A stretch of 64,000 nt of DNA from Abditibacterium sp. (lineage in GTDB: Bacteria > Armatimonadota > Abditibacteriia > Abditibacteriales > Abditibacteriaceae): NCBI GenBank assembly GCA_965199495.1, contig CBDASK010000003.1, forward strand, positions 2,656,001 through 2,720,000. The letters run 5' to 3'. Position numbers and translations under genes: made by a program. The notes under the pieces are model-generated. The model ran no database searches. It saw only the letters and a program-made list of their open reading frames with translations, and had not been told where the DNA came from. Position 1 is the stretch's first letter; every line of letters starts with the position of its first letter. This document shows positions 1 to 64,000 of the stretch, piece after piece.

Positions 1-389
1 CCAATACGGCGCTGGGCTGGGTTCTGGGATTGGGCCTGATTTTGTTCATCGCCGTCCCGATTCTGCGCGAAGCCACCGATGTAGATAACAAAGTCACCGT
101 CTACCTTTATGGCGCTTCTGTGCCGCGCTATCGCGGTTGGAGTTATGGAGGCAATATCGCCAGCGAGTGGAGCGCTGTTAATTTCATGCGCTGGACGACG
201 CTGTGGCATCCGATTTCGGCGCTTAACTACGTGCAAGAGCCAGCCAATCGCGATTTTAATGCGGCGCGCGGCGATGTTTCGACGGGCTTCTTGGTTCAAT
301 TAGTGGTTTTCGCTTTGATTGTCGGCGGCGGCTTCTGGCGATTGACGCGCGATGTCGGTCGCGACAAAGAAGTCAGCGTCGGCGGATAG
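1..389 (+). CDS. Membrane protein, 5'-truncated at the window edge (possibly ABC-type permease-like)
   Basis: The frame is open from the left edge (NTALGWVLGLGLILFIAVP...), has hydrophobic segments and stops at 389. Confidence 0.55.
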   Translation, partial: NTALGWVLGLGLILFIAVPILREATDVDNKVTVYLYGASVPRYRGWSYGGNIASEWSAVNFMRWTTLWHPISALNYVQEPANRDFNAARGDVSTGFLVQLVVFALIVGGGFWRLTRDVGRDKEVSVGG

Positions 390-428
390 CGTGATAAAGT
401 TGCCCTTTCTAAAGCGCAGGCCACTCCA

Positions 429-503
429 GCGGGGCTGACGGCCTCTTCCAATCTTGCGGTCTTTCGAGGAACTCCGCCGATTGGAAGAGGGCGTCAGCCC
501 CGC
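429..503. repeat. Intergenic palindrome, family A, copy 1
   Basis: Arms GCGGGGCTGACGGCCTCTTCCAATC (429-453) and GATTGGAAGAGGGCGTCAGCCCCGC (479-503); related copies at 40084, 41781 and 63557. Confidence 0.9.
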
Positions 504-617
504 ATGAAGCGAAGCGCCAACTTCACAAGAGACCTATTGTGTAAAAACCCGCTGACCTCGTCCTAAACTCACGAAAAGGCGCGCGTCTGCCACACTTGTC
601 AATCGTCAATTTTACCA

Positions 618-3200
618 ATGCGAAAATTCATTCCTCTTCTGGCGTTCGTCGCCATCGTGCTTCCGGCGCGCGCGCAGACCGTTCTCAAGCAAACTTTGCC
701 CAACGGCCTCACCGTTTTGGCGACGCCAGATCACGCCGCGCCCGTCGTGGCTGTGCGCGTTTATGTGCGCACCGGCTCGATTTACGAAGGCAAATATTTG
801 GGCGCCGGTCTGTCGCATTTGTTTGAACACACGCTGTTCGAGGGCACGAAAACCCGCGATAAAGTCGTCATCAACGACGAGTTGCAGGCGATTGGCGGCC
901 AATCGAACGCTTACACTTCTTACGATGTGACGGCTTACCACGTCACGACAGCCAAGCCTTATTTCGCGCGCGCGACCGGCATCTTAGCCGACATGATGCG
1001 CAACGCGACCTTTCCCGAAGCCGAAGTCAAAGTGCAGCAGGGCGTCATTCACAACGAGATGAACTTGGGCGAGGACAACCCGGATCGTGCCGTTTCAGAA
1101 CTGTTCGACCAGACCGCGTTTCGCGTGCATCCGGCGCGCTATCCGGTCATCGGTTATCCGGCACAATTCGATGCGCTTACGCGCGACGACATCCTGAGTT
1201 ATTACAAATCGCATTACACGCCCGATAACGCCATTGTTTCGGTTGCGGGCGATGTGGACGCCAAAACGATTTTTGCTACGGTGAATAAAGAGTTCGGCGA
1301 CTGGCAACGCGGCGCCGCGCAAACGCCGGTTTTGCCGACAGAACCGCCGCAAAGTTCGCCGCGCACTGCGACCGAGCAGATGCCGGTGAACCTGACTTAT
1401 CTGCAAATGGGCTGGCACACGATTCCCTTGCAAAACCCCGATTTGTATGCGCTCGATACGCTCTCGCAAATCTTTGGCGGCGGCGATTCGAGTCGCCTGC
1501 AACTCGAAATTTTGCAGCGCCGCAATTTGGTCAATTCCATCTCGTCGTATTCGGCTACGCCCAACTACGATGCTGGCGTTTTCGCGGTTTCGGCGACGAT
1601 GCCGCCCGCCAACTTGGCTAAAGTCGAAGCGGCTATCAAAACTCAAGTCGCGCTGATTAAGAAAAATGGCGTGACCGACGCCGAATTGGCGCGCGCCAAA
1701 CGGCAAATCAAAACCGCGTTCGCCTTTGGCAAAGAGGATGTCGAAAGCCTCGCCGAGCAGGCCGCCTTCGACGAAATGGGAACCGGCGATCCCAACTATT
1801 CCAAACGCTACGTCGCCAATATCGAGAAAGTCAGCGCCGCGCAGGTCAAGCAAATGGCGCTCAAATACTTAAAAGATGACGGTTTAACGACGGCTGTTGT
1901 CGAGCCGAAAACGGAAAACAAGCCAGCGGCAGTAGCAGCCACGGCGCCCAAACAAACAATTGGCGCGCCGACTTTGACGGTCTTGCCCAACGGCGTAAAG
2001 TTATTAGTGCGCCCCAATCCGCTCAATCCAACGGTTTCGATTGTCGCGGCGGGGCTAGGCGGTTTGCGCCTCGAACCCGCCGACAAAGCGGGCCTCGCCT
2101 CGCTGACGGCGAGTCTGCTGACGCGCGGCACGACAAAGCGCAGCGCCGAACAAATCGCCGAATTGGTGGACGATTTGGGCGGCAGTTTTGATAGCATTTC
2201 GGGCCAAAACTCGTGGGTGATGCAGAGCCAGTGGCTCAAAGAAGATTGGCAGCGCGGCCTAAACCTAACCGCCGAATCGTTGCTGACGCCAACATTTCCG
2301 GCTGATGAGTTTGCCAAAGAAAAAGCGCAATTCGTCAGCGCGATTGGCGCGCAGGAAGACGACCCGATGGACGCCGCCGCGCTCGAAATGCGCCGCCTCT
2401 ATTTTGGCGATCATCCCTATGGTCGCCCGACGACCGGCACTTTAAAAACCATCGAGAAATTGACGCCTGCCGATGCGGCCAATTATTGGAAGCGCGTTTT
2501 GCAGCCGCAAAATACCGTCGTCGCGGTTTATGGCGATGTCAAACCCGCCGATGTCGAGAAGTTGACGGCTTATCTGCTGGGCAACTTCAAGGCGCGGGGC
2601 GAGAAATTAGCCGCGCCGCCCGCACCCAAAATTCCGGCCAAAATGCTCGAACGCGACATCAGCAAAATGGGCGTCACGCAAACCGCGATGTGGTATGGTT
2701 TTCCGGCGATTAACATCGCTAATCCCGACCGCTACGCCATTGACGTGTTGGACGCGGCGATGTCGGGCGCCGATTTGCCGGGCGGACGCGTCTTCGCCAA
2801 ACTGCGTGACGCCGAATTGGTTTACGTTTATCACGCCTACGATGCGCCCGGCCTCGATCCCGGCGTCTTCGTGATGTATGCGGCCACGACCAAGGAAAAC
2901 GCGCCCAAAGCGCGCGCGGTTATTGACGAAGAAATCCAGAAAGTGCGCGATACTCAGATTTCACCCGCCGAATTGGAACGCGCCAAATCGATGATGATTT
3001 CGGAGCAAGCCATTGACCTGCAAAGCAACTCTTCTCAGGCGCTGAGTGACGCGACCAACGAGTTATATGGTTTGGGCTATCGCAAAGACGAAGATTACGC
3101 CGCGAAAATCAACGCGGTTTCGTTGGCGGATGTGCAACGCGTCGCGCAGAAATATCTGACGCCAGAACATAGCGTTTTGGCGATTGTCGGACCGAAATAA
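618..3200 (+). CDS. Secreted M16 (pitrilysin/PqqL-like) zinc peptidase with two fused modules
   Basis: Signal peptide; inverted zinc motif HLFEH; NAYTSYD motif; a second M16 module starting LPNGVKLLV lacks HxxEH. Confidence 0.9.
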   Translation: MRKFIPLLAFVAIVLPARAQTVLKQTLPNGLTVLATPDHAAPVVAVRVYVRTGSIYEGKYLGAGLSHLFEHTLFEGTKTRDKVVINDELQAIGGQSNAYTSYDVTAYHVTTAKPYFARATGILADMMRNATFPEAEVKVQQGVIHNEMNLGEDNPDRAVSELFDQTAFRVHPARYPVIGYPAQFDALTRDDILSYYKSHYTPDNAIVSVAGDVDAKTIFATVNKEFGDWQRGAAQTPVLPTEPPQSSPRTATEQMPVNLTYLQMGWHTIPLQNPDLYALDTLSQIFGGGDSSRLQLEILQRRNLVNSISSYSATPNYDAGVFAVSATMPPANLAKVEAAIKTQVALIKKNGVTDAELARAKRQIKTAFAFGKEDVESLAEQAAFDEMGTGDPNYSKRYVANIEKVSAAQVKQMALKYLKDDGLTTAVVEPKTENKPAAVAATAPKQTIGAPTLTVLPNGVKLLVRPNPLNPTVSIVAAGLGGLRLEPADKAGLASLTASLLTRGTTKRSAEQIAELVDDLGGSFDSISGQNSWVMQSQWLKEDWQRGLNLTAESLLTPTFPADEFAKEKAQFVSAIGAQEDDPMDAAALEMRRLYFGDHPYGRPTTGTLKTIEKLTPADAANYWKRVLQPQNTVVAVYGDVKPADVEKLTAYLLGNFKARGEKLAAPPAPKIPAKMLERDISKMGVTQTAMWYGFPAINIANPDRYAIDVLDAAMSGADLPGGRVFAKLRDAELVYVYHAYDAPGLDPGVFVMYAATTKENAPKARAVIDEEIQKVRDTQISPAELERAKSMMISEQAIDLQSNSSQALSDATNELYGLGYRKDEDYAAKINAVSLADVQRVAQKYLTPEHSVLAIVGPK

Positions 3201-3246
3201 ATTTGAGATTTTATTCAATGTTACGGCGTTGAATTGAATCAAGAAC

Positions 3247-3427
3247 GAATGGATTATGACTCCCACCCCCACTGCCTTCGGCATCTCCCCCTCCGAGAGG
3301 GGAAGAATGCCTCAGTTATCTTGCGGCTTCGCATTTACAAAGTAAGTTCTGAAACGCAATTCGGCATTCTTCCCCTCTCGGAGGGGGAGATACCGAAGGC
3401 AGTGGGGGTGGGAGTCATAATCCATTC
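3247..3427. repeat. Intergenic long inverted repeat, family C, copy 1
   Basis: 65-bp arms 3247-3311 and 3363-3427 with one mismatch; core shared with 21872-22100. Confidence 0.95.
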
Positions 3428-3510
3428 AAACTTCAGTTGATACCATGAAGTTGATTTTCGATGAAATCGCGCCCAACGCCAAACCAACCGCGTTTGTATC
3501 GTAAAATTAA

Positions 3511-5808
3511 ATGGTCGCCGCGAATAATCCCGAATTCCCGCGACTTTTGCTGATGCCGTTGACCTTTTTGCAATATATTACGCCCTCTCGATTGGCGGGC
3601 GCCGAATATTTTTTCCTGCGCGTCATTTCCCATCTGGCCAACTGCGGACATCGCGTCATCGTCGTCACCAAGCGCGATACGCCGCTCCGCGCCGAAATCG
3701 AGAAGATTAATCATCCCAATATCGTTTTGCACGCCTGGCACACGCACGGCAAAATTGATCCGGCGACGCTGGGCAAACTCTGCCGATTAATCCGCGACGA
3801 GCGCGTGGACATCATCAACACGCATTTGACGACGGCTTCGTGGCAGGGCGCACTGGCGGGCAAAATCACCGGCGTGCCCACCGTGGCTGTTGTTCACGCG
3901 ACCGACCGCAAAACTTGGTTTCAATATGCCGATTACCTCATCGCGGTTTCGGCGGGCGTCAAAAAAGCGCTCATCGAACAGGGCATCGAACCGGCGAAAA
4001 TCGAGGTTTTGTATCACGGCATTGACCTCGACGAATACATCGCACCGCTCGATGGCGCGGCGGCCAAAGTCGCTCTGGGTTTGCCCGCCGAGGCGCGCAC
4101 CGTGGGCGTCGTCGCGTCGCTGATTCCGCGCAAAGGTCACCGGTTTTTGCTGGAAGCACTGAAAAATTTGGAGACCAAAGTCGGCTCGGTTCACGCCTTA
4201 TTTGCGGGCGAAGGCGAATTAGAAGCCGAACTACGCGCCCAAGCGCGCGAAATGGGATTGGGCGCGCGCGTGCATTTCTTGGGGTTTCGCCGCGATATTC
4301 CCGAAATCGTGTGCGCGATGGACGCGTTCGTTTTGCCCTCGCTCAAAGAGGGTTTATCTATCGCCGTAATGGAAGCAATGGCGCTGGAAAAGCCGGTTGT
4401 CTGTTCGGCCATCGCCGGGTTGCCCGAAGTCGTGCGCGATGGGCAAACCGGGTTTCTGGTGCCGCCCGGCGACAGCGCCGCTTTGTGTAACGCGCTCGAA
4501 CGTTTGTTCGCCGACGAAAATCTGTGCCAGCAACTGGGCCACAACGCGCGCTGTTTTCTGGAAGAACACTTCGAGCAAACCGCCTGTCTCGACGCGATGG
4601 AAGCCTATTTTCGCCGCACTGTCGCCGCGCACAACTTGCAACAAACGCCTGTTCGCGTTGCGCCCGCGTTTGGCGCGGCGCCCTCAGACGACGCTAAACA
4701 TCTCGAATTGGGCGACCAACCATTGCGCATTGTGCAACTCATCGCGCCCTCGAAAATCGCGGGCGCCGAGCGGTTGACGGTTTCGCTGTGCGGCGGGCTG
4801 TCGCAGGGCAGCCACGTCGTGTGGTTGCTAATCAAGCAAAACCACGAATTAGTCGAAATCGCGCGCCACGAAGGTGTGGACGCGCGCCCTTTGCGGTTCG
4901 CGGGCAAGCTCAATTTGCTGGCGGTTGGCCGTCTGGCGCGCTGGTTCAGGCGGCACAATGTGGACATCGTCGCGACGCAACTTTCGACGGCGAGTCTGTG
5001 GGGCACGCTCGCCGCGCGTTGCGTGGGCGTGCCGAGCGTGGCGACGGTTCACGCGCTCAACTCGAAAACGTGTTACGTTTACGCCAATCGCATCATCGCG
5101 GTTTCGCACGCGGTCAAAGCGCATTTGGTCGGGCAGGGCATCGCCGCCGATAAAATTCGCGTGGTCTATAACGGCATAGATTTCACCCCGTTTGTTCCGC
5201 CCGCCGACGCCCACGCGGTCAAAATCGCCAAACTCGCCGCCGGTCTGCGCGCTGATGCTTTGGTCGTTGGCGTCGTGGCGCATCTGACGGCGAAAAAAGG
5301 CCACAAATGGTTCATCAACGCCGTCGCGCCTTTATTAAAAACCTTCCCGAATTTGCAAATTTTGTTCTTGGGCGAGGGCGCTCAACTCGAAAATTTACAA
5401 CAACAAATCCGCGATTTAAATCTCGAAAAACGTTTTGTTTTCGCGGGTTTTCACGCCGATGTCGTGCCGTGGATGAGCGCGCTCGATGTTCTGGTTTTGC
5501 CGCCTTTGTCCAAAGAAGGTTTTGGCCGCGTTTTGGTCGAAGGCGGCGCGATGGGTTTGCCGGTTATCGGCACCGATATCGGCGGTATCGGCGAAGTGAT
5601 CGTTCATGGCGAAACCGGCTTTGTCATCGCGCCCGAAGATGCGAACGGTCTGCAAACCGCGCTTTCGGCGCTGTTGGACGACGCGAATTTGCGTAAACAA
5701 ATGGGCGCTGCCGGGCGCGCGCGCGCGCTAAGCGAATTTAGCCGCGAGAAAATGATCGAGCAGACCGAGCGGGTTTACCGCGAACTTCTGGCGCAAACCA
5801 AAGTTTAA
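3511..5808 (+). CDS. Tandem double GT4 (GT-B) glycosyltransferase; start may be 3553
   Basis: Two complete GT4 modules, each with GAE and EG(L/F)...(M/V)E motifs (SLKEGLSIAVMEAMA; SKEGFGRVLVEGGAMG). Confidence 0.9.
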   Translation: MVAANNPEFPRLLLMPLTFLQYITPSRLAGAEYFFLRVISHLANCGHRVIVVTKRDTPLRAEIEKINHPNIVLHAWHTHGKIDPATLGKLCRLIRDERVDIINTHLTTASWQGALAGKITGVPTVAVVHATDRKTWFQYADYLIAVSAGVKKALIEQGIEPAKIEVLYHGIDLDEYIAPLDGAAAKVALGLPAEARTVGVVASLIPRKGHRFLLEALKNLETKVGSVHALFAGEGELEAELRAQAREMGLGARVHFLGFRRDIPEIVCAMDAFVLPSLKEGLSIAVMEAMALEKPVVCSAIAGLPEVVRDGQTGFLVPPGDSAALCNALERLFADENLCQQLGHNARCFLEEHFEQTACLDAMEAYFRRTVAAHNLQQTPVRVAPAFGAAPSDDAKHLELGDQPLRIVQLIAPSKIAGAERLTVSLCGGLSQGSHVVWLLIKQNHELVEIARHEGVDARPLRFAGKLNLLAVGRLARWFRRHNVDIVATQLSTASLWGTLAARCVGVPSVATVHALNSKTCYVYANRIIAVSHAVKAHLVGQGIAADKIRVVYNGIDFTPFVPPADAHAVKIAKLAAGLRADALVVGVVAHLTAKKGHKWFINAVAPLLKTFPNLQILFLGEGAQLENLQQQIRDLNLEKRFVFAGFHADVVPWMSALDVLVLPPLSKEGFGRVLVEGGAMGLPVIGTDIGGIGEVIVHGETGFVIAPEDANGLQTALSALLDDANLRKQMGAAGRARALSEFSREKMIEQTERVYRELLAQTKV

Positions 5809-5811
5809 ATT

Positions 5812-6885
5812 ATGAATTCCCCTCGTCCCCGCATTCTCATCGTTCGCCTGAGCGCCATCGGCGACTGCGTGATGGCCTCGCCCATCGCGCAGTCGTTGCG
5901 CGCGCATTTTCCCGATGCCTATATCGCGTGGGTCGTGCGCGATAAGTGCCGCGCCGTCGTCGAAAATAATCCGTATATCGACGAAATTATCCCGTGGCAC
6001 GGCGGTTTCGGCGGTTTGTGGGGCGCGCTTCGCATCGTGCACGCGCGCCGTTTTGACGTGGTTTTGGAAACGCAGGGTTTGCTCAAATCCACGCTTTTGA
6101 TGGCGCTTTCGGGGGCGCGCCAAAAGCTGGTTTCCCCGCGCTTTGGCCGCTTGGCCCGTTTGCTTTCGACACAAATTATCGAACATCCGCCCGGTTGGAT
6201 TTATCCGCCCGACCGCTATCTTTACTGGGCCAAAGCGTTGGGCGCTCCGCTCCCAGAGCGCACTAAATTGACGGTTCCGATTCAAGACGCCGACGAAAAA
6301 GCCGCTGCTGAATTTCTGCTTAAACAGAATATCGCCCCAGAAACTTTGCTCATCGGCATCAACGCTGGCTGTTCGGCGCAAAACCGCAAATGGAGCGTGG
6401 CAAACTTCGCCCAATCCGCGCAACTGCTGCGCGCCGACTTTCCCGACGCGCGTTTCGTCTTGTTCGGCGGCCCGCAAGATATTGAAGATACGGCGCAATT
6501 AATGGAACTCTTGCCCGGCGTGGCTGTTGATGCCGCCGGGCGACTTTCGCTACGCGCCAGCGCCGCTCTCATCGAAAGGTGCGCGGTTTTGCTGACCAAC
6601 GATACCGGCCCCATGCACATTTCTGTCGCCGTCGAAACGCCGGTTGTGGCGGTGTGCGGCCCCATCGCCGCCGCGCACCGTCTGCCGCTCCACGATCCTC
6701 AAACGATTCATATCGGCATCGAAGCCAACGCGGGTTGCCGTCCGCCCAACCGGCGCAAATGCGACAAAAACCAGAGTTGCGCCTGTCTGGCGGCGATTGC
6801 GCCCGCGACGGTCGCCCTCGCGGCGCGGCGCGCCATCGAAAGTTCGCTCGAATCCAAAATGGCGCCCGCCCCAAGCCAGACATAA
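5812..6885 (+). CDS. GT9 ADP-heptose:LPS heptosyltransferase (WaaC/WaaF-like)
   Basis: RILIVRLSAIGD N-terminal motif; NDTGPMHIS motif. Confidence 0.9.
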   Translation: MNSPRPRILIVRLSAIGDCVMASPIAQSLRAHFPDAYIAWVVRDKCRAVVENNPYIDEIIPWHGGFGGLWGALRIVHARRFDVVLETQGLLKSTLLMALSGARQKLVSPRFGRLARLLSTQIIEHPPGWIYPPDRYLYWAKALGAPLPERTKLTVPIQDADEKAAAEFLLKQNIAPETLLIGINAGCSAQNRKWSVANFAQSAQLLRADFPDARFVLFGGPQDIEDTAQLMELLPGVAVDAAGRLSLRASAALIERCAVLLTNDTGPMHISVAVETPVVAVCGPIAAAHRLPLHDPQTIHIGIEANAGCRPPNRRKCDKNQSCACLAAIAPATVALAARRAIESSLESKMAPAPSQT

Positions 6886-6950
6886 ATAAACTTCGCGGCG
6901 CCTAAAACTCGCCGCGCAAATAAACTGACGAGCGCGCTTCCATTGCATTA

Positions 6951-8327
6951 ATGTCCCTCATTCCTTCTTCCCTTCAAATTCGCGGCAAAACCCTGCTCAA
7001 AGAAGTCGCGCGTCTGGAGTGGCCGTTTGTCAGGCGCGCTTCAAACGCGGATGAATTTGATACAGCAGAGTTAGCAGCTCCAAAACGCCACTTCATCCGA
7101 GCCGATGCCCACCCGGATGAATTTGATACAGCAGAGTTAGCAGCCACGCCCAACCGGTTGTCACACAGTTTTCAGTTGTTTTCCAAACGCCACAACAATC
7201 GAATCAAATCTCACAGCGCGCCCGATGCTGCGCTCGAATTGGATGAGAAACCGCTCCGCATCGTGCAATTGATCGCGCCCTCGAAAATCGCGGGCGCCGA
7301 GCGTTCGACGGTTTCGCTCTGTCGCGGCCTGAGCGCGCGCGGTCATCGCGTTTCGCTGTTGGTGAAATATAGCCACAACTTGCTGGAAACCGCGCGCGAC
7401 GAAGGCGTGGACGCCAGTTCGATGCGCTTTGCGGGCAAGCTCAATCTGCTGGCGGTCAGTCGTCTGGCGCGCTGGTTTCGGCGTAACGATGTGGACATCG
7501 TGGCAACGCAACTTTCGACGGCGAGTTTGTGGGGGACTCTGGCCGCGCGCTATATTGGCGTGCCTTCTGTGGCGACGGTGCGCGCGCTCAACTCGAAAAC
7601 TTGTTACGTTTACGCCGACCGCATCATCGCGGTTTCGCACGCCGTGAAAGAGCATTTGGTCGAGCAGGGCGTTGAGCGGGGCAAAATTCGCGTGGTTTAT
7701 AACGGCGTTGACCTACAAAAATTCGTGCCGCCCGCCGATAGAAACGCTTGCAAAAACGCGTTGGGTTTGTCAGTCGAAACGTTGTTAATCGGCGTTGTCG
7801 CGCATTTAACGGCGAAAAAAGGCCACAAATGGTTTTTGGATTCCGTCGCGCCATTATTCGCTCAATTCCCCGATTTGCGCGTCGTTTTTTTGGGCGAAGG
7901 CGAAGAACGCGCCAATTTGCAGCAGCAGTTGCACGCATTGGGCTGCGAAAACCGCGTGATTTTCGCGGGTTTTCACGGCGACGTGATTCCGTGGATGGCC
8001 GCGATGGACGCCTTGGTTTTGCCGCCGATTGCCAAAGAAGGCTTTGGTCGCGTGTTGGTCGAAGCGGGCGCGATGAGCATTCCCGTTATCGGCAGCGACA
8101 TCGGCGGCATCAACGAAGTGATCGTGCCGGGCGAAACCGGATTTTTGGTCGCGCCCGGCGATGAAAATGCGTTGCGACACGCGGTGAAATCGTTATTGGA
8201 CGCCGCCGATTTGCGTGAAAAAATGGGCGCGTGCGGACGCAAACGCGCGCTGAGCGAATTCAGCCAAGAGTGCATGGTCGCCAACACCGAACGAGTTTAT
8301 CGCGAATTGTTGGCGGAGCGCGCGTGA
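6951..8327 (+). CDS. GT4 glycosyltransferase, close paralog of the C-terminal module of 3511-5808
   Basis: PLRIVQLIAPSKIAGAER ... KEGFGRVLVEAGAM; preceded by an N-terminal extension of about 100 aa. Confidence 0.88.
   Translation: MSLIPSSLQIRGKTLLKEVARLEWPFVRRASNADEFDTAELAAPKRHFIRADAHPDEFDTAELAATPNRLSHSFQLFSKRHNNRIKSHSAPDAALELDEKPLRIVQLIAPSKIAGAERSTVSLCRGLSARGHRVSLLVKYSHNLLETARDEGVDASSMRFAGKLNLLAVSRLARWFRRNDVDIVATQLSTASLWGTLAARYIGVPSVATVRALNSKTCYVYADRIIAVSHAVKEHLVEQGVERGKIRVVYNGVDLQKFVPPADRNACKNALGLSVETLLIGVVAHLTAKKGHKWFLDSVAPLFAQFPDLRVVFLGEGEERANLQQQLHALGCENRVIFAGFHGDVIPWMAAMDALVLPPIAKEGFGRVLVEAGAMSIPVIGSDIGGINEVIVPGETGFLVAPGDENALRHAVKSLLDAADLREKMGACGRKRALSEFSQECMVANTERVYRELLAERA
7048..7144 (+). 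repeat. Identical 31-bp direct repeat with a 66-bp period, inside the GT4 N-terminal extension
   Basis: CGGATGAATTTGATACAGCAGAGTTAGCAGC at 7048-7078 and 7114-7144, encoding DEFDTAELAA twice. Confidence 0.95.
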
Positions 8328-8707
8328 ATTCGCCGCCGAAACAACTGGGGAAACGCGAAATAAAACAAAACCGCGAACGCAATTGTCGGAGCCACGACAC
8401 AAACCATCACCGAAGCGACGATGTAGTTCCAACCCACAAACCCAAATGAATTTAAAAACACGACCGAAGCATCGAATAAACGGTCGGAAAAGCGGCTGAA
8501 ATTGGGAATGAAAAATAATCCTAAAATCCAAATTAGAATAAATCCAATCGAGAGAATATATTTTTTGATAATTCGATCAACGAGAAGTAAAAGCACGAGC
8601 GGAATGATAAAATAATAAACGACGATATTAATTTCGTTGTAGGTCAAACCTGTTGTTGCCGAAATTGCTTTGAGGATCAGGTAAATAACGCGAAATATAA
8701 AGTTCAT
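8297..8707 (-). CDS. AT-rich hypothetical membrane protein
   Basis: MNFIFRVIYL... starts 4 nt after the rsmB stop; 3-4 hydrophobic helices; TGLTYNEINI motif. Confidence 0.7.
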   Translation of the reverse strand: MNFIFRVIYLILKAISATTGLTYNEINIVVYYFIIPLVLLLLVDRIIKKYILSIGFILIWILGLFFIPNFSRFSDRLFDASVVFLNSFGFVGWNYIVASVMVCVVAPTIAFAVLFYFAFPQLFRRRIHARSANNSR

Positions 8708-8711
8708 CGAT

Positions 8712-9998
8712 TTATTTCGTTGGGCGCCGCCATTTGGCCGCGAACATTCCATCGGCGCCGTCGCGATGCGGCCACGTCTGCAACCAACCTTCTTCTGTTT
8801 GAACGTCTTTCATCCAATCCGGTGCGCGCTCGATTGTCCAACCGCTGCGCTGCGTAAACGCTCGCGCTTGCTCGACGTTTTCTTCGGGTTCGAGCGAACA
8901 CGTCGAATAAATTAGAGCGCCGCCGGGCACAACCAATTTTGCGGCGGCGTCCAATAGTTCGCGTTGCAATTCGACCAATTCGGCCAAGGCTTGCGGCGTT
9001 TTGCGCCATTTCGCGTCGGGGCGACGGCGCAAAGTTCCCGTTCCCAGACACGGCGCGTCGAGCAACACCAAATCGGCGGGTTCGCCGTGGCTGCTCGTGT
9101 CGCGGACATCGGCGGTTTGAACGCGCATGATCGAAATGCCCAAACGCGCCGCGTTTTCGCGCACCAATTTCAGCCGTCCCGGCGCGATGTCCACGCATTC
9201 GATGCGCCCGCGATTCTCCATCAACTGCGCGCAGTGCGTCGCTTTGCCGCCGGGCGCTCCGGCCAAATCCAATATGCGTTCGCCCGCAAGGGGCGCGGCG
9301 TAATATGCGACCAACTGCGCGGCTTCGTCCTGCACGAAAAACTCGCCGTCGTTCCAGCCGGGTAACTGCGTCGGGGCGCCGCCATCGAGCGTTATCGCGT
9401 CGGGCGATAATTGGCCCGCGCGCGCATTGGGCAAACGCGCGAGCAATGCGTCGCGCGAAATTTTCAGCGTATTGGCGCGCAAACACAAAGGCGCGCGCTG
9501 ATTATTGGCGTCCAACAATTGTCGCGTTTGCTCGGCGCCCAAATTTTTAATGTAGCGTTGCACCAGCCACTGCGGATGCGAAAATTCAATCGCCAACTGT
9601 TGCGGCAAATCGGCGGGCGCCGCGCGCCATTGCGCGGGAATGCGCCGCGCGACGGCGTTGACGAAACCGACCGCCGATTCCTTGCGCTCGTCACGCATCA
9701 AGCCCGCGTATTCGCCGACAAATCCGTGCGGCGGCGTGTTTAACACTAACTTTTCGTAAGCCGCCAAACGCAAAGCCGCGCGCACGGACGCATCGAGTTT
9801 GGCGATTGGTTTGGATAAAAGCGGTTGCAGCGTCCAGTCCAATTTGGCGCGATTGCGTTGCGTGCCCGAATAGATTTCGCGTGCAAAAGGGCGCACACCC
9901 GCGTTCAAATCGCGAAAATCGGGCGCGACCATATCGTTACTTTCGGAGCGCATCAGCGCGCGGAGCGCCATTTGTCGCGCGGCAGTTTTTGGGTGCAT
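8712..9998 (-). CDS. rsmB: 16S rRNA m5C967 methyltransferase RsmB/Sun
   Basis: NusB-like N-terminus; VQDEAAQ, LDLAGAPGGKA, LLDAPCLGTG and YSTCS motifs. Confidence 0.93.
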   Translation of the reverse strand: MHPKTAARQMALRALMRSESNDMVAPDFRDLNAGVRPFAREIYSGTQRNRAKLDWTLQPLLSKPIAKLDASVRAALRLAAYEKLVLNTPPHGFVGEYAGLMRDERKESAVGFVNAVARRIPAQWRAAPADLPQQLAIEFSHPQWLVQRYIKNLGAEQTRQLLDANNQRAPLCLRANTLKISRDALLARLPNARAGQLSPDAITLDGGAPTQLPGWNDGEFFVQDEAAQLVAYYAAPLAGERILDLAGAPGGKATHCAQLMENRGRIECVDIAPGRLKLVRENAARLGISIMRVQTADVRDTSSHGEPADLVLLDAPCLGTGTLRRRPDAKWRKTPQALAELVELQRELLDAAAKLVVPGGALIYSTCSLEPEENVEQARAFTQRSGWTIERAPDWMKDVQTEEGWLQTWPHRDGADGMFAAKWRRPTK

Positions 9999-10015
9999 AA
10001 ATCGGAGAACTTTGT

Positions 10016-10246
10016 TTAAGCGTTACTCTCGCGCTGGCTTTGCGCTTGCGCCGCTTCGATTTCAGCAGCCACGTCGCCTTGCAACGCGTGTTCGGCGCCA
10101 CTTCTGAGCGTGATATAAGTGACTTTGTATTTGCCGCGTAGAAACAGAGTTAAAGTTTTTTGTTCAATCAAAATCACATCGTTCGAATCGAATTCGACAT
10201 CATTATCGGAGTGGTAGAAAGGATCGTTAAAAACTTTATATCGCAT
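10016..10246 (-). CDS. Small hypothetical protein
   Basis: 76-aa ATG ORF filling the gap, co-oriented and 17 nt upstream of rsmB. Confidence 0.55.
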   Translation of the reverse strand: MRYKVFNDPFYHSDNDVEFDSNDVILIEQKTLTLFLRGKYKVTYITLRSGAEHALQGDVAAEIEAAQAQSQRESNA

Positions 10247-10374
10247 TGTTTGGCTTAGGTTTGTAAAGTTGATTTTAAAAGTGCGTAATCCGAATTATCT
10301 CTTTCTATGATCGAGATTAAAGCAAAAATATTTAACCAAGGCGAAATTTTTTACCGCGTAGATAATCTTCGATT

Positions 10375-11232
10375 CTACGGAGTTACAGCAGGAGTAACGC
10401 CATTCGCTTTCAGGATTTTATCGAAGAATAAAACGTGATAAGGCAGGGAATTCTGCCAGTAGTCCCAGGTGTGTTCGCCCGGTCGCTCGGAGTAGTCGTG
10501 CGGAATTTTGTTGGCGACTAAACGTTGGTGCAAGTCGCGGTTGTAGCTGATCAAAAAATCGTCCACGCCACAATCAATGATAAGGGGCAAGCCGTTGGTT
10601 TTCATTTTATCAACCATGTTAATGACGGCGTTGGCGGCGTAATAGTCGGGAGTAGCGCCCCTTGGGCCAAGCACGGTTTTAAATTCGTCCGTGTAGCCGG
10701 TCATGCTGCCGATGTCTACGGCGCCGCTCATGCTGCCCGCCGCGCAAAAGAGATCGGGATGGCGCGTCGCCAAATATAGCGCGCCATGACCGCCCATCGA
10801 AAGGCCCGTTATCACGCGACCTTTTTTGTTGGCCACGGTGCGATAAGAGGCGTCTATTTTAGGAATGACTTCTTGGATAATATGCGTTTCAAATTGGCTT
10901 GCTTTGTTGACCGGGCTATCCAGATAAAACCCGAAAGTTTCGCCTTCGGGCATGACAATAATGAGATTATATTGATCGGCCAAATGGGGCACGAGCCTTT
11001 TATCGGGCGTTTTGTTCAACCAGTCATCGTAGTGGCCGTAGGCTCCGTGCAACAAATACAAAACCGGATAAGACGCCTGATTTTTCGCATAAGAATCGGG
11101 CAACACCACGTTCGCCCGGTAGGTCTTGTTCATCGAAGCGCTGGGAATATCCAGCGTTTCGACGCGGGCCGCCATGCTGGGAAGCTGAACCAAAAGGGCC
11201 ATGACAAAACAAAGGAAAAAGCGCATATTCAT
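10375..11232 (-). CDS. Secreted alpha/beta-hydrolase esterase (S-formylglutathione hydrolase/CE1-like)
   Basis: Signal peptide; YPVLYLLHG, GLSMGG nucleophile elbow, DCGVDD and GEHTWDYW motifs; ATG at 11232. Confidence 0.88.
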   Translation of the reverse strand: MNMRFFLCFVMALLVQLPSMAARVETLDIPSASMNKTYRANVVLPDSYAKNQASYPVLYLLHGAYGHYDDWLNKTPDKRLVPHLADQYNLIIVMPEGETFGFYLDSPVNKASQFETHIIQEVIPKIDASYRTVANKKGRVITGLSMGGHGALYLATRHPDLFCAAGSMSGAVDIGSMTGYTDEFKTVLGPRGATPDYYAANAVINMVDKMKTNGLPLIIDCGVDDFLISYNRDLHQRLVANKIPHDYSERPGEHTWDYWQNSLPYHVLFFDKILKANGVTPAVTP

Positions 11233-11293
11233 AGTATGGCAGCAAATTATTTGGAGTGAGAGAAGAGCGCCATCAATTGCCAGCGCCGCGTGT

Positions 11294-12226
11294 TTAATTT
11301 TCACCAAGTCCAAACTTTCCGCCAACTTCTAATCTCGCGCCGCGTGCCCAATCTGCCGCGTTCATACGCGGTTTGCCGGGCGCTTGCACTTCCAACAGTT
11401 GAACCGACCCAGCCGCCGTGGCTACTATCGGCCCGGCCTTATCCAATTCTAAAATCGTGCCCGTTTCACCCACTTTATCGGCGATTCGCGCGCGATATAT
11501 TCTGAGCGGCGCGCCGCCAAACTCACAAAACGCGACAGGCCACGCGCTCCACGCGCGCGCAGTGTTGACGATGCACTCGGCGCTCATCGTCCACTCTATT
11601 TTGGCGTCGTCTTTCTCGATTTGCGGCGCCAGCGTCACTTCACTTTCATTCTGTGGCACGCGCGGCGCGGTTCCGCTTTCGAGCATCGCGAACGTTTCGA
11701 CCAAAACGCGCGCGCCGATTTCGTTCAAGCGCGGAAACAGTTCGTCGGCGGTTTCGCCGTTTTCAATCGGAACTTCGACTTGCTGGATAACATCGCCCGC
11801 GTCCAACTTCGCCGCCATCCATTGCGTCGTCACGCCAGTTACGGTGTCGCCGTTCCAAATCGCGTATTGGACGGGCGCGGCGCCGCGCCAACGCGGCAAA
11901 AGCGAATAATGCAAGTTGACGCAGCCACGCGGCGCCATGTCCAAAATCGCTTGCGGCAAAATCTGGCCGAACGCCACAACGGCAATCGCATCGGGCGCAA
12001 ACGCGGCGAGTTCTTCGATAAATTCTTCATCGCGCGCGCGCCGTGGCTGCAAGACGGGCACGCCGATTTCGAGCGCGCGTTGTTTAACCGGCGGCGCGAT
12101 AAGTTTATGGCCGCGCCCGCCGATTTTATCGGGCTGACTCACAGCCACGGCGATCTGGTGATGCTGCGCGAGCGCGTCCAGACACGGCATGGCGAGGGCG
12201 GGCGTGCCCATAAATGCGATTTTCAT
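11294..12226 (-). CDS. fmt: Methionyl-tRNA formyltransferase
   Basis: MKIAFMGTP start at 12226; NLHYSLLPRWRGAAP and KLDAGD motifs. Confidence 0.95.
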   Translation of the reverse strand: MKIAFMGTPALAMPCLDALAQHHQIAVAVSQPDKIGGRGHKLIAPPVKQRALEIGVPVLQPRRARDEEFIEELAAFAPDAIAVVAFGQILPQAILDMAPRGCVNLHYSLLPRWRGAAPVQYAIWNGDTVTGVTTQWMAAKLDAGDVIQQVEVPIENGETADELFPRLNEIGARVLVETFAMLESGTAPRVPQNESEVTLAPQIEKDDAKIEWTMSAECIVNTARAWSAWPVAFCEFGGAPLRIYRARIADKVGETGTILELDKAGPIVATAAGSVQLLEVQAPGKPRMNAADWARGARLEVGGKFGLGEN

Positions 12227-12322
12227 AAAGCGAATCGATGAGTTTGGCACAACGGCGGTGCAGACTCTATTGCGGGACGTGCGCGCCCTGACTTTTTGGT
12301 CGAATTGCAGTAAATTAACTGG

Positions 12323-13528
12323 ATGTCTTTGCGTTCTTTCTTTTCTCGTGCGCGCCCTTCCGATGCCGACCCAACAGCAGCCACGGCGTCTCCGTTGAGC
12401 GGCGAATGTCACGCCCTCGCCGCTGCTTACAATGCTTTGGGCTGGGATGTGCTTGAGCGTTTGGTCGCGGCAGATAGCCGGAAGAACTGCTTGATTTCGC
12501 CTTTGAGCATCGCCGTTTGTTTGATGATGGTGCAAGTCGGTGCGGCGCGCGAAACTCGCAACGAAATGACGCAACTCTTGCGCGTCGGCGATTTGAGTGA
12601 GGCGGCGATAGATCAGGCGACGCCACTTTTTTTGGCTTCGTTGCGCGCGCCCAACGAAATCGAACTGCGCGTCGCCAACTCGTTGTGGGTCAACAAAAAC
12701 ATTCAACTGGCGGCGCCGTTTGCGCGCCGTTGTCAGCAGATTTTCGAGGCCCGCGCCTCCTCGCTCGACTTCGCGGCGCCCGCATCGGTCGCGCGCATCA
12801 ACGATTGGGTGAGCGCGGCTACGCACGGCAAAATTGATCGCATCGTCGAAAAATTGGAGCCACTCGATTTTCTGTTTTTGATTAACGCCGTTTATTTTCG
12901 CGGCGATTGGCTCGATCCCTTCGAGAAACGAAACACCAAGGCCGAGACTTTTCACGCTCCGTCGGGCGCAACGCCAGTCGAGATGATGAACCGGCGCGCC
13001 CATTTTCGTTATCTGGAAAACGCGGTCTGCCAGATGGTCGCGTTGCCCTACGGCGGCAAACGCTTCGCGCTTTATCTGTTGTTGCCGCGCCCGAATTCAA
13101 GCGTCGCCGCAGTGCTTCAACGCATCAGGCCAAACGATTTGAATTCTGACATCACCAAAATGCAGCGGTGCGAAGGCCGCGTGAGTTTGCCGCGCTTCAA
13201 GATGAACTACGACGTAGATTTATCCAAATGTCTTCAGGCGTTGGGAATGCGCGAGGCTTTCGATGAACGCCGCGCCGATTTCTCGCCGATGAGCGCCGAA
13301 CCGCTCTTCGTCGGCGCGGTGATTCACAAAACCGTGTTCGATCTGGACGAAACCGGAACCGAAGCCGCCGCCGTCACCGCCGCCAAAATTGTGGGGAGTA
13401 TGGCGCCAGCGACTCCGCCGCAACCGTTTGAGTTCATCGCCAATCACCCGTTTGCGCTGATATTGCGGGACGATTGGAGCGGAGCCTGGCTGTTCGCGGG
13501 CCTGTTGAACGCGCCATCGAGCGACTAA
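12323..13528 (+). CDS. Serpin (serine protease inhibitor family)
   Basis: NCLISPLSI, INAVYFRGDW, hinge DETGTEAAAVT and FIANHPF serpin signature. Confidence 0.93.
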   Translation: MSLRSFFSRARPSDADPTAATASPLSGECHALAAAYNALGWDVLERLVAADSRKNCLISPLSIAVCLMMVQVGAARETRNEMTQLLRVGDLSEAAIDQATPLFLASLRAPNEIELRVANSLWVNKNIQLAAPFARRCQQIFEARASSLDFAAPASVARINDWVSAATHGKIDRIVEKLEPLDFLFLINAVYFRGDWLDPFEKRNTKAETFHAPSGATPVEMMNRRAHFRYLENAVCQMVALPYGGKRFALYLLLPRPNSSVAAVLQRIRPNDLNSDITKMQRCEGRVSLPRFKMNYDVDLSKCLQALGMREAFDERRADFSPMSAEPLFVGAVIHKTVFDLDETGTEAAAVTAAKIVGSMAPATPPQPFEFIANHPFALILRDDWSGAWLFAGLLNAPSSD

Positions 13529-13534
13529 TGTTTT

Positions 13535-14155
13535 CTATCTCTTGCCGCGTTCGATGCGTTCGGCCAACGCTTCCGAAATATGCAAATTCTCTGGCAATCG
13601 CTTCGATTTGTAGGCGTCCTTGATTTTGTCGCGCGTGGTGCGGCGCAGCAAAACGGTTTCTTCGCCTTCGTCGTCCAAACCTTCGATAAGCCAGACGATG
13701 GACTCGACTTCGGCGCGCTCCAGATACATGATGCCATCCAAATGATCGGTTTCGTGCTGAATACAGGTCGCGGCGCGCCCGGTGTCCTCTGAATCTTCCA
13801 AAGTCCATTCGACGGGCTTATTATTTTCGTCGCGGCCCATCACCGTTACGCGTTTGGCGCGTTTGACTTGCGCTTGCACGCCGGGAATCGAAAGGCAACC
13901 TTCGTCGTTTTTGACTTCGCCCGAACGTTTGACGATTTTTGGATTGATCAACGCGTGCTTGTCGTCGCCGACGCGAAACACGAAAATACGCTTGGAAACG
14001 CCGACTTGCGGCGCGGCCAAACCGGCGCCGTCGGCGGCTTCCATCGTCTCGAACATGTCTTTGATCAGTTTCTTGTCGGCGGGCGTCAGCCGGTCAACGG
14101 CGGCGGCTTTCTTGCGCAAAATTGGGTCGCCCCAAATGCGAATCGGTAAAATCAT
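13535..14155 (-). CDS. def: Peptide deformylase
   Basis: GAGLAAPQVG, EGCLS and QHETDHLDG motifs; ATG at 14155. Confidence 0.95.
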   Translation of the reverse strand: MILPIRIWGDPILRKKAAAVDRLTPADKKLIKDMFETMEAADGAGLAAPQVGVSKRIFVFRVGDDKHALINPKIVKRSGEVKNDEGCLSIPGVQAQVKRAKRVTVMGRDENNKPVEWTLEDSEDTGRAATCIQHETDHLDGIMYLERAEVESIVWLIEGLDDEGEETVLLRRTTRDKIKDAYKSKRLPENLHISEALAERIERGKR

Positions 14156-14209
14156 AATGAGGAAAGGATAAAGGCTAAAGGTCAACGCATAAAGGGGCGA
14201 GTGCGGATT

Positions 14210-15418
14210 TTAGTTTTTCGCGTCGCTTTCGGCCCCAGTCGTTTCACGGCTTTGATGCCATGCCTTTTCGAGTTCGTCCAACCGATTGGTCTCATATTCG
14301 GGGGCGCCCAGTTTCGCGACTTTTTCGCGCGCGGCGGCGATGTCGCTGGTTTCGAGCGTGCCCAGCACCAACTTGAAGTGGCACGTCTGACGCGCCAAAC
14401 GCGCTTCGCGCGCGAGTTGGCCGTTGCCCTCGATCCATTTCGTCTCGTTCTCGACCAATTTCAACGCTTGGTCGGGCGAACCCAGACGCCAATAAGTCAT
14501 CATCCAGGTGCGAAAGAAGTATTCGTTGGGGAAACGCGCGTGCGCGAAAAACTCGTCAATGGCGCGCTTAAAATTATCGCCCGCGTCCTCGCGATTCAGC
14601 AGAAATCCCGTGTGAGCCAGCCACATCCGAATTTCTGGCTCGAACTCGTCTTGCTTGATTTCTGCGGAAATTTCTTGCGCACGCTTCGCCAACGCCTCGA
14701 CTTCGCGGGCGCGATCCAGAAAATCTTCGACGCCCACGAAACCTTGTTGAACCGGCACGACCTCTGATTCTTCGGTCAAAGTCGCCGCGTCAATCAACTT
14801 TTCGGCGGGCCACTCCGCCTGCATTTCGACTTCGCACTGCGACAACAGCGACTGAAATAAATGATGTTTGTTGTCGGCGCGCTCGCACTCAGCCACGTCG
14901 CGGCGGCCCAACTCCAACGCTTCGTCGTCGCGCCCGCAATCGAACAGAAAATCGCGCCTCAAACCCTGAATGCACAAATAACACTCGGTTTCGCGCGAAG
15001 TTTCACGCTCCATATAATCCAACGCCTCTTCGATAATGCGGGCGTGGCCGCGCGCGTCAATGCCGACGAACGACGAAATCAAATCTTCCTGCAAGCAGAC
15101 GCGCTGCGGCAACGTGGCGTAAGCGGGTTTGCGCGCCTCGACGGCCACGCGCGCGGCCAAATCGCGCGCCTTGTTATAATCGCGCTGTTTGTTGAGCAGA
15201 TTTTGCAACTTCCAATGCTCGAAGAACAGCGTCCACCAACCGTCGCCCAGCGCGTGCGCGCGCATCCGGCCTTCTTCGAGGGCGGCGAACGCGGCCTGCG
15301 GGTTATCGTCGTCCACTTTCATCGCGTGACGGTGCAGCCAATAAAGTTCGAGGCGCGAATCGTCGCCCTTTTCGCGATGTTCTTCGACGGAGTCGTAAAG
15401 CCAATTCCAGATATTCAT
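14210..15418 (-). CDS. Hypothetical alpha-helical (TPR-like) protein
   Basis: Long ORF with helical, acidic composition; co-oriented between the peptidase gene and def. Confidence 0.65.
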   Translation of the reverse strand: MNIWNWLYDSVEEHREKGDDSRLELYWLHRHAMKVDDDNPQAAFAALEEGRMRAHALGDGWWTLFFEHWKLQNLLNKQRDYNKARDLAARVAVEARKPAYATLPQRVCLQEDLISSFVGIDARGHARIIEEALDYMERETSRETECYLCIQGLRRDFLFDCGRDDEALELGRRDVAECERADNKHHLFQSLLSQCEVEMQAEWPAEKLIDAATLTEESEVVPVQQGFVGVEDFLDRAREVEALAKRAQEISAEIKQDEFEPEIRMWLAHTGFLLNREDAGDNFKRAIDEFFAHARFPNEYFFRTWMMTYWRLGSPDQALKLVENETKWIEGNGQLAREARLARQTCHFKLVLGTLETSDIAAAREKVAKLGAPEYETNRLDELEKAWHQSRETTGAESDAKN

Positions 15419-15448
15419 AGAGTTCACGATTGGCAAGCAATTAACCAC

Positions 15449-17479
15449 TCATTGAATGCCCTCGCGCGCCCAGCGATTCCACAGTTCCTGCTGGCCGATG
15501 CCCAGCACGCTACGAAACGCGGTTTCGGGCGGCAGATCGCGCCCGATCTGGCGCAGAATTTCTAAAACCGCGTTTTTGCCCCACTTCGCCACGATGTAAT
15601 CCACAATCGAGTTGGCCTGCGAATACGCTAAAAACGCGCGCTCGCCGTCCACATTCCACGCCATCATTTCGTCCATGCCCAAAAGCGTGTTGTTATTGGC
15701 GGCGCGGCGCACGCGACTGATGTAACCATCGTAGCCGCCTTCGACGGCGGTCGCGATGCCTTCGTTGAACCAGACCGGAACCTGACGAGCGCGCGACAGG
15801 TTGCGCACGGCGACGTGGCCGTATTCGTGGGCGATAGTGCCAAACAGTGCGTCGGGATTGTCAGTGAAAGAATTAATCTCTTCGCCCAAAACGACTGGGC
15901 CATTGCGCGTCGAAACCAGTTTCGTCAGCGTTAAAGCGGCGACGAATTCATTGCCGCCCTGATCGGAAAATTGCGTGGTGTAGCGCGCGAATTCGTTCTG
16001 GTTGCGCCACAGCAAAACTTCGGTATTGCCCATCGGAATCCCAAAATCCGCATAAACCGTGTGTTGCGCTTCTTCGAGCGCCGCCAACATCGTCACGGCG
16101 TTGGGATCGCCGGGATAGAGCCGCACGGTGAAAAGTTCCGAACGCACGATGTTGGGTGGCTTGATGCGGCTCAGGCGATCACGCTCGCTCAAATGTTCGC
16201 TCAGCAGTTGCGCCCACGCCGCGTCGTCGCCGCGCGCGGGCGAAATCAGTTGCAATCGGTTCGCTTCGAGGGCCATCGCGCGCGCGTTATCGTCGTAGCC
16301 CCAGCGAGAGAATTCCAGTCCCAATCGCAGCGCCGTCAAAACTTCGGGTTGCGCCTGTTGCTGGGCTTGCAAGGCGTTAATCAAATAATTCGGATGATCC
16401 AGCCCCAACCCGATGCTTGTTTCCGATTGCTGCTGTTGCAGCACGATTTTTTCGGGATCGAGTGCGCGATTGGCTTCGGCCTCGCGCAGAGCAGGGGCGC
16501 CGACCAAGCCGGGTTGCAAAAGTTCGGCTTTGCGCAGTTCGTCGGCGGATTCGCCCCACAAGCCGACGTTTGACAGCGCCTGAGCGAACTCTTTGTGCGC
16601 ACCCGCGCGGCCAAACGAAAACTCGTTGGCGTCGTTCATGCGATCGCGCAAAAGCGTCGCACTGGCGTCGGCGGCGGGAGTGATGCGGCGCGCGCGGTCG
16701 AAGGCGCTACCGACGCCGCTCCAATCGCTGGCGCCGCGTTGCAACAGAAAATGGCCGGTCACCGTGCCCGTGCCGGGCGCACTGGCGAATTGCCGTTGCA
16801 ACCAATCGCGCGTTTCTGAAGGGTCGCGCGTCGAAACGCGGCTAAAACCGCCGACACGGTCGCGAATGATGCCGTTCCAACGTTGCGAACGCAGGGCAAT
16901 CCAGCGCCCGCCAACGCGCGAGGCCACCAAATCCAAAACCGCGTCGCCCCTGCCAACGCCCTCGTCCCATTCGGCGCCCGCGCGCTGCAACAGCGCTTCG
17001 ATGGCATCAGTCGGCGCGGGAAAGCGTTGACCGGGAATCGCGAAACCGCCGCCGGGCACGCGCGCCAACCACAACTCCTGCGTGCCGCTCGATAGAGCCA
17101 CCGGCACCGCGCGCACAATCGAAATCGCGTAACGCTCGCGCACGAGCGCGCCCACCGGGGAAATCGCGATTTGCACGATTTGCGTCTGCACCTGCACCGG
17201 CGAACTATCGGCGGGCAAACCCGCGCCAAACAGCGCCAGAGCATTGACATCGCGATTGCGCGCCGCCTCGTCGAGGCGGCTCAAGGTCGCGCGAATCGCG
17301 CTGACATCTTCGGCACTGCCGCCGGTTTGCGCCAACGGCAAGTTGACCGGAATATCGAGCGGTTGCGGCGCCTGTTGCGCGTGACCAATGCTCGCGATGC
17401 AAAGCAGCCAGCAAACGAGCAAAAGCCGCGCGAACTGTTCGCGCGGCTGAAATTGCGAGGATGAAAATGAACGACGCAT
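15449..17479 (-). CDS. Exported peptidase MA-superfamily (gluzincin-like) protein
   Basis: Signal-like N-terminus; C-terminal IAHEYGH...PVWFNEGIA zinc motif; start uncertain (17479 or 17563). Confidence 0.75.
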   Translation of the reverse strand: MRRSFSSSQFQPREQFARLLLVCWLLCIASIGHAQQAPQPLDIPVNLPLAQTGGSAEDVSAIRATLSRLDEAARNRDVNALALFGAGLPADSSPVQVQTQIVQIAISPVGALVRERYAISIVRAVPVALSSGTQELWLARVPGGGFAIPGQRFPAPTDAIEALLQRAGAEWDEGVGRGDAVLDLVASRVGGRWIALRSQRWNGIIRDRVGGFSRVSTRDPSETRDWLQRQFASAPGTGTVTGHFLLQRGASDWSGVGSAFDRARRITPAADASATLLRDRMNDANEFSFGRAGAHKEFAQALSNVGLWGESADELRKAELLQPGLVGAPALREAEANRALDPEKIVLQQQQSETSIGLGLDHPNYLINALQAQQQAQPEVLTALRLGLEFSRWGYDDNARAMALEANRLQLISPARGDDAAWAQLLSEHLSERDRLSRIKPPNIVRSELFTVRLYPGDPNAVTMLAALEEAQHTVYADFGIPMGNTEVLLWRNQNEFARYTTQFSDQGGNEFVAALTLTKLVSTRNGPVVLGEEINSFTDNPDALFGTIAHEYGHVAVRNLSRARQVPVWFNEGIATAVEGGYDGYISRVRRAANNNTLLGMDEMMAWNVDGERAFLAYSQANSIVDYIVAKWGKNAVLEILRQIGRDLPPETAFRSVLGIGQQELWNRWAREGIQ

Positions 17480-17597
17480 CAAAGGAAAACCAGAAGAAAA
17501 AAGCTCAATCTTTGACGAACGTCGCGGCCCAGAGTTGCCGGGGGAAACCGTCGGTTTTGTCAACGATCCCGACGTTTACCGACAGGTCGTTCCGTTA

Positions 17598-17840
17598 TCA
17601 GTTGTTCAGGAGCGGCATCACTCTACTGAGAGTTACGCAGTTGGCCCGCGTCTGTCATTTCGAGCGGAGCCGAGAAATCTTGTGCCCGCGCGGCAGCGCA
17701 GTTCAAGCGACTTTCACGTTTAGACTTATGCATCATCTCCGATGGCGCGGGGCCGCAAGATTTCTCGGCTCCGCTCAAAATGACAGACGCGAGCCAACTG
17801 CGTAACTCTCAGTAGAGTGATGCCGCTCCTGAACAACTGA
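17598..17840. repeat. Intergenic MITE/REP-like element, family D, copy 1, with long outer arms
   Basis: 85-bp arms 17598-17682 and 17756-17840 (2 mismatches); core TGTCATTTCGAGCG..GAGAAATCT and the interior are shared with the copies at 56176 and 58648. Confidence 0.95.
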
Positions 17841-17868
17841 AACACTGATAACTAAACCTTTGCCGACG

Positions 17869-19230
17869 CTACTCTTTGGATTTGGCGACTGTTTTGGCGA
17901 CTGTCTTTTCGTCGCCCTCTTCCGCCGTTTTGCGCCGTTTATTGCGCCGCAAACGCTTGCCGCGATGATAGGCCACGGTGCGCCGCGCGATAAAACATTC
18001 GTATTCGTCGCGCAACCGCATCACGACTTCTTGATCGGTCAGCGTCGGATGCTGCGCGATGAGGCGCGCCACAACGTCGGTTTTGCTCTGGCACAGGAAA
18101 ATCAGCTCGATTTTGCCCCATTGCGTTTCGACAAATTTCTTGCGAATCAAACGCGAAACCATCGAAGGATGCTCGCCCAGATCGCGCGCCAAAGCCGCTT
18201 GCGCCAAGGGCTTGAGTTTGCGCACATCGCCGGTTTCGAGATATTCGGTTTGCAATTCGCAAAGTTGCGTAATCAAACGCGAAAGCGCCGACAATCGTTG
18301 ATTGATATAGCGGGCGCGCATCAACAAATCGCGGGCGTCTTCGGGCGCATCTTTCTTGAGGTCTTTAATCGCGCCCGGCTTGATGCGATAACGCTGCGTG
18401 TAAACCGAATCGTGATGAAACTGAATTGACAGTTCGCCATCAACGACCTGCACGAAAGCCACCGGCTCATCGTTGGAGTTGACCGCGCGCGCGGGTTGGG
18501 CTTTACGGTCGGGCATTTGGCCCGAACCTTCGTAACCCTGCGCCAGATAAACGCGGTCGGCGGCCTCCAAAACTTCCTCGGCTTCCAATGCCGAACACTC
18601 GAAATGCTGCGCCAATGTCTCCGCCGTGGCTTCTCCGCTCAGCACCAAATCGAGAAATTCCTGTTCCGAAACATCATAACGCTCGACAAAGCGGCGCGTG
18701 GTCTCGATGATCTCGGTCAAATCCACCAGCGAAGCGCCTGACATCGTGTCGTCCATCGAAGGCCGCTCACCGCCGCCGCTATTACCGCCGCTCGACAAAA
18801 CGCCCGCCATATTGGAGGCGCCGGTTGAGGTTAAATAACGCAGAAAACGCAGCGTATCGCCGACGGGCGCGCCATACTTTTCGGCGATTTCGGGCGCGCG
18901 TTCCATCGCGTGCGGCGACAGAAAATCGCGCTCCCACTCGTCATGGTTGGTGATGCCGAAGAACTTCAAAAAGTCCATCATCTGCTCATCCATGAACGCT
19001 TCGTATTTCTCGCGCGGAATTTTGCCGCGCAACCGCACTTTGGCGATTACGCCGTCCGACATCAAGCGGTCGAAAGCCGGATGAGTTTCCAGCGAATCCA
19101 CGTAGGAACGAAACTCTTTCTCGCTCTGCGAAAGCAGCGAAACATATTCGGTCGGCGGACGGCGCATTCGCATCGCCATATCGTCGCGCATATCGCCCCG
19201 AAAAGAAGAGCGCATTGAAGCAGAAGCCAT
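17869..19230 (-). CDS. Divergent sigma-54 (RpoN)-like factor
   Basis: C-terminal half follows the RpoN DNA-binding region: LKPLAQAALARDLGEHPSMVSR...KFVETQWG...IARRTVAYHR (canonical RpoN box ARRTVAKYR). Confidence 0.8.
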   Translation of the reverse strand: MASASMRSSFRGDMRDDMAMRMRRPPTEYVSLLSQSEKEFRSYVDSLETHPAFDRLMSDGVIAKVRLRGKIPREKYEAFMDEQMMDFLKFFGITNHDEWERDFLSPHAMERAPEIAEKYGAPVGDTLRFLRYLTSTGASNMAGVLSSGGNSGGGERPSMDDTMSGASLVDLTEIIETTRRFVERYDVSEQEFLDLVLSGEATAETLAQHFECSALEAEEVLEAADRVYLAQGYEGSGQMPDRKAQPARAVNSNDEPVAFVQVVDGELSIQFHHDSVYTQRYRIKPGAIKDLKKDAPEDARDLLMRARYINQRLSALSRLITQLCELQTEYLETGDVRKLKPLAQAALARDLGEHPSMVSRLIRKKFVETQWGKIELIFLCQSKTDVVARLIAQHPTLTDQEVVMRLRDEYECFIARRTVAYHRGKRLRRNKRRKTAEEGDEKTVAKTVAKSKE

Positions 19231-19452
19231 GATATTTTAGAAAGAAATTGAACGAGCTTTGCGCAAATTTAAGCCGTAAGGCTTCTCACTATTATAACAC
19301 ATTGGCCGAAAAAACGGCGAAGAGGTTGCGTTCTCATTTTCTTCAAAGTTAAACGCGCGATTGGCGAAGCGGTTGCCATAAGAAACGCAAGCTGCCTAAC
19401 TTTCAGTTTTTCTCTTTGCTGGGGCATTTCAAGTCGCTCTCCCTTTAGAACG

Positions 19453-19851
19453 ATGACGCAACGAACGCTCGATATTACTCTGCCAATGCAAAACATTTCC
19501 GTTTGGTTCGACAGTCTACATTTGGTCTTCAAATGTTTAATTATTTTCGCCTGTCTGCCAGCGTTATTTTTTATGATGGGAGTAGTGGTCTTTTTGCAAG
19601 AGCAGCCGGGCGAAAGTTTTTGGGGCACGGACAAACCCAAATTTTGGATCGTCGTATTTGGCACAACAATGATTGGCGCTATCGCGTCGCTGATACTTGG
19701 CGCCATCTTTGGACTTACGTTCTTACTTTTCGGATTCTTCGAGCGAATCGGTTTCGCGAGCGGTTGGAGTTGGGGTTTGGCTTTTACAACGAGTCTCATC
19801 GGCATTCTCGCGACTATTATTTATTTCATAGAAATTCGTTCTCACAAGTGA
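19453..19851 (+). CDS. Small hypothetical membrane protein
   Basis: Three hydrophobic segments; fills the gap between the rpoN-like gene and recQ. Confidence 0.6.
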   Translation: MTQRTLDITLPMQNISVWFDSLHLVFKCLIIFACLPALFFMMGVVVFLQEQPGESFWGTDKPKFWIVVFGTTMIGAIASLILGAIFGLTFLLFGFFERIGFASGWSWGLAFTTSLIGILATIIYFIEIRSHK

Positions 19852-21788
19852 TTCTGTGCTTTTGAGTTCTGCGCTTCGCACCAACTCATTACTTCGACAA
19901 ACCGATAATTTTCCAGCGTGGCGAACAGTTCGTGTTTGGGCAACTTCGCGCGCGAGACGGCGGGCGAGGTTAAGCCGCACAGAAAGCGCGCCATCTGGCG
20001 CGGCGTGGCTAACGCTTGCGGATGAGAGTCGCGCAGACGCGCCAAAGTCTCGGCGTCAACGCGCGATTCCAGATTCGGCAATTCGCGCGCGGGGGGCAAA
20101 ATCGCGGCTTCTTGCGTCACGCAAAACGAGCAATGGCCGCACGGTTCGGGCCGTTTTTCGCCGAAATAGCGCACCAAAGCATTGGTCTGGCAACCTTGGT
20201 ATTCAACCAATTTCAGCACGTCGCCGACGCGTTTGATTTCGGCTTTTTCGCGCAACGCGAAGCGTTGCTGCAAGTCAGCCACGAGCGCATCGGCATCTTC
20301 TTCGTCGCGCAATCGCGTGTAACGTTGGCGCGCGTCGGCGGCGCGCACCTGGGCGACATTTTTCTGTTCCAACATTTCCATCGCGCGCACGATGCTTTCG
20401 CGCGAACAGCCCAATTTTTCCATCGCCTCGTCGGGATCGATTTTGAGCCAGATGCGGCCACGTTTGGCGGTTGCGAACAAATCGCGCAAAAATCGGCTCG
20501 CTTTTTCGCCAAACGCCGCGTAAATCGCGTTCAAACTTTCGTGGGGCCGCACTTCGTAACCGGCGTAATAAGGCGTGCCCTGCTTCAAAACGCCGCCTAA
20601 TTCCAGATAGGTTAGCGCCGTACGCATCACGAGGGAACGCAAATCGTGGCGCGTGCTCATGTCGTAATCTTTGATGGAAAATTCCGGCCCCAGCGACAAA
20701 ATCTCTTCGACAAAGCCGTGCAGACTTTCGGGCGTTGGCGTGTCGCCATAAACGAAGTTTTCTAAGGTCGGCACGTCGTCGGGACAGGCCAACATTTCGA
20801 CGACCGACGGCTCATTGTCGCGTCCGGCGCGCCCGATTTCCTGGCTGTAATTTTCCAGACCTTTGGGCAGATTAAAATGGTAGACGTAACGCACATCGGC
20901 CTTGTCAATGCCCATACCAAAGGCAATGGTCGCGACGACGATGCGCTCGCCCGCCATCCACCATTCCTGCGTCGTGCTGCGGTCAAGCGCCTCCATGCCC
21001 GCATGATAGGGCCGCGCTTCGATGCCGTTTTGATTGAGAAAATTGGAGACGGCGTGCGCGGTTTTTTGCAGCGTCACATAAATAATCGTCGCGCCCGTGC
21101 GCCGGTTTTGCAAACGTTTCAGCAAAACTTCCAGGCGCCGATTATCGGGCACCGGTGTCAGGCACAAACGCAAATTGGCGCGATAAAACCCGGTATTAAT
21201 AGCGGCGCCGTCTTCGATTTCAAAGCTCTGACAAATAGATTTCGCGACCTTGGGCGTCGCCGTGGCTGTTAAGGCCAAGATGCGCGGCACGTTCAATTCG
21301 CGCGCGAACTGCGCTAATTTTAAGTAATCGGGCCGAAAGTTATGGCCCCATTCCGAAATGCAATGAGCCTCGTCAACCGCGAATAACGACAGGTTGGCGC
21401 GCGCAATCATATCGCGAAACCGTTCGTTGTTGAAACGTTCGGGCGCCACATAAAGCAATTTGAGTTCGCCATTACGCAAGTCGTCGTTGACTTGTTTGGT
21501 CTGCTCGAAATCGAGAGTCGAATCCAAACTCGCCGCTTTAATTCCTTTGCTTCGCAAAAAGTCAATCTGATCTTTCATCAGCGCAATTAAAGGCGAAACG
21601 ACCAAAGTCGTGCCTTCGAGCGCGAGCGCGGGCAATTGGTAACACAATGATTTGCCGCCGCCCGTGGGAAAAACCGCGAGTGCCCGCCCGCTGCCATTGA
21701 TGAGTTCGTTGATGACCGCTTCCTGACCGGGCCGAAACTGCGAAAAACCGAAATTCTCTTCGAGCAGGGCGCAAAGGTCGGTGGACAT
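19842..21788 (-). CDS. recQ: RecQ-family ATP-dependent DNA helicase
   Basis: PTGGGKSLCYQLP, DEAHCISEWGHNFRP, QEIGRAGRD and Zn-binding CGHCSFC motifs. Confidence 0.92.
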   Translation of the reverse strand: MSTDLCALLEENFGFSQFRPGQEAVINELINGSGRALAVFPTGGGKSLCYQLPALALEGTTLVVSPLIALMKDQIDFLRSKGIKAASLDSTLDFEQTKQVNDDLRNGELKLLYVAPERFNNERFRDMIARANLSLFAVDEAHCISEWGHNFRPDYLKLAQFARELNVPRILALTATATPKVAKSICQSFEIEDGAAINTGFYRANLRLCLTPVPDNRRLEVLLKRLQNRRTGATIIYVTLQKTAHAVSNFLNQNGIEARPYHAGMEALDRSTTQEWWMAGERIVVATIAFGMGIDKADVRYVYHFNLPKGLENYSQEIGRAGRDNEPSVVEMLACPDDVPTLENFVYGDTPTPESLHGFVEEILSLGPEFSIKDYDMSTRHDLRSLVMRTALTYLELGGVLKQGTPYYAGYEVRPHESLNAIYAAFGEKASRFLRDLFATAKRGRIWLKIDPDEAMEKLGCSRESIVRAMEMLEQKNVAQVRAADARQRYTRLRDEEDADALVADLQQRFALREKAEIKRVGDVLKLVEYQGCQTNALVRYFGEKRPEPCGHCSFCVTQEAAILPPARELPNLESRVDAETLARLRDSHPQALATPRQMARFLCGLTSPAVSRAKLPKHELFATLENYRFVEVMSWCEAQNSKAQNHL

Positions 21789-21871
21789 ACCGTAAAGTGT
21801 AATGGATGAACGGTGGCGCGTTGAAATTGGGGCGATTTCAACGCGTTTTTGTTATTCGAGTTTTCGCCCAC

Positions 21872-22100
21872 TGGCGTGGATTTAAGTTGGAAGCAACTCT
21901 GACTCTGACTCACACCCCCACTGCCTTCGGCATCTCCCCCTCCGAGAGGGGAAGAATGCCTCAGACGTTTCGGATCTTTCTTAGTCAATACGAAGCAGCA
22001 AAGGTAACAGAGGCATTCTTCCCCTCTCGGAGGGGGAGATGCCGAAGGCAGTGGGGGTGTGAGTCAGAGTCAGAGTTGCTTCCAACTTAAATCCACGCCA
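21872..22100. repeat. Intergenic long inverted repeat, family C, copy 2
   Basis: Perfect 91-bp arms 21872-21962 and 22010-22100. Confidence 0.97.
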
Positions 22101-22145
22101 TTTTTAGGCGCAAGCCCCGCTACAAGCGATGCGCACAAATCAAAC

Positions 22146-23612
22146 TTACTCCGTCGCTTTTTCCTTAACACCCGCATCCGCCCGCTTATCGAAATAATCC
22201 GCCACGCGATAAATCCGCTCGTTGGTCTCTTTCACTACATCGAGCATCGGCGTATAAGGCTGATAATTCACGTCCAAAATGCCTTTGTTCGAGTCGGTAT
22301 GACTCGCGTCGCCCGGATTGGCCGGATCGTTATCCATATATTTGAACCAGTGCCAGCCCACGCAATTGCGGTTTTCCAGCAGACCAATGGCGAACTGCTC
22401 GTAGAACAAACCTCGGTCGTGCTGCGTGCGCACCGTCCAACCGGCCCCCGACGTGTTGGTCATGCCGGTGTCTGCGCCCTTGGTATAGAACTCCGAAACC
22501 AAAAACGGTTTGTCAGCGCTGCCCGCCCAATTGTTCATGCGCTCCTGCCGTGGCTCCCAGTTGCCGTAATAATTGATGCTGACGACATCGAGATATTTAC
22601 CCGCCGCCGCCATCAACTGTGGCTGATCCATTACGTTGGAATGGAAGCGCGTGCCCAAATACATATGGTTCGGATCGTATTTTTTGATCGCCTTCGAGAC
22701 AATCGAAAAATAACGGTCGGCGACGAAAGCCAGAAATTCGTCGCGGTCGGCATCGCTGATGTCTGTGGTCTTGGCTGTGGCGCCGTGCTTTTGGTGCAGC
22801 CACGCCGTCGCGGCTTGGTGGCCCGGATCGGTCGGTTCGAGCGACAAATAATCGTCAATCGCGCTTTTGTAGAGCGGCAATTCGTTATCGGAAAAATATC
22901 CGAGAAGATACGGATCGTTCTTCGCCTGTGCGAGTTGTTTGGCCTGCTCGTCGCAATACGTCATGAAATCTGGATCGAAAGCCAGAATGGCGTCGGCGGG
23001 ATACGTCGTTTTGCGGCCTTTCACTTTGCTACGCAATGGGCGGCTGTTTTTGTAGCTGCCCATCAAATTCAAGCGTGGCGCGAACGGCAAGCGGTCGGGC
23101 GCTTTCATTAAAGTGTCATCGTCCGACCAACAGCCAGTGCTGTTAAATCCGGCCTCGCGCAATAATTGCGCGGTTTGCTCGGCCCAATTTTGTGGCTCGC
23201 CACCAAACTTGGTCGCGAACGCCGTTTTCGATGTCGCCGAATCGGATGGCGTGACGGTGTTAACGCCACGATTGATGAAGCCATTGCCATCGGGGTCTAC
23301 CATCCACCAACGGCCATCGGCGGCTTTTTGCGCGTGGAAAAACCCGGTTTTGGTCATTATCTGCGATTTCAATCCACCATATTTGTCCAAATTGGTATCA
23401 ACGGGCGCGGCATCGAAGCCGGGCAAATCGGCGAGCAAACGCACGGTTTCAAAGCGCCATTTGGTCGAACGCCACGGCACGGTTTCGACGGTTTGCAACG
23501 GCTTGGCGGGCGCATCGGCAACAGCAGCCACGGCGACGGGCACGGCCTGTTGAGCAATGCAAGCCGTGGCGATAATTGGGAGTAGGGCGGGGATGAGAAA
23601 CAATGGTTTCAT
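22146..23612 (-). CDS. Secreted glycoside hydrolase, GH50/agarase-like clan GH-A; substrate unknown
   Basis: Signal peptide; TGFF..GRWWMVDPDG, NDPYLLGYFSDNEL, YDPNHMYLGTRF, LVSEF and VGWHWFKY motifs. Confidence 0.75.
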   Translation of the reverse strand: MKPLFLIPALLPIIATACIAQQAVPVAVAAVADAPAKPLQTVETVPWRSTKWRFETVRLLADLPGFDAAPVDTNLDKYGGLKSQIMTKTGFFHAQKAADGRWWMVDPDGNGFINRGVNTVTPSDSATSKTAFATKFGGEPQNWAEQTAQLLREAGFNSTGCWSDDDTLMKAPDRLPFAPRLNLMGSYKNSRPLRSKVKGRKTTYPADAILAFDPDFMTYCDEQAKQLAQAKNDPYLLGYFSDNELPLYKSAIDDYLSLEPTDPGHQAATAWLHQKHGATAKTTDISDADRDEFLAFVADRYFSIVSKAIKKYDPNHMYLGTRFHSNVMDQPQLMAAAGKYLDVVSINYYGNWEPRQERMNNWAGSADKPFLVSEFYTKGADTGMTNTSGAGWTVRTQHDRGLFYEQFAIGLLENRNCVGWHWFKYMDNDPANPGDASHTDSNKGILDVNYQPYTPMLDVVKETNERIYRVADYFDKRADAGVKEKATE

Positions 23613-23631
23613 TGGGTTTTGATTTGTGGGG

Positions 23632-23813
23632 GATGCGTATATTTTCCCTCACCCTAACCCTCTCCCGGAGGGAGAAGGAACACCTTTTCGGAAGATAGAA
23701 TTTCGTTCAACTTGCTTATGAAGTCAGTTCATCACAACTAAAACTCGCTCGAAAGTAGTTCCTTCTCCCTCCGGGAGAGGGTTAGGGTGAGGGTGAGGGA
23801 AAATATACGCATC
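23632..23813. repeat. Intergenic inverted repeat, family B (CCCTCACCC..CCCTCTCCC type), copy 1
   Basis: Arms 23632-23681 and 23758-23813, the right arm with an extra 6 bp; core shared with 54203-54390. Confidence 0.95.
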
Positions 23814-23822
23814 GAAAAACAA

Positions 23823-26282
23823 TTATTGTGTCGCGGGCGCAAGCGTCGGCTCGCCCTGAAGATAACCCAATTTGGCCAGAAACTCGTCGGTCAAACGCAA
23901 CGCGCGGTTGGCGTCTTTCTTGGCCGGGCGATAGGCGAAGCCGTGTCCGACGCCGCGAAACGTGACGAGTTCGACCGCGTTGCCCGCGTCTTTCATCGCT
24001 TGCTCGAACGCGACGGCGTTGGCGTAAGGCACGGTTTTATCGGCGGTGCCGTGAAACACAATCGTGGGCGGATCGCCGGGTTTTACGTTTTGTAAGGGCG
24101 AGATAGATTGCCATTTCGGCCCGACGCGCTCGTTGCCATAACCAGACGGTGACAGGTCAATCACCGGATTATAGAGAATTAAAGCATCGGGCCTTGATGA
24201 GACTTTCGCGTTCTCGGTTGGCTCGTCGAAACTGGGGATAATCGCCGCCGTGGCTGCAATGTGGCCGCCCGCCGAACTGCCCGCCGCCGCGATGCGATTC
24301 GGGTCTATCCCCAAAGTCGCCGCGTTTTCGCGCACCCAGCGAATCGCCGATTTCGCGTCGGTCACGGCCTCGAATGGCGTCGTTTTCGCGCTGTTTTTGG
24401 TGCGATAACTCGGCACAAACGCTTCCATGCCGCGCGAGGCCAGATAAGTTGCGTGCGCGAAAAACAAATCGGGCGAGCCGCTGCTCCAGCCGCCGCCGTA
24501 AAACAAGACAATCGCCGGAGTTTTGTCGCCCACTTTGTGCCCGCTCGGCTCAAAAACGTTCATTTCTAAATCCATCGGCTGGCCAGCCGCGTCCACGGTT
24601 TTTTTATAAACCACGGTGCGCGTCGGTTTGCCGTCCTGCGCGGCGTCTCCCGCGTCGGGCGCGTCCAAAGCGGCGTCCGTAACTGCGGTTTTTGCTTCGC
24701 CAACGCCGGGCGTATCGGGAACGTTATTGTCAATCATCGTTGGATTTGAGGCGAGTGGCGCATCGTCAGTGCGAAAGGGCGCGGCGGGCAAATCCGCGCT
24801 ATTAACCAAATTGCCAATCGGATTGCTCGCCCAATCGTAACGCGCCTGCGTCGGTGCAGCCACGGCGGGGCTGGACAGAATTATATCGTCGCCATCAACG
24901 TGGGCGTTGGCCCACGAAAACTCATCGTCGGCGCCCGCGATGGCGAAACCTTTCAAATCGCCGCCTTTGGCTTTCATGCCCGCCGCGTGCGTGAAGTTCA
25001 GACGTAACGCGCCGCCCTCAACTTTCATATTTTGATATTGCGGCCCGGAATACTCGATTTTTTCGCTATATTGCTGGTTCAGCGCGACTAATGCCAGACG
25101 GCGCCCGACTTCTTGTTTGTTGGAATAATGAATCTCTTTGGCCTCGCCCAAATCAATAGCCACGGCGCGCCCAGTCTTGGGCAACGCCAGCGCTTTGTCC
25201 TGCGCCGCGCGGATGTCCTGCCAACCGTCGGCTTCAACCGGCTGCGTTTGCTGCGTCCGAAAATTCGCCAGTTGCACGTAATAAAACGGCAAATCATCGC
25301 CAAAATCGCGGCGCCAGCCTTGAATCAGCGCGGGGAACAATTTGCCATAAAGTGCCGCATCGTGGTCGGATTCGCCCTGATACCAAATCACGCCGCGCAC
25401 CGCGAATGGAGTAAGGGGTGCGATCATGCCGTTGTAAAGTCCCGATGGCCTCTGTTTAGTGCCCGGCCCGGCGGGCGCGTAGGGTTTTTGTGGCTCGGTT
25501 TTCCCCGCTTTTTTGGCGGCGTCCGCGCGCTCCTGCCAGCGCGCAAGTTGCTCGTCGTATTTTTTCGTCGCTTCGGGATAACCATCCAAAGTTTTTTGCC
25601 ACTCTTGGTTGATCAATTGCAAGTCGGCATCAGTCGCCAAAGTCTGCGCGGGCGTCCACGATTGCGCGGGCGTGCCGCCATACGACGCGTGAATAATTCC
25701 AATCGGCACATTCAATTTGTTATACAAATCGCGCGCGAAATAATAGCCGACGGCGCTAAATTGGTCAACGGTCGCGGGAACGGCTTCGACCCAATCGCCT
25801 TTGAGTTGCGTTTGCGGCGTTTGGGCTATATTGCGCGCCACGCGAAACTGGCGGATGAGCGGATAATGCGCGTCGGCGATTTCTTGGTCAGCGTTAAGCG
25901 TGCGTGGCACGCGCAGTTCCATATTCGACTGCCCCGACGCGACCCAGACTTCGCCAACCGCGACATCTTGGATCGTGAGTTTATTTTTCCCCTGAACCGT
26001 CATTTGCAAACCCGAAGCGGCTTCGAGCGCGGGCAATTTCACGCTCCATTTGCCATCGGGGCCAGTCGTGGCGCTCCCTGTGGCTGCACCCAGCGTAACG
26101 GTGACTTTTTCGCCCGCATCGGCCATTCCCCAGACCGGAATCGCCATTTGACGTTGCACGATCAATCCATCGCTCCACAACGCCGACAGCTTTACATCGG
26201 CGCGCGCTGGGATTGTGACGGCGAGCGCGCACGAAGCGAGCATGGCGGTTGACAAGACAATGCGATTATGAAGAGATTTCAT
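23823..26282 (-). CDS. Secreted fusion: sialate O-acetylesterase (SASA/DUF303) plus a C-terminal alpha/beta-hydrolase esterase
   Basis: GEVWVASGQSNM, GVIWYQGES and EIHYSNK motifs, then YGGGW, GSSAGG, HGTADKTV and GVGHGF. Confidence 0.88.
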   Translation of the reverse strand: MKSLHNRIVLSTAMLASCALAVTIPARADVKLSALWSDGLIVQRQMAIPVWGMADAGEKVTVTLGAATGSATTGPDGKWSVKLPALEAASGLQMTVQGKNKLTIQDVAVGEVWVASGQSNMELRVPRTLNADQEIADAHYPLIRQFRVARNIAQTPQTQLKGDWVEAVPATVDQFSAVGYYFARDLYNKLNVPIGIIHASYGGTPAQSWTPAQTLATDADLQLINQEWQKTLDGYPEATKKYDEQLARWQERADAAKKAGKTEPQKPYAPAGPGTKQRPSGLYNGMIAPLTPFAVRGVIWYQGESDHDAALYGKLFPALIQGWRRDFGDDLPFYYVQLANFRTQQTQPVEADGWQDIRAAQDKALALPKTGRAVAIDLGEAKEIHYSNKQEVGRRLALVALNQQYSEKIEYSGPQYQNMKVEGGALRLNFTHAAGMKAKGGDLKGFAIAGADDEFSWANAHVDGDDIILSSPAVAAPTQARYDWASNPIGNLVNSADLPAAPFRTDDAPLASNPTMIDNNVPDTPGVGEAKTAVTDAALDAPDAGDAAQDGKPTRTVVYKKTVDAAGQPMDLEMNVFEPSGHKVGDKTPAIVLFYGGGWSSGSPDLFFAHATYLASRGMEAFVPSYRTKNSAKTTPFEAVTDAKSAIRWVRENAATLGIDPNRIAAAGSSAGGHIAATAAIIPSFDEPTENAKVSSRPDALILYNPVIDLSPSGYGNERVGPKWQSISPLQNVKPGDPPTIVFHGTADKTVPYANAVAFEQAMKDAGNAVELVTFRGVGHGFAYRPAKKDANRALRLTDEFLAKLGYLQGEPTLAPATQ

Positions 26283-26466
26283 GGGAAGGTTAGAAATGAG
26301 ACCAACATTCGTGTTGCTTGATTTGTAGTTAGCGAGCGACTGTGCCCAACGCGATTTTTTGCATTTACAACTTAAAAGGAGGGCGCAGCAAACATGAGAA
26401 TGTTTTGCGAAACGCGGAGAAGCGACCCTATTCGCAGCTCATTCAACCAGCGCCAGAGCGCTTTAT

Positions 26467-26524
26467 TATACCGGTATAGCAGCGAGTTTTTAATTATACC
26501 CGGCTTGGAAGGATTTCAAACATT
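26467..26524 (-). promoter_or_regulatory. Putative promoter (TATAAT) plus LacI-type operator TATACCGGTATA upstream of the esterase fusion gene
   Basis: Perfect 12-bp palindrome at 26467-26478; the block at 26492-26524 recurs at 27689-27721. Confidence 0.65.
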
Positions 26525-26553
26525 TACTGGAAAAAAGCGAAATTTGGGGCAAT

Positions 26554-27630
26554 TTATTGAATCGAGGTCGCCGCCGTGGCTGGTGTTGCGCTGCTCTGGC
26601 GCGCGATAAGTTGGCCGCACGCGGTGAAATTACGCGGCGCTCCATCGTATTCTCCGCTCAGGCGGCTGAGCAAAAATTGAGAGGCTCGTTCGGCAATAAT
26701 TCCCGACGGATGCGAGACGGTCGAGAGCGGGACGCGCGCGAATTGGCTCATGGAGTGGTCGTCGTGGCCGACGACGCTGACATCATCGGGACAACGCAAA
26801 CCGGCGCGATCCAGTTCGTTGATAAACACCATCGCGGCGTAATCGTTGACGATGCACAGCGCCGTGGGCCGGTCGCGCAGCGCCAAATACTGCGCGGCCA
26901 AAATGCGTCCGCCCTCAGCGTAATCGCGCGCACTGCGCGCTTCGAGCAGCCACGCCGGATTCAACGTCGCGCTCGCTTCTTCGATGGCGCGGCGAAATCC
27001 AACGACGCGCGGCCCGTCGGTGCGCACGAAACCGTGATCGGCGTAACCCAAATCGCGATGGCCCAAATCGGTCAAATGCTTGGCGGCCTGATAGGTATTG
27101 TTCACGCGGTCGAATAATACGGTGTCGCACTCCAAATCGGTGGGGTAATCGTAGGAAACCAGAATGCCGCCCTCGTCTTGATAGCGCCGCAGTTCGAGCA
27201 AGGCTTTGGGCTGCAAACCGCTGGTGAAGCAGATCAATCCGCGCGGCCTCTGGCGCCGAATCGAAGCGATGGCGCCCGCCTGCACGTCCTCGTTATAATG
27301 GTCGTGCAAACCAATTCCGTAAATCGGCACATCGAATCCGTTTCGGTTGAGCGCGCTTTGAATCAATTGGATTTTTTGGGTGCCCACGCCAAAATCGAAC
27401 CATAAACTAAATAATCCAATCGTGTTATTCGAGCGCCCGTTGGACAGGTTTTGCGCGTGTGGATTGGGTTCGTAACCTAACTGCGCCGCCGCTTCCATCA
27501 CGAGTTTGCGCGTCTTGTCCGAAACGCGTCCCGTGTTATTGAGCGCAAACGAAACCGTCATTTTGCTCACGCCCGCCGCACGAGCTACGTCGGACATCGT
27601 CGTTTGGCCATTTTTTCGTGTTGTTTCCAT
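26554..27630 (-). CDS. LacI-family transcriptional regulator
   Basis: TMSDVARAAGVSKMTVSFALN HTH, YEPNPHAQNL hinge and DDVSVVGHDD motif; likely ATG at 27630. Confidence 0.93.
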   Translation of the reverse strand: METTRKNGQTTMSDVARAAGVSKMTVSFALNNTGRVSDKTRKLVMEAAAQLGYEPNPHAQNLSNGRSNNTIGLFSLWFDFGVGTQKIQLIQSALNRNGFDVPIYGIGLHDHYNEDVQAGAIASIRRQRPRGLICFTSGLQPKALLELRRYQDEGGILVSYDYPTDLECDTVLFDRVNNTYQAAKHLTDLGHRDLGYADHGFVRTDGPRVVGFRRAIEEASATLNPAWLLEARSARDYAEGGRILAAQYLALRDRPTALCIVNDYAAMVFINELDRAGLRCPDDVSVVGHDDHSMSQFARVPLSTVSHPSGIIAERASQFLLSRLSGEYDGAPRNFTACGQLIARQSSATPATAATSIQ

Positions 27631-27661
27631 AACGCCAATTATCTCTAAATTTTCAACTTGG

Positions 27662-27721
27662 TTTACCGGTATATCTAATTTCTTTCTCAATTATACCCGG
27701 ATTAAGTAGATTTTAAACATT
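27662..27721 (-). promoter_or_regulatory. Putative promoter plus operator (TTTACCGGTATA) upstream of the LacI gene (autoregulation)
   Basis: Same arrangement and near-identical sequence as 26467-26524. Confidence 0.65.
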
Positions 27722-27760
27722 GATGTAAAATCACTGCTTCGGTTCACTCGTGCCTAACGT

Positions 27761-28906
27761 TCACCTTAAATTTGCGGAAATCAACCCCGTAAAGCCGGTC
27801 TGGGTTTCGCGCCCAAAAAATTGGCGGTCGGCGAAATCGAGCAGGGTGCGCCAATCGTCGTCGTCAAACAAATGTTTGCCTTCGCGAAAGTGTAGGCCGA
27901 TGTGGTCGGGCACGCCCAAAAAATCGAAGGTCGCGCGGCTCGCCCGGAAAGTCTGGTCGGCGGCCTCAACGTTGGAATAAGGATCGTCGAACGCGTTGAG
28001 CAACAGCAGATTGCGCGGCGCAATCAATGCTAACAAATAATTTTGATCGAACGGCAGTTGCGCTTCGCGCCCGGCGAACGATTTCAGGCGCGGCCCAAAC
28101 CAATAATTGAAACGATTTGTCGCCTGTTCCAAACTTTCGCTATGTTTGCCCTGCAAACGAAACGGCGCCGCGCCACCCGTGCCCGATTGCGCGCCGACAG
28201 TTAAAGCGATGCGCCGGTCGTAAGCGCCCGCGACCAGCGCCGCTTTGCCGCCGCGCGAGTGTCCGACGACAATAATTTTATCAGCAGCCACGTCGGGCCG
28301 CGTCGTCAAGTAATCAATGACGCGCGCGTATCCCCATGCCCAACCGCCCAGCGTGCCGCAATCGGTATCGGGATAAATCGTGGTAATGCCGCCCTTGCGC
28401 GAATCGTCGTCGGGCGCGAACGCCGCACGGTCGAAGCGCGCCACGATAGTGCCGCGTTTGCTGATTTCTTCGGGAATTGCGAGCGGCAACGCGTCGCCAG
28501 TGAGAACCACCGGAAACGCGCCGGTTTGGTTTTTCGGAATCCGCAAATCGAGCGCGAATTGAATCGCGTTACCGGCGCCGCAGCTTAAAGTTATGCGTTG
28601 GCAATGCGCGCCATTTTCGTCGGGCAAATCTTCGGTTTTGATGACGCGCACGTTTGCGGCGGGCGGCAGATGGCCGTATTCATAAAACGCCAAAATCGTC
28701 TTGATTTCGTCGCGGCGCGTGGCCCATTGGCCCGGCGTGGCTACACGCTGGCCGTTGGGCAAAACGAACGGATCGGGCAACGTCTCGATATTCGGAATCA
28801 TGGGAGCGTTGGCTGTGGCTTGCTGAGCTTTCGATAGCGAACATCCGAAAATCGCCATCGAAAGTAGCGCGCCAAAAGCGAGAATAGGAGCCTCATAAAT
28901 CCGCAT
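27761..28906 (-). CDS. CE15 glucuronoyl esterase-like protein, possible lipoprotein
   Basis: LPDPF..NG, WAWG and VVGHSRGGKAAL (CE15 G-x-S-R-x-G-K) motifs; AIFGC lipobox-like. Confidence 0.82.
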   Translation of the reverse strand: MRIYEAPILAFGALLSMAIFGCSLSKAQQATANAPMIPNIETLPDPFVLPNGQRVATPGQWATRRDEIKTILAFYEYGHLPPAANVRVIKTEDLPDENGAHCQRITLSCGAGNAIQFALDLRIPKNQTGAFPVVLTGDALPLAIPEEISKRGTIVARFDRAAFAPDDDSRKGGITTIYPDTDCGTLGGWAWGYARVIDYLTTRPDVAADKIIVVGHSRGGKAALVAGAYDRRIALTVGAQSGTGGAAPFRLQGKHSESLEQATNRFNYWFGPRLKSFAGREAQLPFDQNYLLALIAPRNLLLLNAFDDPYSNVEAADQTFRASRATFDFLGVPDHIGLHFREGKHLFDDDDWRTLLDFADRQFFGRETQTGFTGLISANLR

Positions 28907-28918
28907 TGGGAATTGATT

Positions 28919-29350
28919 TTATTTGCTCGCGCCCGCGACGGCGATAACGAGCGCGCCAATCGTCATTAAACTCGCGCCGAAAATCGTTGGGCCGTTGACC
29001 TTATCTTGCAGAAATAAGACGGCGAACACAATCGCGAATACCAACGACAACCGGTCAACTGGCGCCACGCGCGAAACGTCGCCCGCTTTAATGGCGGCGA
29101 AATAAGCCAGATAAGCGCACGTCGTAATCACGCCCGATAAAATCAGCCAGCCCCACGCTTTGGGTTCGATTTCCGAAAGTTGTCGGCTTTTGCCACTCAC
29201 GCCAACGTAACCCCAGGTCAAAAGCAGAATAACCACCGATTGAATGGCGAAACCGACGTTGGAATCGACGTTTTTAAGTCCGATCTTAGAAACAGTAGCC
29301 GTCACTCCAGCGAAGAAAGCCGAGAGCAGAGAAAGGATAATCCAATTCAT
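28919..29350 (-). CDS. EamA/DMT-family small transporter
   Basis: Five TM segments; KIGLKNVDSN and GDVSRVAPVDRLS motifs. Confidence 0.88.
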   Translation of the reverse strand: MNWIILSLLSAFFAGVTATVSKIGLKNVDSNVGFAIQSVVILLLTWGYVGVSGKSRQLSEIEPKAWGWLILSGVITTCAYLAYFAAIKAGDVSRVAPVDRLSLVFAIVFAVLFLQDKVNGPTIFGASLMTIGALVIAVAGASK

Positions 29351-29461
29351 TTTGGCAACTTACGGCAAATTTGGGAGCGAATTTGATGAGTTGACACAAA
29401 ACGCCACGTTGTTTAAATAAAAGTGTATTGCGGTATGATTTCTGCCAATAAACCGGGCGTT

Positions 29462-29704
29462 ATGAATCCCGATCCGACCAAAGCAACCAACACGCAAGAT
29501 ACCGGCACCGACGGCCTGAAATTCGATTTGCCGCCCGGTCAAACGCCCGGCGAAGGTCTGGGCACCGGCCAAACCGGCATGAAAAATTTCAACGCCGACG
29601 AGCCAAAGAAAGAAGCCGACGAGTCCGACTGGAACGCAGCCACGGGCGACGGACAAAAGAGCGAAGAAGTCTCAACGCGCGATCAAGACAACTCGACGGT
29701 TTAA
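29462..29704 (+). CDS. Small acidic hydrophilic hypothetical protein
   Basis: ATG at 29462, host-like codon usage, followed directly by a terminator. Confidence 0.65.
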   Translation: MNPDPTKATNTQDTGTDGLKFDLPPGQTPGEGLGTGQTGMKNFNADEPKKEADESDWNAATGDGQKSEEVSTRDQDNSTV

Positions 29705-29707
29705 AGG

Positions 29708-29746
29708 AAAAAGCGCGGATGCCGTGAAAAGCATCCGCGCTTTTTT
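29708..29746. terminator. Rho-independent terminator, possibly bidirectional
   Basis: AAAAAGCGCGGATGC-loop-GCATCCGCGCTTTTTT between convergent genes. Confidence 0.85.
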
Positions 29747-29846
29747 GTGTGAATCTCAATCGAGAACCATTGGTGGAGAACGGCGGACAACAAAGCAACA
29801 TCAGTCTTCCTTAGCCGCAACACTTCGAAAATATGCGAACGAAATT

Positions 29847-30344
29847 TCAGTTTGGCTCAAACGGCGCAAAATTCGGCTCCCAAGTGGCGATTTGGGCCAG
29901 AGATTCCTTCAATCGGCTGAAGAGTTTGCGATCTTTCTTGAGGATAAGTTCAGGTTTCGTGTAAATTAAAGCGTGAGCCGCGTTAGGCGGAATTCTTTTC
30001 AGAAGTGGATCGGCTCTGACATCAACGACGCGAATATCAGCGGCCTGTCCATCACTTATTCTCGTTACCGTTCCAATGGCACGCACGGCACGCGTTTGCA
30101 AACAGCAAATATAATCAGTCGTTTCGACTTGTGAGTGCGAGGCATCGTGAGCGCACTTACTCGCGCGGTCAACAGAAATTTGGTAGCTTGGATCTAAAAA
30201 AGCATCGGTCGTGGTTTTGAGTTGACCATCGCGCCATTCAATCCGTTTCAAACCATGCTTCACAGCACGATAAAGTAATTCGTCGTCGCCGACGTTTCCC
30301 TCATCAGTATGGGATTCATCCCCAGAAATCGCTGCTTTGCCCAT
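29847..30344 (-). CDS. Hypothetical protein with an ADP-ribosyltransferase/RES-like R-S-H pattern (putative toxin)
   Basis: ELLYR(26), AF, IS(57)VD and DP...NAAH(124)ALI; GGAAGG Shine-Dalgarno upstream; function inferred. Confidence 0.6.
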   Translation of the reverse strand: MGKAAISGDESHTDEGNVGDDELLYRAVKHGLKRIEWRDGQLKTTTDAFLDPSYQISVDRASKCAHDASHSQVETTDYICCLQTRAVRAIGTVTRISDGQAADIRVVDVRADPLLKRIPPNAAHALIYTKPELILKKDRKLFSRLKESLAQIATWEPNFAPFEPN

Positions 30345-30375
30345 AGATAATAAACCTTCCGTTACTCAGGCGCTT

Positions 30376-30876
30376 TTATATGTGTAACCAATTCCACAAC
30401 AAGCGGACTTGATTGGTGTTTTCAATATCTCCGTCTTCCATTTCATCAATGAGATGTGGCCCCCAAACTTTGAGGTATTCAACAGCTTCGGGCGTGATAT
30501 AAAGCGTAAGTTTGTGCGTGCCCTGCCACCATTCGAGCGAAACATTGCCTTCTTCGTCGGAAGAAATATAAGGTTGGCGCCATTCATACCGCGTGGAATC
30601 CACCGTCGCAAACATTTGGGGAATCCAACGAATGGCCGCATCAATGGCATCGCCATTGGGAGCGGGTGCATTATGCCCATCCCATCCGGTTTGTCTTGCG
30701 CGCAAGTCGCGAATTTTGCGCAAAGTCGCCAGCAACGCACTCTGAAAATTACGTTGAATTGTCGCCGGTGTTTGCGGCTGGTAAGCGTAATTCTCCTGGC
30801 GGATGTTATAGCTAATGCGCGCGGGCGTCTGTTTGCGCGCGGGTTCTGGCGGCGTGGCTACAAATGATAAAAGCAT
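30376..30876 (-). CDS. Hypothetical protein with a GWDG motif (putative antitoxin/immunity)
   Basis: GWDGHNAPAP...PYISSDEEGNVSLEW; its ATG overlaps the upstream TAA (TAATG). Confidence 0.7.
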   Translation of the reverse strand: MLLSFVATPPEPARKQTPARISYNIRQENYAYQPQTPATIQRNFQSALLATLRKIRDLRARQTGWDGHNAPAPNGDAIDAAIRWIPQMFATVDSTRYEWRQPYISSDEEGNVSLEWWQGTHKLTLYITPEAVEYLKVWGPHLIDEMEDGDIENTNQVRLLWNWLHI

Positions 30877-31640
30877 TAGCGGATGATCTCCCTGAGTTTT
30901 TCGGTGATGCTGCTTTCAAAAAGCAGATTCTTACGGACGCGCAACGCCTCCAGATACTCCCACATTTGCTCTTCTTGGCCGGATGGCCAGGGAGAAGCAG
31001 AGCGATCTTGCGATAAGTCGAAATCCAGAATAATTGAAGCCTCATTCTCGCTGGTTGGCGGAGATGCTGCTGTGTTGACAATCAAATCGCATTCCAAATC
31101 GGTTTGCCGCAGTTGCAACTGCATAAAGTAACCGTTCATTGCGCTGGTTGAAGCGTCGAAGGCGGCTCTTGGCATAATTTTCAGATAATCGTCGAGAACG
31201 ATATCTTTATGAAAGTCCATTGGCGTCGCGATTTGGTTGATGTAGCGCAGAGCCACGCGCGTCACGCCTTCAAAAGGGTAGAGCGCGCGGTAGTCGTTCC
31301 AAACGCGACGGGCTTCATCGCGGAACTGCGACCATCGTCCATAAGGCGCGCGCCGACTGAAAGTGAACCCGTCCAGACGCGCCTGAAAACGTTGATGCTC
31401 GTCTTTTTGAGTGAAGACGCAACCGGTGAAATCCTGATGATGCAGAATTTCGAGTTCGTCGCCCAATTCCCCCGCTTCAACGTCGAGTTGAAAACTAAAA
31501 GGTTTGACAATAGTTGATTCTCCTAACGCTTCGCTTAGAGAGTGAAACTTTTCTATGTCGAAATCATTCACGGGAGTTACACGCAAATCTATAACAGCCT
31601 CAATAATGGGCGCTTTGGTGTAGTGAAGTTCGGTGGACAT
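30876..31640 (-). CDS. TIGR04255-like protein
   Basis: YTKAPIIEAVIDLR N-terminus, YGRWSQF, RVALRYINQI, IILDFD and KNLLFESSIT, a pattern I recognise from this sporadically distributed family. Confidence 0.78.
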   Translation of the reverse strand: MSTELHYTKAPIIEAVIDLRVTPVNDFDIEKFHSLSEALGESTIVKPFSFQLDVEAGELGDELEILHHQDFTGCVFTQKDEHQRFQARLDGFTFSRRAPYGRWSQFRDEARRVWNDYRALYPFEGVTRVALRYINQIATPMDFHKDIVLDDYLKIMPRAAFDASTSAMNGYFMQLQLRQTDLECDLIVNTAASPPTSENEASIILDFDLSQDRSASPWPSGQEEQMWEYLEALRVRKNLLFESSITEKLREIIR

Positions 31641-31926
31641 TGAAGAAATCGCGTGTCTTTAAAAATGCCAGTTCTCTCAGCAAATTCTGTCAACATTTCT
31701 GCCCTATGGAGAAACGGACGCGCTTCATGTCAATTTGACCTATCTTCGCGATTAGAGTTGTCTATTCGGGCGAGGACGCACTTGATAGCATAAAGCATGA
31801 CGCGAAAAGTCGCAATCGCGAATTCGTTCTTTTCGCCCTTCACGGGGTGAAAGTTTGCCCTAATTCGGCGCATCTGTTAAAATGAAAAGGCAAAATCTAA
31901 AGGAAAAACAACCGCAAGAGAAAATC

Positions 31927-32196
31927 ATGACAGTAGCTGAATTCGACAAAGGCGCAATCATGCGCGAACACCAGAAGCACGAAGGCGACACCGGCTCGCC
32001 CGAAGTTCAAATTGCGCTGCAAACCACGCGCATCAATTATCTGACCGATCACCTCAAGACGCACAAAAAAGACCACGCCTCGCGCCTGGGCCTCTTGAAA
32101 TTGGTCGGCTCCCGCCGCCGCTTGCTGCGCTATCTGCAAACCAACGATGTCGAGCGTTATCGCGCCATCATCGGAAAGCTCGGCCTGCGCCGCTAA
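31927..32196 (+). CDS. rpsO: 30S ribosomal protein S15
   Basis: [22 protein letters not shown] and LGLRR; 89 aa; precedes pnp. Confidence 0.97.
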
Positions 32197-32273
32197 TTTT
32201 TCATGCCGCGAAAGTCAGCGTCAATCTCGAAAACCATTCGCGTTTTCGAGACTTTTCGCGTTTCTAACGGCAT

Positions 32274-32428
32274 TTTTTAGTCACAGAAGACACAGAGAAC
32301 GCTCAGAAAAACACAGAAGGGAACAAAGAGAATTTAATCCCAAAGCTCAAATTTAGCTTCGATTTTTTAAGTCTGGTTTTTCTTTCTGTGTTCTTCTGAG
32401 CGTTCTCTATGTCTTCTGTGGCTAAAAA
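32274..32428. repeat. Purine/pyrimidine-skewed inverted repeat (family G) in the rpsO-pnp intergenic region
   Basis: 45-bp imperfect arms 32274-32318 and 32384-32428 (CACAGAAGACACAGAGAAC... / ...TCTCTATGTCTTCTGTG). Confidence 0.9.
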
Positions 32429-32450
32429 CATCACAATATAAAGGAATAGA

Positions 32451-34943
32451 ATGGCAATACAACCAGAAAGCGTCTCGCTCGAATGGGGCGGACGTACCCT
32501 CAGCATCGAAACCGGGCTTTTCGCCCCACAGGCCAACGGCGCCGTGACGGTGCAATATGGCGATACCGTCGTGCTCGTGACCGCGACGATGGCGCGTTCG
32601 CCGCGTCCCGGCATGGACTTTTTCCCGCTCACCGTTGATTACGAAGAGCGGATGTATGCCGCCGGAAAACTGCCCGGCTCGCGCTTCGTGCGCCGCGAAA
32701 CTCGCCCCGGCGAAGACGCGATTCTCAATGGTCGCATGATTGACCGCTCGATTCGCCCGCAATTTCCCAAAGGCGCGCTCAACGACGTGCAAATCGTCGT
32801 GACGACGTTGGCTTACGACGGCGAAAACGAAGTGGATATCGTCGGTTTAATCGGCGCGTCGGCGGCTTTGCAAATTTCGGATATTCCGTTTGAAGGCCCG
32901 ATTGCTGGCGTCAAAATCGGAATGTTAGACGGCGATTTGATTGTCAATCCGACGCATGACGAAATCGAGGAAGGCGATTTGGAGTTGGTGGTTTCGGCGC
33001 GCGCCGAAGGCATCTGCATGATCGAGGCGGGCGCCAAACAGGTCGGCGAAGACCAAATGGCCGAAGCGCACGAATTGGCGATGCGCCTGATTCAACCGGT
33101 TTTGGAATTGCAAAATGAGTTGCAGCGCAAAGTCGGCAAGCCGAAAGTGGAAATGATTATTTCCAAAGTGCCTGACGCCGTGATGAACGCGCTTGAAGAG
33201 AAATATGGCGCGCGTTTCAAAGACGCGGTTGGTACGGTTTCCAAAGGCGAGCGCAACGAGAATTTGGAAGCGCTCAAAGACGAAGCCAAAACCGCTTTGA
33301 AAGACGAGTTGGGCGACGACGCGTCGTATCTGGGCGCGGCGTTCGAGAAGTTGGCGGCCAAATATACGCGCCAGATGATTTTGGAAGAAGGCCGTCGCCC
33401 CGACGGTCGCGGGCCGGGCGATTTGCGCGAACTGACGGCGAAAGTGGATATTCTGCCGCGCACGCATGGCACCGGTTTGTTCTCGCGCGGCGAAACGCAG
33501 GTTTTGACGATTGCGACGCTGGGCAGCCCCGGCGATGAGAAAATCGTGGACGGTTTGGACGACGAAGAGAAAAAGCGTTATCTGCATCACTATAACTTCC
33601 CGCCCTATTCGGTCGGCGAAGCGCGCCCGATGCGCGGGCCGGGTCGCCGCGAGATCGGCCACGGCGCCCTGGCCGAGAAAGCGTTAGTTCCCGTTTTGCC
33701 GTCGCAAACCGATTTTCCCTACGTTTTGCGCTGTGTTTCCGAGGTTTTAAGCTCCAACGGTTCGACTTCGATGGCGAGCGTTTGCGGTTCGACGCTGGCT
33801 TTGATGGACGCGGGCGTGCCGATTGCCGCGCCGGTGGCTGGTATCTCGATTGGTCTGGTCAAAGAAGAGGGCGACGATTATACGCTGCTCACCGACATCA
33901 TCGGCATGGAAGATTTCTATGGCGATATGGACTTCAAAGTCGCGGGCACGACCGAGGGCATCACGGCGATTCAGCTCGATACCAAAGCCAAATATCTGCC
34001 GATGGAAATGATTCCCAAAGTCTTCGCCCAAGCGCGCGACGCGCGTTTGAAAATTTTGGACGTGCTGAAAAGCGCCATCGAAGCGCCGCGCGAAGCCTTA
34101 TCGGAATTCGCGCCGCGCATTTTGACCGTCACAATTCCAGTGGATTTGATCGGCACCGTCATCGGGCCGGGCGGCAAAAATATCCGTTCGATTGTCGAAC
34201 GGACGGGCGCCAAAATAGACATCGAAGACGACGGCACGGTGTTCATTTCGAGCCTCAAAGCCGAGGGCGGCGAGATGGCGGCGAAAATCATTCGCGATAT
34301 GACGCAGGATGTCGAATTGGGCGAAGAATATACCGGAACCGTCACGCGTTTGATGAATTTCGGTGCGTTCGTCGAGATTCTGCCCGGCAAAGAAGGTTTG
34401 ATTCGCATGGGCGATTTGGCGTGGGAATACGTGGATTCGGTCGAGTCGGTCTTGAGCGTTGGCGATGAAGTCAAAGTCGTTGTCAACGAAATTGACGATC
34501 AGGGCCGCACCAACTTGAGCCGCAAAGCGTTGTTGCCCAAACCCGAAGGCTACCAAGAGCGCGCCCCGCGCGAAGGCGGCGAAAGTCGCGGCGGACGTGA
34601 AGGAAGTGGCGGTCGCGGTGATGGCGGCAATCGTGGCGGCGGTTCGCGCGAAGGCGGCGGTCGTCCACAGCGCAGCGAAGGCGGCGGCAATCGTGGCGGC
34701 GGCACTCGCGCGCCGCGTAGCGAAGGCGGCAATGGTGGCAATCGTCCGCAACGCAGCGAAGGCGGCAATGGTGGCAATCGTCCGCAACGTAGCGAAGGCG
34801 GCAATGGCGGCGCAAGCCGCCCGCCGCGCGGCGAAAGTGGCAACGGCAATTCGCGTCCGCCGCGCAACAATGGCGGTAACGCGAACGGCGGCGATAGCAC
34901 TCCGCGTGGCGGCATGGGCGGTTTTGGCGGCCCACGCCAATAA
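32451..34943 (+). CDS. pnp: Polyribonucleotide nucleotidyltransferase with a long Gly/Arg/Asn-rich C-terminal tail
   Basis: FFPLTVDYEE, RREIGHGALA, SNGSTSMASVC and GDMDFKVAGT motifs; KH and S1 domains. Confidence 0.97.
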   Translation: MAIQPESVSLEWGGRTLSIETGLFAPQANGAVTVQYGDTVVLVTATMARSPRPGMDFFPLTVDYEERMYAAGKLPGSRFVRRETRPGEDAILNGRMIDRSIRPQFPKGALNDVQIVVTTLAYDGENEVDIVGLIGASAALQISDIPFEGPIAGVKIGMLDGDLIVNPTHDEIEEGDLELVVSARAEGICMIEAGAKQVGEDQMAEAHELAMRLIQPVLELQNELQRKVGKPKVEMIISKVPDAVMNALEEKYGARFKDAVGTVSKGERNENLEALKDEAKTALKDELGDDASYLGAAFEKLAAKYTRQMILEEGRRPDGRGPGDLRELTAKVDILPRTHGTGLFSRGETQVLTIATLGSPGDEKIVDGLDDEEKKRYLHHYNFPPYSVGEARPMRGPGRREIGHGALAEKALVPVLPSQTDFPYVLRCVSEVLSSNGSTSMASVCGSTLALMDAGVPIAAPVAGISIGLVKEEGDDYTLLTDIIGMEDFYGDMDFKVAGTTEGITAIQLDTKAKYLPMEMIPKVFAQARDARLKILDVLKSAIEAPREALSEFAPRILTVTIPVDLIGTVIGPGGKNIRSIVERTGAKIDIEDDGTVFISSLKAEGGEMAAKIIRDMTQDVELGEEYTGTVTRLMNFGAFVEILPGKEGLIRMGDLAWEYVDSVESVLSVGDEVKVVVNEIDDQGRTNLSRKALLPKPEGYQERAPREGGESRGGREGSGGRGDGGNRGGGSREGGGRPQRSEGGGNRGGGTRAPRSEGGNGGNRPQRSEGGNGGNRPQRSEGGNGGASRPPRGESGNGNSRPPRNNGGNANGGDSTPRGGMGGFGGPRQ

Positions 34944-34953
34944 GTTGTTGGCG

Positions 34954-34997
34954 AAAACAAAAAGGCGCACGATGAAAATCGTGCGCCTTTTTGTTTT
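34954..34997 (+). terminator. Rho-independent terminator after pnp
   Basis: AAAACAAAAAGGCGCACGAT-GAAA-ATCGTGCGCCTTTTTGTTTT. Confidence 0.9.
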
Positions 34998-35096
34998 ATT
35001 CCACAGTTGCTGATAGCCTGTAATTAGTTGCCGAATGATTCCAGCTGAACACAACAGAAAAATAATTTTATCTCTAATCTATATCAATTTTATGCC

Positions 35097-36260
35097 ATGA
35101 CGAAATCCCGATTACCGCGCTCGCCAACGCTTTCTGTTTATGCTTCGGAATTGCCGACGCATTCACCAATAGCGCCGCGACCCCGGCGTCAGTCGTATAT
35201 GCCGCAACTCGATGCGTTGCGCGCATTTGCGGTGTTGGCGGTAATGTTCCAGCATTTTTATGGCAGCCACGTCGGGATTGATTTGCCTATCGGCGAGTGG
35301 GGCGTGCAGCTTTTCTTCGTGCTGAGCGGATTTCTCATCACCGGAATTTTGCTCGATTGTCGCGGGGACGACGAGGATTCAAATACAGAACAGCGTAAAA
35401 TTCAGATTCGCCGGTTTTACATTCGGCGCGCGTTGCGCATTTTGCCGCTATTTTATCTGGTTGTTTTGAGCGCGGCTTTGGTTAATATCCGCCCACTTCG
35501 CGAAAATTTAATCTGGCATTTGACGTATACGACCAACATTATGCTGGCCATCCGGGATAGCTGGGACGGCCCTGCTTCTCATTTGTGGTCGTTGGCGGTC
35601 GAAGAACAATTTTATCTGGTGTGGCCGTGGCTGATCTTGTGGCTGCCATCGAAATGGTTGAAACCGGCGATTTTGGGGATTATCGCTGTGGCGCCGCTCT
35701 ACAAAATCGGCGGTTACTTCGCCGGTGTTGGCTCGATTGCCTTAGCGGTTTTGACGTTGTCTTGTCTGGATGCGCTGGGCATCGGCGCCCTGTTGGCGCT
35801 TTATAAAAAGCGGCAACCGGAAGCATTCGCGGACTTAGTTCACAGCGAATGGCATCGCTGGCTGGGAGTTGGCGCGCTGTTTTTCGCTCTGCTGAGTTGG
35901 ATTTTCTGGGAAGAGCATTATTTCGTGCAGGTCGCTGGAACGCTGGCGGCCATTCTCTTTTTTAGTTGGCTCATTCATCGAGCCGCCGTGGGATTCACCG
36001 GCTGGCCCGGACGCGTGATGCGTTGGAAACCAATGCTTTATCTGGGACAAATTAGTTATGGACTTTACCTTTTCCATAAATTTATTTCCATCATTATGCC
36101 GCACGTCTTTAGTAAGTTAAAGTTGCCATATCCAGAAAATATAATGTTGCAAGCGCTATTGCTCATTGGAATTAATATCGCGTTAGCTTCGTGTTCGTGG
36201 TTTTGGTTCGAGCGCCCAATGAATAGACTAAAAAGTCGTTTTAAATATGAGATTAATTGA
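35097..36260 (+). CDS. Acyltransferase family 3 (OafA/YrhL-like O-acyltransferase)
   Basis: LDALRAFAV, GVQLFFVLSGFLI, RRALRILP, HLWSLAVEEQFY and ISYGLYLFH motifs. Confidence 0.92.
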   Translation: MTKSRLPRSPTLSVYASELPTHSPIAPRPRRQSYMPQLDALRAFAVLAVMFQHFYGSHVGIDLPIGEWGVQLFFVLSGFLITGILLDCRGDDEDSNTEQRKIQIRRFYIRRALRILPLFYLVVLSAALVNIRPLRENLIWHLTYTTNIMLAIRDSWDGPASHLWSLAVEEQFYLVWPWLILWLPSKWLKPAILGIIAVAPLYKIGGYFAGVGSIALAVLTLSCLDALGIGALLALYKKRQPEAFADLVHSEWHRWLGVGALFFALLSWIFWEEHYFVQVAGTLAAILFFSWLIHRAAVGFTGWPGRVMRWKPMLYLGQISYGLYLFHKFISIIMPHVFSKLKLPYPENIMLQALLLIGINIALASCSWFWFERPMNRLKSRFKYEIN

Positions 36261-36978
36261 CCGCTAACGTTTTCGCCGCGTGCCACTGATGGGGAATATC
36301 GCGCATCAACAGCGCGTGATCGAACGCGATAGAACCGGGCGGGAACTTTCCGGTATCATCGAAAACGCTCGAATGAATCTGAGAAACTTTCAGAGCTTGC
36401 ACGCGCCAATTTTGCGTTTCCAATTGCATTCCGTCCAATATCTCCGAATCGCACCGCGCCGAATAGCCCAGACAACCGCGCTCGAAAAACGCCGAGGCTT
36501 CGTCAAGCGAAGCAAAAATCGAATTCGGTGGCAACATCTCTGTGATAACACCAGCCACGCGCAACGCGACCTCGCCATCACACGAACGCATTTGCACCTC
36601 GAATTCCGTCGCGCTTTCGCGCACCTCGAATTTCGCCAGATGCTGCTCGCCGGGAAAAAGGCGACCGCCGCTCCAAGCGTTGAGCCGCGAATTGGTATCG
36701 CGACGCGGAATGAAAACGCCCTCGCGCGTTTGGCCGTTTTCGTCCCACTCGACAGCAATGCGGTGCGCGGCGTTCTCGCTGGCGATGCCGCACGGCAACG
36801 GACTGAGCATCGGACGCATGGCTTCCAAGCGAATCAGGCACACGCCAACAATGGCGTGTCCGCCGTGCAGCTTGGGCCGAAACGGTGACGGCAATTGCGC
36901 GGCGACAATTTCGGAATCGGCGCGAAAGTTCGCTAAAATTCGCCGCGCGATCACGCCCTGAATGGTGGGAAGATTCAT
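36253..36978 (-). CDS. DUF2071/YqjF-like protein
   Basis: RRILANFRAD, SENAAHRIAVEW and EGVFIPRRDT pattern. Confidence 0.65.
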   Translation of the reverse strand: MNLPTIQGVIARRILANFRADSEIVAAQLPSPFRPKLHGGHAIVGVCLIRLEAMRPMLSPLPCGIASENAAHRIAVEWDENGQTREGVFIPRRDTNSRLNAWSGGRLFPGEQHLAKFEVRESATEFEVQMRSCDGEVALRVAGVITEMLPPNSIFASLDEASAFFERGCLGYSARCDSEILDGMQLETQNWRVQALKVSQIHSSVFDDTGKFPPGSIAFDHALLMRDIPHQWHAAKTLAVN

Positions 36979-37051
36979 GGTTTTTTAATTGTTGACAACG
37001 CTCGCCCTTTTGACGTTTAATATCAAGTGCGCGTTTTTTATAAATATTACC

Positions 37052-37357
37052 ATGATTGTTTTCGGCATTAAATTTTGGGCCTGGGGTAGCCAACTCACCA
37101 ACCAAGTCTGGCGTTGTCTCAAATGCGGCTACAACGGGCAATTCATTCAGAAAAAAGGCATGAAATTCATCACGCTCTACTGGATTATTCCCACGATTCC
37201 CGTTTCGGGCATCAAAGACATTGTGCAGTGTCCCCAATGCAAAGCTCAATACGACGCGGCTCCGCCCAATGGGAACAGTGGCTCAAACGCGGGCGGCACT
37301 CCGCCGATTGCCAATCCGTGGAGCAACGGAAGCGAAAATAAGCCCAACTTGAATTAG
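37052..37357 (+). CDS. Small zinc-ribbon protein
   Basis: CLKC...CPQC pairs flanking FITLYWIIP; ATG at 37052. Confidence 0.75.
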   Translation: MIVFGIKFWAWGSQLTNQVWRCLKCGYNGQFIQKKGMKFITLYWIIPTIPVSGIKDIVQCPQCKAQYDAAPPNGNSGSNAGGTPPIANPWSNGSENKPNLN

Positions 37358-37358
37358 G

Positions 37359-37491
37359 GAAAGATTGACCACAAAAACCCAAAAATCACAAAAAGTTTTG
37401 AAGAACGAACTTTCTTTATAGAAAGTTCGACCGACTATTTTTGTCTTTTTTGTGCCTTTTGTGATTTCTGGGTTTTTGTGGTCAATCTTTC
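37359..37491. repeat. A/T-skewed inverted repeat (family G-like) between convergent genes
   Basis: 35-bp arms 37359-37393 and 37457-37491 with one mismatch; inner hairpin CGAACTTTCT/AGAAAGTTCG. Confidence 0.85.
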
Positions 37492-37847
37492 ATTCTTGAA
37501 CCGCGCGCCGCTTCGATTTGAGCAGCCACGGCGCCCGGCTTCTCGACTTCGAGAACTAAAACCTGATATTTTTCGCCTTCGAGTTCGATAACTAAGGCGT
37601 TATCGGGATTGCTCACGTCCCAAAACAGGCGTTTTTTGTCGTGATAAAATGTGCCCGCCGTAACCATGCGCGGGATGTAAGTTCCCGGCGCTTTCCAGCC
37701 CAACGGTTTGTCGGCGAATCGTGGGTCTCTGCGCACGCTGGAAATGCTCGATAGCGGGAATTGCAAGCGGCTTTTGAGCGCCAAAACTTTATGGATTCCC
37801 AGAATTTCAATGGATAAATTGCCGCCTTGCGTTGAAATTTGAACCAT
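37482..37847 (-). CDS. Conserved hypothetical protein (bacterial PH-like)
   Basis: KAPGTYIP..AGTFY..FWDV pattern; operon-like with the upstream gene. Confidence 0.7.
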   Translation of the reverse strand: MVQISTQGGNLSIEILGIHKVLALKSRLQFPLSSISSVRRDPRFADKPLGWKAPGTYIPRMVTAGTFYHDKKRLFWDVSNPDNALVIELEGEKYQVLVLEVEKPGAVAAQIEAARGSRMKD

Positions 37848-37853
37848 AATTTA

Positions 37854-38510
37854 TTAGCCGCCCAGCAAGCTCGAAACCACGTTGAGCGAGAGCGCGACGA
37901 CGACGGTGGCGAAAGTAAACGAAAGGACACCGTGTTTCAAAATCGTGCGGCGAATTTTGCGCCCGCCGATTTCGCTATCAGTCGCGCCAAAAGTTGTGCC
38001 GACAGCGAACGACAAATAGCAAAAATCGAGATAATCGGGCGGCTCGTCGCCGTGAAAATTCACGCCGTCGCCTTTGCCCGTGCCTTCGTAATAGAGCCGC
38101 GCGTAGTGAAACGCGTAGACCGTGTGAATCAGCGCCCACGACAAAACGACCGTCGCAATCGCCGCCAGAGTGAGATGCGTGGACAGCGCGTTTTTGGCTT
38201 TGTTGGCCTGCGAAAGCGCCTGCAAAACGCCGCCGATGCTGGTGACGCTGGCGAGCAAAATCAGCGAATCAATAATCGAACGATACTCGTCTTCGCGGCG
38301 GCTCAATTGAGCGGTACGCGAGGCATCGCACATCAGAATTGTGCGCCAAGCCAATACCAAAAAGCAGGTCACCGCGCCATTCCACGCGACCAATCCGCGC
38401 AGTTCGCCCGGCCAGCTATGCGGCAACAGCAATAGCAGCAAAAGCGCGGCGCCTCCGGCGATCCACAAGCGCGATTTCGTCGCACGATGCCAAAAATTCG
38501 CGTGTTTCAT
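37854..38510 (-). CDS. DUF1345-family membrane protein
   Basis: SWALIHTVYAFHYARLYY and PDYLDFCYLSFAVGTT motifs. Confidence 0.85.
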   Translation of the reverse strand: MKHANFWHRATKSRLWIAGGAALLLLLLLPHSWPGELRGLVAWNGAVTCFLVLAWRTILMCDASRTAQLSRREDEYRSIIDSLILLASVTSIGGVLQALSQANKAKNALSTHLTLAAIATVVLSWALIHTVYAFHYARLYYEGTGKGDGVNFHGDEPPDYLDFCYLSFAVGTTFGATDSEIGGRKIRRTILKHGVLSFTFATVVVALSLNVVSSLLGG

Positions 38511-38521
38511 AGGGATTTTTC

Positions 38522-38618
38522 TGTAGAGACGCCGATTTATCGCGTCTAAAATGTTAAATCTCCCGTTGAATTGGCGGGTTCAGTTACGTTTTAAACGAGA
38601 TAAATCGGCGTCTCTACA
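38522..38618. repeat. GTAG-tagged REP doublet (REPIN-like), family E
   Basis: TGTAGAGACGCCGATTTATCGCGT ... ACGAGATAAATCGGCGTCTCTACA. Confidence 0.88.
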
Positions 38619-38626
38619 AAAGACGG

Positions 38627-40000
38627 CTAAACGTGAATCGCTTTCCATTCCGCCGCCATCGCGGCTTCTTTGAGCGTTTCGGCCAGCGTCGGGTGGGCGT
38701 GGCTGGTGCGGCGCAGGTCTTCGGCACTCGCACCAAACTCAATCGCCGCGACCGCTTCGGCGATCAAATCGCCCGCGCGCGGGCCGATGATGTGAACGCC
38801 CAAAATGCGGTCGGTAGTTTTATCGGCCAGAACTTTGACTTTGCCTTCGGTGTGCCCCAAAGCGCGCGCGCGCCCGTTGGCCATCATCGGGAATGTGCCT
38901 TTTTTGTATTCGATGCCCTTCTCTTTGAGTTGCTCTTCGGTTTGCCCGACGCCCGCGATTTCCGGTTCGGTATAAACCACGCCCGGAATCGCGTCGTAGT
39001 TGACGTGCGCGTAACCCGACGTGATGCCCTCGACAACAGCCACGCCCTCTTCCTCGGCTTTGTGCGCCAGCATCGGCCCGGCGATGACATCGCCAATCGC
39101 GAAGACGCCCGGCACGTTGGTTTGATATTTCTCGTCCACAATCACGCGGCCTTTCTCATCCAACGCGACGCCCGCCGCTTCCAAATTCAAACCGTCGGTG
39201 TTGGGCAAACGGCCCGCCGCGACCAAAACCCGATCCGCCGTAATCGTTTCGGCGCCCTCAATTTCAATAACCGCTTTGCCATCCACGACTTTGGCTGAGG
39301 TAACTTTGGCGCCCAACTGAAATTCGATGCCTTGTTTCTTGAAAATCTTCAAGGCTTCGTCGGCGATTTCGCGATCTAAACCGGCCAAAATAAATGGGAA
39401 ATATTCTAAAACAGTAACTTTAGCGCCCAACCTTGCCCAAACGCTGCCTAATTCCATGCCGATGTAGCCACCGCCAATCACCACCAAATGTTCGGGAACA
39501 GTCGGATACGAAAGCGCCTCGGTCGAAGTGCCGATAACATCGTAATCGAACTCGATGCCACGAAGCGGCGACGGCTTACTTCCCGTTGCGATCACGATAT
39601 TTTTGGCTTCGATTTCTTCGTCGCCAACTTTGACGCGGTTTGGCCCGACAAACGTCGCTTCGCCTTCGTAGCGCGCGACTTTGTTTTTCTTAATCAAAAA
39701 CGCGACGCCATCGGTTAAAGTCTTGACGACTTCATCTTTGCGCGATAGCATGGTCGGCAAATCGAGTTCGACGCCCTCGACTTTGACGCCGAATTTGGCC
39801 AGCGAATTTTTGGTTTCGATATAACGTTCACTCGATTCGAGCAGAGCTTTGGAGGGAATACAACCGACGCGCAGACAGGTACCGCCGAGTCTGGGATTTT
39901 TTTCGATGACGCCGACGTTAAGGCCGAGTTGCGCGCCGCGAATGGCGCACACATAGCCGCCCGGCCCGGCGCCGAGGACGAGAAGATCGTGAGTTTTCAT
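38627..40000 (-). CDS. lpdA: Dihydrolipoamide dehydrogenase
   Basis: GAGPGGY, GGTCLRVGCIPSK redox disulfide and HAHPTLAE motifs. Confidence 0.96.
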   Translation of the reverse strand: MKTHDLLVLGAGPGGYVCAIRGAQLGLNVGVIEKNPRLGGTCLRVGCIPSKALLESSERYIETKNSLAKFGVKVEGVELDLPTMLSRKDEVVKTLTDGVAFLIKKNKVARYEGEATFVGPNRVKVGDEEIEAKNIVIATGSKPSPLRGIEFDYDVIGTSTEALSYPTVPEHLVVIGGGYIGMELGSVWARLGAKVTVLEYFPFILAGLDREIADEALKIFKKQGIEFQLGAKVTSAKVVDGKAVIEIEGAETITADRVLVAAGRLPNTDGLNLEAAGVALDEKGRVIVDEKYQTNVPGVFAIGDVIAGPMLAHKAEEEGVAVVEGITSGYAHVNYDAIPGVVYTEPEIAGVGQTEEQLKEKGIEYKKGTFPMMANGRARALGHTEGKVKVLADKTTDRILGVHIIGPRAGDLIAEAVAAIEFGASAEDLRRTSHAHPTLAETLKEAAMAAEWKAIHV

Positions 40001-40083
40001 GGAAGAGTTTCAAGACGAACGAGAACGAGATAAAGGTTTAACGGATAAACGCGCGCGCTGCTAATGGTTTCAACGGGCACTTC

Positions 40084-40166
40084 GCTTCGAGCGGGGCTTA
40101 CGCCCTCTTCCAATCGGGTTCTCTCTTCGCATAAGATTGGAAGAGGGCATAAGCCCCGCTCGAAGC
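40084..40166. repeat. Intergenic palindrome, family A, copy 2
   Basis: 32-bp arms 40084-40115 and 40135-40166 with one mismatch. Confidence 0.9.
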
Positions 40167-40205
40167 ATTGAAAAATGAGGAATGCAAGAAATCTATCAAC
40201 AAAAA

Positions 40206-40376
40206 TCAATCGTCGTCGAAGGCGTCCAGATTCAACTGGCTTTTCAGTTCGTCGGACGCGCGGCGGATTTTGCGAATGCCTTTTCCGATTTGGCGGGCCA
40301 GTTCGGGCAGTTTGTCGGGGCCGAACAGCACCAGCACCAACAAAAATATCACCAAAATTTCGGGAGTTCCGGGCAT
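40206..40376 (-). CDS. TatA/TatB-family twin-arginine translocase subunit (56 aa; absent from the ORF track)
   Basis: Translated by hand: MPGTPEILVIFLLVLVLFGPDKLPELARQIGKGIRKIRRASDELKSQLNLDAFDDD*. Confidence 0.9.
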   Translation of the reverse strand: MPGTPEILVIFLLVLVLFGPDKLPELARQIGKGIRKIRRASDELKSQLNLDAFDDD

Positions 40377-40456
40377 AATTTAGAGTTCCTTCGCGAATTT
40401 GCGAGCCAAAAGCATCGCCGTCCAATTGCGTAGATAGAAGTTTAATTCAACGCGAA

Positions 40457-41713
40457 TCATTCGACTTCCGCGCAATCCAGAAGCCGCGCTCGGACTTGCG
40501 TTCCTGCGGGCAATTGAGTTTGGTCGGCGCCGATGACAAGGAGCGCATTGGCGCGCGTCATCGTGGACAAGCGCCCACTGCCCTGATCGCCGCTCACGCG
40601 CGCGATTAACACGCCGCCTTCATGCGTTACCTGCGCTCGCACGAACTCGGTTTTGCCGGAAGGACTGTGCAAATTCTCAGCGAGCCGTGCCTCGACTTCC
40701 AACCGTTTGAGCGCGCGCGCGCCGCCGCGTTTCAAAATCGCCGGGCGGGCGAACTCTTCCCAGCCGACCATCACCGAAGCCGGATTACCGGGTAGGGCGA
40801 ATACGGGAACTTCGCGGTAAAGCGCCAGCATCACCGGTTTGCCCGGCTTCATCGCGACTTTCCAAAATATTACGCGCGCATCCGCCAATAATACATCGCG
40901 CACCGGATCGAAGTCGCCTGCCGAAACGCCGCCCGAAGTCAAAATCAAATCGCATTGCCCGACTAATTCGTCTAAAACCGCGCGTAATTCATCGGGCTGG
41001 TCGCCGACATGGCGCTCCGCCACGATTTCGGCGCCCGCGCCCAGACACAACCCGCGCAAAGCCGGGCCGTTGGAATCGCGAATTTGCCCGGCTTGTAATT
41101 CGGCTTCAACGCCGACTAACTCTTCGCCCGTGGTAATAATGCCAACGCGCGGGCGCACATAAACTTCGACTCGGCTTTGTCCCAGCGCCGCCAACATCGC
41201 CAATTCGGCGGGCCGCACGCGCGTGCCCGCCGCCAAAACCGTCTCACCGCGCGCGACATCGCTCCCGGCGCGCCGCACGTTCTGCCCCGCCGTGGCTGCT
41301 CCGAAGAACTCAACTTTGTCCCCAACTTCGCGCGTCTCTTCGCGCATAACTACGGCTTCGGCTCCACGGGGAAGTGGTGCGCCCGTCATGATTTTGGCGC
41401 ATTGTCCCGGCACAAATTCGCTTCGCGCAACATCGCCCGCGCCGATAATTTCGCCCAACCGCAGCGTTATTGGCGCACTTTCCGTCGTGCCCTGCACATC
41501 AGCCACGCGCACGGCATAACCGTCCATTGCCGAATTATCGAACGGCGGCAAAGCGATCTCGGAAACAAGGTCGCGACTTAAAATCCGCCCCAGAACCTCG
41601 CGATGTTCAACCCATTGCGCGGGGCCGACGCTTATATTCTCTAATGCCAATGCGCGGGCGGCATCGGGCATTATCATCGTGGGAAAGGTTGAGTTCATGC
41701 TAAGAAGAAACAA
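40457..41713 (-). CDS. moeA: Molybdopterin molybdotransferase; true start probably a few codons downstream
   Basis: PPFDNSAMDGYA, IMTGAPLP, TSGGVSAGDFD, MKPGKP and LPGNP motifs. Confidence 0.94.
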   Translation of the reverse strand: MFLLSMNSTFPTMIMPDAARALALENISVGPAQWVEHREVLGRILSRDLVSEIALPPFDNSAMDGYAVRVADVQGTTESAPITLRLGEIIGAGDVARSEFVPGQCAKIMTGAPLPRGAEAVVMREETREVGDKVEFFGAATAGQNVRRAGSDVARGETVLAAGTRVRPAELAMLAALGQSRVEVYVRPRVGIITTGEELVGVEAELQAGQIRDSNGPALRGLCLGAGAEIVAERHVGDQPDELRAVLDELVGQCDLILTSGGVSAGDFDPVRDVLLADARVIFWKVAMKPGKPVMLALYREVPVFALPGNPASVMVGWEEFARPAILKRGGARALKRLEVEARLAENLHSPSGKTEFVRAQVTHEGGVLIARVSGDQGSGRLSTMTRANALLVIGADQTQLPAGTQVRARLLDCAEVE

Positions 41714-41780
41714 TTATATACGCGCGTGCTGACAAGTCTATTGAATTTCGTTACGCCGATGTCTCTTATAGCCCTTCCTA

Positions 41781-41835
41781 CTTCCAATCGGCAGAGTTCC
41801 TCCAAAGCACGCCGATTGGAAGAGGGCGTCAGCCC
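41781..41835. repeat. Family A palindrome, partial copy 3 (left arm eroded)
   Basis: CTTCCAATCGGC...GCCGATTGGAAGAGGGCGTCAGCCC. Confidence 0.8.
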
Positions 41836-41892
41836 TGCCGGTGTTGTAGCCTCTTCAATAGGAAGCACTATATCATCTCAATTATCTAACAA

Positions 41893-41929
41893 CAAAAAGA
41901 GCGCAAGCAAATTGCTTGCGCTCTTTTTG
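41893..41929 (-). terminator. Rho-independent terminator after the secretin gene
   Basis: CAAAAAGAGCGCAAGCAA-A-TTGCTTGCGCTCTTTTTG. Confidence 0.88.
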
Positions 41930-41946
41930 GATCGTTCCGACATAGC

Positions 41947-43878
41947 TCAAGTTCCGGGCACATTGATATTATCGTCAGCGCGGCGGATGATACGCGCGGT
42001 GAGGAAGATGATCAATTCTGATTCGTTTTCCGCCACTGTCTTGGAGCGGAACAAACCGCCGATGATGGGAATATCGCCGAGTAGAGGCACCTTTCTATCT
42101 TGACGCGAATTGCTTATGGTTTTGAGACCACCTAAAGCAATCGTATCTCCGTCACGCACATTAGCGACGGTTTCGAGTTGTCTTTGGGTGATCGTTCCAA
42201 TCCCATTATTGCCTCCACTTGGGTCAGGAGATTGGCTCGAAACCTGCGGCTGCATCAAAACGGTGATGGTATCGTCGCCGTTGATTGTTGGTGTTACGTT
42301 CAGCCCCGTGGTGGTGCTGATAAACAACAGGTTTTGTCCCTGTGCTTGCTGACCACCAATGTTTTGCGAAACCGAGGTCAAAATTACCGGGCGTCTTTCG
42401 GTCGATTGCAAGGAAGCCGTTAAGTTGTTGATCGCTGTTACGCGAGGAGCATTGATAAGCTTAGCACGGTTACTCGCCATTAATGCGGTGAGTTGAGCTT
42501 GAAAGTTACCGCGCACAAAGCCAACAGATATAGAACCGGGAGCTGAACCTGGAGAAAATCCATTGGTTGAAGCATCGAAATCTCCCCGTGAGGTAGAAAA
42601 GTCAATACCAAAGCTGTGCGCGTCTTGAGACTGAAGCTCGACGAACTGTGCTTCGATTTCGACTTGGCGCAGTGGCTGGTCGAGAACCGCGATCAATTCT
42701 CCCAGGCGACGAATATCTTCATCCGTTCCACCGGCGACTAACAACACGTTTTGTGGATCAACAGAAACGATCTGTTGAATATCGCCGGGCAAATCGAACG
42801 AGCCGCCAGCGCTATTGCCACCGCCGCCACCATTTCGATTGCCGCCGCGATTGCCGCCGCGATTGTTGTTGCCATTACCGCCGCCGCCGCCAAAGTTGCC
42901 CCCCCCGCCCCCGCCAAATTGCGAGTTCGCCCGCACTTCAGGCGAAATTAGGCCGGAAGATGAGTTCCGCAAATAGGGATTGGTATATGGCGCTGCTGGC
43001 AAATTGTTTTGGTTGAAATTATCGAAACCGAGACCGCTGTTGAGGCCATTGTTATCGAGCGCGGCGACTGCCAGAGGTTGATCACCATACCTTCGCTTGT
43101 TGCTTTCCGACAATTGTAACTGCGACGGCATCGAGTTATGCGCTGGATCGAGTTGGTAAGCAACCAAAGCCGAAGGCACGTTCTTAATTTTTATAGAACG
43201 CAGGGGGTTTCTATCGCTGTTGCCATTGACCTGAGCCAAAACAGGCAAGTCGCTATACATGGGATTACCCATCTGCTGTTGCCCAATGGGTGGCAACGCA
43301 TTGAAGTTGTTCCCGCCAAGATTCCCCGCATTAAACGGGGAATTTCCCAATCCGTTTTGCGCACCGAAACCGTTTTGCGCACCAAAGTTATTCGGTTGCG
43401 AAATCGGCGTCTGCGAAAAGCCACCACCAAAACTGTTGGGCGCCGCGCTTTGCTCCATCATGCCGGGCTGCTTTTTGGTCACAATGTAGGTGCCATTGTC
43501 TTTGGCAATCGCCAGATTGCCAGCAACTTTGATAACGGTTTGCAACGCTTCTTCAGGCGTTTTATTGACCAGATTAATCGAACTAATAACGCCATCTACA
43601 TCGGCGTTGACGGCTAAATTGAGGTTGAACTGTTCGGCCAGAGTGCTGAGCAATTGTTTGACGGGAATATCGCGAAATTGCAGATCTAAACCCGGTGTGC
43701 TAATTGCCGCTTTGGGCGCAGCCACGCTCTGTGGCACGGGGGCGCCGGGAATCGTTGGCAGAGACACTGCGGGGTCAACAACTGGGGCAATCGGCGCTTC
43801 TTGCGCATGAGCCGCCGTGACCATCAAACATCCTGCCAGAAGCGCACCGTGTGTTGGGTGCCAAAGTTTTTTCGACAT
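41947..43878 (-). CDS. pilQ: Secretin (PilQ/GspD family)
   Basis: Signal peptide; N0-like domain; LDQPLRQVEIEAQFVE, VRDGDTIALGGL, KVPLLGDIPIIGGLFRS and ELIIFLTARI motifs. Confidence 0.9.
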   Translation of the reverse strand: MSKKLWHPTHGALLAGCLMVTAAHAQEAPIAPVVDPAVSLPTIPGAPVPQSVAAPKAAISTPGLDLQFRDIPVKQLLSTLAEQFNLNLAVNADVDGVISSINLVNKTPEEALQTVIKVAGNLAIAKDNGTYIVTKKQPGMMEQSAAPNSFGGGFSQTPISQPNNFGAQNGFGAQNGLGNSPFNAGNLGGNNFNALPPIGQQQMGNPMYSDLPVLAQVNGNSDRNPLRSIKIKNVPSALVAYQLDPAHNSMPSQLQLSESNKRRYGDQPLAVAALDNNGLNSGLGFDNFNQNNLPAAPYTNPYLRNSSSGLISPEVRANSQFGGGGGGNFGGGGGNGNNNRGGNRGGNRNGGGGGNSAGGSFDLPGDIQQIVSVDPQNVLLVAGGTDEDIRRLGELIAVLDQPLRQVEIEAQFVELQSQDAHSFGIDFSTSRGDFDASTNGFSPGSAPGSISVGFVRGNFQAQLTALMASNRAKLINAPRVTAINNLTASLQSTERRPVILTSVSQNIGGQQAQGQNLLFISTTTGLNVTPTINGDDTITVLMQPQVSSQSPDPSGGNNGIGTITQRQLETVANVRDGDTIALGGLKTISNSRQDRKVPLLGDIPIIGGLFRSKTVAENESELIIFLTARIIRRADDNINVPGT

Positions 43879-44032
43879 AATTAAGAGTGTTTCGCCTTTC
43901 AAAAGGCGCCGAAGTCCAAATCTTTCTGGTCTATCGGAAGCGTGCTAATCAGCTCCGATGTGTTTCGCGAAACGTTCGTTCAATAGAAACGATGCCTCGT
44001 TAGCGATAATGTGGGTTAAGGAACCGAGGCGA

Positions 44033-45025
44033 TTAGAATCCGCCGCCACCGAATCCGCCGCCGCCGCCACCGAATCCGCCACCGCCAAAGCCGCCACCGC
44101 CACCAAAGCTACCGCCGCCACCGAAGCTGCCACCGCCACCGAAGCTGCCGCCACCGCCACCGAAGCTGTTGTTGCTGCCGCCACCAAATCCGCCGCCGCC
44201 GCCGCCGTTGTTATTACTGTTGTTGCTTGTCTGGCCCGGCGTCACGAAAATGTCGGTGGTAATTGTCGAGCTGTTGGCAAACAGCGCCGCTATACCGCCC
44301 GAATAAACGTGCTTGATATTAATGATCGTATATTTGAGCGGCTCCGCAGGGGTGCCATTGTTGGCCCGCCCCCCGTTACGCCCACCCGCGCGCGGGTTGG
44401 TTTGCGAATTCGCCAAGGTTTGCACATCCGGCAACATCTGGCGGTTACTAAAATTGCGCGTGTTGCCTTGGGGGGCGCCACCAAAACCAAAGGGATTCGC
44501 GGGAGCCGAAGTCACGCCGCGTCCCGGAAATCCGCCTTGACCGGGGAAGCCGCCTTGGTTGGAGAAACCACTCTGACCCGGAAATCCGCCCTGACCGGGA
44601 AAGCCACCGGAGCCGGAAAATCCGTCCTGACCGGGGAAGCCACTGCTGCCATCGGGATTGAAGCCGAAGGGAATGCGGGGTTCAACGACATAAAGTCCAT
44701 CGCTATTGCGAGAGAATTTATAGTTGTAAGTCAGGCACAGCGAGCGCACCAAATCGTCCCATGCGATGTTAGAGCGTACGACATCGGGCACGTAAATTTG
44801 CGAAGCCGAAGCATCAATGGAACGGCTTTTGATGCCCGCCGAGTCGAAAACTAAGTCCAGCGCGTCTTTGAGGCTGGCATCTTTGATGTCCACGACCGCC
44901 AGACGCCCGCCCGCCGCCGGAGTCACGTTGTTTTGGGCCTGAGCCGCCAGAGGAGCCAGTAGCATTCCGCCCAACAAAGCTCCCGTCAGTAATGTGGTTT
45001 GGATGTTCGTTTTCATGGTGTTCAT
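44033..45025 (-). CDS. Exported secretin-N0/STN-like domain protein with GGF repeats and no barrel domain
   Basis: Signal peptide (AAQA-Q); VDIKDASLKDALDLVF...NIAWDDLVRSL...DGLYVV; GGFPGQ repeats; poly-GGGF tail. Confidence 0.7.
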   Translation of the reverse strand: MNTMKTNIQTTLLTGALLGGMLLAPLAAQAQNNVTPAAGGRLAVVDIKDASLKDALDLVFDSAGIKSRSIDASASQIYVPDVVRSNIAWDDLVRSLCLTYNYKFSRNSDGLYVVEPRIPFGFNPDGSSGFPGQDGFSGSGGFPGQGGFPGQSGFSNQGGFPGQGGFPGRGVTSAPANPFGFGGAPQGNTRNFSNRQMLPDVQTLANSQTNPRAGGRNGGRANNGTPAEPLKYTIINIKHVYSGGIAALFANSSTITTDIFVTPGQTSNNSNNNGGGGGGFGGGSNNSFGGGGGSFGGGGSFGGGGSFGGGGGFGGGGFGGGGGGFGGGGF

Positions 45026-45167
45026 TCTTTTATCTCCTATAAATTTCTACTGGCCATCGAAACGCCTTTAAACAAGGGCGCGTAGGAGACGCCCATATTA
45101 TAGCAGTTTTCGCGATTGCCCGCCAATATCTTCTTTCCTTGACGCTTCAAACCCCGCGACGTTTGCT

Positions 45168-46214
45168 TTATCCGCGCGGAAAACCTCCGAATCCTCCGGG
45201 AGACCCGCCAAATCCACCGGGGCCACCAAATGCTCCGGGAGACCCGCCAAATCCACCGGGGCCACCGAATCCACCCGGCCCCTCGGCTCCAAATTCGCCG
45301 CCAGCGGCGGTGCGCGGTGGCCCCGGTTTGAGGTCAACGGTGCGTTCGCCGCCATTCTCGCGAATCAGCATCCGCGTGACCTGCGTGCCGCTTTCGTTAT
45401 AGCGCCGAATATTGAGGATCGTAATGCCTTCGACCACATCTCCGGGCTGCACCACATAAGTCTTGGGAACATCCCCTCCGCTAATTTCCAAAATGGCGCG
45501 CACTCCATTTCCGATGACGACGCCTGACAAACGTTTGTCGAACGAGGGTGAGGCCGTGCCGGAACCAGCGCCGCTCGAAGAGCGAGGCGGCGGAAACGCG
45601 TTGGTGGGCGCGAGTTTGGTGGAATTCAAACGCGGAATGACAACTGCTGGCAGCACCAATGGCCCTTCGCCCGCACCGGAACCGTTAATGCCGGGCACCG
45701 CGAAACCGGGAGCTGGAGCGCCGCCGCCGAAACCGCCGCCAGGACGCGGAATATCTACCGGTTCGATTTGCGGAATTACGACGGGTTGCGGGATGGGCGT
45801 CGGTGTTGGCACGGGCGGCGCTGGCGGCGGCGGCGGTGTGGGCGTGGGAATAATAAAGAACGGCTGAAAGGGATCGCGCCGGTAGGGCGAGAGTGGCAAC
45901 AGCGTGGACGGATTGCCAACCGTGCTGATCTGCGTGGCTGTCGCGGGTGGAATGCCGCCGTTAGCCAGCGTCGAGCCGGGCGCCCCCGCTTCGGCTCCCG
46001 AATCCAGAGGAACACCTGCTGCGTTCGCGGCGACGGAATTAGTCGCCGCAGTTTGAGTGCCTCCGCTCATCGAACGCATGACGAAAAAGCCGCCGATGCC
46101 CAACGCCGCAATGCCAGCCACGCCCAAAGCGATGAATAACTTCTTTTTGTCGGTTGAGGTCGAATCGCTCGCCGCAGGAGTCGGTGACGGCGGAGCGCCG
46201 GAAGAATTAGCCAT
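45168..46214 (-). CDS. PilP-like membrane-anchored protein
   Basis: Position after pilO; RRDPFQP motif; beta domain RLSGVVIGNGVRAILE..YVVQPGDVVEG. Confidence 0.7.
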   Translation of the reverse strand: MANSSGAPPSPTPAASDSTSTDKKKLFIALGVAGIAALGIGGFFVMRSMSGGTQTAATNSVAANAAGVPLDSGAEAGAPGSTLANGGIPPATATQISTVGNPSTLLPLSPYRRDPFQPFFIIPTPTPPPPPAPPVPTPTPIPQPVVIPQIEPVDIPRPGGGFGGGAPAPGFAVPGINGSGAGEGPLVLPAVVIPRLNSTKLAPTNAFPPPRSSSGAGSGTASPSFDKRLSGVVIGNGVRAILEISGGDVPKTYVVQPGDVVEGITILNIRRYNESGTQVTRMLIRENGGERTVDLKPGPPRTAAGGEFGAEGPGGFGGPGGFGGSPGAFGGPGGFGGSPGGFGGFPRG

Positions 46215-46228
46215 GATAGAAATTTAAG

Positions 46229-46257
46229 AAAAGGGGAGGGCATCCATAACCCTCCCC
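46229..46257 (-). terminator. Terminator-like hairpin between the pilO-like and pilP-like genes
   Basis: Minus strand GGGGAGGG-TTATGGATG-CCCTCCCC-TTTT. Confidence 0.5.
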
Positions 46258-46380
46258 ATAGAAATTGACGGCAACGCTGGGTTAGAACTTCCACGCGTTC
46301 CAAAGTTACAAATTGTTTTTTCTGGCTTCAAACGGCTCACTGACCGTTGCTGAAACCTCATCCTTGCTTGAAACCGCGAT

Positions 46381-47214
46381 TTAAATCGCGGGCGCTGGTG
46401 CCGAACTTGGTGGAGCGCCAGTCGCGCTCGGAGTTCCGCCTGAATCTCCCAAGGCGTTGGGAGCGCCTGCTGCTCCGCCAGCAACTACTGCTGCCGCGGC
46501 TCCCGGACGGGCCGCGTCAATGCCGGGAATCGGGGCGGCTTGAGCGGAAGGCCCAGAAACCAACAAATAAGGCGTGATAGTGAAAGTCGCTTCGATGTTG
46601 GGCGTCGTGCCCGCCATTTTCACGTTGCCAATCACCATCAAAATCTCGGAACGGTTGATGATCTGAAAGAAATTGAGAATGCTTTCAAAAGTTCCCGTCA
46701 CCGAAACTGTCAGTGGCGCGGCTTGTGGCTTGAGCAAACCGCTGGGAGGAGAATAGACATCTTCGGGGTTTTGCGGCGGCGCATCCACTTTGATGTTGGT
46801 CTTAATCTGTACGCCACTTTCGTCGGCGGCACGAATCAATTGACTGCGCGCTGCCAAACCAAATCCCGACGCGTATTCATTCAGGTAACGCACGAAAGTG
46901 GCGTTGCGCGGCCCCTGTCCCGAAACCGGCGTCTCGGTTAAATCGAACGGCAAGCTGCGGTAACGCGTGCGGAAATATTGGAGTCCGCCTTGCGCCAAGT
47001 CCAGCCGTTGCTGAGCCAAAAGCGCCGCTTTAAGCGTTGGAGCCAACTTGTCCGCGCTGGCTTTTTCCGTAGTGTAATTGGTATTAGTCGTCGTCAGTTG
47101 GCTGACGACTTGGTCGTAGAAGCGGAACTTCCACACGAGCACCATCGCCACAATCAGCACAAAGGCGCCGACGAGTGTGCCGATCCATGCGTGGCGTAAT
47201 TTTTTTTCGTTCAT
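46381..47214 (-). CDS. PilO-like protein
   Basis: N-terminal TM, coiled coil, LTVSVTGTFESILNFFQII motif. Confidence 0.75.
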   Translation of the reverse strand: MNEKKLRHAWIGTLVGAFVLIVAMVLVWKFRFYDQVVSQLTTTNTNYTTEKASADKLAPTLKAALLAQQRLDLAQGGLQYFRTRYRSLPFDLTETPVSGQGPRNATFVRYLNEYASGFGLAARSQLIRAADESGVQIKTNIKVDAPPQNPEDVYSPPSGLLKPQAAPLTVSVTGTFESILNFFQIINRSEILMVIGNVKMAGTTPNIEATFTITPYLLVSGPSAQAAPIPGIDAARPGAAAAVVAGGAAGAPNALGDSGGTPSATGAPPSSAPAPAI

Positions 47215-47281
47215 TAGATATTAAGTCAAATTTCTCGCGATTAAGACCCCGTGTTACCGGGAAATTCGCTAATTAGCCACC

Positions 47282-48142
47282 TTAGCCAGGCGTTGGAGCG
47301 GGTTGAGGTACGGTACGATCATTTGGCACGATGGGTGGCGGCGGCGCTCCCGGCCCACCAGACACACCCGGCGATCCCGATGAACTTGGCCCACCCGGCC
47401 CGCCCGGCGATCCCGATGCACCCGGCCCACCAAATCCACCCGGCGCTCCTGTTGCGCCTGCGGCTCCGGCGGCTCCATTGGCAAGAGCGGGGTCGGGAAT
47501 AACTGGAATCGGGTATTTGAGCGGCCCCTGCGCTGTGACTTTGAGCGGATAAACCAAAATAACGGGTTGGTCGGTGGGAATCGCTGGTGGCACGAACGCG
47601 GCGGCGCCGTTGTTAAATCCGCCAACGCCCGAAGCCTTGGGCGCCAGAGCGAATAACGGCCCGGCGTCGGTTGTCGTCGTTCCTGCGGGTGGCGGCCCGG
47701 CGCGGCGCAGATTGAAGAGGAATTGCGCGTATTGATTGGGATTTTTGACCGAAGCCTGAACCACCGCGTTTTGACCATCGCTCAAATCAATGGACTGCAC
47801 GACGGTATCAATGTAAATATATTGGCGCACCTGATTGAGTAGCGCCGCGCGTTGCGGCCCCGACTTGCCCGCCGTCAGCATGAAGGTGATGGTGTCTCTA
47901 AACGGCTGTGCGGCAGTGACTGCCGCAGTTTCTGTGTCCGCCGCCGCCTTGGTTTGATTCGAGACCACGGTTACCGCAGCCAGATTTTGCTTGGCCGTCC
48001 CCAACTCTTTCTTTTTGGAGTCGAGTGCCATCGCCAGACCGGTGCCCACCAAGGCGACAGTCAGCACGCTGGCCGCAATGGCAAGCTCAAGGTTACGCCG
48101 TTGTTTGACGTGGCCGGGCAGAAGATCGATTTTAATCGCCAT
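47282..48142 (-). CDS. PilN-like protein
   Basis: IKIDLLP (PilM-binding INLLP-like motif), TM and coiled coil; follows pilM. Confidence 0.78.
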   Translation of the reverse strand: MAIKIDLLPGHVKQRRNLELAIAASVLTVALVGTGLAMALDSKKKELGTAKQNLAAVTVVSNQTKAAADTETAAVTAAQPFRDTITFMLTAGKSGPQRAALLNQVRQYIYIDTVVQSIDLSDGQNAVVQASVKNPNQYAQFLFNLRRAGPPPAGTTTTDAGPLFALAPKASGVGGFNNGAAAFVPPAIPTDQPVILVYPLKVTAQGPLKYPIPVIPDPALANGAAGAAGATGAPGGFGGPGASGSPGGPGGPSSSGSPGVSGGPGAPPPPIVPNDRTVPQPAPTPG

Positions 48143-48382
48143 GAGAAAAATTAAGCCAAATGTTTGTGCCGGGAAACCGAAAGTGCCGAAACTCCGACCG
48201 AAAATTTGATGTTCTCCAAAGAGCCGTTCTCAAATTTTATCATCGTTCCCTTTTTCGTTGCTGCTCCCGAACCGCCATCACTAAATCACCAATTTTGCCC
48301 CCGATTCGAGGGCTTTGCACCTTATTCATCCCGATCCAGATCGCGTTTTTGCGCGCCCGAACTTTTGAGCGGGTCATTCTAT

Positions 48383-50842
48383 TTACTCGATAAAGTCGCG
48401 CAGTGCCAGTCCCAGCGCCACCGCACACAGCGGCGCGTTGGTCGGAACAAATTCTGTTGGCAATCCCGGCGCGTTGACTTTGATGTTATTGAATGGGTTG
48501 CCCACGCTGGCGGGCACGCCCAGATTGTTCGCCAAAAACTCGTCCAGATTGCGCAACTTGGCGCCGCCGCCGACCAACACCAAACGCGAGAACGTGGTGT
48601 CGGGGTAGCGTCCCAAATGGAATTCCAGCGAGCGCCGCACTTCGGTCGCCAAATCGTCCAAAACCGGCTGCATCGCCGCATAAAGCGTGGCGTCGTCGGT
48701 TTCGCTGGTCTGGCTCAGGCCAGCGCCAAACGTCGAGAAATCTTCGCTTCCGCTCGCTGTGGCATTAAGCGCGCCCATATCGAAGTCGTCCGCGCTGGCG
48801 TCACCGCCGAACATATTGGCATCGAAACCACCATCGTCCGCCGTGGCTGCAACAGCAGCCACGGCGGGTTCGCCCGCCGCGACGGGCGCGCCAAACATAT
48901 CGTTCACGTCGAAGGCCGCATCATCGGCATTCACATCGTCGGCCAGAGGTTCGCCCACGGCTGCGACATCCGCGCCTTTGTCCAACGAAACCACCGGTTC
49001 GAGCGTCGGTTCGATGATAATAGCTTCGTCGGCAATGGGTTCCTCGTCTGTGATCGCGGGTTCATCAATCGTCTTTTCAAAGCTCAACGGCGCCGCGACT
49101 TGCGGGGTATCTTCCAGAGATTCCGCCGCTAAAGGCTCGGTCGCTGGAGCTTGTTCCGCCAAAGTATTATCGCTGAAACCGAAACTAAACGCCGCAGGCG
49201 CGGGCGTCGCCGGAACTGCTGGGGTTGGAACTGCCGAAATTGGTGCTGGTGCCAAAGCATCCGTGTCGTCGGAGAGTTTTTGCGTGGGCGCTGTAATTTC
49301 CGTCTCCGTGGCGCCTGAACCGACTTTCGCCGGGGCTTTGACAGTGGGCAAATCGAAATCGGAAAAGTCGAAGGCCGAAGGAATCGCGGGCGTCGCGGGC
49401 GTCGCGGGTGCAATGGGCGTCGCGGGCGTCGCGGGCGTCGCGGGTGCAATGGGCGTGGCTTCGATTGGTTGTGTGCTGGCGCTTGCGGCGCTTGCGACGG
49501 TTGCGTCCATCGCGGGCAGAAACGTATCGTCTAAATCGAAGTTGTCTGTGCTCGGCGGCGCGGCTTCGGCGCTGGGCGCCGGAATCGGTGGCGGCGGCGA
49601 GGCGGGCGTCACGTCCTGTTTGGCAATCGAGGGCGAAAGGTCGTCGTCCATGCTGTCGAACGAAAAGTTGATGCCCGATGGTTGGTCGGCTTCGTCGTCC
49701 TCTTTCTGGCCGTGACCGGCTCCCGGCTCCGACTGCTGCGGCCCCTGATCGAAAAAGTCCAAATCAAACGGATCGTCCGAACCCGCCGTTGCCGCGCTCG
49801 TGTCGGTCGCCGTGGCTGTTGTCGCGGGCGCGGTTGTGGTGGCGGTATCGGCGCCGAAGTCGTCGGCGCCAAAATCCATATCCGGCGAAAAATCGGCGGC
49901 CCCGCCACCGAAATCGCCAAAGTCGCCGAAATCATCACCCGCGCCCGCGCCGTAACCGGTGGGCGGCAACGCATCACCGCGTTCGATTTTGAGGCGCTCG
50001 GCGTCCGCAGTCGGAATGCCCATGCTTTGGGCGATGGCCTGCGTCAGGGCGCCGCCGCCGTTGGGCACGCTGCGCGTGAAGACCACGATGTCGCCGCGCA
50101 AAATCGAAATTTCGGTGCTGGTCTGGCCGATGTTCAAAACAGCCGTCACATCGTCGTAATCAATGATTGGGTTTTGCGCGCGCAGTTCGAGCTGCATCGT
50201 GCGCGCCAACGCGAGCGGTTCGACATCAATGGCGCGCGGCGTTAATTTGGCTTTTTGCACGACGGCGATATGCAAATCAATGATTTCGCGTTGCGCCGCC
50301 GCCAGCAAAACTTCCATGTTGGCCGCATCCGGGTCGGATGGCAAATCGCGGAGCGCCCTGAAATCCATCACGACTTCTGAAGGTGGAAACGGGATATAAC
50401 GGTCGGCGTCCACGCGCATGTTGTCGGCGAGTTCGCCGTCGGTCATTTTGGGCACTTCGATGACGCGCACGACTAAGGAACCGCTACCGGCGACCGAAAA
50501 AATCGTCGCTTTACTGCTCAAACCGGCCTGTTTCCACATGGTGCGGATGGCGTTGGAAAGAGCGGTCACGCTCAAAACGTTGCCGTTGGCATAGCTTTCG
50601 GGCGGCGTGGCGATAACGCCCATGCCGGTCACCGTGAGTTGGCCGCCTTTGGAGGTCACTTCGACGGCTTTGATAAAGGCGTTGCCGATGTTGAGACCGA
50701 CGACGGTGCCACTGGTGGAAACAGTGGATTTCACCGGTTTATTCGCTTTAACTTTGCGCGCCTTGACAGCCACTGGGGCTGCTGCGGGCGCGGCGTTAGC
50801 TGGGGCGGAAGTATCCGCGTTCTTTTTGCCGAAAAGAGCCAT
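48383..50842 (-). CDS. pilM: Type IV pilus assembly protein PilM with an acidic low-complexity insertion of about 420 aa
   Basis: VGLNIGNAFIKAVE, YIPFPPSEVVMDF, IDVEPLAL, EVRRSLEF, LVGGGAKL and AVALGLALR motifs. Confidence 0.92.
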   Translation of the reverse strand: MALFGKKNADTSAPANAAPAAAPVAVKARKVKANKPVKSTVSTSGTVVGLNIGNAFIKAVEVTSKGGQLTVTGMGVIATPPESYANGNVLSVTALSNAIRTMWKQAGLSSKATIFSVAGSGSLVVRVIEVPKMTDGELADNMRVDADRYIPFPPSEVVMDFRALRDLPSDPDAANMEVLLAAAQREIIDLHIAVVQKAKLTPRAIDVEPLALARTMQLELRAQNPIIDYDDVTAVLNIGQTSTEISILRGDIVVFTRSVPNGGGALTQAIAQSMGIPTADAERLKIERGDALPPTGYGAGAGDDFGDFGDFGGGAADFSPDMDFGADDFGADTATTTAPATTATATDTSAATAGSDDPFDLDFFDQGPQQSEPGAGHGQKEDDEADQPSGINFSFDSMDDDLSPSIAKQDVTPASPPPPIPAPSAEAAPPSTDNFDLDDTFLPAMDATVASAASASTQPIEATPIAPATPATPATPIAPATPATPAIPSAFDFSDFDLPTVKAPAKVGSGATETEITAPTQKLSDDTDALAPAPISAVPTPAVPATPAPAAFSFGFSDNTLAEQAPATEPLAAESLEDTPQVAAPLSFEKTIDEPAITDEEPIADEAIIIEPTLEPVVSLDKGADVAAVGEPLADDVNADDAAFDVNDMFGAPVAAGEPAVAAVAATADDGGFDANMFGGDASADDFDMGALNATASGSEDFSTFGAGLSQTSETDDATLYAAMQPVLDDLATEVRRSLEFHLGRYPDTTFSRLVLVGGGAKLRNLDEFLANNLGVPASVGNPFNNIKVNAPGLPTEFVPTNAPLCAVALGLALRDFIE

Positions 50843-51016
50843 AAGAGAAATTTTAACCCAAAGCCAATGAGCGCGCGAGGCCCAGACATAAATATCTTTT
50901 TCGTCGCGAGGGTGGCTAATCTATTATGGGTGCCGCGCGATTTCTTGTCAAATCAGCTACACTCGCGCGCCGCTCCCAATAACCTCACCAAAGCGCGGTT
51001 TGCGCACCCTTTTCTC

Positions 51017-51919
51017 GTGACACTTCAAAATTCCTCCGATTCGCCGGGCCGCGTGTGCCGTCTCGGTTTGCCCAAAGGTTCGCTGCAAGAAGCCACGCTG
51101 CGCATGATGCGCCGCGCTGGCTGGTCAATTTCAGTTTCCAGCCGCTCCTATTTTCCCGCCGTCAACGACGCCGAACTCGAAATCGTCTTATTACGCGCCC
51201 AAGAAATCCCGCGCTACGTCGCCGATGGCGTGTTAGATGCGGGCATCACCGGCCACGACAACGTGTTAGAAAACGACGTGGACGTTCACGAAATCTGTGA
51301 ATTGATTTATTCCAAAGCGACTTCGCGTCCCTATCGTTGGGTTTTGGCGGTTCCCAAAGGCTCCGAAATTCGCGGCCCGCAAGATTTGCAGGGCAAGCGC
51401 ATTGCGACCGAACTCGTCAACGTGACGCAGCGTTATCTGGACAAACATGGCGTCAAAGCCGAAGTCGAATTTTCGTGGGGCGCGACCGAAGTCAAAGTGC
51501 CCGCTCTGGTTGACGCCATCGTTGAAGGAACGGAAACCGGTTCGACACTACGCGCGCACAACCTCGAAATCATTGACGAACTGCTGGCTTCAACCACGCG
51601 TTTCATCGCCAATCACGGCGCGTGGGGCGACGAATGGAAGCGCCAAAAATTGAGCGCAATGGCGACGCTGCTGCAAGGCGCGATGGAAGCCGAGGGCAAA
51701 GTCGGCCTGAAAATGAACGTGCCGCGCGCCGGTTTAGACGCCGTGGCTGCGTTGTTGCCCTCAATGCGTTCGCCGACAATTACGCCGCTCGCCGACGAAG
51801 ATTGGGTCGCTCTGGAAGTTGTGGCCGACGAAGGTCTGGTGCGCGAGATTATTCCCGGTTTGCTCGACGCGGGCGCCACGGGCATCATCGAATATCCGTT
51901 GAACAAAGTGATCGCGTGA
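51017..51919 (+). CDS. hisG: ATP phosphoribosyltransferase (long form)
   Basis: LGLPKGSL, RAQEIP, SWGATE and ETGSTLRAHNL motifs; C-terminal regulatory domain; GTG start inferred. Confidence 0.95.
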   Translation: MTLQNSSDSPGRVCRLGLPKGSLQEATLRMMRRAGWSISVSSRSYFPAVNDAELEIVLLRAQEIPRYVADGVLDAGITGHDNVLENDVDVHEICELIYSKATSRPYRWVLAVPKGSEIRGPQDLQGKRIATELVNVTQRYLDKHGVKAEVEFSWGATEVKVPALVDAIVEGTETGSTLRAHNLEIIDELLASTTRFIANHGAWGDEWKRQKLSAMATLLQGAMEAEGKVGLKMNVPRAGLDAVAALLPSMRSPTITPLADEDWVALEVVADEGLVREIIPGLLDAGATGIIEYPLNKVIA

Positions 51920-51924
51920 ATTTC

Positions 51925-52054
51925 GTGCCAGCGAATAAATTCGCGGCTGGGAGGCGTTCCGCCGGGCGTCCCCCTGCGGGGACGCGATTGCATCTTGTCC
52001 GCGAAGGCGGACTTCCGGCTTTAGCCTCCCAGCCGCGAATTTATTCGCTGGCAC
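51925..52054. repeat. Composite palindromic element (family F) between convergent genes
   Basis: Perfect 31-bp arms 51925-51955 and 52024-52054 enclosing the hairpins GTCCCCCTGCGGGGAC and GTCCGCGAAGGCGGAC. Confidence 0.92.
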
Positions 52055-52063
52055 CGAAATCCG

Positions 52064-54190
52064 TTATCCGCCGTCCGAAATCGGCAAACTCATTTCGACG
52101 CGCGTGCCGCCGCTCGCCGGATGTTCAATCGCCAGATTGCCGCCAGCCACCGCCAGTAGCGCCGCGTGCAGACTGAGGCCACTGCCGCTACCGCCGCTAT
52201 TTTCGGTTTGGATTTGCGCGGCTCCCACGCCATCGTCGGCGATCCAAATTTTGAGGCCATTTTCGCAATTGGCCCCGACTTCGAGATTGAGCGCGCGCGC
52301 GACATCGGCGCCGCGTCCGTGGCGGGCGGCGTTGCGAATCGCTTCGCGTGCGGCGAAGTAAAACGTCGAAGCCAAAAATTGCGGCAACGCTTCGCTGGCG
52401 ACTTCGGCATCAGGCGCGATTTGCCACGTCACCCCGTCGAACTGGCCGCTCAGTACGCTTTCAATTTCGTGTTGCAACGCCTCGAAAAACGCGCGCTTTT
52501 CGAGCGGCAAGGGCGCGGGCAGTTCGCGCAATAAATCCGAAATGCCTTTGTGCGCGGCGGTAATTTTTTCGGCTGCCTCGTCGGGAAATAATAGCGCCGC
52601 GTGCAAGAGCGGCAAAATATCGTCGTGCAAGCTGCGGCGCGCGCCGCGATCTAACGTCACGACATGCGCGACTTTCTGGCGTTGCAGCGCGACTAATCGG
52701 GCAGCCAACGTCGCTCCGGCGCCCGAATCCAACAGATGTTCGCCCGCCGCGCGCGCGATTTCGATTTCTTCGAGCGTATACAATCCGCCGTCGCGGCGCG
52801 GCCCCAACAACAGCGCGCCGATGCCGCCGCCCTCACCCAGCGGCACCAGATAATCCATGCCGCAACCTTCGGGCAACGACTGAACTTCGCTCGAATTGGA
52901 ATGGCGCGCCGCCAGTTCGAGCCAGGCAGCCACGGCGGGCATGGCGGCGGGATAAAAGCGTGGCGCGCCAAAGAGGGGCGCGATTTCGCCGCGCGCGACC
53001 AACATCGCGCGCCCGGCGTTGAGAACGTCTTCGCACAAAGCGCGAAACGGTTCGTCAATCGCGGCGCGCAAGCGCGATTCGTCGCCTTCCAACAGTCCGC
53101 CCAGCAGATGACCCGACGCCACAAACGGCGCCAGATTCGCCGTGGCGCGCGCGCGGTCGGTGTAGGCGCGATGCGAAAATAACGCCAGAATAATTCCCAG
53201 CAAACAGGTCGAAAGTAAAAGCGGATAAATGCCCGCCACATCGAATCCGAGCGAAACCGCAATGAGTGCCGAATAGATCGCCGCCAGCAAAACGACGGCG
53301 CGCCATTGTCGCCAAAACCCGCGTCGCGGCAAAACTTTGCCGGTGAAAATCTCGAACGAAACCACGGCTTTGCCCAACAACATCACGGCGAGCGAAATGC
53401 CCGCGCAAAGGGCGAAATCGGTCGCGTTGAGCCACTGCGCGAGGGCACCCGCGACGTTGTAAAGCGCCGTCGTGCTGGCGGCGGGATTGTATAAATCGGA
53501 GCGATTGCCCGCCACCGCGAAATAAACCAGCGCGCTCGCGACGGCGCACGAAACGCCGAACTGCACAATCGAACTGCCCAACAAAAAAGGCCGCGCCCGC
53601 TTTTGCGAGGCTTCGCGGCTCCAACTCGCCGGAGGCATCGGGCGAAGTAGCGCCAGCAACGCGGTTCCGGTGCAGGTGAGCAAAAAAAGCGGGTAGAGCC
53701 ACAACAACAATCGCAGCGACAGAAATTGCGTGATGTTGTTCGGCTCGGCGTAAGTAAACGGCGAGGCGCCAAAGCGCGGCAAGCCGATCCACACGATGAC
53801 CAACTGGCAGAAAACTAAAGCCGTGGCGAACGCGAAAAGCCAGCGCGTGCGGCGGCGAAGCGGCGAGTGAGCTTCGTCCCAGTAGCCGCAATACCACAGC
53901 ATTAAAACCATCCAACCAAACGGCAACGCGCCGACGGGCGCCGACAGAATTAGCCACCAAATCGGCGAGTTTTCCAGCAAAGTATCGAGCGAATAATTGA
54001 GCGCCGCCGTGTGCAACAAAAAGAAAATCGCGCCGACCAAAAAACCGCTGCCCGCCAGATAAGTGCCCCAGTTGCGCTCCTGCGCGTTGAGCAAAATCGT
54101 CAGGCCGAGCCACAAAAGTAAGACGAGATTAAACAGCGAAACGGCATACATCGCCCACGGCAGCAGCCAATCTTGGAAAAGGTTGAGCAT
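52064..54190 (-). CDS. Multi-TM sensor histidine kinase (NarX/DesK-type core)
   Basis: About 10 TM segments; LHDDILP H-box, EAIRNAARHG N-box, DDGVG and GSGLSL. Confidence 0.88.
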   Translation of the reverse strand: MLNLFQDWLLPWAMYAVSLFNLVLLLWLGLTILLNAQERNWGTYLAGSGFLVGAIFFLLHTAALNYSLDTLLENSPIWWLILSAPVGALPFGWMVLMLWYCGYWDEAHSPLRRRTRWLFAFATALVFCQLVIVWIGLPRFGASPFTYAEPNNITQFLSLRLLLWLYPLFLLTCTGTALLALLRPMPPASWSREASQKRARPFLLGSSIVQFGVSCAVASALVYFAVAGNRSDLYNPAASTTALYNVAGALAQWLNATDFALCAGISLAVMLLGKAVVSFEIFTGKVLPRRGFWRQWRAVVLLAAIYSALIAVSLGFDVAGIYPLLLSTCLLGIILALFSHRAYTDRARATANLAPFVASGHLLGGLLEGDESRLRAAIDEPFRALCEDVLNAGRAMLVARGEIAPLFGAPRFYPAAMPAVAAWLELAARHSNSSEVQSLPEGCGMDYLVPLGEGGGIGALLLGPRRDGGLYTLEEIEIARAAGEHLLDSGAGATLAARLVALQRQKVAHVVTLDRGARRSLHDDILPLLHAALLFPDEAAEKITAAHKGISDLLRELPAPLPLEKRAFFEALQHEIESVLSGQFDGVTWQIAPDAEVASEALPQFLASTFYFAAREAIRNAARHGRGADVARALNLEVGANCENGLKIWIADDGVGAAQIQTENSGGSGSGLSLHAALLAVAGGNLAIEHPASGGTRVEMSLPISDGG

Positions 54191-54202
54191 GGTTTGAGAT
54201 TA

Positions 54203-54390
54203 GAAGCAAGCGCGTAGGTTTTTCCCTCACCCCAGCCCTCTCCCGGAGGGAGAAGGAGCTACCTACTCGAAATTCATACCCGCTTGAACTTACTTTTAAG
54301 CCAGTTGAGCAAAGTAGAGTTTGCTCGAACGTAGCTCCTTCTCCCTCCGGGAGAGGGCTGGGGTGAGGGAAAAACCTACGCGCTTGCTTC
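54203..54390. repeat. Intergenic inverted repeat, family B, copy 2
   Basis: Perfect 60-bp arms 54203-54262 and 54331-54390. Confidence 0.97.
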
Positions 54391-54397
54391 CGACTAT

Positions 54398-55135
54398 TCA
54401 CTCCCAAACCTCCCATTTCCCGCTTTCGCTCTGCACCCTCGCCACGCCGTCGTTGTCCCATTCGATGAAACGGTTTTCGCGATAAATCAAAGCCGCCCGC
54501 AGCCTTGCGACTTTCTCGTCGGTCGCCGAATCGTTGAGGCTCCAACTGGTGTAAATCTGGCCGTTGACCCGCGAAATCGTGCGCTTGTCGCGAAAGCCCA
54601 TGCGCGTGGCGATTTGCTCGTTTGTGAGGCCCGCCGCCAGCATTTTGGCGACGGCGAGTTCGTTGGGTTCGAGCAGCGACATCGGCGAGTCTTCGTCGCG
54701 GCGCGCGACTTCGTGAACGCGCGATTCAATGTCGGGGTCAATGAAACTGCGACCAGAAACCGCGTCTTTGAGCAAGGGCACGATCATCGAAGGCAACAGA
54801 AAATTCGATTTGCGCACGTAGGCGTAATGCGACAAAATGCCCGAACGCCGGAAGTCGCGGTAATAACTATCGTCGTCTTGAATCGAATAAAAAACCAAAG
54901 GCAAACGCGGGAACTCGCGGCGCAGAGCCACGGCGGCTTCGATGCCGTTCCATTTGCCTTCGAGTTGCACGTCCATCAACACGCAATCGGGCCGCCCGCT
55001 TTCCAAAGCGATTTGCAGCGCCAATTCGCCCGACGCGCTTTGGCCGCAGACGCAGATTTCGCCCGTCGCCTCTAATCCCTGCGCGAGCGCCGGGCGCAGT
55101 TTGGCGTTGTCCTCGACCAATAACATTTGTAGCAT
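54398..55135 (-). CDS. NarL/LuxR-type response regulator
   Basis: LLVEDN and VLMDVQL receiver motifs; LAAGLTNEQIATRMG HTH; ATG at 55135. Confidence 0.9.
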   Translation of the reverse strand: MLQMLLVEDNAKLRPALAQGLEATGEICVCGQSASGELALQIALESGRPDCVLMDVQLEGKWNGIEAAVALRREFPRLPLVFYSIQDDDSYYRDFRRSGILSHYAYVRKSNFLLPSMIVPLLKDAVSGRSFIDPDIESRVHEVARRDEDSPMSLLEPNELAVAKMLAAGLTNEQIATRMGFRDKRTISRVNGQIYTSWSLNDSATDEKVARLRAALIYRENRFIEWDNDGVARVQSESGKWEVWE

Positions 55136-55309
55136 GATGCAACGCAGTTTGCGGGTTTGACCCTCAACAAACAAGCGTTTCAAACCTTCGCTGGCGCGCA
55201 CTCAGGTGCGTTGAAATTGGCGTTTGAGGCGTTGGACGTGGCTGGTCTGTGGGCGAAAATCTTTTGCGTTAAGGGACGATTTGTCCCCTGAGAAAAGGAG
55301 AAATTCAAC

Positions 55310-56164
55310 ATGACACAAGCCATTGGAACTGCTTTCAAAGACCTCGACCGACTTTTGCGCGGCGAGGCGACGCGACTGGGCGCGCTCAAGAGCGGGCATA
55401 TCGAAATTGATCAGACCAAACTGCCGTGGATTATCATCGGCATGGGCGTTTTGTATGGCGCCTGCATGGGCAGTTTCGCCCTCGCCAACACGCCCGATAA
55501 AACCATCGCGTTGCTGCAAACTTTGTCTTCGATGGGCAAAGTGCCGATTTTGTTTTTCGCGACCTTACTCGTCACGTTTCCCTCGCTCTACGTTTTCAAC
55601 GCGCTCGTCGGCTCGCGCTTAACCTTAGTTTCGGTGTGGCGCCTGTTGATTTCGGCTCTGGCCGTGATGATGACGATTTTATCGAGCCTTGGCCCAATCG
55701 TCGCGTTCTTCTCGATTTCGACGACCAACTATCCGTTCATGCTGCTGCTCAACGTGGTTGTCTTCGGATTATCGGGCTTTCTGGGCCTCAAATTTCTGCT
55801 CGGCACGCTGCAACGCCTGACAGTTGTGCTTTACGAAAAGCCGGACGCGCCCGCCGTGGCTGCATCGGACGCGGCAACAGCCCAGCAAGCCGAACTCGAC
55901 GAAGTGTTGACTTTATTCGCCGAAGACGACGTGAAACAGGGCGCCTTGGATCGCGTCGAGGCGCGCGCGATGGCGGCCAATGTCAAACAGGTTTTCGGAT
56001 TGTGGATGATCGCGTTTGGCTTAGTCGGTTCGCAAATGGCGTGGGTTTTGAGGCCGTTCATTTCCGATCCGCAACGCACCGAATTCGTGCTGTTCGCCCA
56101 ACGCGAATCGAATTTCTTCGCGGCGGTTATCCAAACGCTTTTCCGCGCGGTTGGCTTGGGCTGA
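55310..56164 (+). CDS. Multi-pass membrane protein (WxLRPFI family), paralog 1
   Basis: YGACMGS, KVPILF, FPSLY and QMAWVLRPFI; GGAG Shine-Dalgarno. Confidence 0.8.
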   Translation: MTQAIGTAFKDLDRLLRGEATRLGALKSGHIEIDQTKLPWIIIGMGVLYGACMGSFALANTPDKTIALLQTLSSMGKVPILFFATLLVTFPSLYVFNALVGSRLTLVSVWRLLISALAVMMTILSSLGPIVAFFSISTTNYPFMLLLNVVVFGLSGFLGLKFLLGTLQRLTVVLYEKPDAPAVAASDAATAQQAELDEVLTLFAEDDVKQGALDRVEARAMAANVKQVFGLWMIAFGLVGSQMAWVLRPFISDPQRTEFVLFAQRESNFFAAVIQTLFRAVGLG

Positions 56165-56175
56165 AATCCGCCATA

Positions 56176-56321
56176 TGTCATTTCGAGCGAGGAACGAGCC
56201 GAGAAATCTTTTGCTCGCGCGGCAGCGCAAGTTAAAGCCATTCTTACTTTCAGGCTCTCTCATGATTTCCGATGGCGCGGGGCCGCAAGATTTCTCGGTT
56301 CGTGCCTCACTCGAAATGACA
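56176..56321. repeat. Family D element, copy 2
   Basis: TGTCATTTCGAGCGAGG...GAGAAATCTT / AAGATTTCTCGG...CTCGAAATGACA with a conserved interior. Confidence 0.92.
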
Positions 56322-56356
56322 ACGCTCGCCCATATCCGCTATCCGAAAACACTCCC

Positions 56357-57010
56357 ATGACACTCACAATCACTCGCGCCGATGGCGCTCTGCGCGCGTT
56401 ATTGCGGCCCGATGCGCCCGCGATGGCGCTGCCCAAACTCGCGATTCTGGTGGCGCTGTGCGGCGCGATTCAAGGCGCGATCATGGGCAGTTACGCGCTG
56501 TTCAACGGCGGCTCGCCGTTATTTATGGTGTGGGCGATGTTCAAAGTTCCGCTGTTTCTGGGCATCGCCGCCGCTTTGTGTTTTCCGGCGCTACGCGTGT
56601 TGTATTATCTCGTCGGCCTGAGCGACGAGTTCGCGCCGATGATTCGCGCGCTGACGGCGGCGCAAGCGGCATTCGCAGCGATTTTGGCGGCGATGGCACC
56701 GTTTGTTTTAGTTTTCTACGCGTCGGGTTTGTCCTATCGCGGGGCGCTGATGCTCAATTTGGCGGTGTTCGCCCTCGCCGGAATCGCCGCCCAAAACGTG
56801 GCGCGCGGACGTTTGCAAGCGTTGCTCGCGCGCGAATCGCGGCACCTCAAATTATGGGCGCTTGGTTTTGGAGTTTGGGCGTTTGTCGCGGTTCAACTCG
56901 CGTGGAATTTGCGCCCATTCATCGGCTCGCCCGAAGCGAGCGTTCAGTTTTTGCGGCCCGACGCGTTTTCCAACGTTTATCTGGCGTTATGGAAAATTTT
57001 GGCGGGCTGA
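56357..57010 (+). CDS. Multi-pass membrane protein (WxLRPFI family), paralog 2
   Basis: QGAIMGS, KVPLFL, FPAL and QLAWNLRPFI. Confidence 0.8.
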   Translation: MTLTITRADGALRALLRPDAPAMALPKLAILVALCGAIQGAIMGSYALFNGGSPLFMVWAMFKVPLFLGIAAALCFPALRVLYYLVGLSDEFAPMIRALTAAQAAFAAILAAMAPFVLVFYASGLSYRGALMLNLAVFALAGIAAQNVARGRLQALLARESRHLKLWALGFGVWAFVAVQLAWNLRPFIGSPEASVQFLRPDAFSNVYLALWKILAG

Positions 57011-57028
57011 TATTCTGCAAATCAAACG

Positions 57029-57065
57029 AAAACGGGCGCCGTCACAATGACAGCGCCCGTTTTTG
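57029..57065. terminator. Bidirectional terminator
   Basis: AAAACGGGCGCCGTCA-CAA-TGACAGCGCCCGTTTTT between convergent genes. Confidence 0.8.
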
Positions 57066-57082
57066 CTATCGCAGTGGATGTA

Positions 57083-57640
57083 TCAGCCACGCCCGCGACC
57101 CATCCAATTATTGCCCTGCGCTGGCCCATCGCCATAGACGCCCATCAGCGTCAGATACGCTTCGAGGCGCGGGTTTTTGAGCAAATCTACGCTTTCGCCC
57201 AGTTTCTTTTGCGCGGCTTTGCGGCGCGTGCGGTTGTCCTCGATGGCGACGTTGTAATCGTTCAATAAAACCGCGACTTGCTGATCGGTGACGGCTGGGG
57301 TGCGCAGTGCCGTGGTGAGCGCGCGACTGCTGGTTTGCAGTTTGTCGGCGGCTTCGGTTTCGCCCTGAATGTAATCCATCACGGTGGTTTGCTGATCTTT
57401 GTCGGTGATGCCAAGGCCCTCCAGTTGACGCGTCATCACGCGCTGGCGCATCTGTTCGCGCTGGGCGGCACGTTGCTCTGGCGTCGGGCGCACGCCCACC
57501 GGATGATTGATCGGATTCTGAGCTTTGGGCGCGTTGTTCGGATCGGGTTGCGCGCGGGCAACGAGCGGCGCGCAGAGCGCCAACGCGAACGTTAAAGCCG
57601 CGAGGCCACGGGGAGAACCGAGAGTTTTGAAGGGCTTCAT
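57083..57640 (-). CDS. Exported helical protein, paralog of 57667-58593
   Basis: Signal peptide (ARA-Q); LGITD...LLNDY...PRLEAYLTLMGVYGDG; ATG at 57640. Confidence 0.75.
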   Translation of the reverse strand: MKPFKTLGSPRGLAALTFALALCAPLVARAQPDPNNAPKAQNPINHPVGVRPTPEQRAAQREQMRQRVMTRQLEGLGITDKDQQTTVMDYIQGETEAADKLQTSSRALTTALRTPAVTDQQVAVLLNDYNVAIEDNRTRRKAAQKKLGESVDLLKNPRLEAYLTLMGVYGDGPAQGNNWMGRGRG

Positions 57641-57666
57641 AACGAAATACCAACGATTAGGGGCTT

Positions 57667-58593
57667 TCAAGGTGTCGGAACTTTTGTGACGGTTTGTGTC
57701 GCGTCTTCCGGCTGCAATTTGATCACGCGGCGGCGCTCCTGCCAGACCCACTGCACGCGGATTCGCGCGCTGAGCGCCGTGCCAGTTAGCTGCTTTTCGA
57801 TGTCGGAATCGGGCGCTTTGAGGTCGTCGCGCCACGGCGCGCTATAACGTTCGAGCGCGCCGCTATCGTCGCGAATTTCGAGCCAATGCGCACCGTTGTC
57901 CTCGACGCCCTTGGCCATGACAGTTCCCACGATTTCGCCGCGCGCCGCGAAATTGGGATTGGGCATCGGCCCGTAAATCAGCGTATTTTCCGGCGTCTCG
58001 TCGGGTGGGGTTGGCGCGAGCGTTTTGGGCAGGGCGAGCGCGCCCGTCGGCAATTTTGAGGCGCCATCGCCCAAAACGCCCATCAGCCACAGCGTCGCTT
58101 CGAGTTTGGGATCGAGCGAATAACCCACGCGCGCGTCCAAACGCCGTTGCTGGGTTTCGCGGTTGGTCTTGTCGGTTTCGACCGCCGCGCGATAATCGCT
58201 GAGCAAATCGCGCATCCGTTCGGGTGGCACGTCGCGCCGCAAACCGTTCATCAAACTTTTTTCGGCGTCGCGCAACGTGGCGCGTGCCATCTCGTCGGCG
58301 GTCAGATATTCGAGAATCGCGTCCTGCGTGTTGGCGTCCGCGATGCCCAGATTTTTCATCAAAGCCCGCAGTTTGTCCTCGGTCTGCTGGCGCCTTTCAT
58401 CGGGCGAAAGCGTTTTTTTCGCCACGCTTGCGCCCGCCGTGGCTGTGGCCGTAGCTGTGGCGCCCTGTGCGGTTTCGCCCGGCCCGACGGGCACCGGAAC
58501 CGGCGAAGCGTTTTGAGCGCGCGCGAGGGGCGCCAAAAAGCACAAGATTAAACCCACGCTCCACAGGGCGCGGCGCGGCAAAGTCAAACGCAT
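57667..58593 (-). CDS. Exported helical protein with an extra C-terminal beta (OB-like) domain
   Basis: Signal peptide (ARA-Q); LGIAD...LLSDY...PKLEATLWLMGVLGDG. Confidence 0.75.
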   Translation of the reverse strand: MRLTLPRRALWSVGLILCFLAPLARAQNASPVPVPVGPGETAQGATATATATAGASVAKKTLSPDERRQQTEDKLRALMKNLGIADANTQDAILEYLTADEMARATLRDAEKSLMNGLRRDVPPERMRDLLSDYRAAVETDKTNRETQQRRLDARVGYSLDPKLEATLWLMGVLGDGASKLPTGALALPKTLAPTPPDETPENTLIYGPMPNPNFAARGEIVGTVMAKGVEDNGAHWLEIRDDSGALERYSAPWRDDLKAPDSDIEKQLTGTALSARIRVQWVWQERRRVIKLQPEDATQTVTKVPTP

Positions 58594-58647
58594 CAAAATC
58601 AACGGTGCCTTAGGACAATGCGCAGTGCGCGCGGTTGCTTTTTATCG

Positions 58648-58863
58648 GATGCCAGATTTCGGATAATCGGATTGGGGCGCGATGTCATTTCGAGTGAGGC
58701 ACGAACCGAGAAATCTTCCGCCCACGCGGCAGCGCAGGTTAAAGCCATTCTTACGTTCAGGCTCTCGCATGATTTCCGCTGGCGCGGGGCCAACAGATTT
58801 CTCGGTTCGTGCCTCACTCGAAATGACATCGCGCCCCAATCCGATTATCCGAAATCTGGTATC
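58648..58863. repeat. Family D element, copy 3, with its own outer arms
   Basis: About 69-bp arms GATGCCAGATTTCGGATAATCGGATTGGGGCGCGATGTCATTTCGAG... and their inverse. Confidence 0.95.
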
Positions 58864-58887
58864 TGACATCCGCCATATCCGATAAAA

Positions 58888-59844
58888 TTGAATGCGGTGT
58901 CGGTTTCTCAACTTTCTTCTTTTTCTGTTTCGGTGCGCGTGCCCGCGACTTCGGCCAATCTCGGCCCCGGCTTCGACGCGCTGGGTTTAGCTCTCGATTT
59001 ATTTAATACGCTTGCGCTTTCGGCTTCGGCTCACGATGGGCTGTGCGCGACGGGCGAGGGCGCCGCCGAACTCGCCAATTATTCGACGACCATCGCGCAC
59101 GATGGCGCGCATCGCGTTTTGCGCGCATTGGGTTGTGACGTTCCCGGCGTGCATTTGCAAATGCACAATAACATTCCGCTCGCGCGCGGATTGGGTTCGT
59201 CATCGGCGGCGATTGTCGGCGGCATGATGGCGGCCAACGCGTGGGCGCAGGCGGCGCACGGAAAATGTTTGTCGCTGCGCCAACTGCTCGAAATGGCGAC
59301 CCAAATCGAGGGCCATCCCGATAACGTGGCGCCCGCTTTGATGGGCGGTTTGGTCGCGGCGGCGTGCGAGCAAACCGCCGATGCGCTCGCCGTGGCTGCT
59401 GTGCGCGTGCCGGTCAAAGCGTGGCCGCAGTTCGCCGTTTGGATTCCCGATGCCGAACTTTCGACCAACAAAGCGCGCGGCGTTTTGCCCGATAGCGTCA
59501 GCCGCGCCGACGCGATTTATAATTTGTCGCGCTCGGCGCTCCTAATCGCTGCTCTAACAACCGGTGATTTCGACGCGCTGCGCGAGGCGCTCAAAGATAA
59601 ATTGCATCAGAGCCAGCGCGCGCCGCTCGTGCCGGGCTTCGACGCGATTGTCGGCGCTGCGACACAAGCGGGCGCCATCGGCGCGACATTATCGGGCGCT
59701 GGCCCAACGATTTTGGCGTGGATTGCGCCCGACGCCGATGCGGGCAAAGTGCGACGCGCAATGGAAGTGGCGGCGCGCAATTCGGGTGTCGCGGGCCGCG
59801 CGTTGTTGCTCAAAGTGAGCGAAATGGGCGCGACGGCGATTTAA
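58888..59844 (+). CDS. thrB: Homoserine kinase
   Basis: VPATSANLGPGFD, IPLARGLGSSSAA, EGHPDN and LSGAGPT motifs. Confidence 0.96.
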   Translation: MNAVSVSQLSSFSVSVRVPATSANLGPGFDALGLALDLFNTLALSASAHDGLCATGEGAAELANYSTTIAHDGAHRVLRALGCDVPGVHLQMHNNIPLARGLGSSSAAIVGGMMAANAWAQAAHGKCLSLRQLLEMATQIEGHPDNVAPALMGGLVAAACEQTADALAVAAVRVPVKAWPQFAVWIPDAELSTNKARGVLPDSVSRADAIYNLSRSALLIAALTTGDFDALREALKDKLHQSQRAPLVPGFDAIVGAATQAGAIGATLSGAGPTILAWIAPDADAGKVRRAMEVAARNSGVAGRALLLKVSEMGATAI

Positions 59845-60290
59845 GATTCGTTTTCGTCGCGTTCGTAATCGTTGGTTAAGCCGAAAAAGTAAGGCAAACG
59901 CGCTTGGCTTACACGCCCACGGCGCCATCCAGACACAAACAACGGGAAAGCGAAAATCAACACGAAAAAAGCGCCACATCCTAATGCCGCGACCGGCAAA
60001 AAGAAGACGATTGACAAAACAATTGACCAATTGTAATGTTGCTCGATTGGCTCGACTTTATGCCAGCAAAACGCGCAAATGAAAGCCATCGCAAAGCCGA
60101 CGCAAAAGAACGCTACCATCCACAGTAGGCCAAATCCAGTGACGTATAGCAGCATCGAAAATGTTGGCGGACTGAGATAATTAATCGCGACGTTCGTCAG
60201 CCAAATTCCAAACGCGATGGCTGCCCAGCCGACCAAAAGCGCGGCCAACGCACCCGCCCAGATTCGGCCCCAGCGTTTCCATTTACTCAT
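59841..60290 (-). CDS. Tandem-array membrane protein 5 (NDxERxE tail)
   Basis: RIWAGALAA; FICAFCWHKV; C-terminus FGLTNDYERDENES. Confidence 0.8.
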   Translation of the reverse strand: MSKWKRWGRIWAGALAALLVGWAAIAFGIWLTNVAINYLSPPTFSMLLYVTGFGLLWMVAFFCVGFAMAFICAFCWHKVEPIEQHYNWSIVLSIVFFLPVAALGCGAFFVLIFAFPLFVSGWRRGRVSQARLPYFFGLTNDYERDENES

Positions 60291-60786
60291 TGCGCAACCC
60301 CGCGAAATCGCGCCGCCGACGAAGCGTCTGGCGCTGCAATTCGCGATGAATACCGCTCATAAACGGAGCGCAAACACAAATATTTAGAAACGTATAACCC
60401 AGAATTGCGGCGGTCATTCCACTGCCCAATTCGCTCGGCGGCAACCACAATCCGATGAGAATTAACGGCGCGAAAAGCAAAAGCGCGCTCGCGATTATCC
60501 ATCGCCGTCTTTGTCCGTTATCTCGAATCGCGCCGCGCCAAAAAGACGCGCACAAAACTCCGGCGTAAAAGAACAGCGACAGCGCCGCGCCGATGAGAAA
60601 AATCATCCAAATTCCGTCAACCCACGGTTTGGCAAAATGGTCGTAATTTCCAGTTATGCCCGGAATTAACGCGTCAATGCCCAATCGCGTAAGGGCCAGC
60701 AACGCTAACCCCAGCCACGTCGCGGCGGACGCGCACAATGTTCCCAATGCGAACGTTTTGATGTCGGATAAAAATTGAAATTTCAT
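60283..60786 (-). CDS. Tandem-array membrane protein 4 (most divergent, tail truncated)
   Basis: ATGA overlap with the upstream stop; ALGTLCASAATWLGL; AGVLCASFW; ends RRRDFAGLRNE. Confidence 0.75.
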   Translation of the reverse strand: MKFQFLSDIKTFALGTLCASAATWLGLALLALTRLGIDALIPGITGNYDHFAKPWVDGIWMIFLIGAALSLFFYAGVLCASFWRGAIRDNGQRRRWIIASALLLFAPLILIGLWLPPSELGSGMTAAILGYTFLNICVCAPFMSGIHRELQRQTLRRRRDFAGLRNE

Positions 60787-61262
60787 CGCTGGTTTTCCTC
60801 GCGCTCCCAGTCGTTGGCGAAATCGAATAAGTGGCGCCAGCCGCGATTGGGCCACCATTTGACGCCGAAATCGAGGGCTTTGTAGAACGTGACTAAACTT
60901 GGCAAAAACACCAGCAAACCCAATCCATAAACCAATATCGCGGGCGCCAGAGCCAACAGATAGACCCAGAACCCCCAGCGTTCGTAATTGGAAACTGTCG
61001 CAACGGGATGCCAGAAAAACGCGCAAATCAGGCCCGCCGCGCAACTGAGAACCGCGAAGCTAACAACGACAATCAGCAAGCCTCCAACGATGAGCAACGG
61101 CACAAACAACCAAGGCGAATCGAGAATCGGTGACCGCGCCAGCGCATCGCTTCCCCACAGAGCAAACACCAGCACATAGAAAAACAACGCCAATCCCAGC
61201 CAACTCGCCAATATCGCGCAGACGGCACCCGCAAGCATGCGGCTCCAGTAACGCAGTTTCAT
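60783..61262 (-). CDS. Tandem-array membrane protein 3
   Basis: ATGA overlap; AGLICAFFWHPV; ends WRHLFDFANDWEREENQR. Confidence 0.8.
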   Translation of the reverse strand: MKLRYWSRMLAGAVCAILASWLGLALFFYVLVFALWGSDALARSPILDSPWLFVPLLIVGGLLIVVVSFAVLSCAAGLICAFFWHPVATVSNYERWGFWVYLLALAPAILVYGLGLLVFLPSLVTFYKALDFGVKWWPNRGWRHLFDFANDWEREENQR

Positions 61263-61711
61263 CGTTGATTTTCCTCGCGCTCCCAATCGTTGGCAAAATC
61301 GAACAGATGGCGCCAGCGACGATTTTCCCAGATTTCTTCACCCCAATCGCGACCGTAATCAAACGGCAATATCGCCAATAAAAACGCCGGAATTAAAATG
61401 GGAATTATCCAAAATCCCAGCACTAACAAGGGCGAGAGAATGATCAAAACCACGAATTCGCTCCAACGTTCGTCCGGGTTGCAATCGGCGATGGCGACCC
61501 AGAAATAGGTGGCGAAAACTCCGGCGCCAAACAAAATTGCGACGAGCGACAATAATCCCAGTGGCGCGGCGACCAAAATCCCCCAATCGAAGTTGCGCTG
61601 CAACGCCAACCCCAAAAAACCGCACAGCGCGACAGCCAGCCACGTCCAAAGCGCCGCGCACAACGCGCCCGCCCAAAAGCGAGCCGTTCGTGTCAATTGG
61701 CCGTGTTTCAT
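61259..61711 (-). CDS. Tandem-array membrane protein 2
   Basis: RFWAGALCAA; ends WRHLFDFANDWEREENQR. Confidence 0.8.
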   Translation of the reverse strand: MKHGQLTRTARFWAGALCAALWTWLAVALCGFLGLALQRNFDWGILVAAPLGLLSLVAILFGAGVFATYFWVAIADCNPDERWSEFVVLIILSPLLVLGFWIIPILIPAFLLAILPFDYGRDWGEEIWENRRWRHLFDFANDWEREENQR

Positions 61712-61718
61712 AAATTTA

Positions 61719-62180
61719 TCACCGTTCTTCGGGTTCGCGCTCCCAATCGTTGGCCAACCCCACGAAATTGCGCCAGCGACCTTCGCGCCAATAGCGAAAT
61801 CCGACGTTGATTCCTCGATGAAATGGCACCAACGCGCAGGGAAAAGCCACGATTACAGGCACAACAAAAGAAGAAAGTGGCGTTACTACCCTAAGCAGAA
61901 AGGGGGCGAAAAATAGCAGGACAACGATGGCGCCCCATTGTTCGCAGGTCACGCGCTTGGCGACGGGATGCCAGAGCAACGAGCAAATCAATCCTGCCAC
62001 GAAGCCACCGGCTGGAATCTGCGCGAATTGTAGCAACGTTAATGGTAGGGTCAACGCCCCAAGACTTGGATCAATAAAAGTCCGTTCTCGAATGAGTTCC
62101 AGCGCTACGAGAGAGACCCACCAGATGAGGAGCGCGCTTAAAGTGCCCCACCAAAAGCGGCAGTGAAGTTTCCAATTCAT
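61719..62180 (-). CDS. Tandem-array membrane protein 1
   Basis: ATG at 62180; RFWWGTLSA; AGLICSLLWHPV; ends WRNFVGLANDWEREPEER. Confidence 0.8.
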   Translation of the reverse strand: MNWKLHCRFWWGTLSALLIWWVSLVALELIRERTFIDPSLGALTLPLTLLQFAQIPAGGFVAGLICSLLWHPVAKRVTCEQWGAIVVLLFFAPFLLRVVTPLSSFVVPVIVAFPCALVPFHRGINVGFRYWREGRWRNFVGLANDWEREPEER

Positions 62181-62191
62181 GCGCGAAAAAC

Positions 62192-62228
62192 AAAAACGCG
62201 CGCTCGAACTTTCCGAGCGCGCGTTTTT
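62192..62228 (-). terminator. Rho-independent terminator after ridA
   Basis: AAAAACGCGCGCTCG-loop-CGAGCGCGCGTTTTT. Confidence 0.85.
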
Positions 62229-62233
62229 CAAAT

Positions 62234-62659
62234 TTAATACAGTTCCGGTTCGTAACTGCTGTGCGTGATGACGGCAATCGCTTCCATTTCGATTTGCGCG
62301 TCGCGCGGCAAGCGAGCGACTTGCACAGTTGAGCGCGCGGGCAGCAGGTTAGTCGAGGTTTCGGTGTTGGGAAAAAACAGTTTATAAACCGCGTTCATGG
62401 CGTCGAAATCGTCCAAGTCCGTCATGAAAATGGTGACTTTCACGATGTCGTCGAGCGTGGCTTCGCCCTCTTCCAAGACGGCGCGCAGGTTGAGCAAAAC
62501 CTGTTCGGTCTGCTCGCGGATGCCGCCCGCCACCATTTCGTTGGTTTTGGGATTGACGGGCAGTTGTCCCGACGCGAAGATCATGTCGTTGACTTTGATG
62601 CCCTGTGCGTATGGCCCCAGCGCGGCGGGCGCGTCGGCGGTTGCGATGATTTCTTTCAT
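62234..62659 (-). CDS. ridA: RidA/YjgF/UK114 reactive-intermediate deaminase
   Basis: APAALGPYAQG, SGQLP, MNAVY and PARSTVQVARLP motifs. Confidence 0.92.
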   Translation of the reverse strand: MKEIIATADAPAALGPYAQGIKVNDMIFASGQLPVNPKTNEMVAGGIREQTEQVLLNLRAVLEEGEATLDDIVKVTIFMTDLDDFDAMNAVYKLFFPNTETSTNLLPARSTVQVARLPRDAQIEMEAIAVITHSSYEPELY

Positions 62660-62707
62660 ATCAATGTGGAGTTTAGCTGCGATGGTTGCGCAGTGATTTC
62701 ACGAAAT

Positions 62708-63487
62708 TTAAACGGGAATAACTGCGGCTTTAGAGTTTTGGAGCCACTTTTCGGCCAACGCCAAATCTTCGGGTTTGTCCACGTCAAAGGCAATCGTCGC
62801 ATCGGGCACTTCGACACGCCCGGCGTGGCAACCGAGCAGACGCGAAACTTTGGCTTCGGCCTCGCCCACGCTCAGACGATGCAACAGCGCCTTGACGATA
62901 AAACTCAATCCCAAAAGTTTCGCCAATGCCAGCGGTTTTTTCCGTGCGGCGAACGCGGTTTCGATCAGGTTTTCCAGTTCCGGCAGTTGGGCGCGCGGCA
63001 CCAAAAACGCGTTGCCGCCGCTAAACGCGCCGTCGCTAAAACGTGCATAAGTCCGCGTCGCGCCGGGAAACTGCGCTTCCATTTTGTCTTCGCGCACCAC
63101 GGCATAAGCTGCTTCCAAACGATTCACGCTGGCGCCGTCCAAAAATTGCATCCAAGTGCGCCCGGTGGCGAGCGGCCCATCGCCAGTCACGATGAGAATT
63201 TGATCGGACTTGGCCTCGCGCGCGCCATTGAGCAAATTCAGGCTTAATTTATCGCCCGACGGCAAACCGGTGACGACGACTTCGCCAATTACAGCGGGCA
63301 AGGTTTTGAGCGCTTCGGGCGTCGTCACGCAGATGATGCGCGTGATTGGCGTCACGGTCGCCAGCGAGTGCAAAACGTGCAACAAAATCGGTTGCCCGCC
63401 CACGGGAATGAGCGCACGCTCACTCGCCGACGTGGCTCCTTGTAACGCGGCGGGGATTGCGCCCCCGGCCAAAATAACGGCTTCCAT
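62708..63487 (-). CDS. MobA-like nucleotidyltransferase family protein
   Basis: AVILAGG, LIVTGDGPL and FDVDKPEDL motifs. Confidence 0.82.
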   Translation of the reverse strand: MEAVILAGGAIPAALQGATSASERALIPVGGQPILLHVLHSLATVTPITRIICVTTPEALKTLPAVIGEVVVTGLPSGDKLSLNLLNGAREAKSDQILIVTGDGPLATGRTWMQFLDGASVNRLEAAYAVVREDKMEAQFPGATRTYARFSDGAFSGGNAFLVPRAQLPELENLIETAFAARKKPLALAKLLGLSFIVKALLHRLSVGEAEAKVSRLLGCHAGRVEVPDATIAFDVDKPEDLALAEKWLQNSKAAVIPV

Positions 63488-63556
63488 AATTCGCTTTTAA
63501 TTTTACCCGGTCAGCAAATCGGTTCGCCTAAACTTTCCTGTATACAGATGTAAAAG

Positions 63557-63633
63557 TGCGGGGCTGATGCCTCCTTCCAATCGGTATGATCTCGAAGAAA
63601 GTCCGCCGATTGGAAGGAGGCGTCAGCCCCGCA
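63557..63633. repeat. Family A palindrome, copy 4
   Basis: 28-bp arms 63557-63584 and 63606-63633 with one mismatch. Confidence 0.9.
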
Positions 63634-63680
63634 TTCACAGAGGAACGTTCTTTTTAGCAAACCTGACTAAACTTTGCATC

Positions 63681-64000
63681 ATGCAACTCCAAACGCGCGC
63701 GCAATGGCAAGCCGCCCTTAACAGCCACGCCGCCCGACTCGCGCCGTTTGTCGAGGCGCATCGGGCGCGCCGCAGTCGCGGGCACAAACACGCGGTCTGG
63801 GATTTTTTGTGGGAATACTACAATTTCAAACCCGCGCAATTGCTGCAATGGTCGCCGGGATTAGACGTCGAATTAGAAGATGGTGCAACGGAATTTGCTG
63901 GCAAATTTTGGAGATCAACCGAGAACGGCGCCGCGTTGGATATTTCCCAATTTCCAATTCATCGTCTCGAAGGCGCTCGCGAAATCTTGAACCTGCTCGA
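63681..64000 (+). CDS. Conserved hypothetical protein, 3'-truncated; resembles the family often annotated as 3-methyladenine DNA glycosylase
   Basis: Translated by hand: MQLQTRAQWQAAL...HRARRSRGHKHAVWDFLWEYYNFKPAQLLQWSPG..., open to the window end. Confidence 0.65.
   Translation, partial: MQLQTRAQWQAALNSHAARLAPFVEAHRARRSRGHKHAVWDFLWEYYNFKPAQLLQWSPGLDVELEDGATEFAGKFWRSTENGAALDISQFPIHRLEGAREILNLL

Follow-up and report, generated by a model that had tools for sequence, protein, structure and literature searches.

Our analysis points to TIGR04255, a common orphan protein family, as the shared first gene of many toxin–antitoxin pairs, and this, more than any single cassette, is its main interest. 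The family came to our attention as gene 1 of a three-gene cassette in an Abditibacterium genome, within a stretch of 64,000 nucleotides that was analysed as a whole and is here called the window. Both fold and gene context speak strongly for the toxin–antitoxin core of this cassette, genes 2 and 3. That all three genes together make up a tripartite toxin–antitoxin module, working like the toxin–antitoxin–chaperone (TAC) systems but with a different helper, is a proposal to which we give an even chance. The recurrence of TIGR04255 in front of several unrelated toxin–antitoxin pairs suggests a hitherto undescribed form of control over such switches.

A mobile cassette beside rpsO

The cassette is real and horizontally mobile, and the closest congener of the window has no cassette at the same site. 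Three co-oriented open reading frames (ORFs) lie on the minus strand, divergent from rpsO, just as the sequence-only reading had described them. Gene 1 (30876..31640) encodes a TIGR04255 family protein of 254 residues with a pI of 4.8, the proposed chaperone or sensor. Gene 2 (30376..30876; 166 residues), the proposed antitoxin, joins a variable Ser/Thr/Pro-rich N-terminal tail of ~47 residues to a conserved 'WDG' domain. Gene 3 (29847..30344; 165 residues), the proposed NAD-using toxin, has a predicted ADP-ribosyltransferase-like (ART-like) fold and an R26-S57-H124 triad. The junction of genes 1 and 2 reads TAATG, and gene 3 possesses its own Shine–Dalgarno-like site, GGAAGG (30355..30360, minus strand), 10 nt 5' of its ATG, both as first noted. 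Promoter prediction made no convincing call upstream of gene 1. The copy in the window adjoins rpsO-pnp, with housekeeping neighbours and no defence island.

Composition sets the cassette apart. Against matched chunks of 1610 long ORFs from the same genome, all three genes fall in the lowest 2.5-4% for GC (0.494, 0.503 and 0.488 for genes 1, 2 and 3, against a median of 0.579 for the chunks), which bears out the claim that they are AT-richer than their surroundings, and in the lowest 1.4-5% for GC3. Deviant codon use had likewise been claimed; it is clear for genes 1 and 3 (lowest 5.2% and 3.5%) and mild for gene 2 (lowest 13.9%). The cassette was also said to end near a terminator. A perfect, GC-rich 15-bp hairpin (29708..29745; -26.6 kcal/mol), flanked by A/T tracts on both sides, does lie ~100 nt 3' of gene 3, as a probable bidirectional terminator common to the cassette and a convergent small gene. 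Because this hairpin is absent from the list of a consensus terminator scan and is kept in the cassette-free congener G125, it is probably the terminator of the neighbouring gene serving both sides.

The cassette fills a variable slot that runs from the terminator to the rpsO upstream region (29772..31872; blastn of the window against L203). The slot measures 2101 nt in the window against 492 nt in G125, where rpsO is 96% identical and the convergent small gene, the hairpin and rpsO-pnp are kept at ~81% identity. An rpsO match was obtained in 11 congeners, in none of which any of genes 1-3 lies within 1.5 kb of it, and 0 of 12 congeners gave a gene-3 match. No direct repeats at the insertion ends mark the slot. 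The variable slot and the congeners without the cassette are thus most simply explained by a horizontal gain. Congeners of the window do carry cassettes of the 'SQSCDL' family described below, not the ART cassette.

Gene 3 as a predicted ART-fold toxin

Judged by its predicted fold, gene 3 very probably encodes an NAD+-using toxin with an Arg-Ser-His site. A model built from 148 sequences reached a pLDDT of 92.7, and its top nine structural matches all belong to the ART superfamily. KptA stands first (Z 7.2, rmsd 2.6, 85 residues aligned, 7% identity); Tse2 (Z 6.9, rmsd 2.8, 102 aligned) shows with 16% the highest identity among the top rows; the other top matches are AvrPphF, further Tpt1 enzymes, diphtheria toxin, VPA0770, Scabin and DarT. 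Each Z is modest, and for all gene 1 and gene 3 folds, where Z is at most 8.3, such values can mean only a common arrangement. We nevertheless retain the ART reading proposed at the outset, because the top rows share one superfamily and the conserved residues fall where such a fold would have them, R26 and S57 on the first and second core strands of the model and H124 at the start of the last.

These three residues, all correctly picked out in the sequence-only reading, are conserved in 144 (R26), 146 (S57) and 148 (H124) of 148 sequences. The accompanying assignment to the R-S-E clade had to be abandoned: the third position is His in 148/148, with no catalytic Glu, and the invariance of H124 makes the triad R-S-H. 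The triad of Tse2 is presumably the same, Arg-Ser-His.

No family name for gene 3 was obtained from Pfam, NCBIfam, PADLOC or PHROGs; in Pfam and PHROGs, the other two cassette proteins are likewise without a name. Foldseek with the gene 3 model returned nothing at E<=0.001, a PDB sequence search with the gene-3 profile returned nothing, and the ESM Atlas offered, besides unnamed clusters, just DUF6098 (0.93). A RES domain toxin was rejected: it finds no counterpart among the Pfam families listed for the 148 members, and RES structures reach only Z 2.6-4.3. The Tse2 family (PF18648) has a Pfam match in 0 of 148 members, and a search of 301 genomes yielded no gene of that family.

Relatives of gene 3 form 639 clusters at 50% identity. 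The profile search matched 21 of 401 genomes of its own phylum and 2 of 401 genomes of a second phylum, the centre genome among them. The C-terminal helix is basic and conserved (consensus FRRL), and this helix, together with the KptA match, makes RNA our first guess at a target. RNA ADP-ribosylation would be the foremost candidate activity, its chances falling a little short of even; NAD+ breakdown may be put forward tentatively as the second, and protein modification would be an unlikely third.

Gene 2 as the probable antitoxin

Gene 2 is most likely the antitoxin of gene 3. In alignment, a variable N-terminal stretch precedes a conserved C-terminal domain (W65, A81, P102, G110, W116), and among the PADLOC models residues 259-332 of PDC-M32A match residues 52-131 of gene 2 (E 1.5e-6). 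We defined the close relatives of gene 3 as the 17 loci with E<1e-30 in the phylum search; the WDG domain lies directly upstream of gene 3 in 16 of them, and in the remaining one the sequence extends no more than 220 nt upstream. Ten of the 16 carry an AbrB/MazE-like N-terminus and no gene 1. As this two-gene form is the standard layout of type II toxin–antitoxin pairs, it is the strongest argument for assigning the WDG domain as antitoxin, the part for which gene 2 had already been proposed. Three metagenome loci, two of them identical, also show the two-gene form.

Five of the 16 loci, the window's included, have gene 1 and no AbrB/MazE-like N-terminus, and at one the first gene is GvpU-like, scoring 67.8 bits where the cut-off is 70. 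In 0 of 16 does gene 1 occur together with the AbrB/MazE-like N-terminus. The AbrB/MazE label on these two-gene WDG proteins follows a motif typical of such domains and is a weak one: 3 of 7 N-termini match NF047400, at E 0.06-0.21 and far under the cut-off, and Pfam gives nothing relevant on them. Since the ten loci look like one clade within one phylum, the mutual exclusion may reflect a single event. Among ten weaker gene-3 matches (E>1e-30), five have no gene-2 profile match, two of these with <400 nt upstream, and at one weaker locus the first gene is DUF6941.

The tails of 21 WDG proteins have a median length of 51 residues and contain 2-9 aromatic residues; Pro, Ser and Thr make up 26% of the tail against 15% of the domain, and disorder-promoting residues are in slight excess only (0.69 against 0.63).

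TIGR04255 precedes unrelated toxin–antitoxin pairs

The naming of gene 1 as a TIGR04255 protein is secure, at 112 bits against a cut-off of 30 and over positions 2-251 of 252. The family is present in 44 of 201 genomes of its own phylum and has matches in >10 phyla and in one archaeal genome. The scoring of 8000 candidates revealed no longer TIGR04255 fusions, though as evidence this is weak. TIGR04255 is named in no paper that we found, and no description of the module stands among the literature matches listed; as subscription journals lay outside the coverage, 'undescribed' is provisional.

After setting aside two own copies, one duplicate and one split gene, we examined the next two co-oriented ORFs behind TIGR04255 at 116 loci; a second ORF is present at 113 of these and a third at 106. 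The sample is biased, being the best 80 of 271 gene-1 relatives with near-copies included, and 5 of the 11 ART-family loci entered through the gene-3 search, with one duplicate. The 106 third ORFs comprise DUF7689 (45), the 'SQSCDL' family (14), the gene-3 ART family (11) and HEPN (9), followed by five R-S-H ART-like subfamilies (6, 5, 4, 2 and 2), a cyanobacterial family (3), membrane proteins (2), PIN (2) and HNH (1). One of the 14 members of the 'SQSCDL' cluster comes from an unpublished genome, and no conclusion here depends on it. The five further ART-like groups align with gene 3 at hhalign probabilities of 10-80%, against <0.5% for reversed controls.

Second genes cluster in step with the third: one family accompanies DUF7689, WDG proteins accompany the ART-like families and others accompany HEPN. 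Unrelated as they are, these second genes open with low-complexity tails in the 12 that were inspected by eye. The expectation that the triplet would be kept elsewhere is borne out by five distinct ART-family triplets reached from gene 1 alone (L014, L032, L067, L093, L097) and by L204 from the viral contigs. Mapped onto a tree of 80 TIGR04255 proteins (a quick tree, with a few partner labels taken from the second gene), partner type changes 19 times, against a minimum of 8 and a shuffled mean of 45.6. Lying between these two values, the count indicates that partner type is both inherited and repeatedly swapped.

Defence and phage surroundings

The cassette probably has an anti-phage role. Restriction-modification Pfam families account for 13 of the 131 nearest flanking ORFs, at 12 of 84 loci (E<1e-12), and three such families give 6 matches at the same threshold among the roughly four thousand genes (an estimate) of the own genome. 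This enrichment beside TIGR04255 cassettes is strong but rough: kin are not independent, ResIII also matches other helicases, and the ORFs were picked mechanically. Several cassettes are each enclosed by genes of a single restriction operon (e.g. L028, L079). At L204, on a P2-like phage contig, the full triplet stands antisense beside genes for tail terminator and tail completion proteins. The triplet of Ralstonia phage ON170239 was not counted as a proven phage-borne copy because it lies at the very end of the record, beside PAAR and unnamed genes.

Defence genes as neighbours, for which the sequence-only reading had proposed a check, are seen for the family at those 12 loci and not for the window's own copy beside rpsO-pnp. 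The remaining 118 of the 131 flanking ORFs are not restriction-modification genes, most flanking genes being housekeeping or unnamed. Such surroundings, shared by the window's copy and most relatives, could be expected of a chaperone-dependent toxin–antitoxin module that serves addiction or a stress response and not phage defence, the more so as PDC-M32, a similar system, is itself a candidate only. Yet this reading sits poorly with the enrichment beside or inside restriction-modification operons, with the P2-like phage that has a copy in an accessory position and with the frequent swapping of toxins behind TIGR04255, and we judge it quite unlikely.

Predicted fold and possible role of the TIGR04255 protein

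For the TIGR04255 protein, a role as chaperone-sensor would be favoured over that of a regulator or an enzyme. A likeness to SecB, as the sequence-only reading had envisaged, found no support. When its halves were compared with a 30-sequence canonical SecB alignment, hhalign gave probabilities of 0.2-0.4%, like those of reversed controls, divergent TAC chaperones being covered through the PADLOC models only. Pfam SecB has no match in 27 TIGR04255 members, the CmdTAC/PD-T4-9 models in PADLOC have none to the cassette, SecB is absent among the 50 best structural matches listed for gene 1 in each of three fold searches, and the own genome has no SecB match. The C-terminal half of the gene 1 model follows a strand-strand-strand-strand-helix order, like that of SecB.

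The gene 1 model (pLDDT 90) shows two beta-alpha-beta-beta-beta-alpha-like repeats that form one sheet. The two halves fail to align as profiles (probability 0.9%), so the internal repeat is read from the order of secondary structure only. The best structural match is an arginine kinase (Z 8.3, rmsd 4.1, 184 residues aligned); further ones include McsB (Z 7.6), the TATA-binding protein TBP (Z 5.8) and RepDE, a replication initiator. A PDB sequence search returned nothing, and the ESM Atlas returned only TIGR04255 clusters. Core strands carry the conserved residues E14 (26/27), R132 (26/27), D206 (24/27) and N/D135 (27/27), and Y100, W103 and F241 are also kept. Judging by how residues alternate on these strands, the side chains of E14, R132 and D206 would be expected on one face.

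Two of these structural matches, TBP and RepDE, would suit a DNA-binding autoregulator, in which a TBP-like saddle on gene 1 takes the place of the AbrB/MazE-like domain and only genes 2 and 3 form the toxin–antitoxin pair. The mutual exclusion of gene 1 and the AbrB/MazE-like N-terminus across the 16 loci fits such a role equally well, and none of the scanned second genes behind TIGR04255 has a DNA-binding Pfam match of its own. The TM-scores of gene 1 to TBP are, however, only about 0.28, no clear operator repeat was seen upstream of gene 1, and the proteins are mostly acidic (median pI 5.5, n=121, 74% below 6; net charge -15 for the window's copy). An autoregulator would also leave the N-terminal tails on unrelated second genes unexplained. 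We hold it to be improbable, on a par with addiction.

Somewhat less probable again is an enzyme of the guanidino-kinase or McsB type that would switch the toxin on or off through a covalent mark, such as a phosphate, placed on the antitoxin tail. Arginine kinases and McsB are the best matches over nearly the whole chain of gene 1 (Z 7.6-8.3), polar residues are conserved in alternation on the core strands (conservation without motif bias), and the gene 2 tails are rich in Ser and Thr. Identity to the kinases is nevertheless 8-11%, at an rmsd of about 4, and no Pfam match was obtained. Phosphagen kinases have an arginine-rich and a NEED motif, neither of which is evident in the TIGR04255 consensus, and E14-R132-D206 could be a structural salt bridge. 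As for gene 1 being the true immunity protein with gene 2 an accessory, or the three genes being merely co-transferred, tight translational coupling alone assigns no roles, yet loci with genes 2 and 3 but no gene 1 exist, each gene 2 family keeps to its own gene 3 family and one gene 1 family serves all toxin types, all of which makes this highly improbable.

A model for the cassette

Our preferred reading, with TIGR04255 as a chaperone-sensor, can be set out in four steps. Gene 3 would be the NAD+-using toxin, and the WDG domain of gene 2 would, with high probability, bind and block it, the coupling of the two genes being observed across loci. The TIGR04255 protein may then bind the tail of gene 2 and keep the antitoxin soluble and stable until a competing phage protein frees the toxin; this step, to which we give slightly better than even chances, is drawn by analogy, because TAC chaperones bind such elements. 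The prediction of a complex of genes 2 and 3 with gene 1 scored 0.00 in both runs and is counted neither way for binding. Abortive infection would be the likely outcome, as suggested by the genomic context. TIGR04255 would accordingly be pictured as a generic control module, onto which unrelated toxin–antitoxin pairs could be grafted by gaining a tail.

It is tempting to speculate further, in a form that we regard as rather doubtful, that TIGR04255 is a widespread and independently evolved master switch of bacterial immunity. Its kinase-like fold would sense phage proteins and hold, or enzymatically mark, an N-terminal tail, and that tail would make any pair that acquires it (ART, HEPN, PIN, HNH, DUF7689 and others) a suicide module set off by phage. 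For the same toxin core, the sensor could also be exchanged for a GvpU-like, DUF6941 or PDC-M32A N-terminal domain.

Were the chaperone-sensor reading true, the logic of TAC systems would have arisen a second time, with an unrelated fold and at the opposite end of the antitoxin. TIGR04255 would gain a function, and several unnamed toxin families would be exposed: the R-S-H ART-like family with its 639 clusters, DUF7689 and the 'SQSCDL' family.

Comparison with known systems

Gene 3 resembles the NAD-binding domain of the Tpt1/KptA RNA 2'-phosphotransferases, its top structural match, and differs from them in having no RNA-binding lobe, 7% identity and a different triad, that of Tpt1/KptA being H-H-h. 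It also resembles Tse2 (PDB 5ako; Pfam ADPRTs_Tse2; Z 6.9), which is a secreted type VI effector, whereas the gene-3 family has no PF18648 match. A review presents Pseudomonas aeruginosa Tse2 as an ART-like toxin that depends on NAD and has its site blocked by the cognate immunity protein (PMC6099711), and one account gives its target as not known (PMC12133291). Small cytoplasmic R-S-H enzymes that come with their own antitoxin could offer a tractable route to the target of Tse2-like toxins.

The two-gene relatives (10 + 3 loci) have the same toxin and WDG domain in the manner of AbrB/MazE-type type II pairs; the window's form has gene 1 in place of the DNA-binding domain, which was either lost or never present. 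The candidate system PDC-M32 is also close. PDC-M32A ends in a WDG domain, PDC-M32B matches two gene-3 relatives (E 9e-5 and 6e-4), and in a full copy at L144 the small protein after the WDG protein shows an R..S..AH pattern. PDC-M32 differs in consisting of two genes, with WDG fused behind an unrelated 250-residue region; this N-terminal region gave a TIGR04255 match in 0 of 16 proteins, and gene 1 itself also gave none. Membership in PDC-M32 was rejected, as only the C-terminal 75-100 positions of PDC-M32A match and gene 3 has no PDC-M32B match. The PDC set is one of curated candidates, the available portion of its description reporting tests for HEC systems only (bioRxiv 10.1101/2024.01.29.577857). 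Otherwise, in the literature covered, PDC-M32 appears as a PADLOC label in one prophage paper only.

TAC systems are described as combining a SecB-like chaperone with a C-terminal addiction tail (PMC11618068; bioRxiv 10.1101/2024.02.24.581848), the chaperone binding a disordered, aromatic-containing element at the antitoxin C-terminus that can be grafted between pairs (10.1101/2024.02.24.581848). With CmdTAC, HigBAC and MqsRAC, our cassette has in common its three genes, one helper family that goes with several toxin types, and a putative unstructured extension with aromatic residues on gene 2. It is further like CmdTAC, which was found in the variable region of a P2-like prophage (10.1101/2024.02.24.581848), in its ART-fold toxin, here predicted, and in its copy in a P2-like phage. 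CmdT itself was rejected as an identity for gene 3, whose conserved residues are R26, S57 and H124 and not the H-Y-[E,D,Q] triad of the CmdTAC toxin (PMC11618068). The cassette differs from TAC systems in its helper, TIGR04255, which has no detectable relation to SecB; in its gene order, helper-antitoxin-toxin; and in the placing of the gene 2 extension, which is N-terminal, with the conserved domain reaching as far as the C-terminus, whereas the ChAD element is C-terminal. On our best reading, the cassette would work like a TAC system and yet stand apart from those defined by SecB and a C-terminal tail.

Gene content around the TIGR04255 cassettes

The most frequent third gene downstream of TIGR04255 was DUF7689 (locus L068, 6729-7636, with 44 further loci alike), carrying the sequence pattern YNCIAWA...HAARQL...WTSKLG and invariably partnered by one unnamed helical second gene. 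The Cys/His pattern of DUF7689 suggests a papain-like enzyme. A further set of loci displayed the order TIGR04255, a short second gene that is mostly unstructured with a Pro-rich 'G.P' motif at its end, and a gene of approximately 180 residues (L016, 302-874; also L024, L026-L028, L030, L062, L065, L072, L099 and L111) bearing the motifs QGD, SQSCDL and RL.SPY.EHLSQAF. The members scanned found no match in Pfam, NCBIfam or PADLOC, and this unnamed 'SQSCDL' family is probably a new toxin family. Separately, an internal stop divides the TIGR04255 gene of L009 (436-1218), whose context matches that of the intact copy in L003.

In the window, the region upstream of rpsO (31640-31930) is a recurrent insertion slot, its gene content differing in nearly every congener (equivalents L192-L202). 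By eye, the genes at this place in L195 include a toxin-antitoxin-like pair. A small acidic ORF (29462-29704, plus strand; 80 residues from ATG) matched no family; approximately 81% nucleotide identity is kept in congener G125. The pnp gene ends (34560-34943) in a long, repetitive Gly/Arg/Asn-rich tail with recurring RPQRSEGGNGGN units.

Alternative first genes

The TIGR04255 position itself can be otherwise occupied. In L035, a GvpU-like gene (2519-2956; 67.8 bits against a cut-off of 70) precedes the same WDG and ART pair; the 1.5 kb of sequence covered ahead of gene 3 showed no gas-vesicle gene. In L053, a DUF6941 gene (2296-2703) heads a similar three-gene layout with distantly related WDG-like and ART-like genes.

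The N-terminal region of PDC-M32A, from the PADLOC candidate defence pair, was found in ORFs of L144 (1459-2652) and L145 (1342-2256). In L145 this region is joined to a different short C-terminal domain, ahead of a PIN-like gene. An ORF in L029 (32-1042) that resembles it by eye lies upstream of a TIGR04255 cassette. The PDC-M32A N-terminal region may be another modular sensor.
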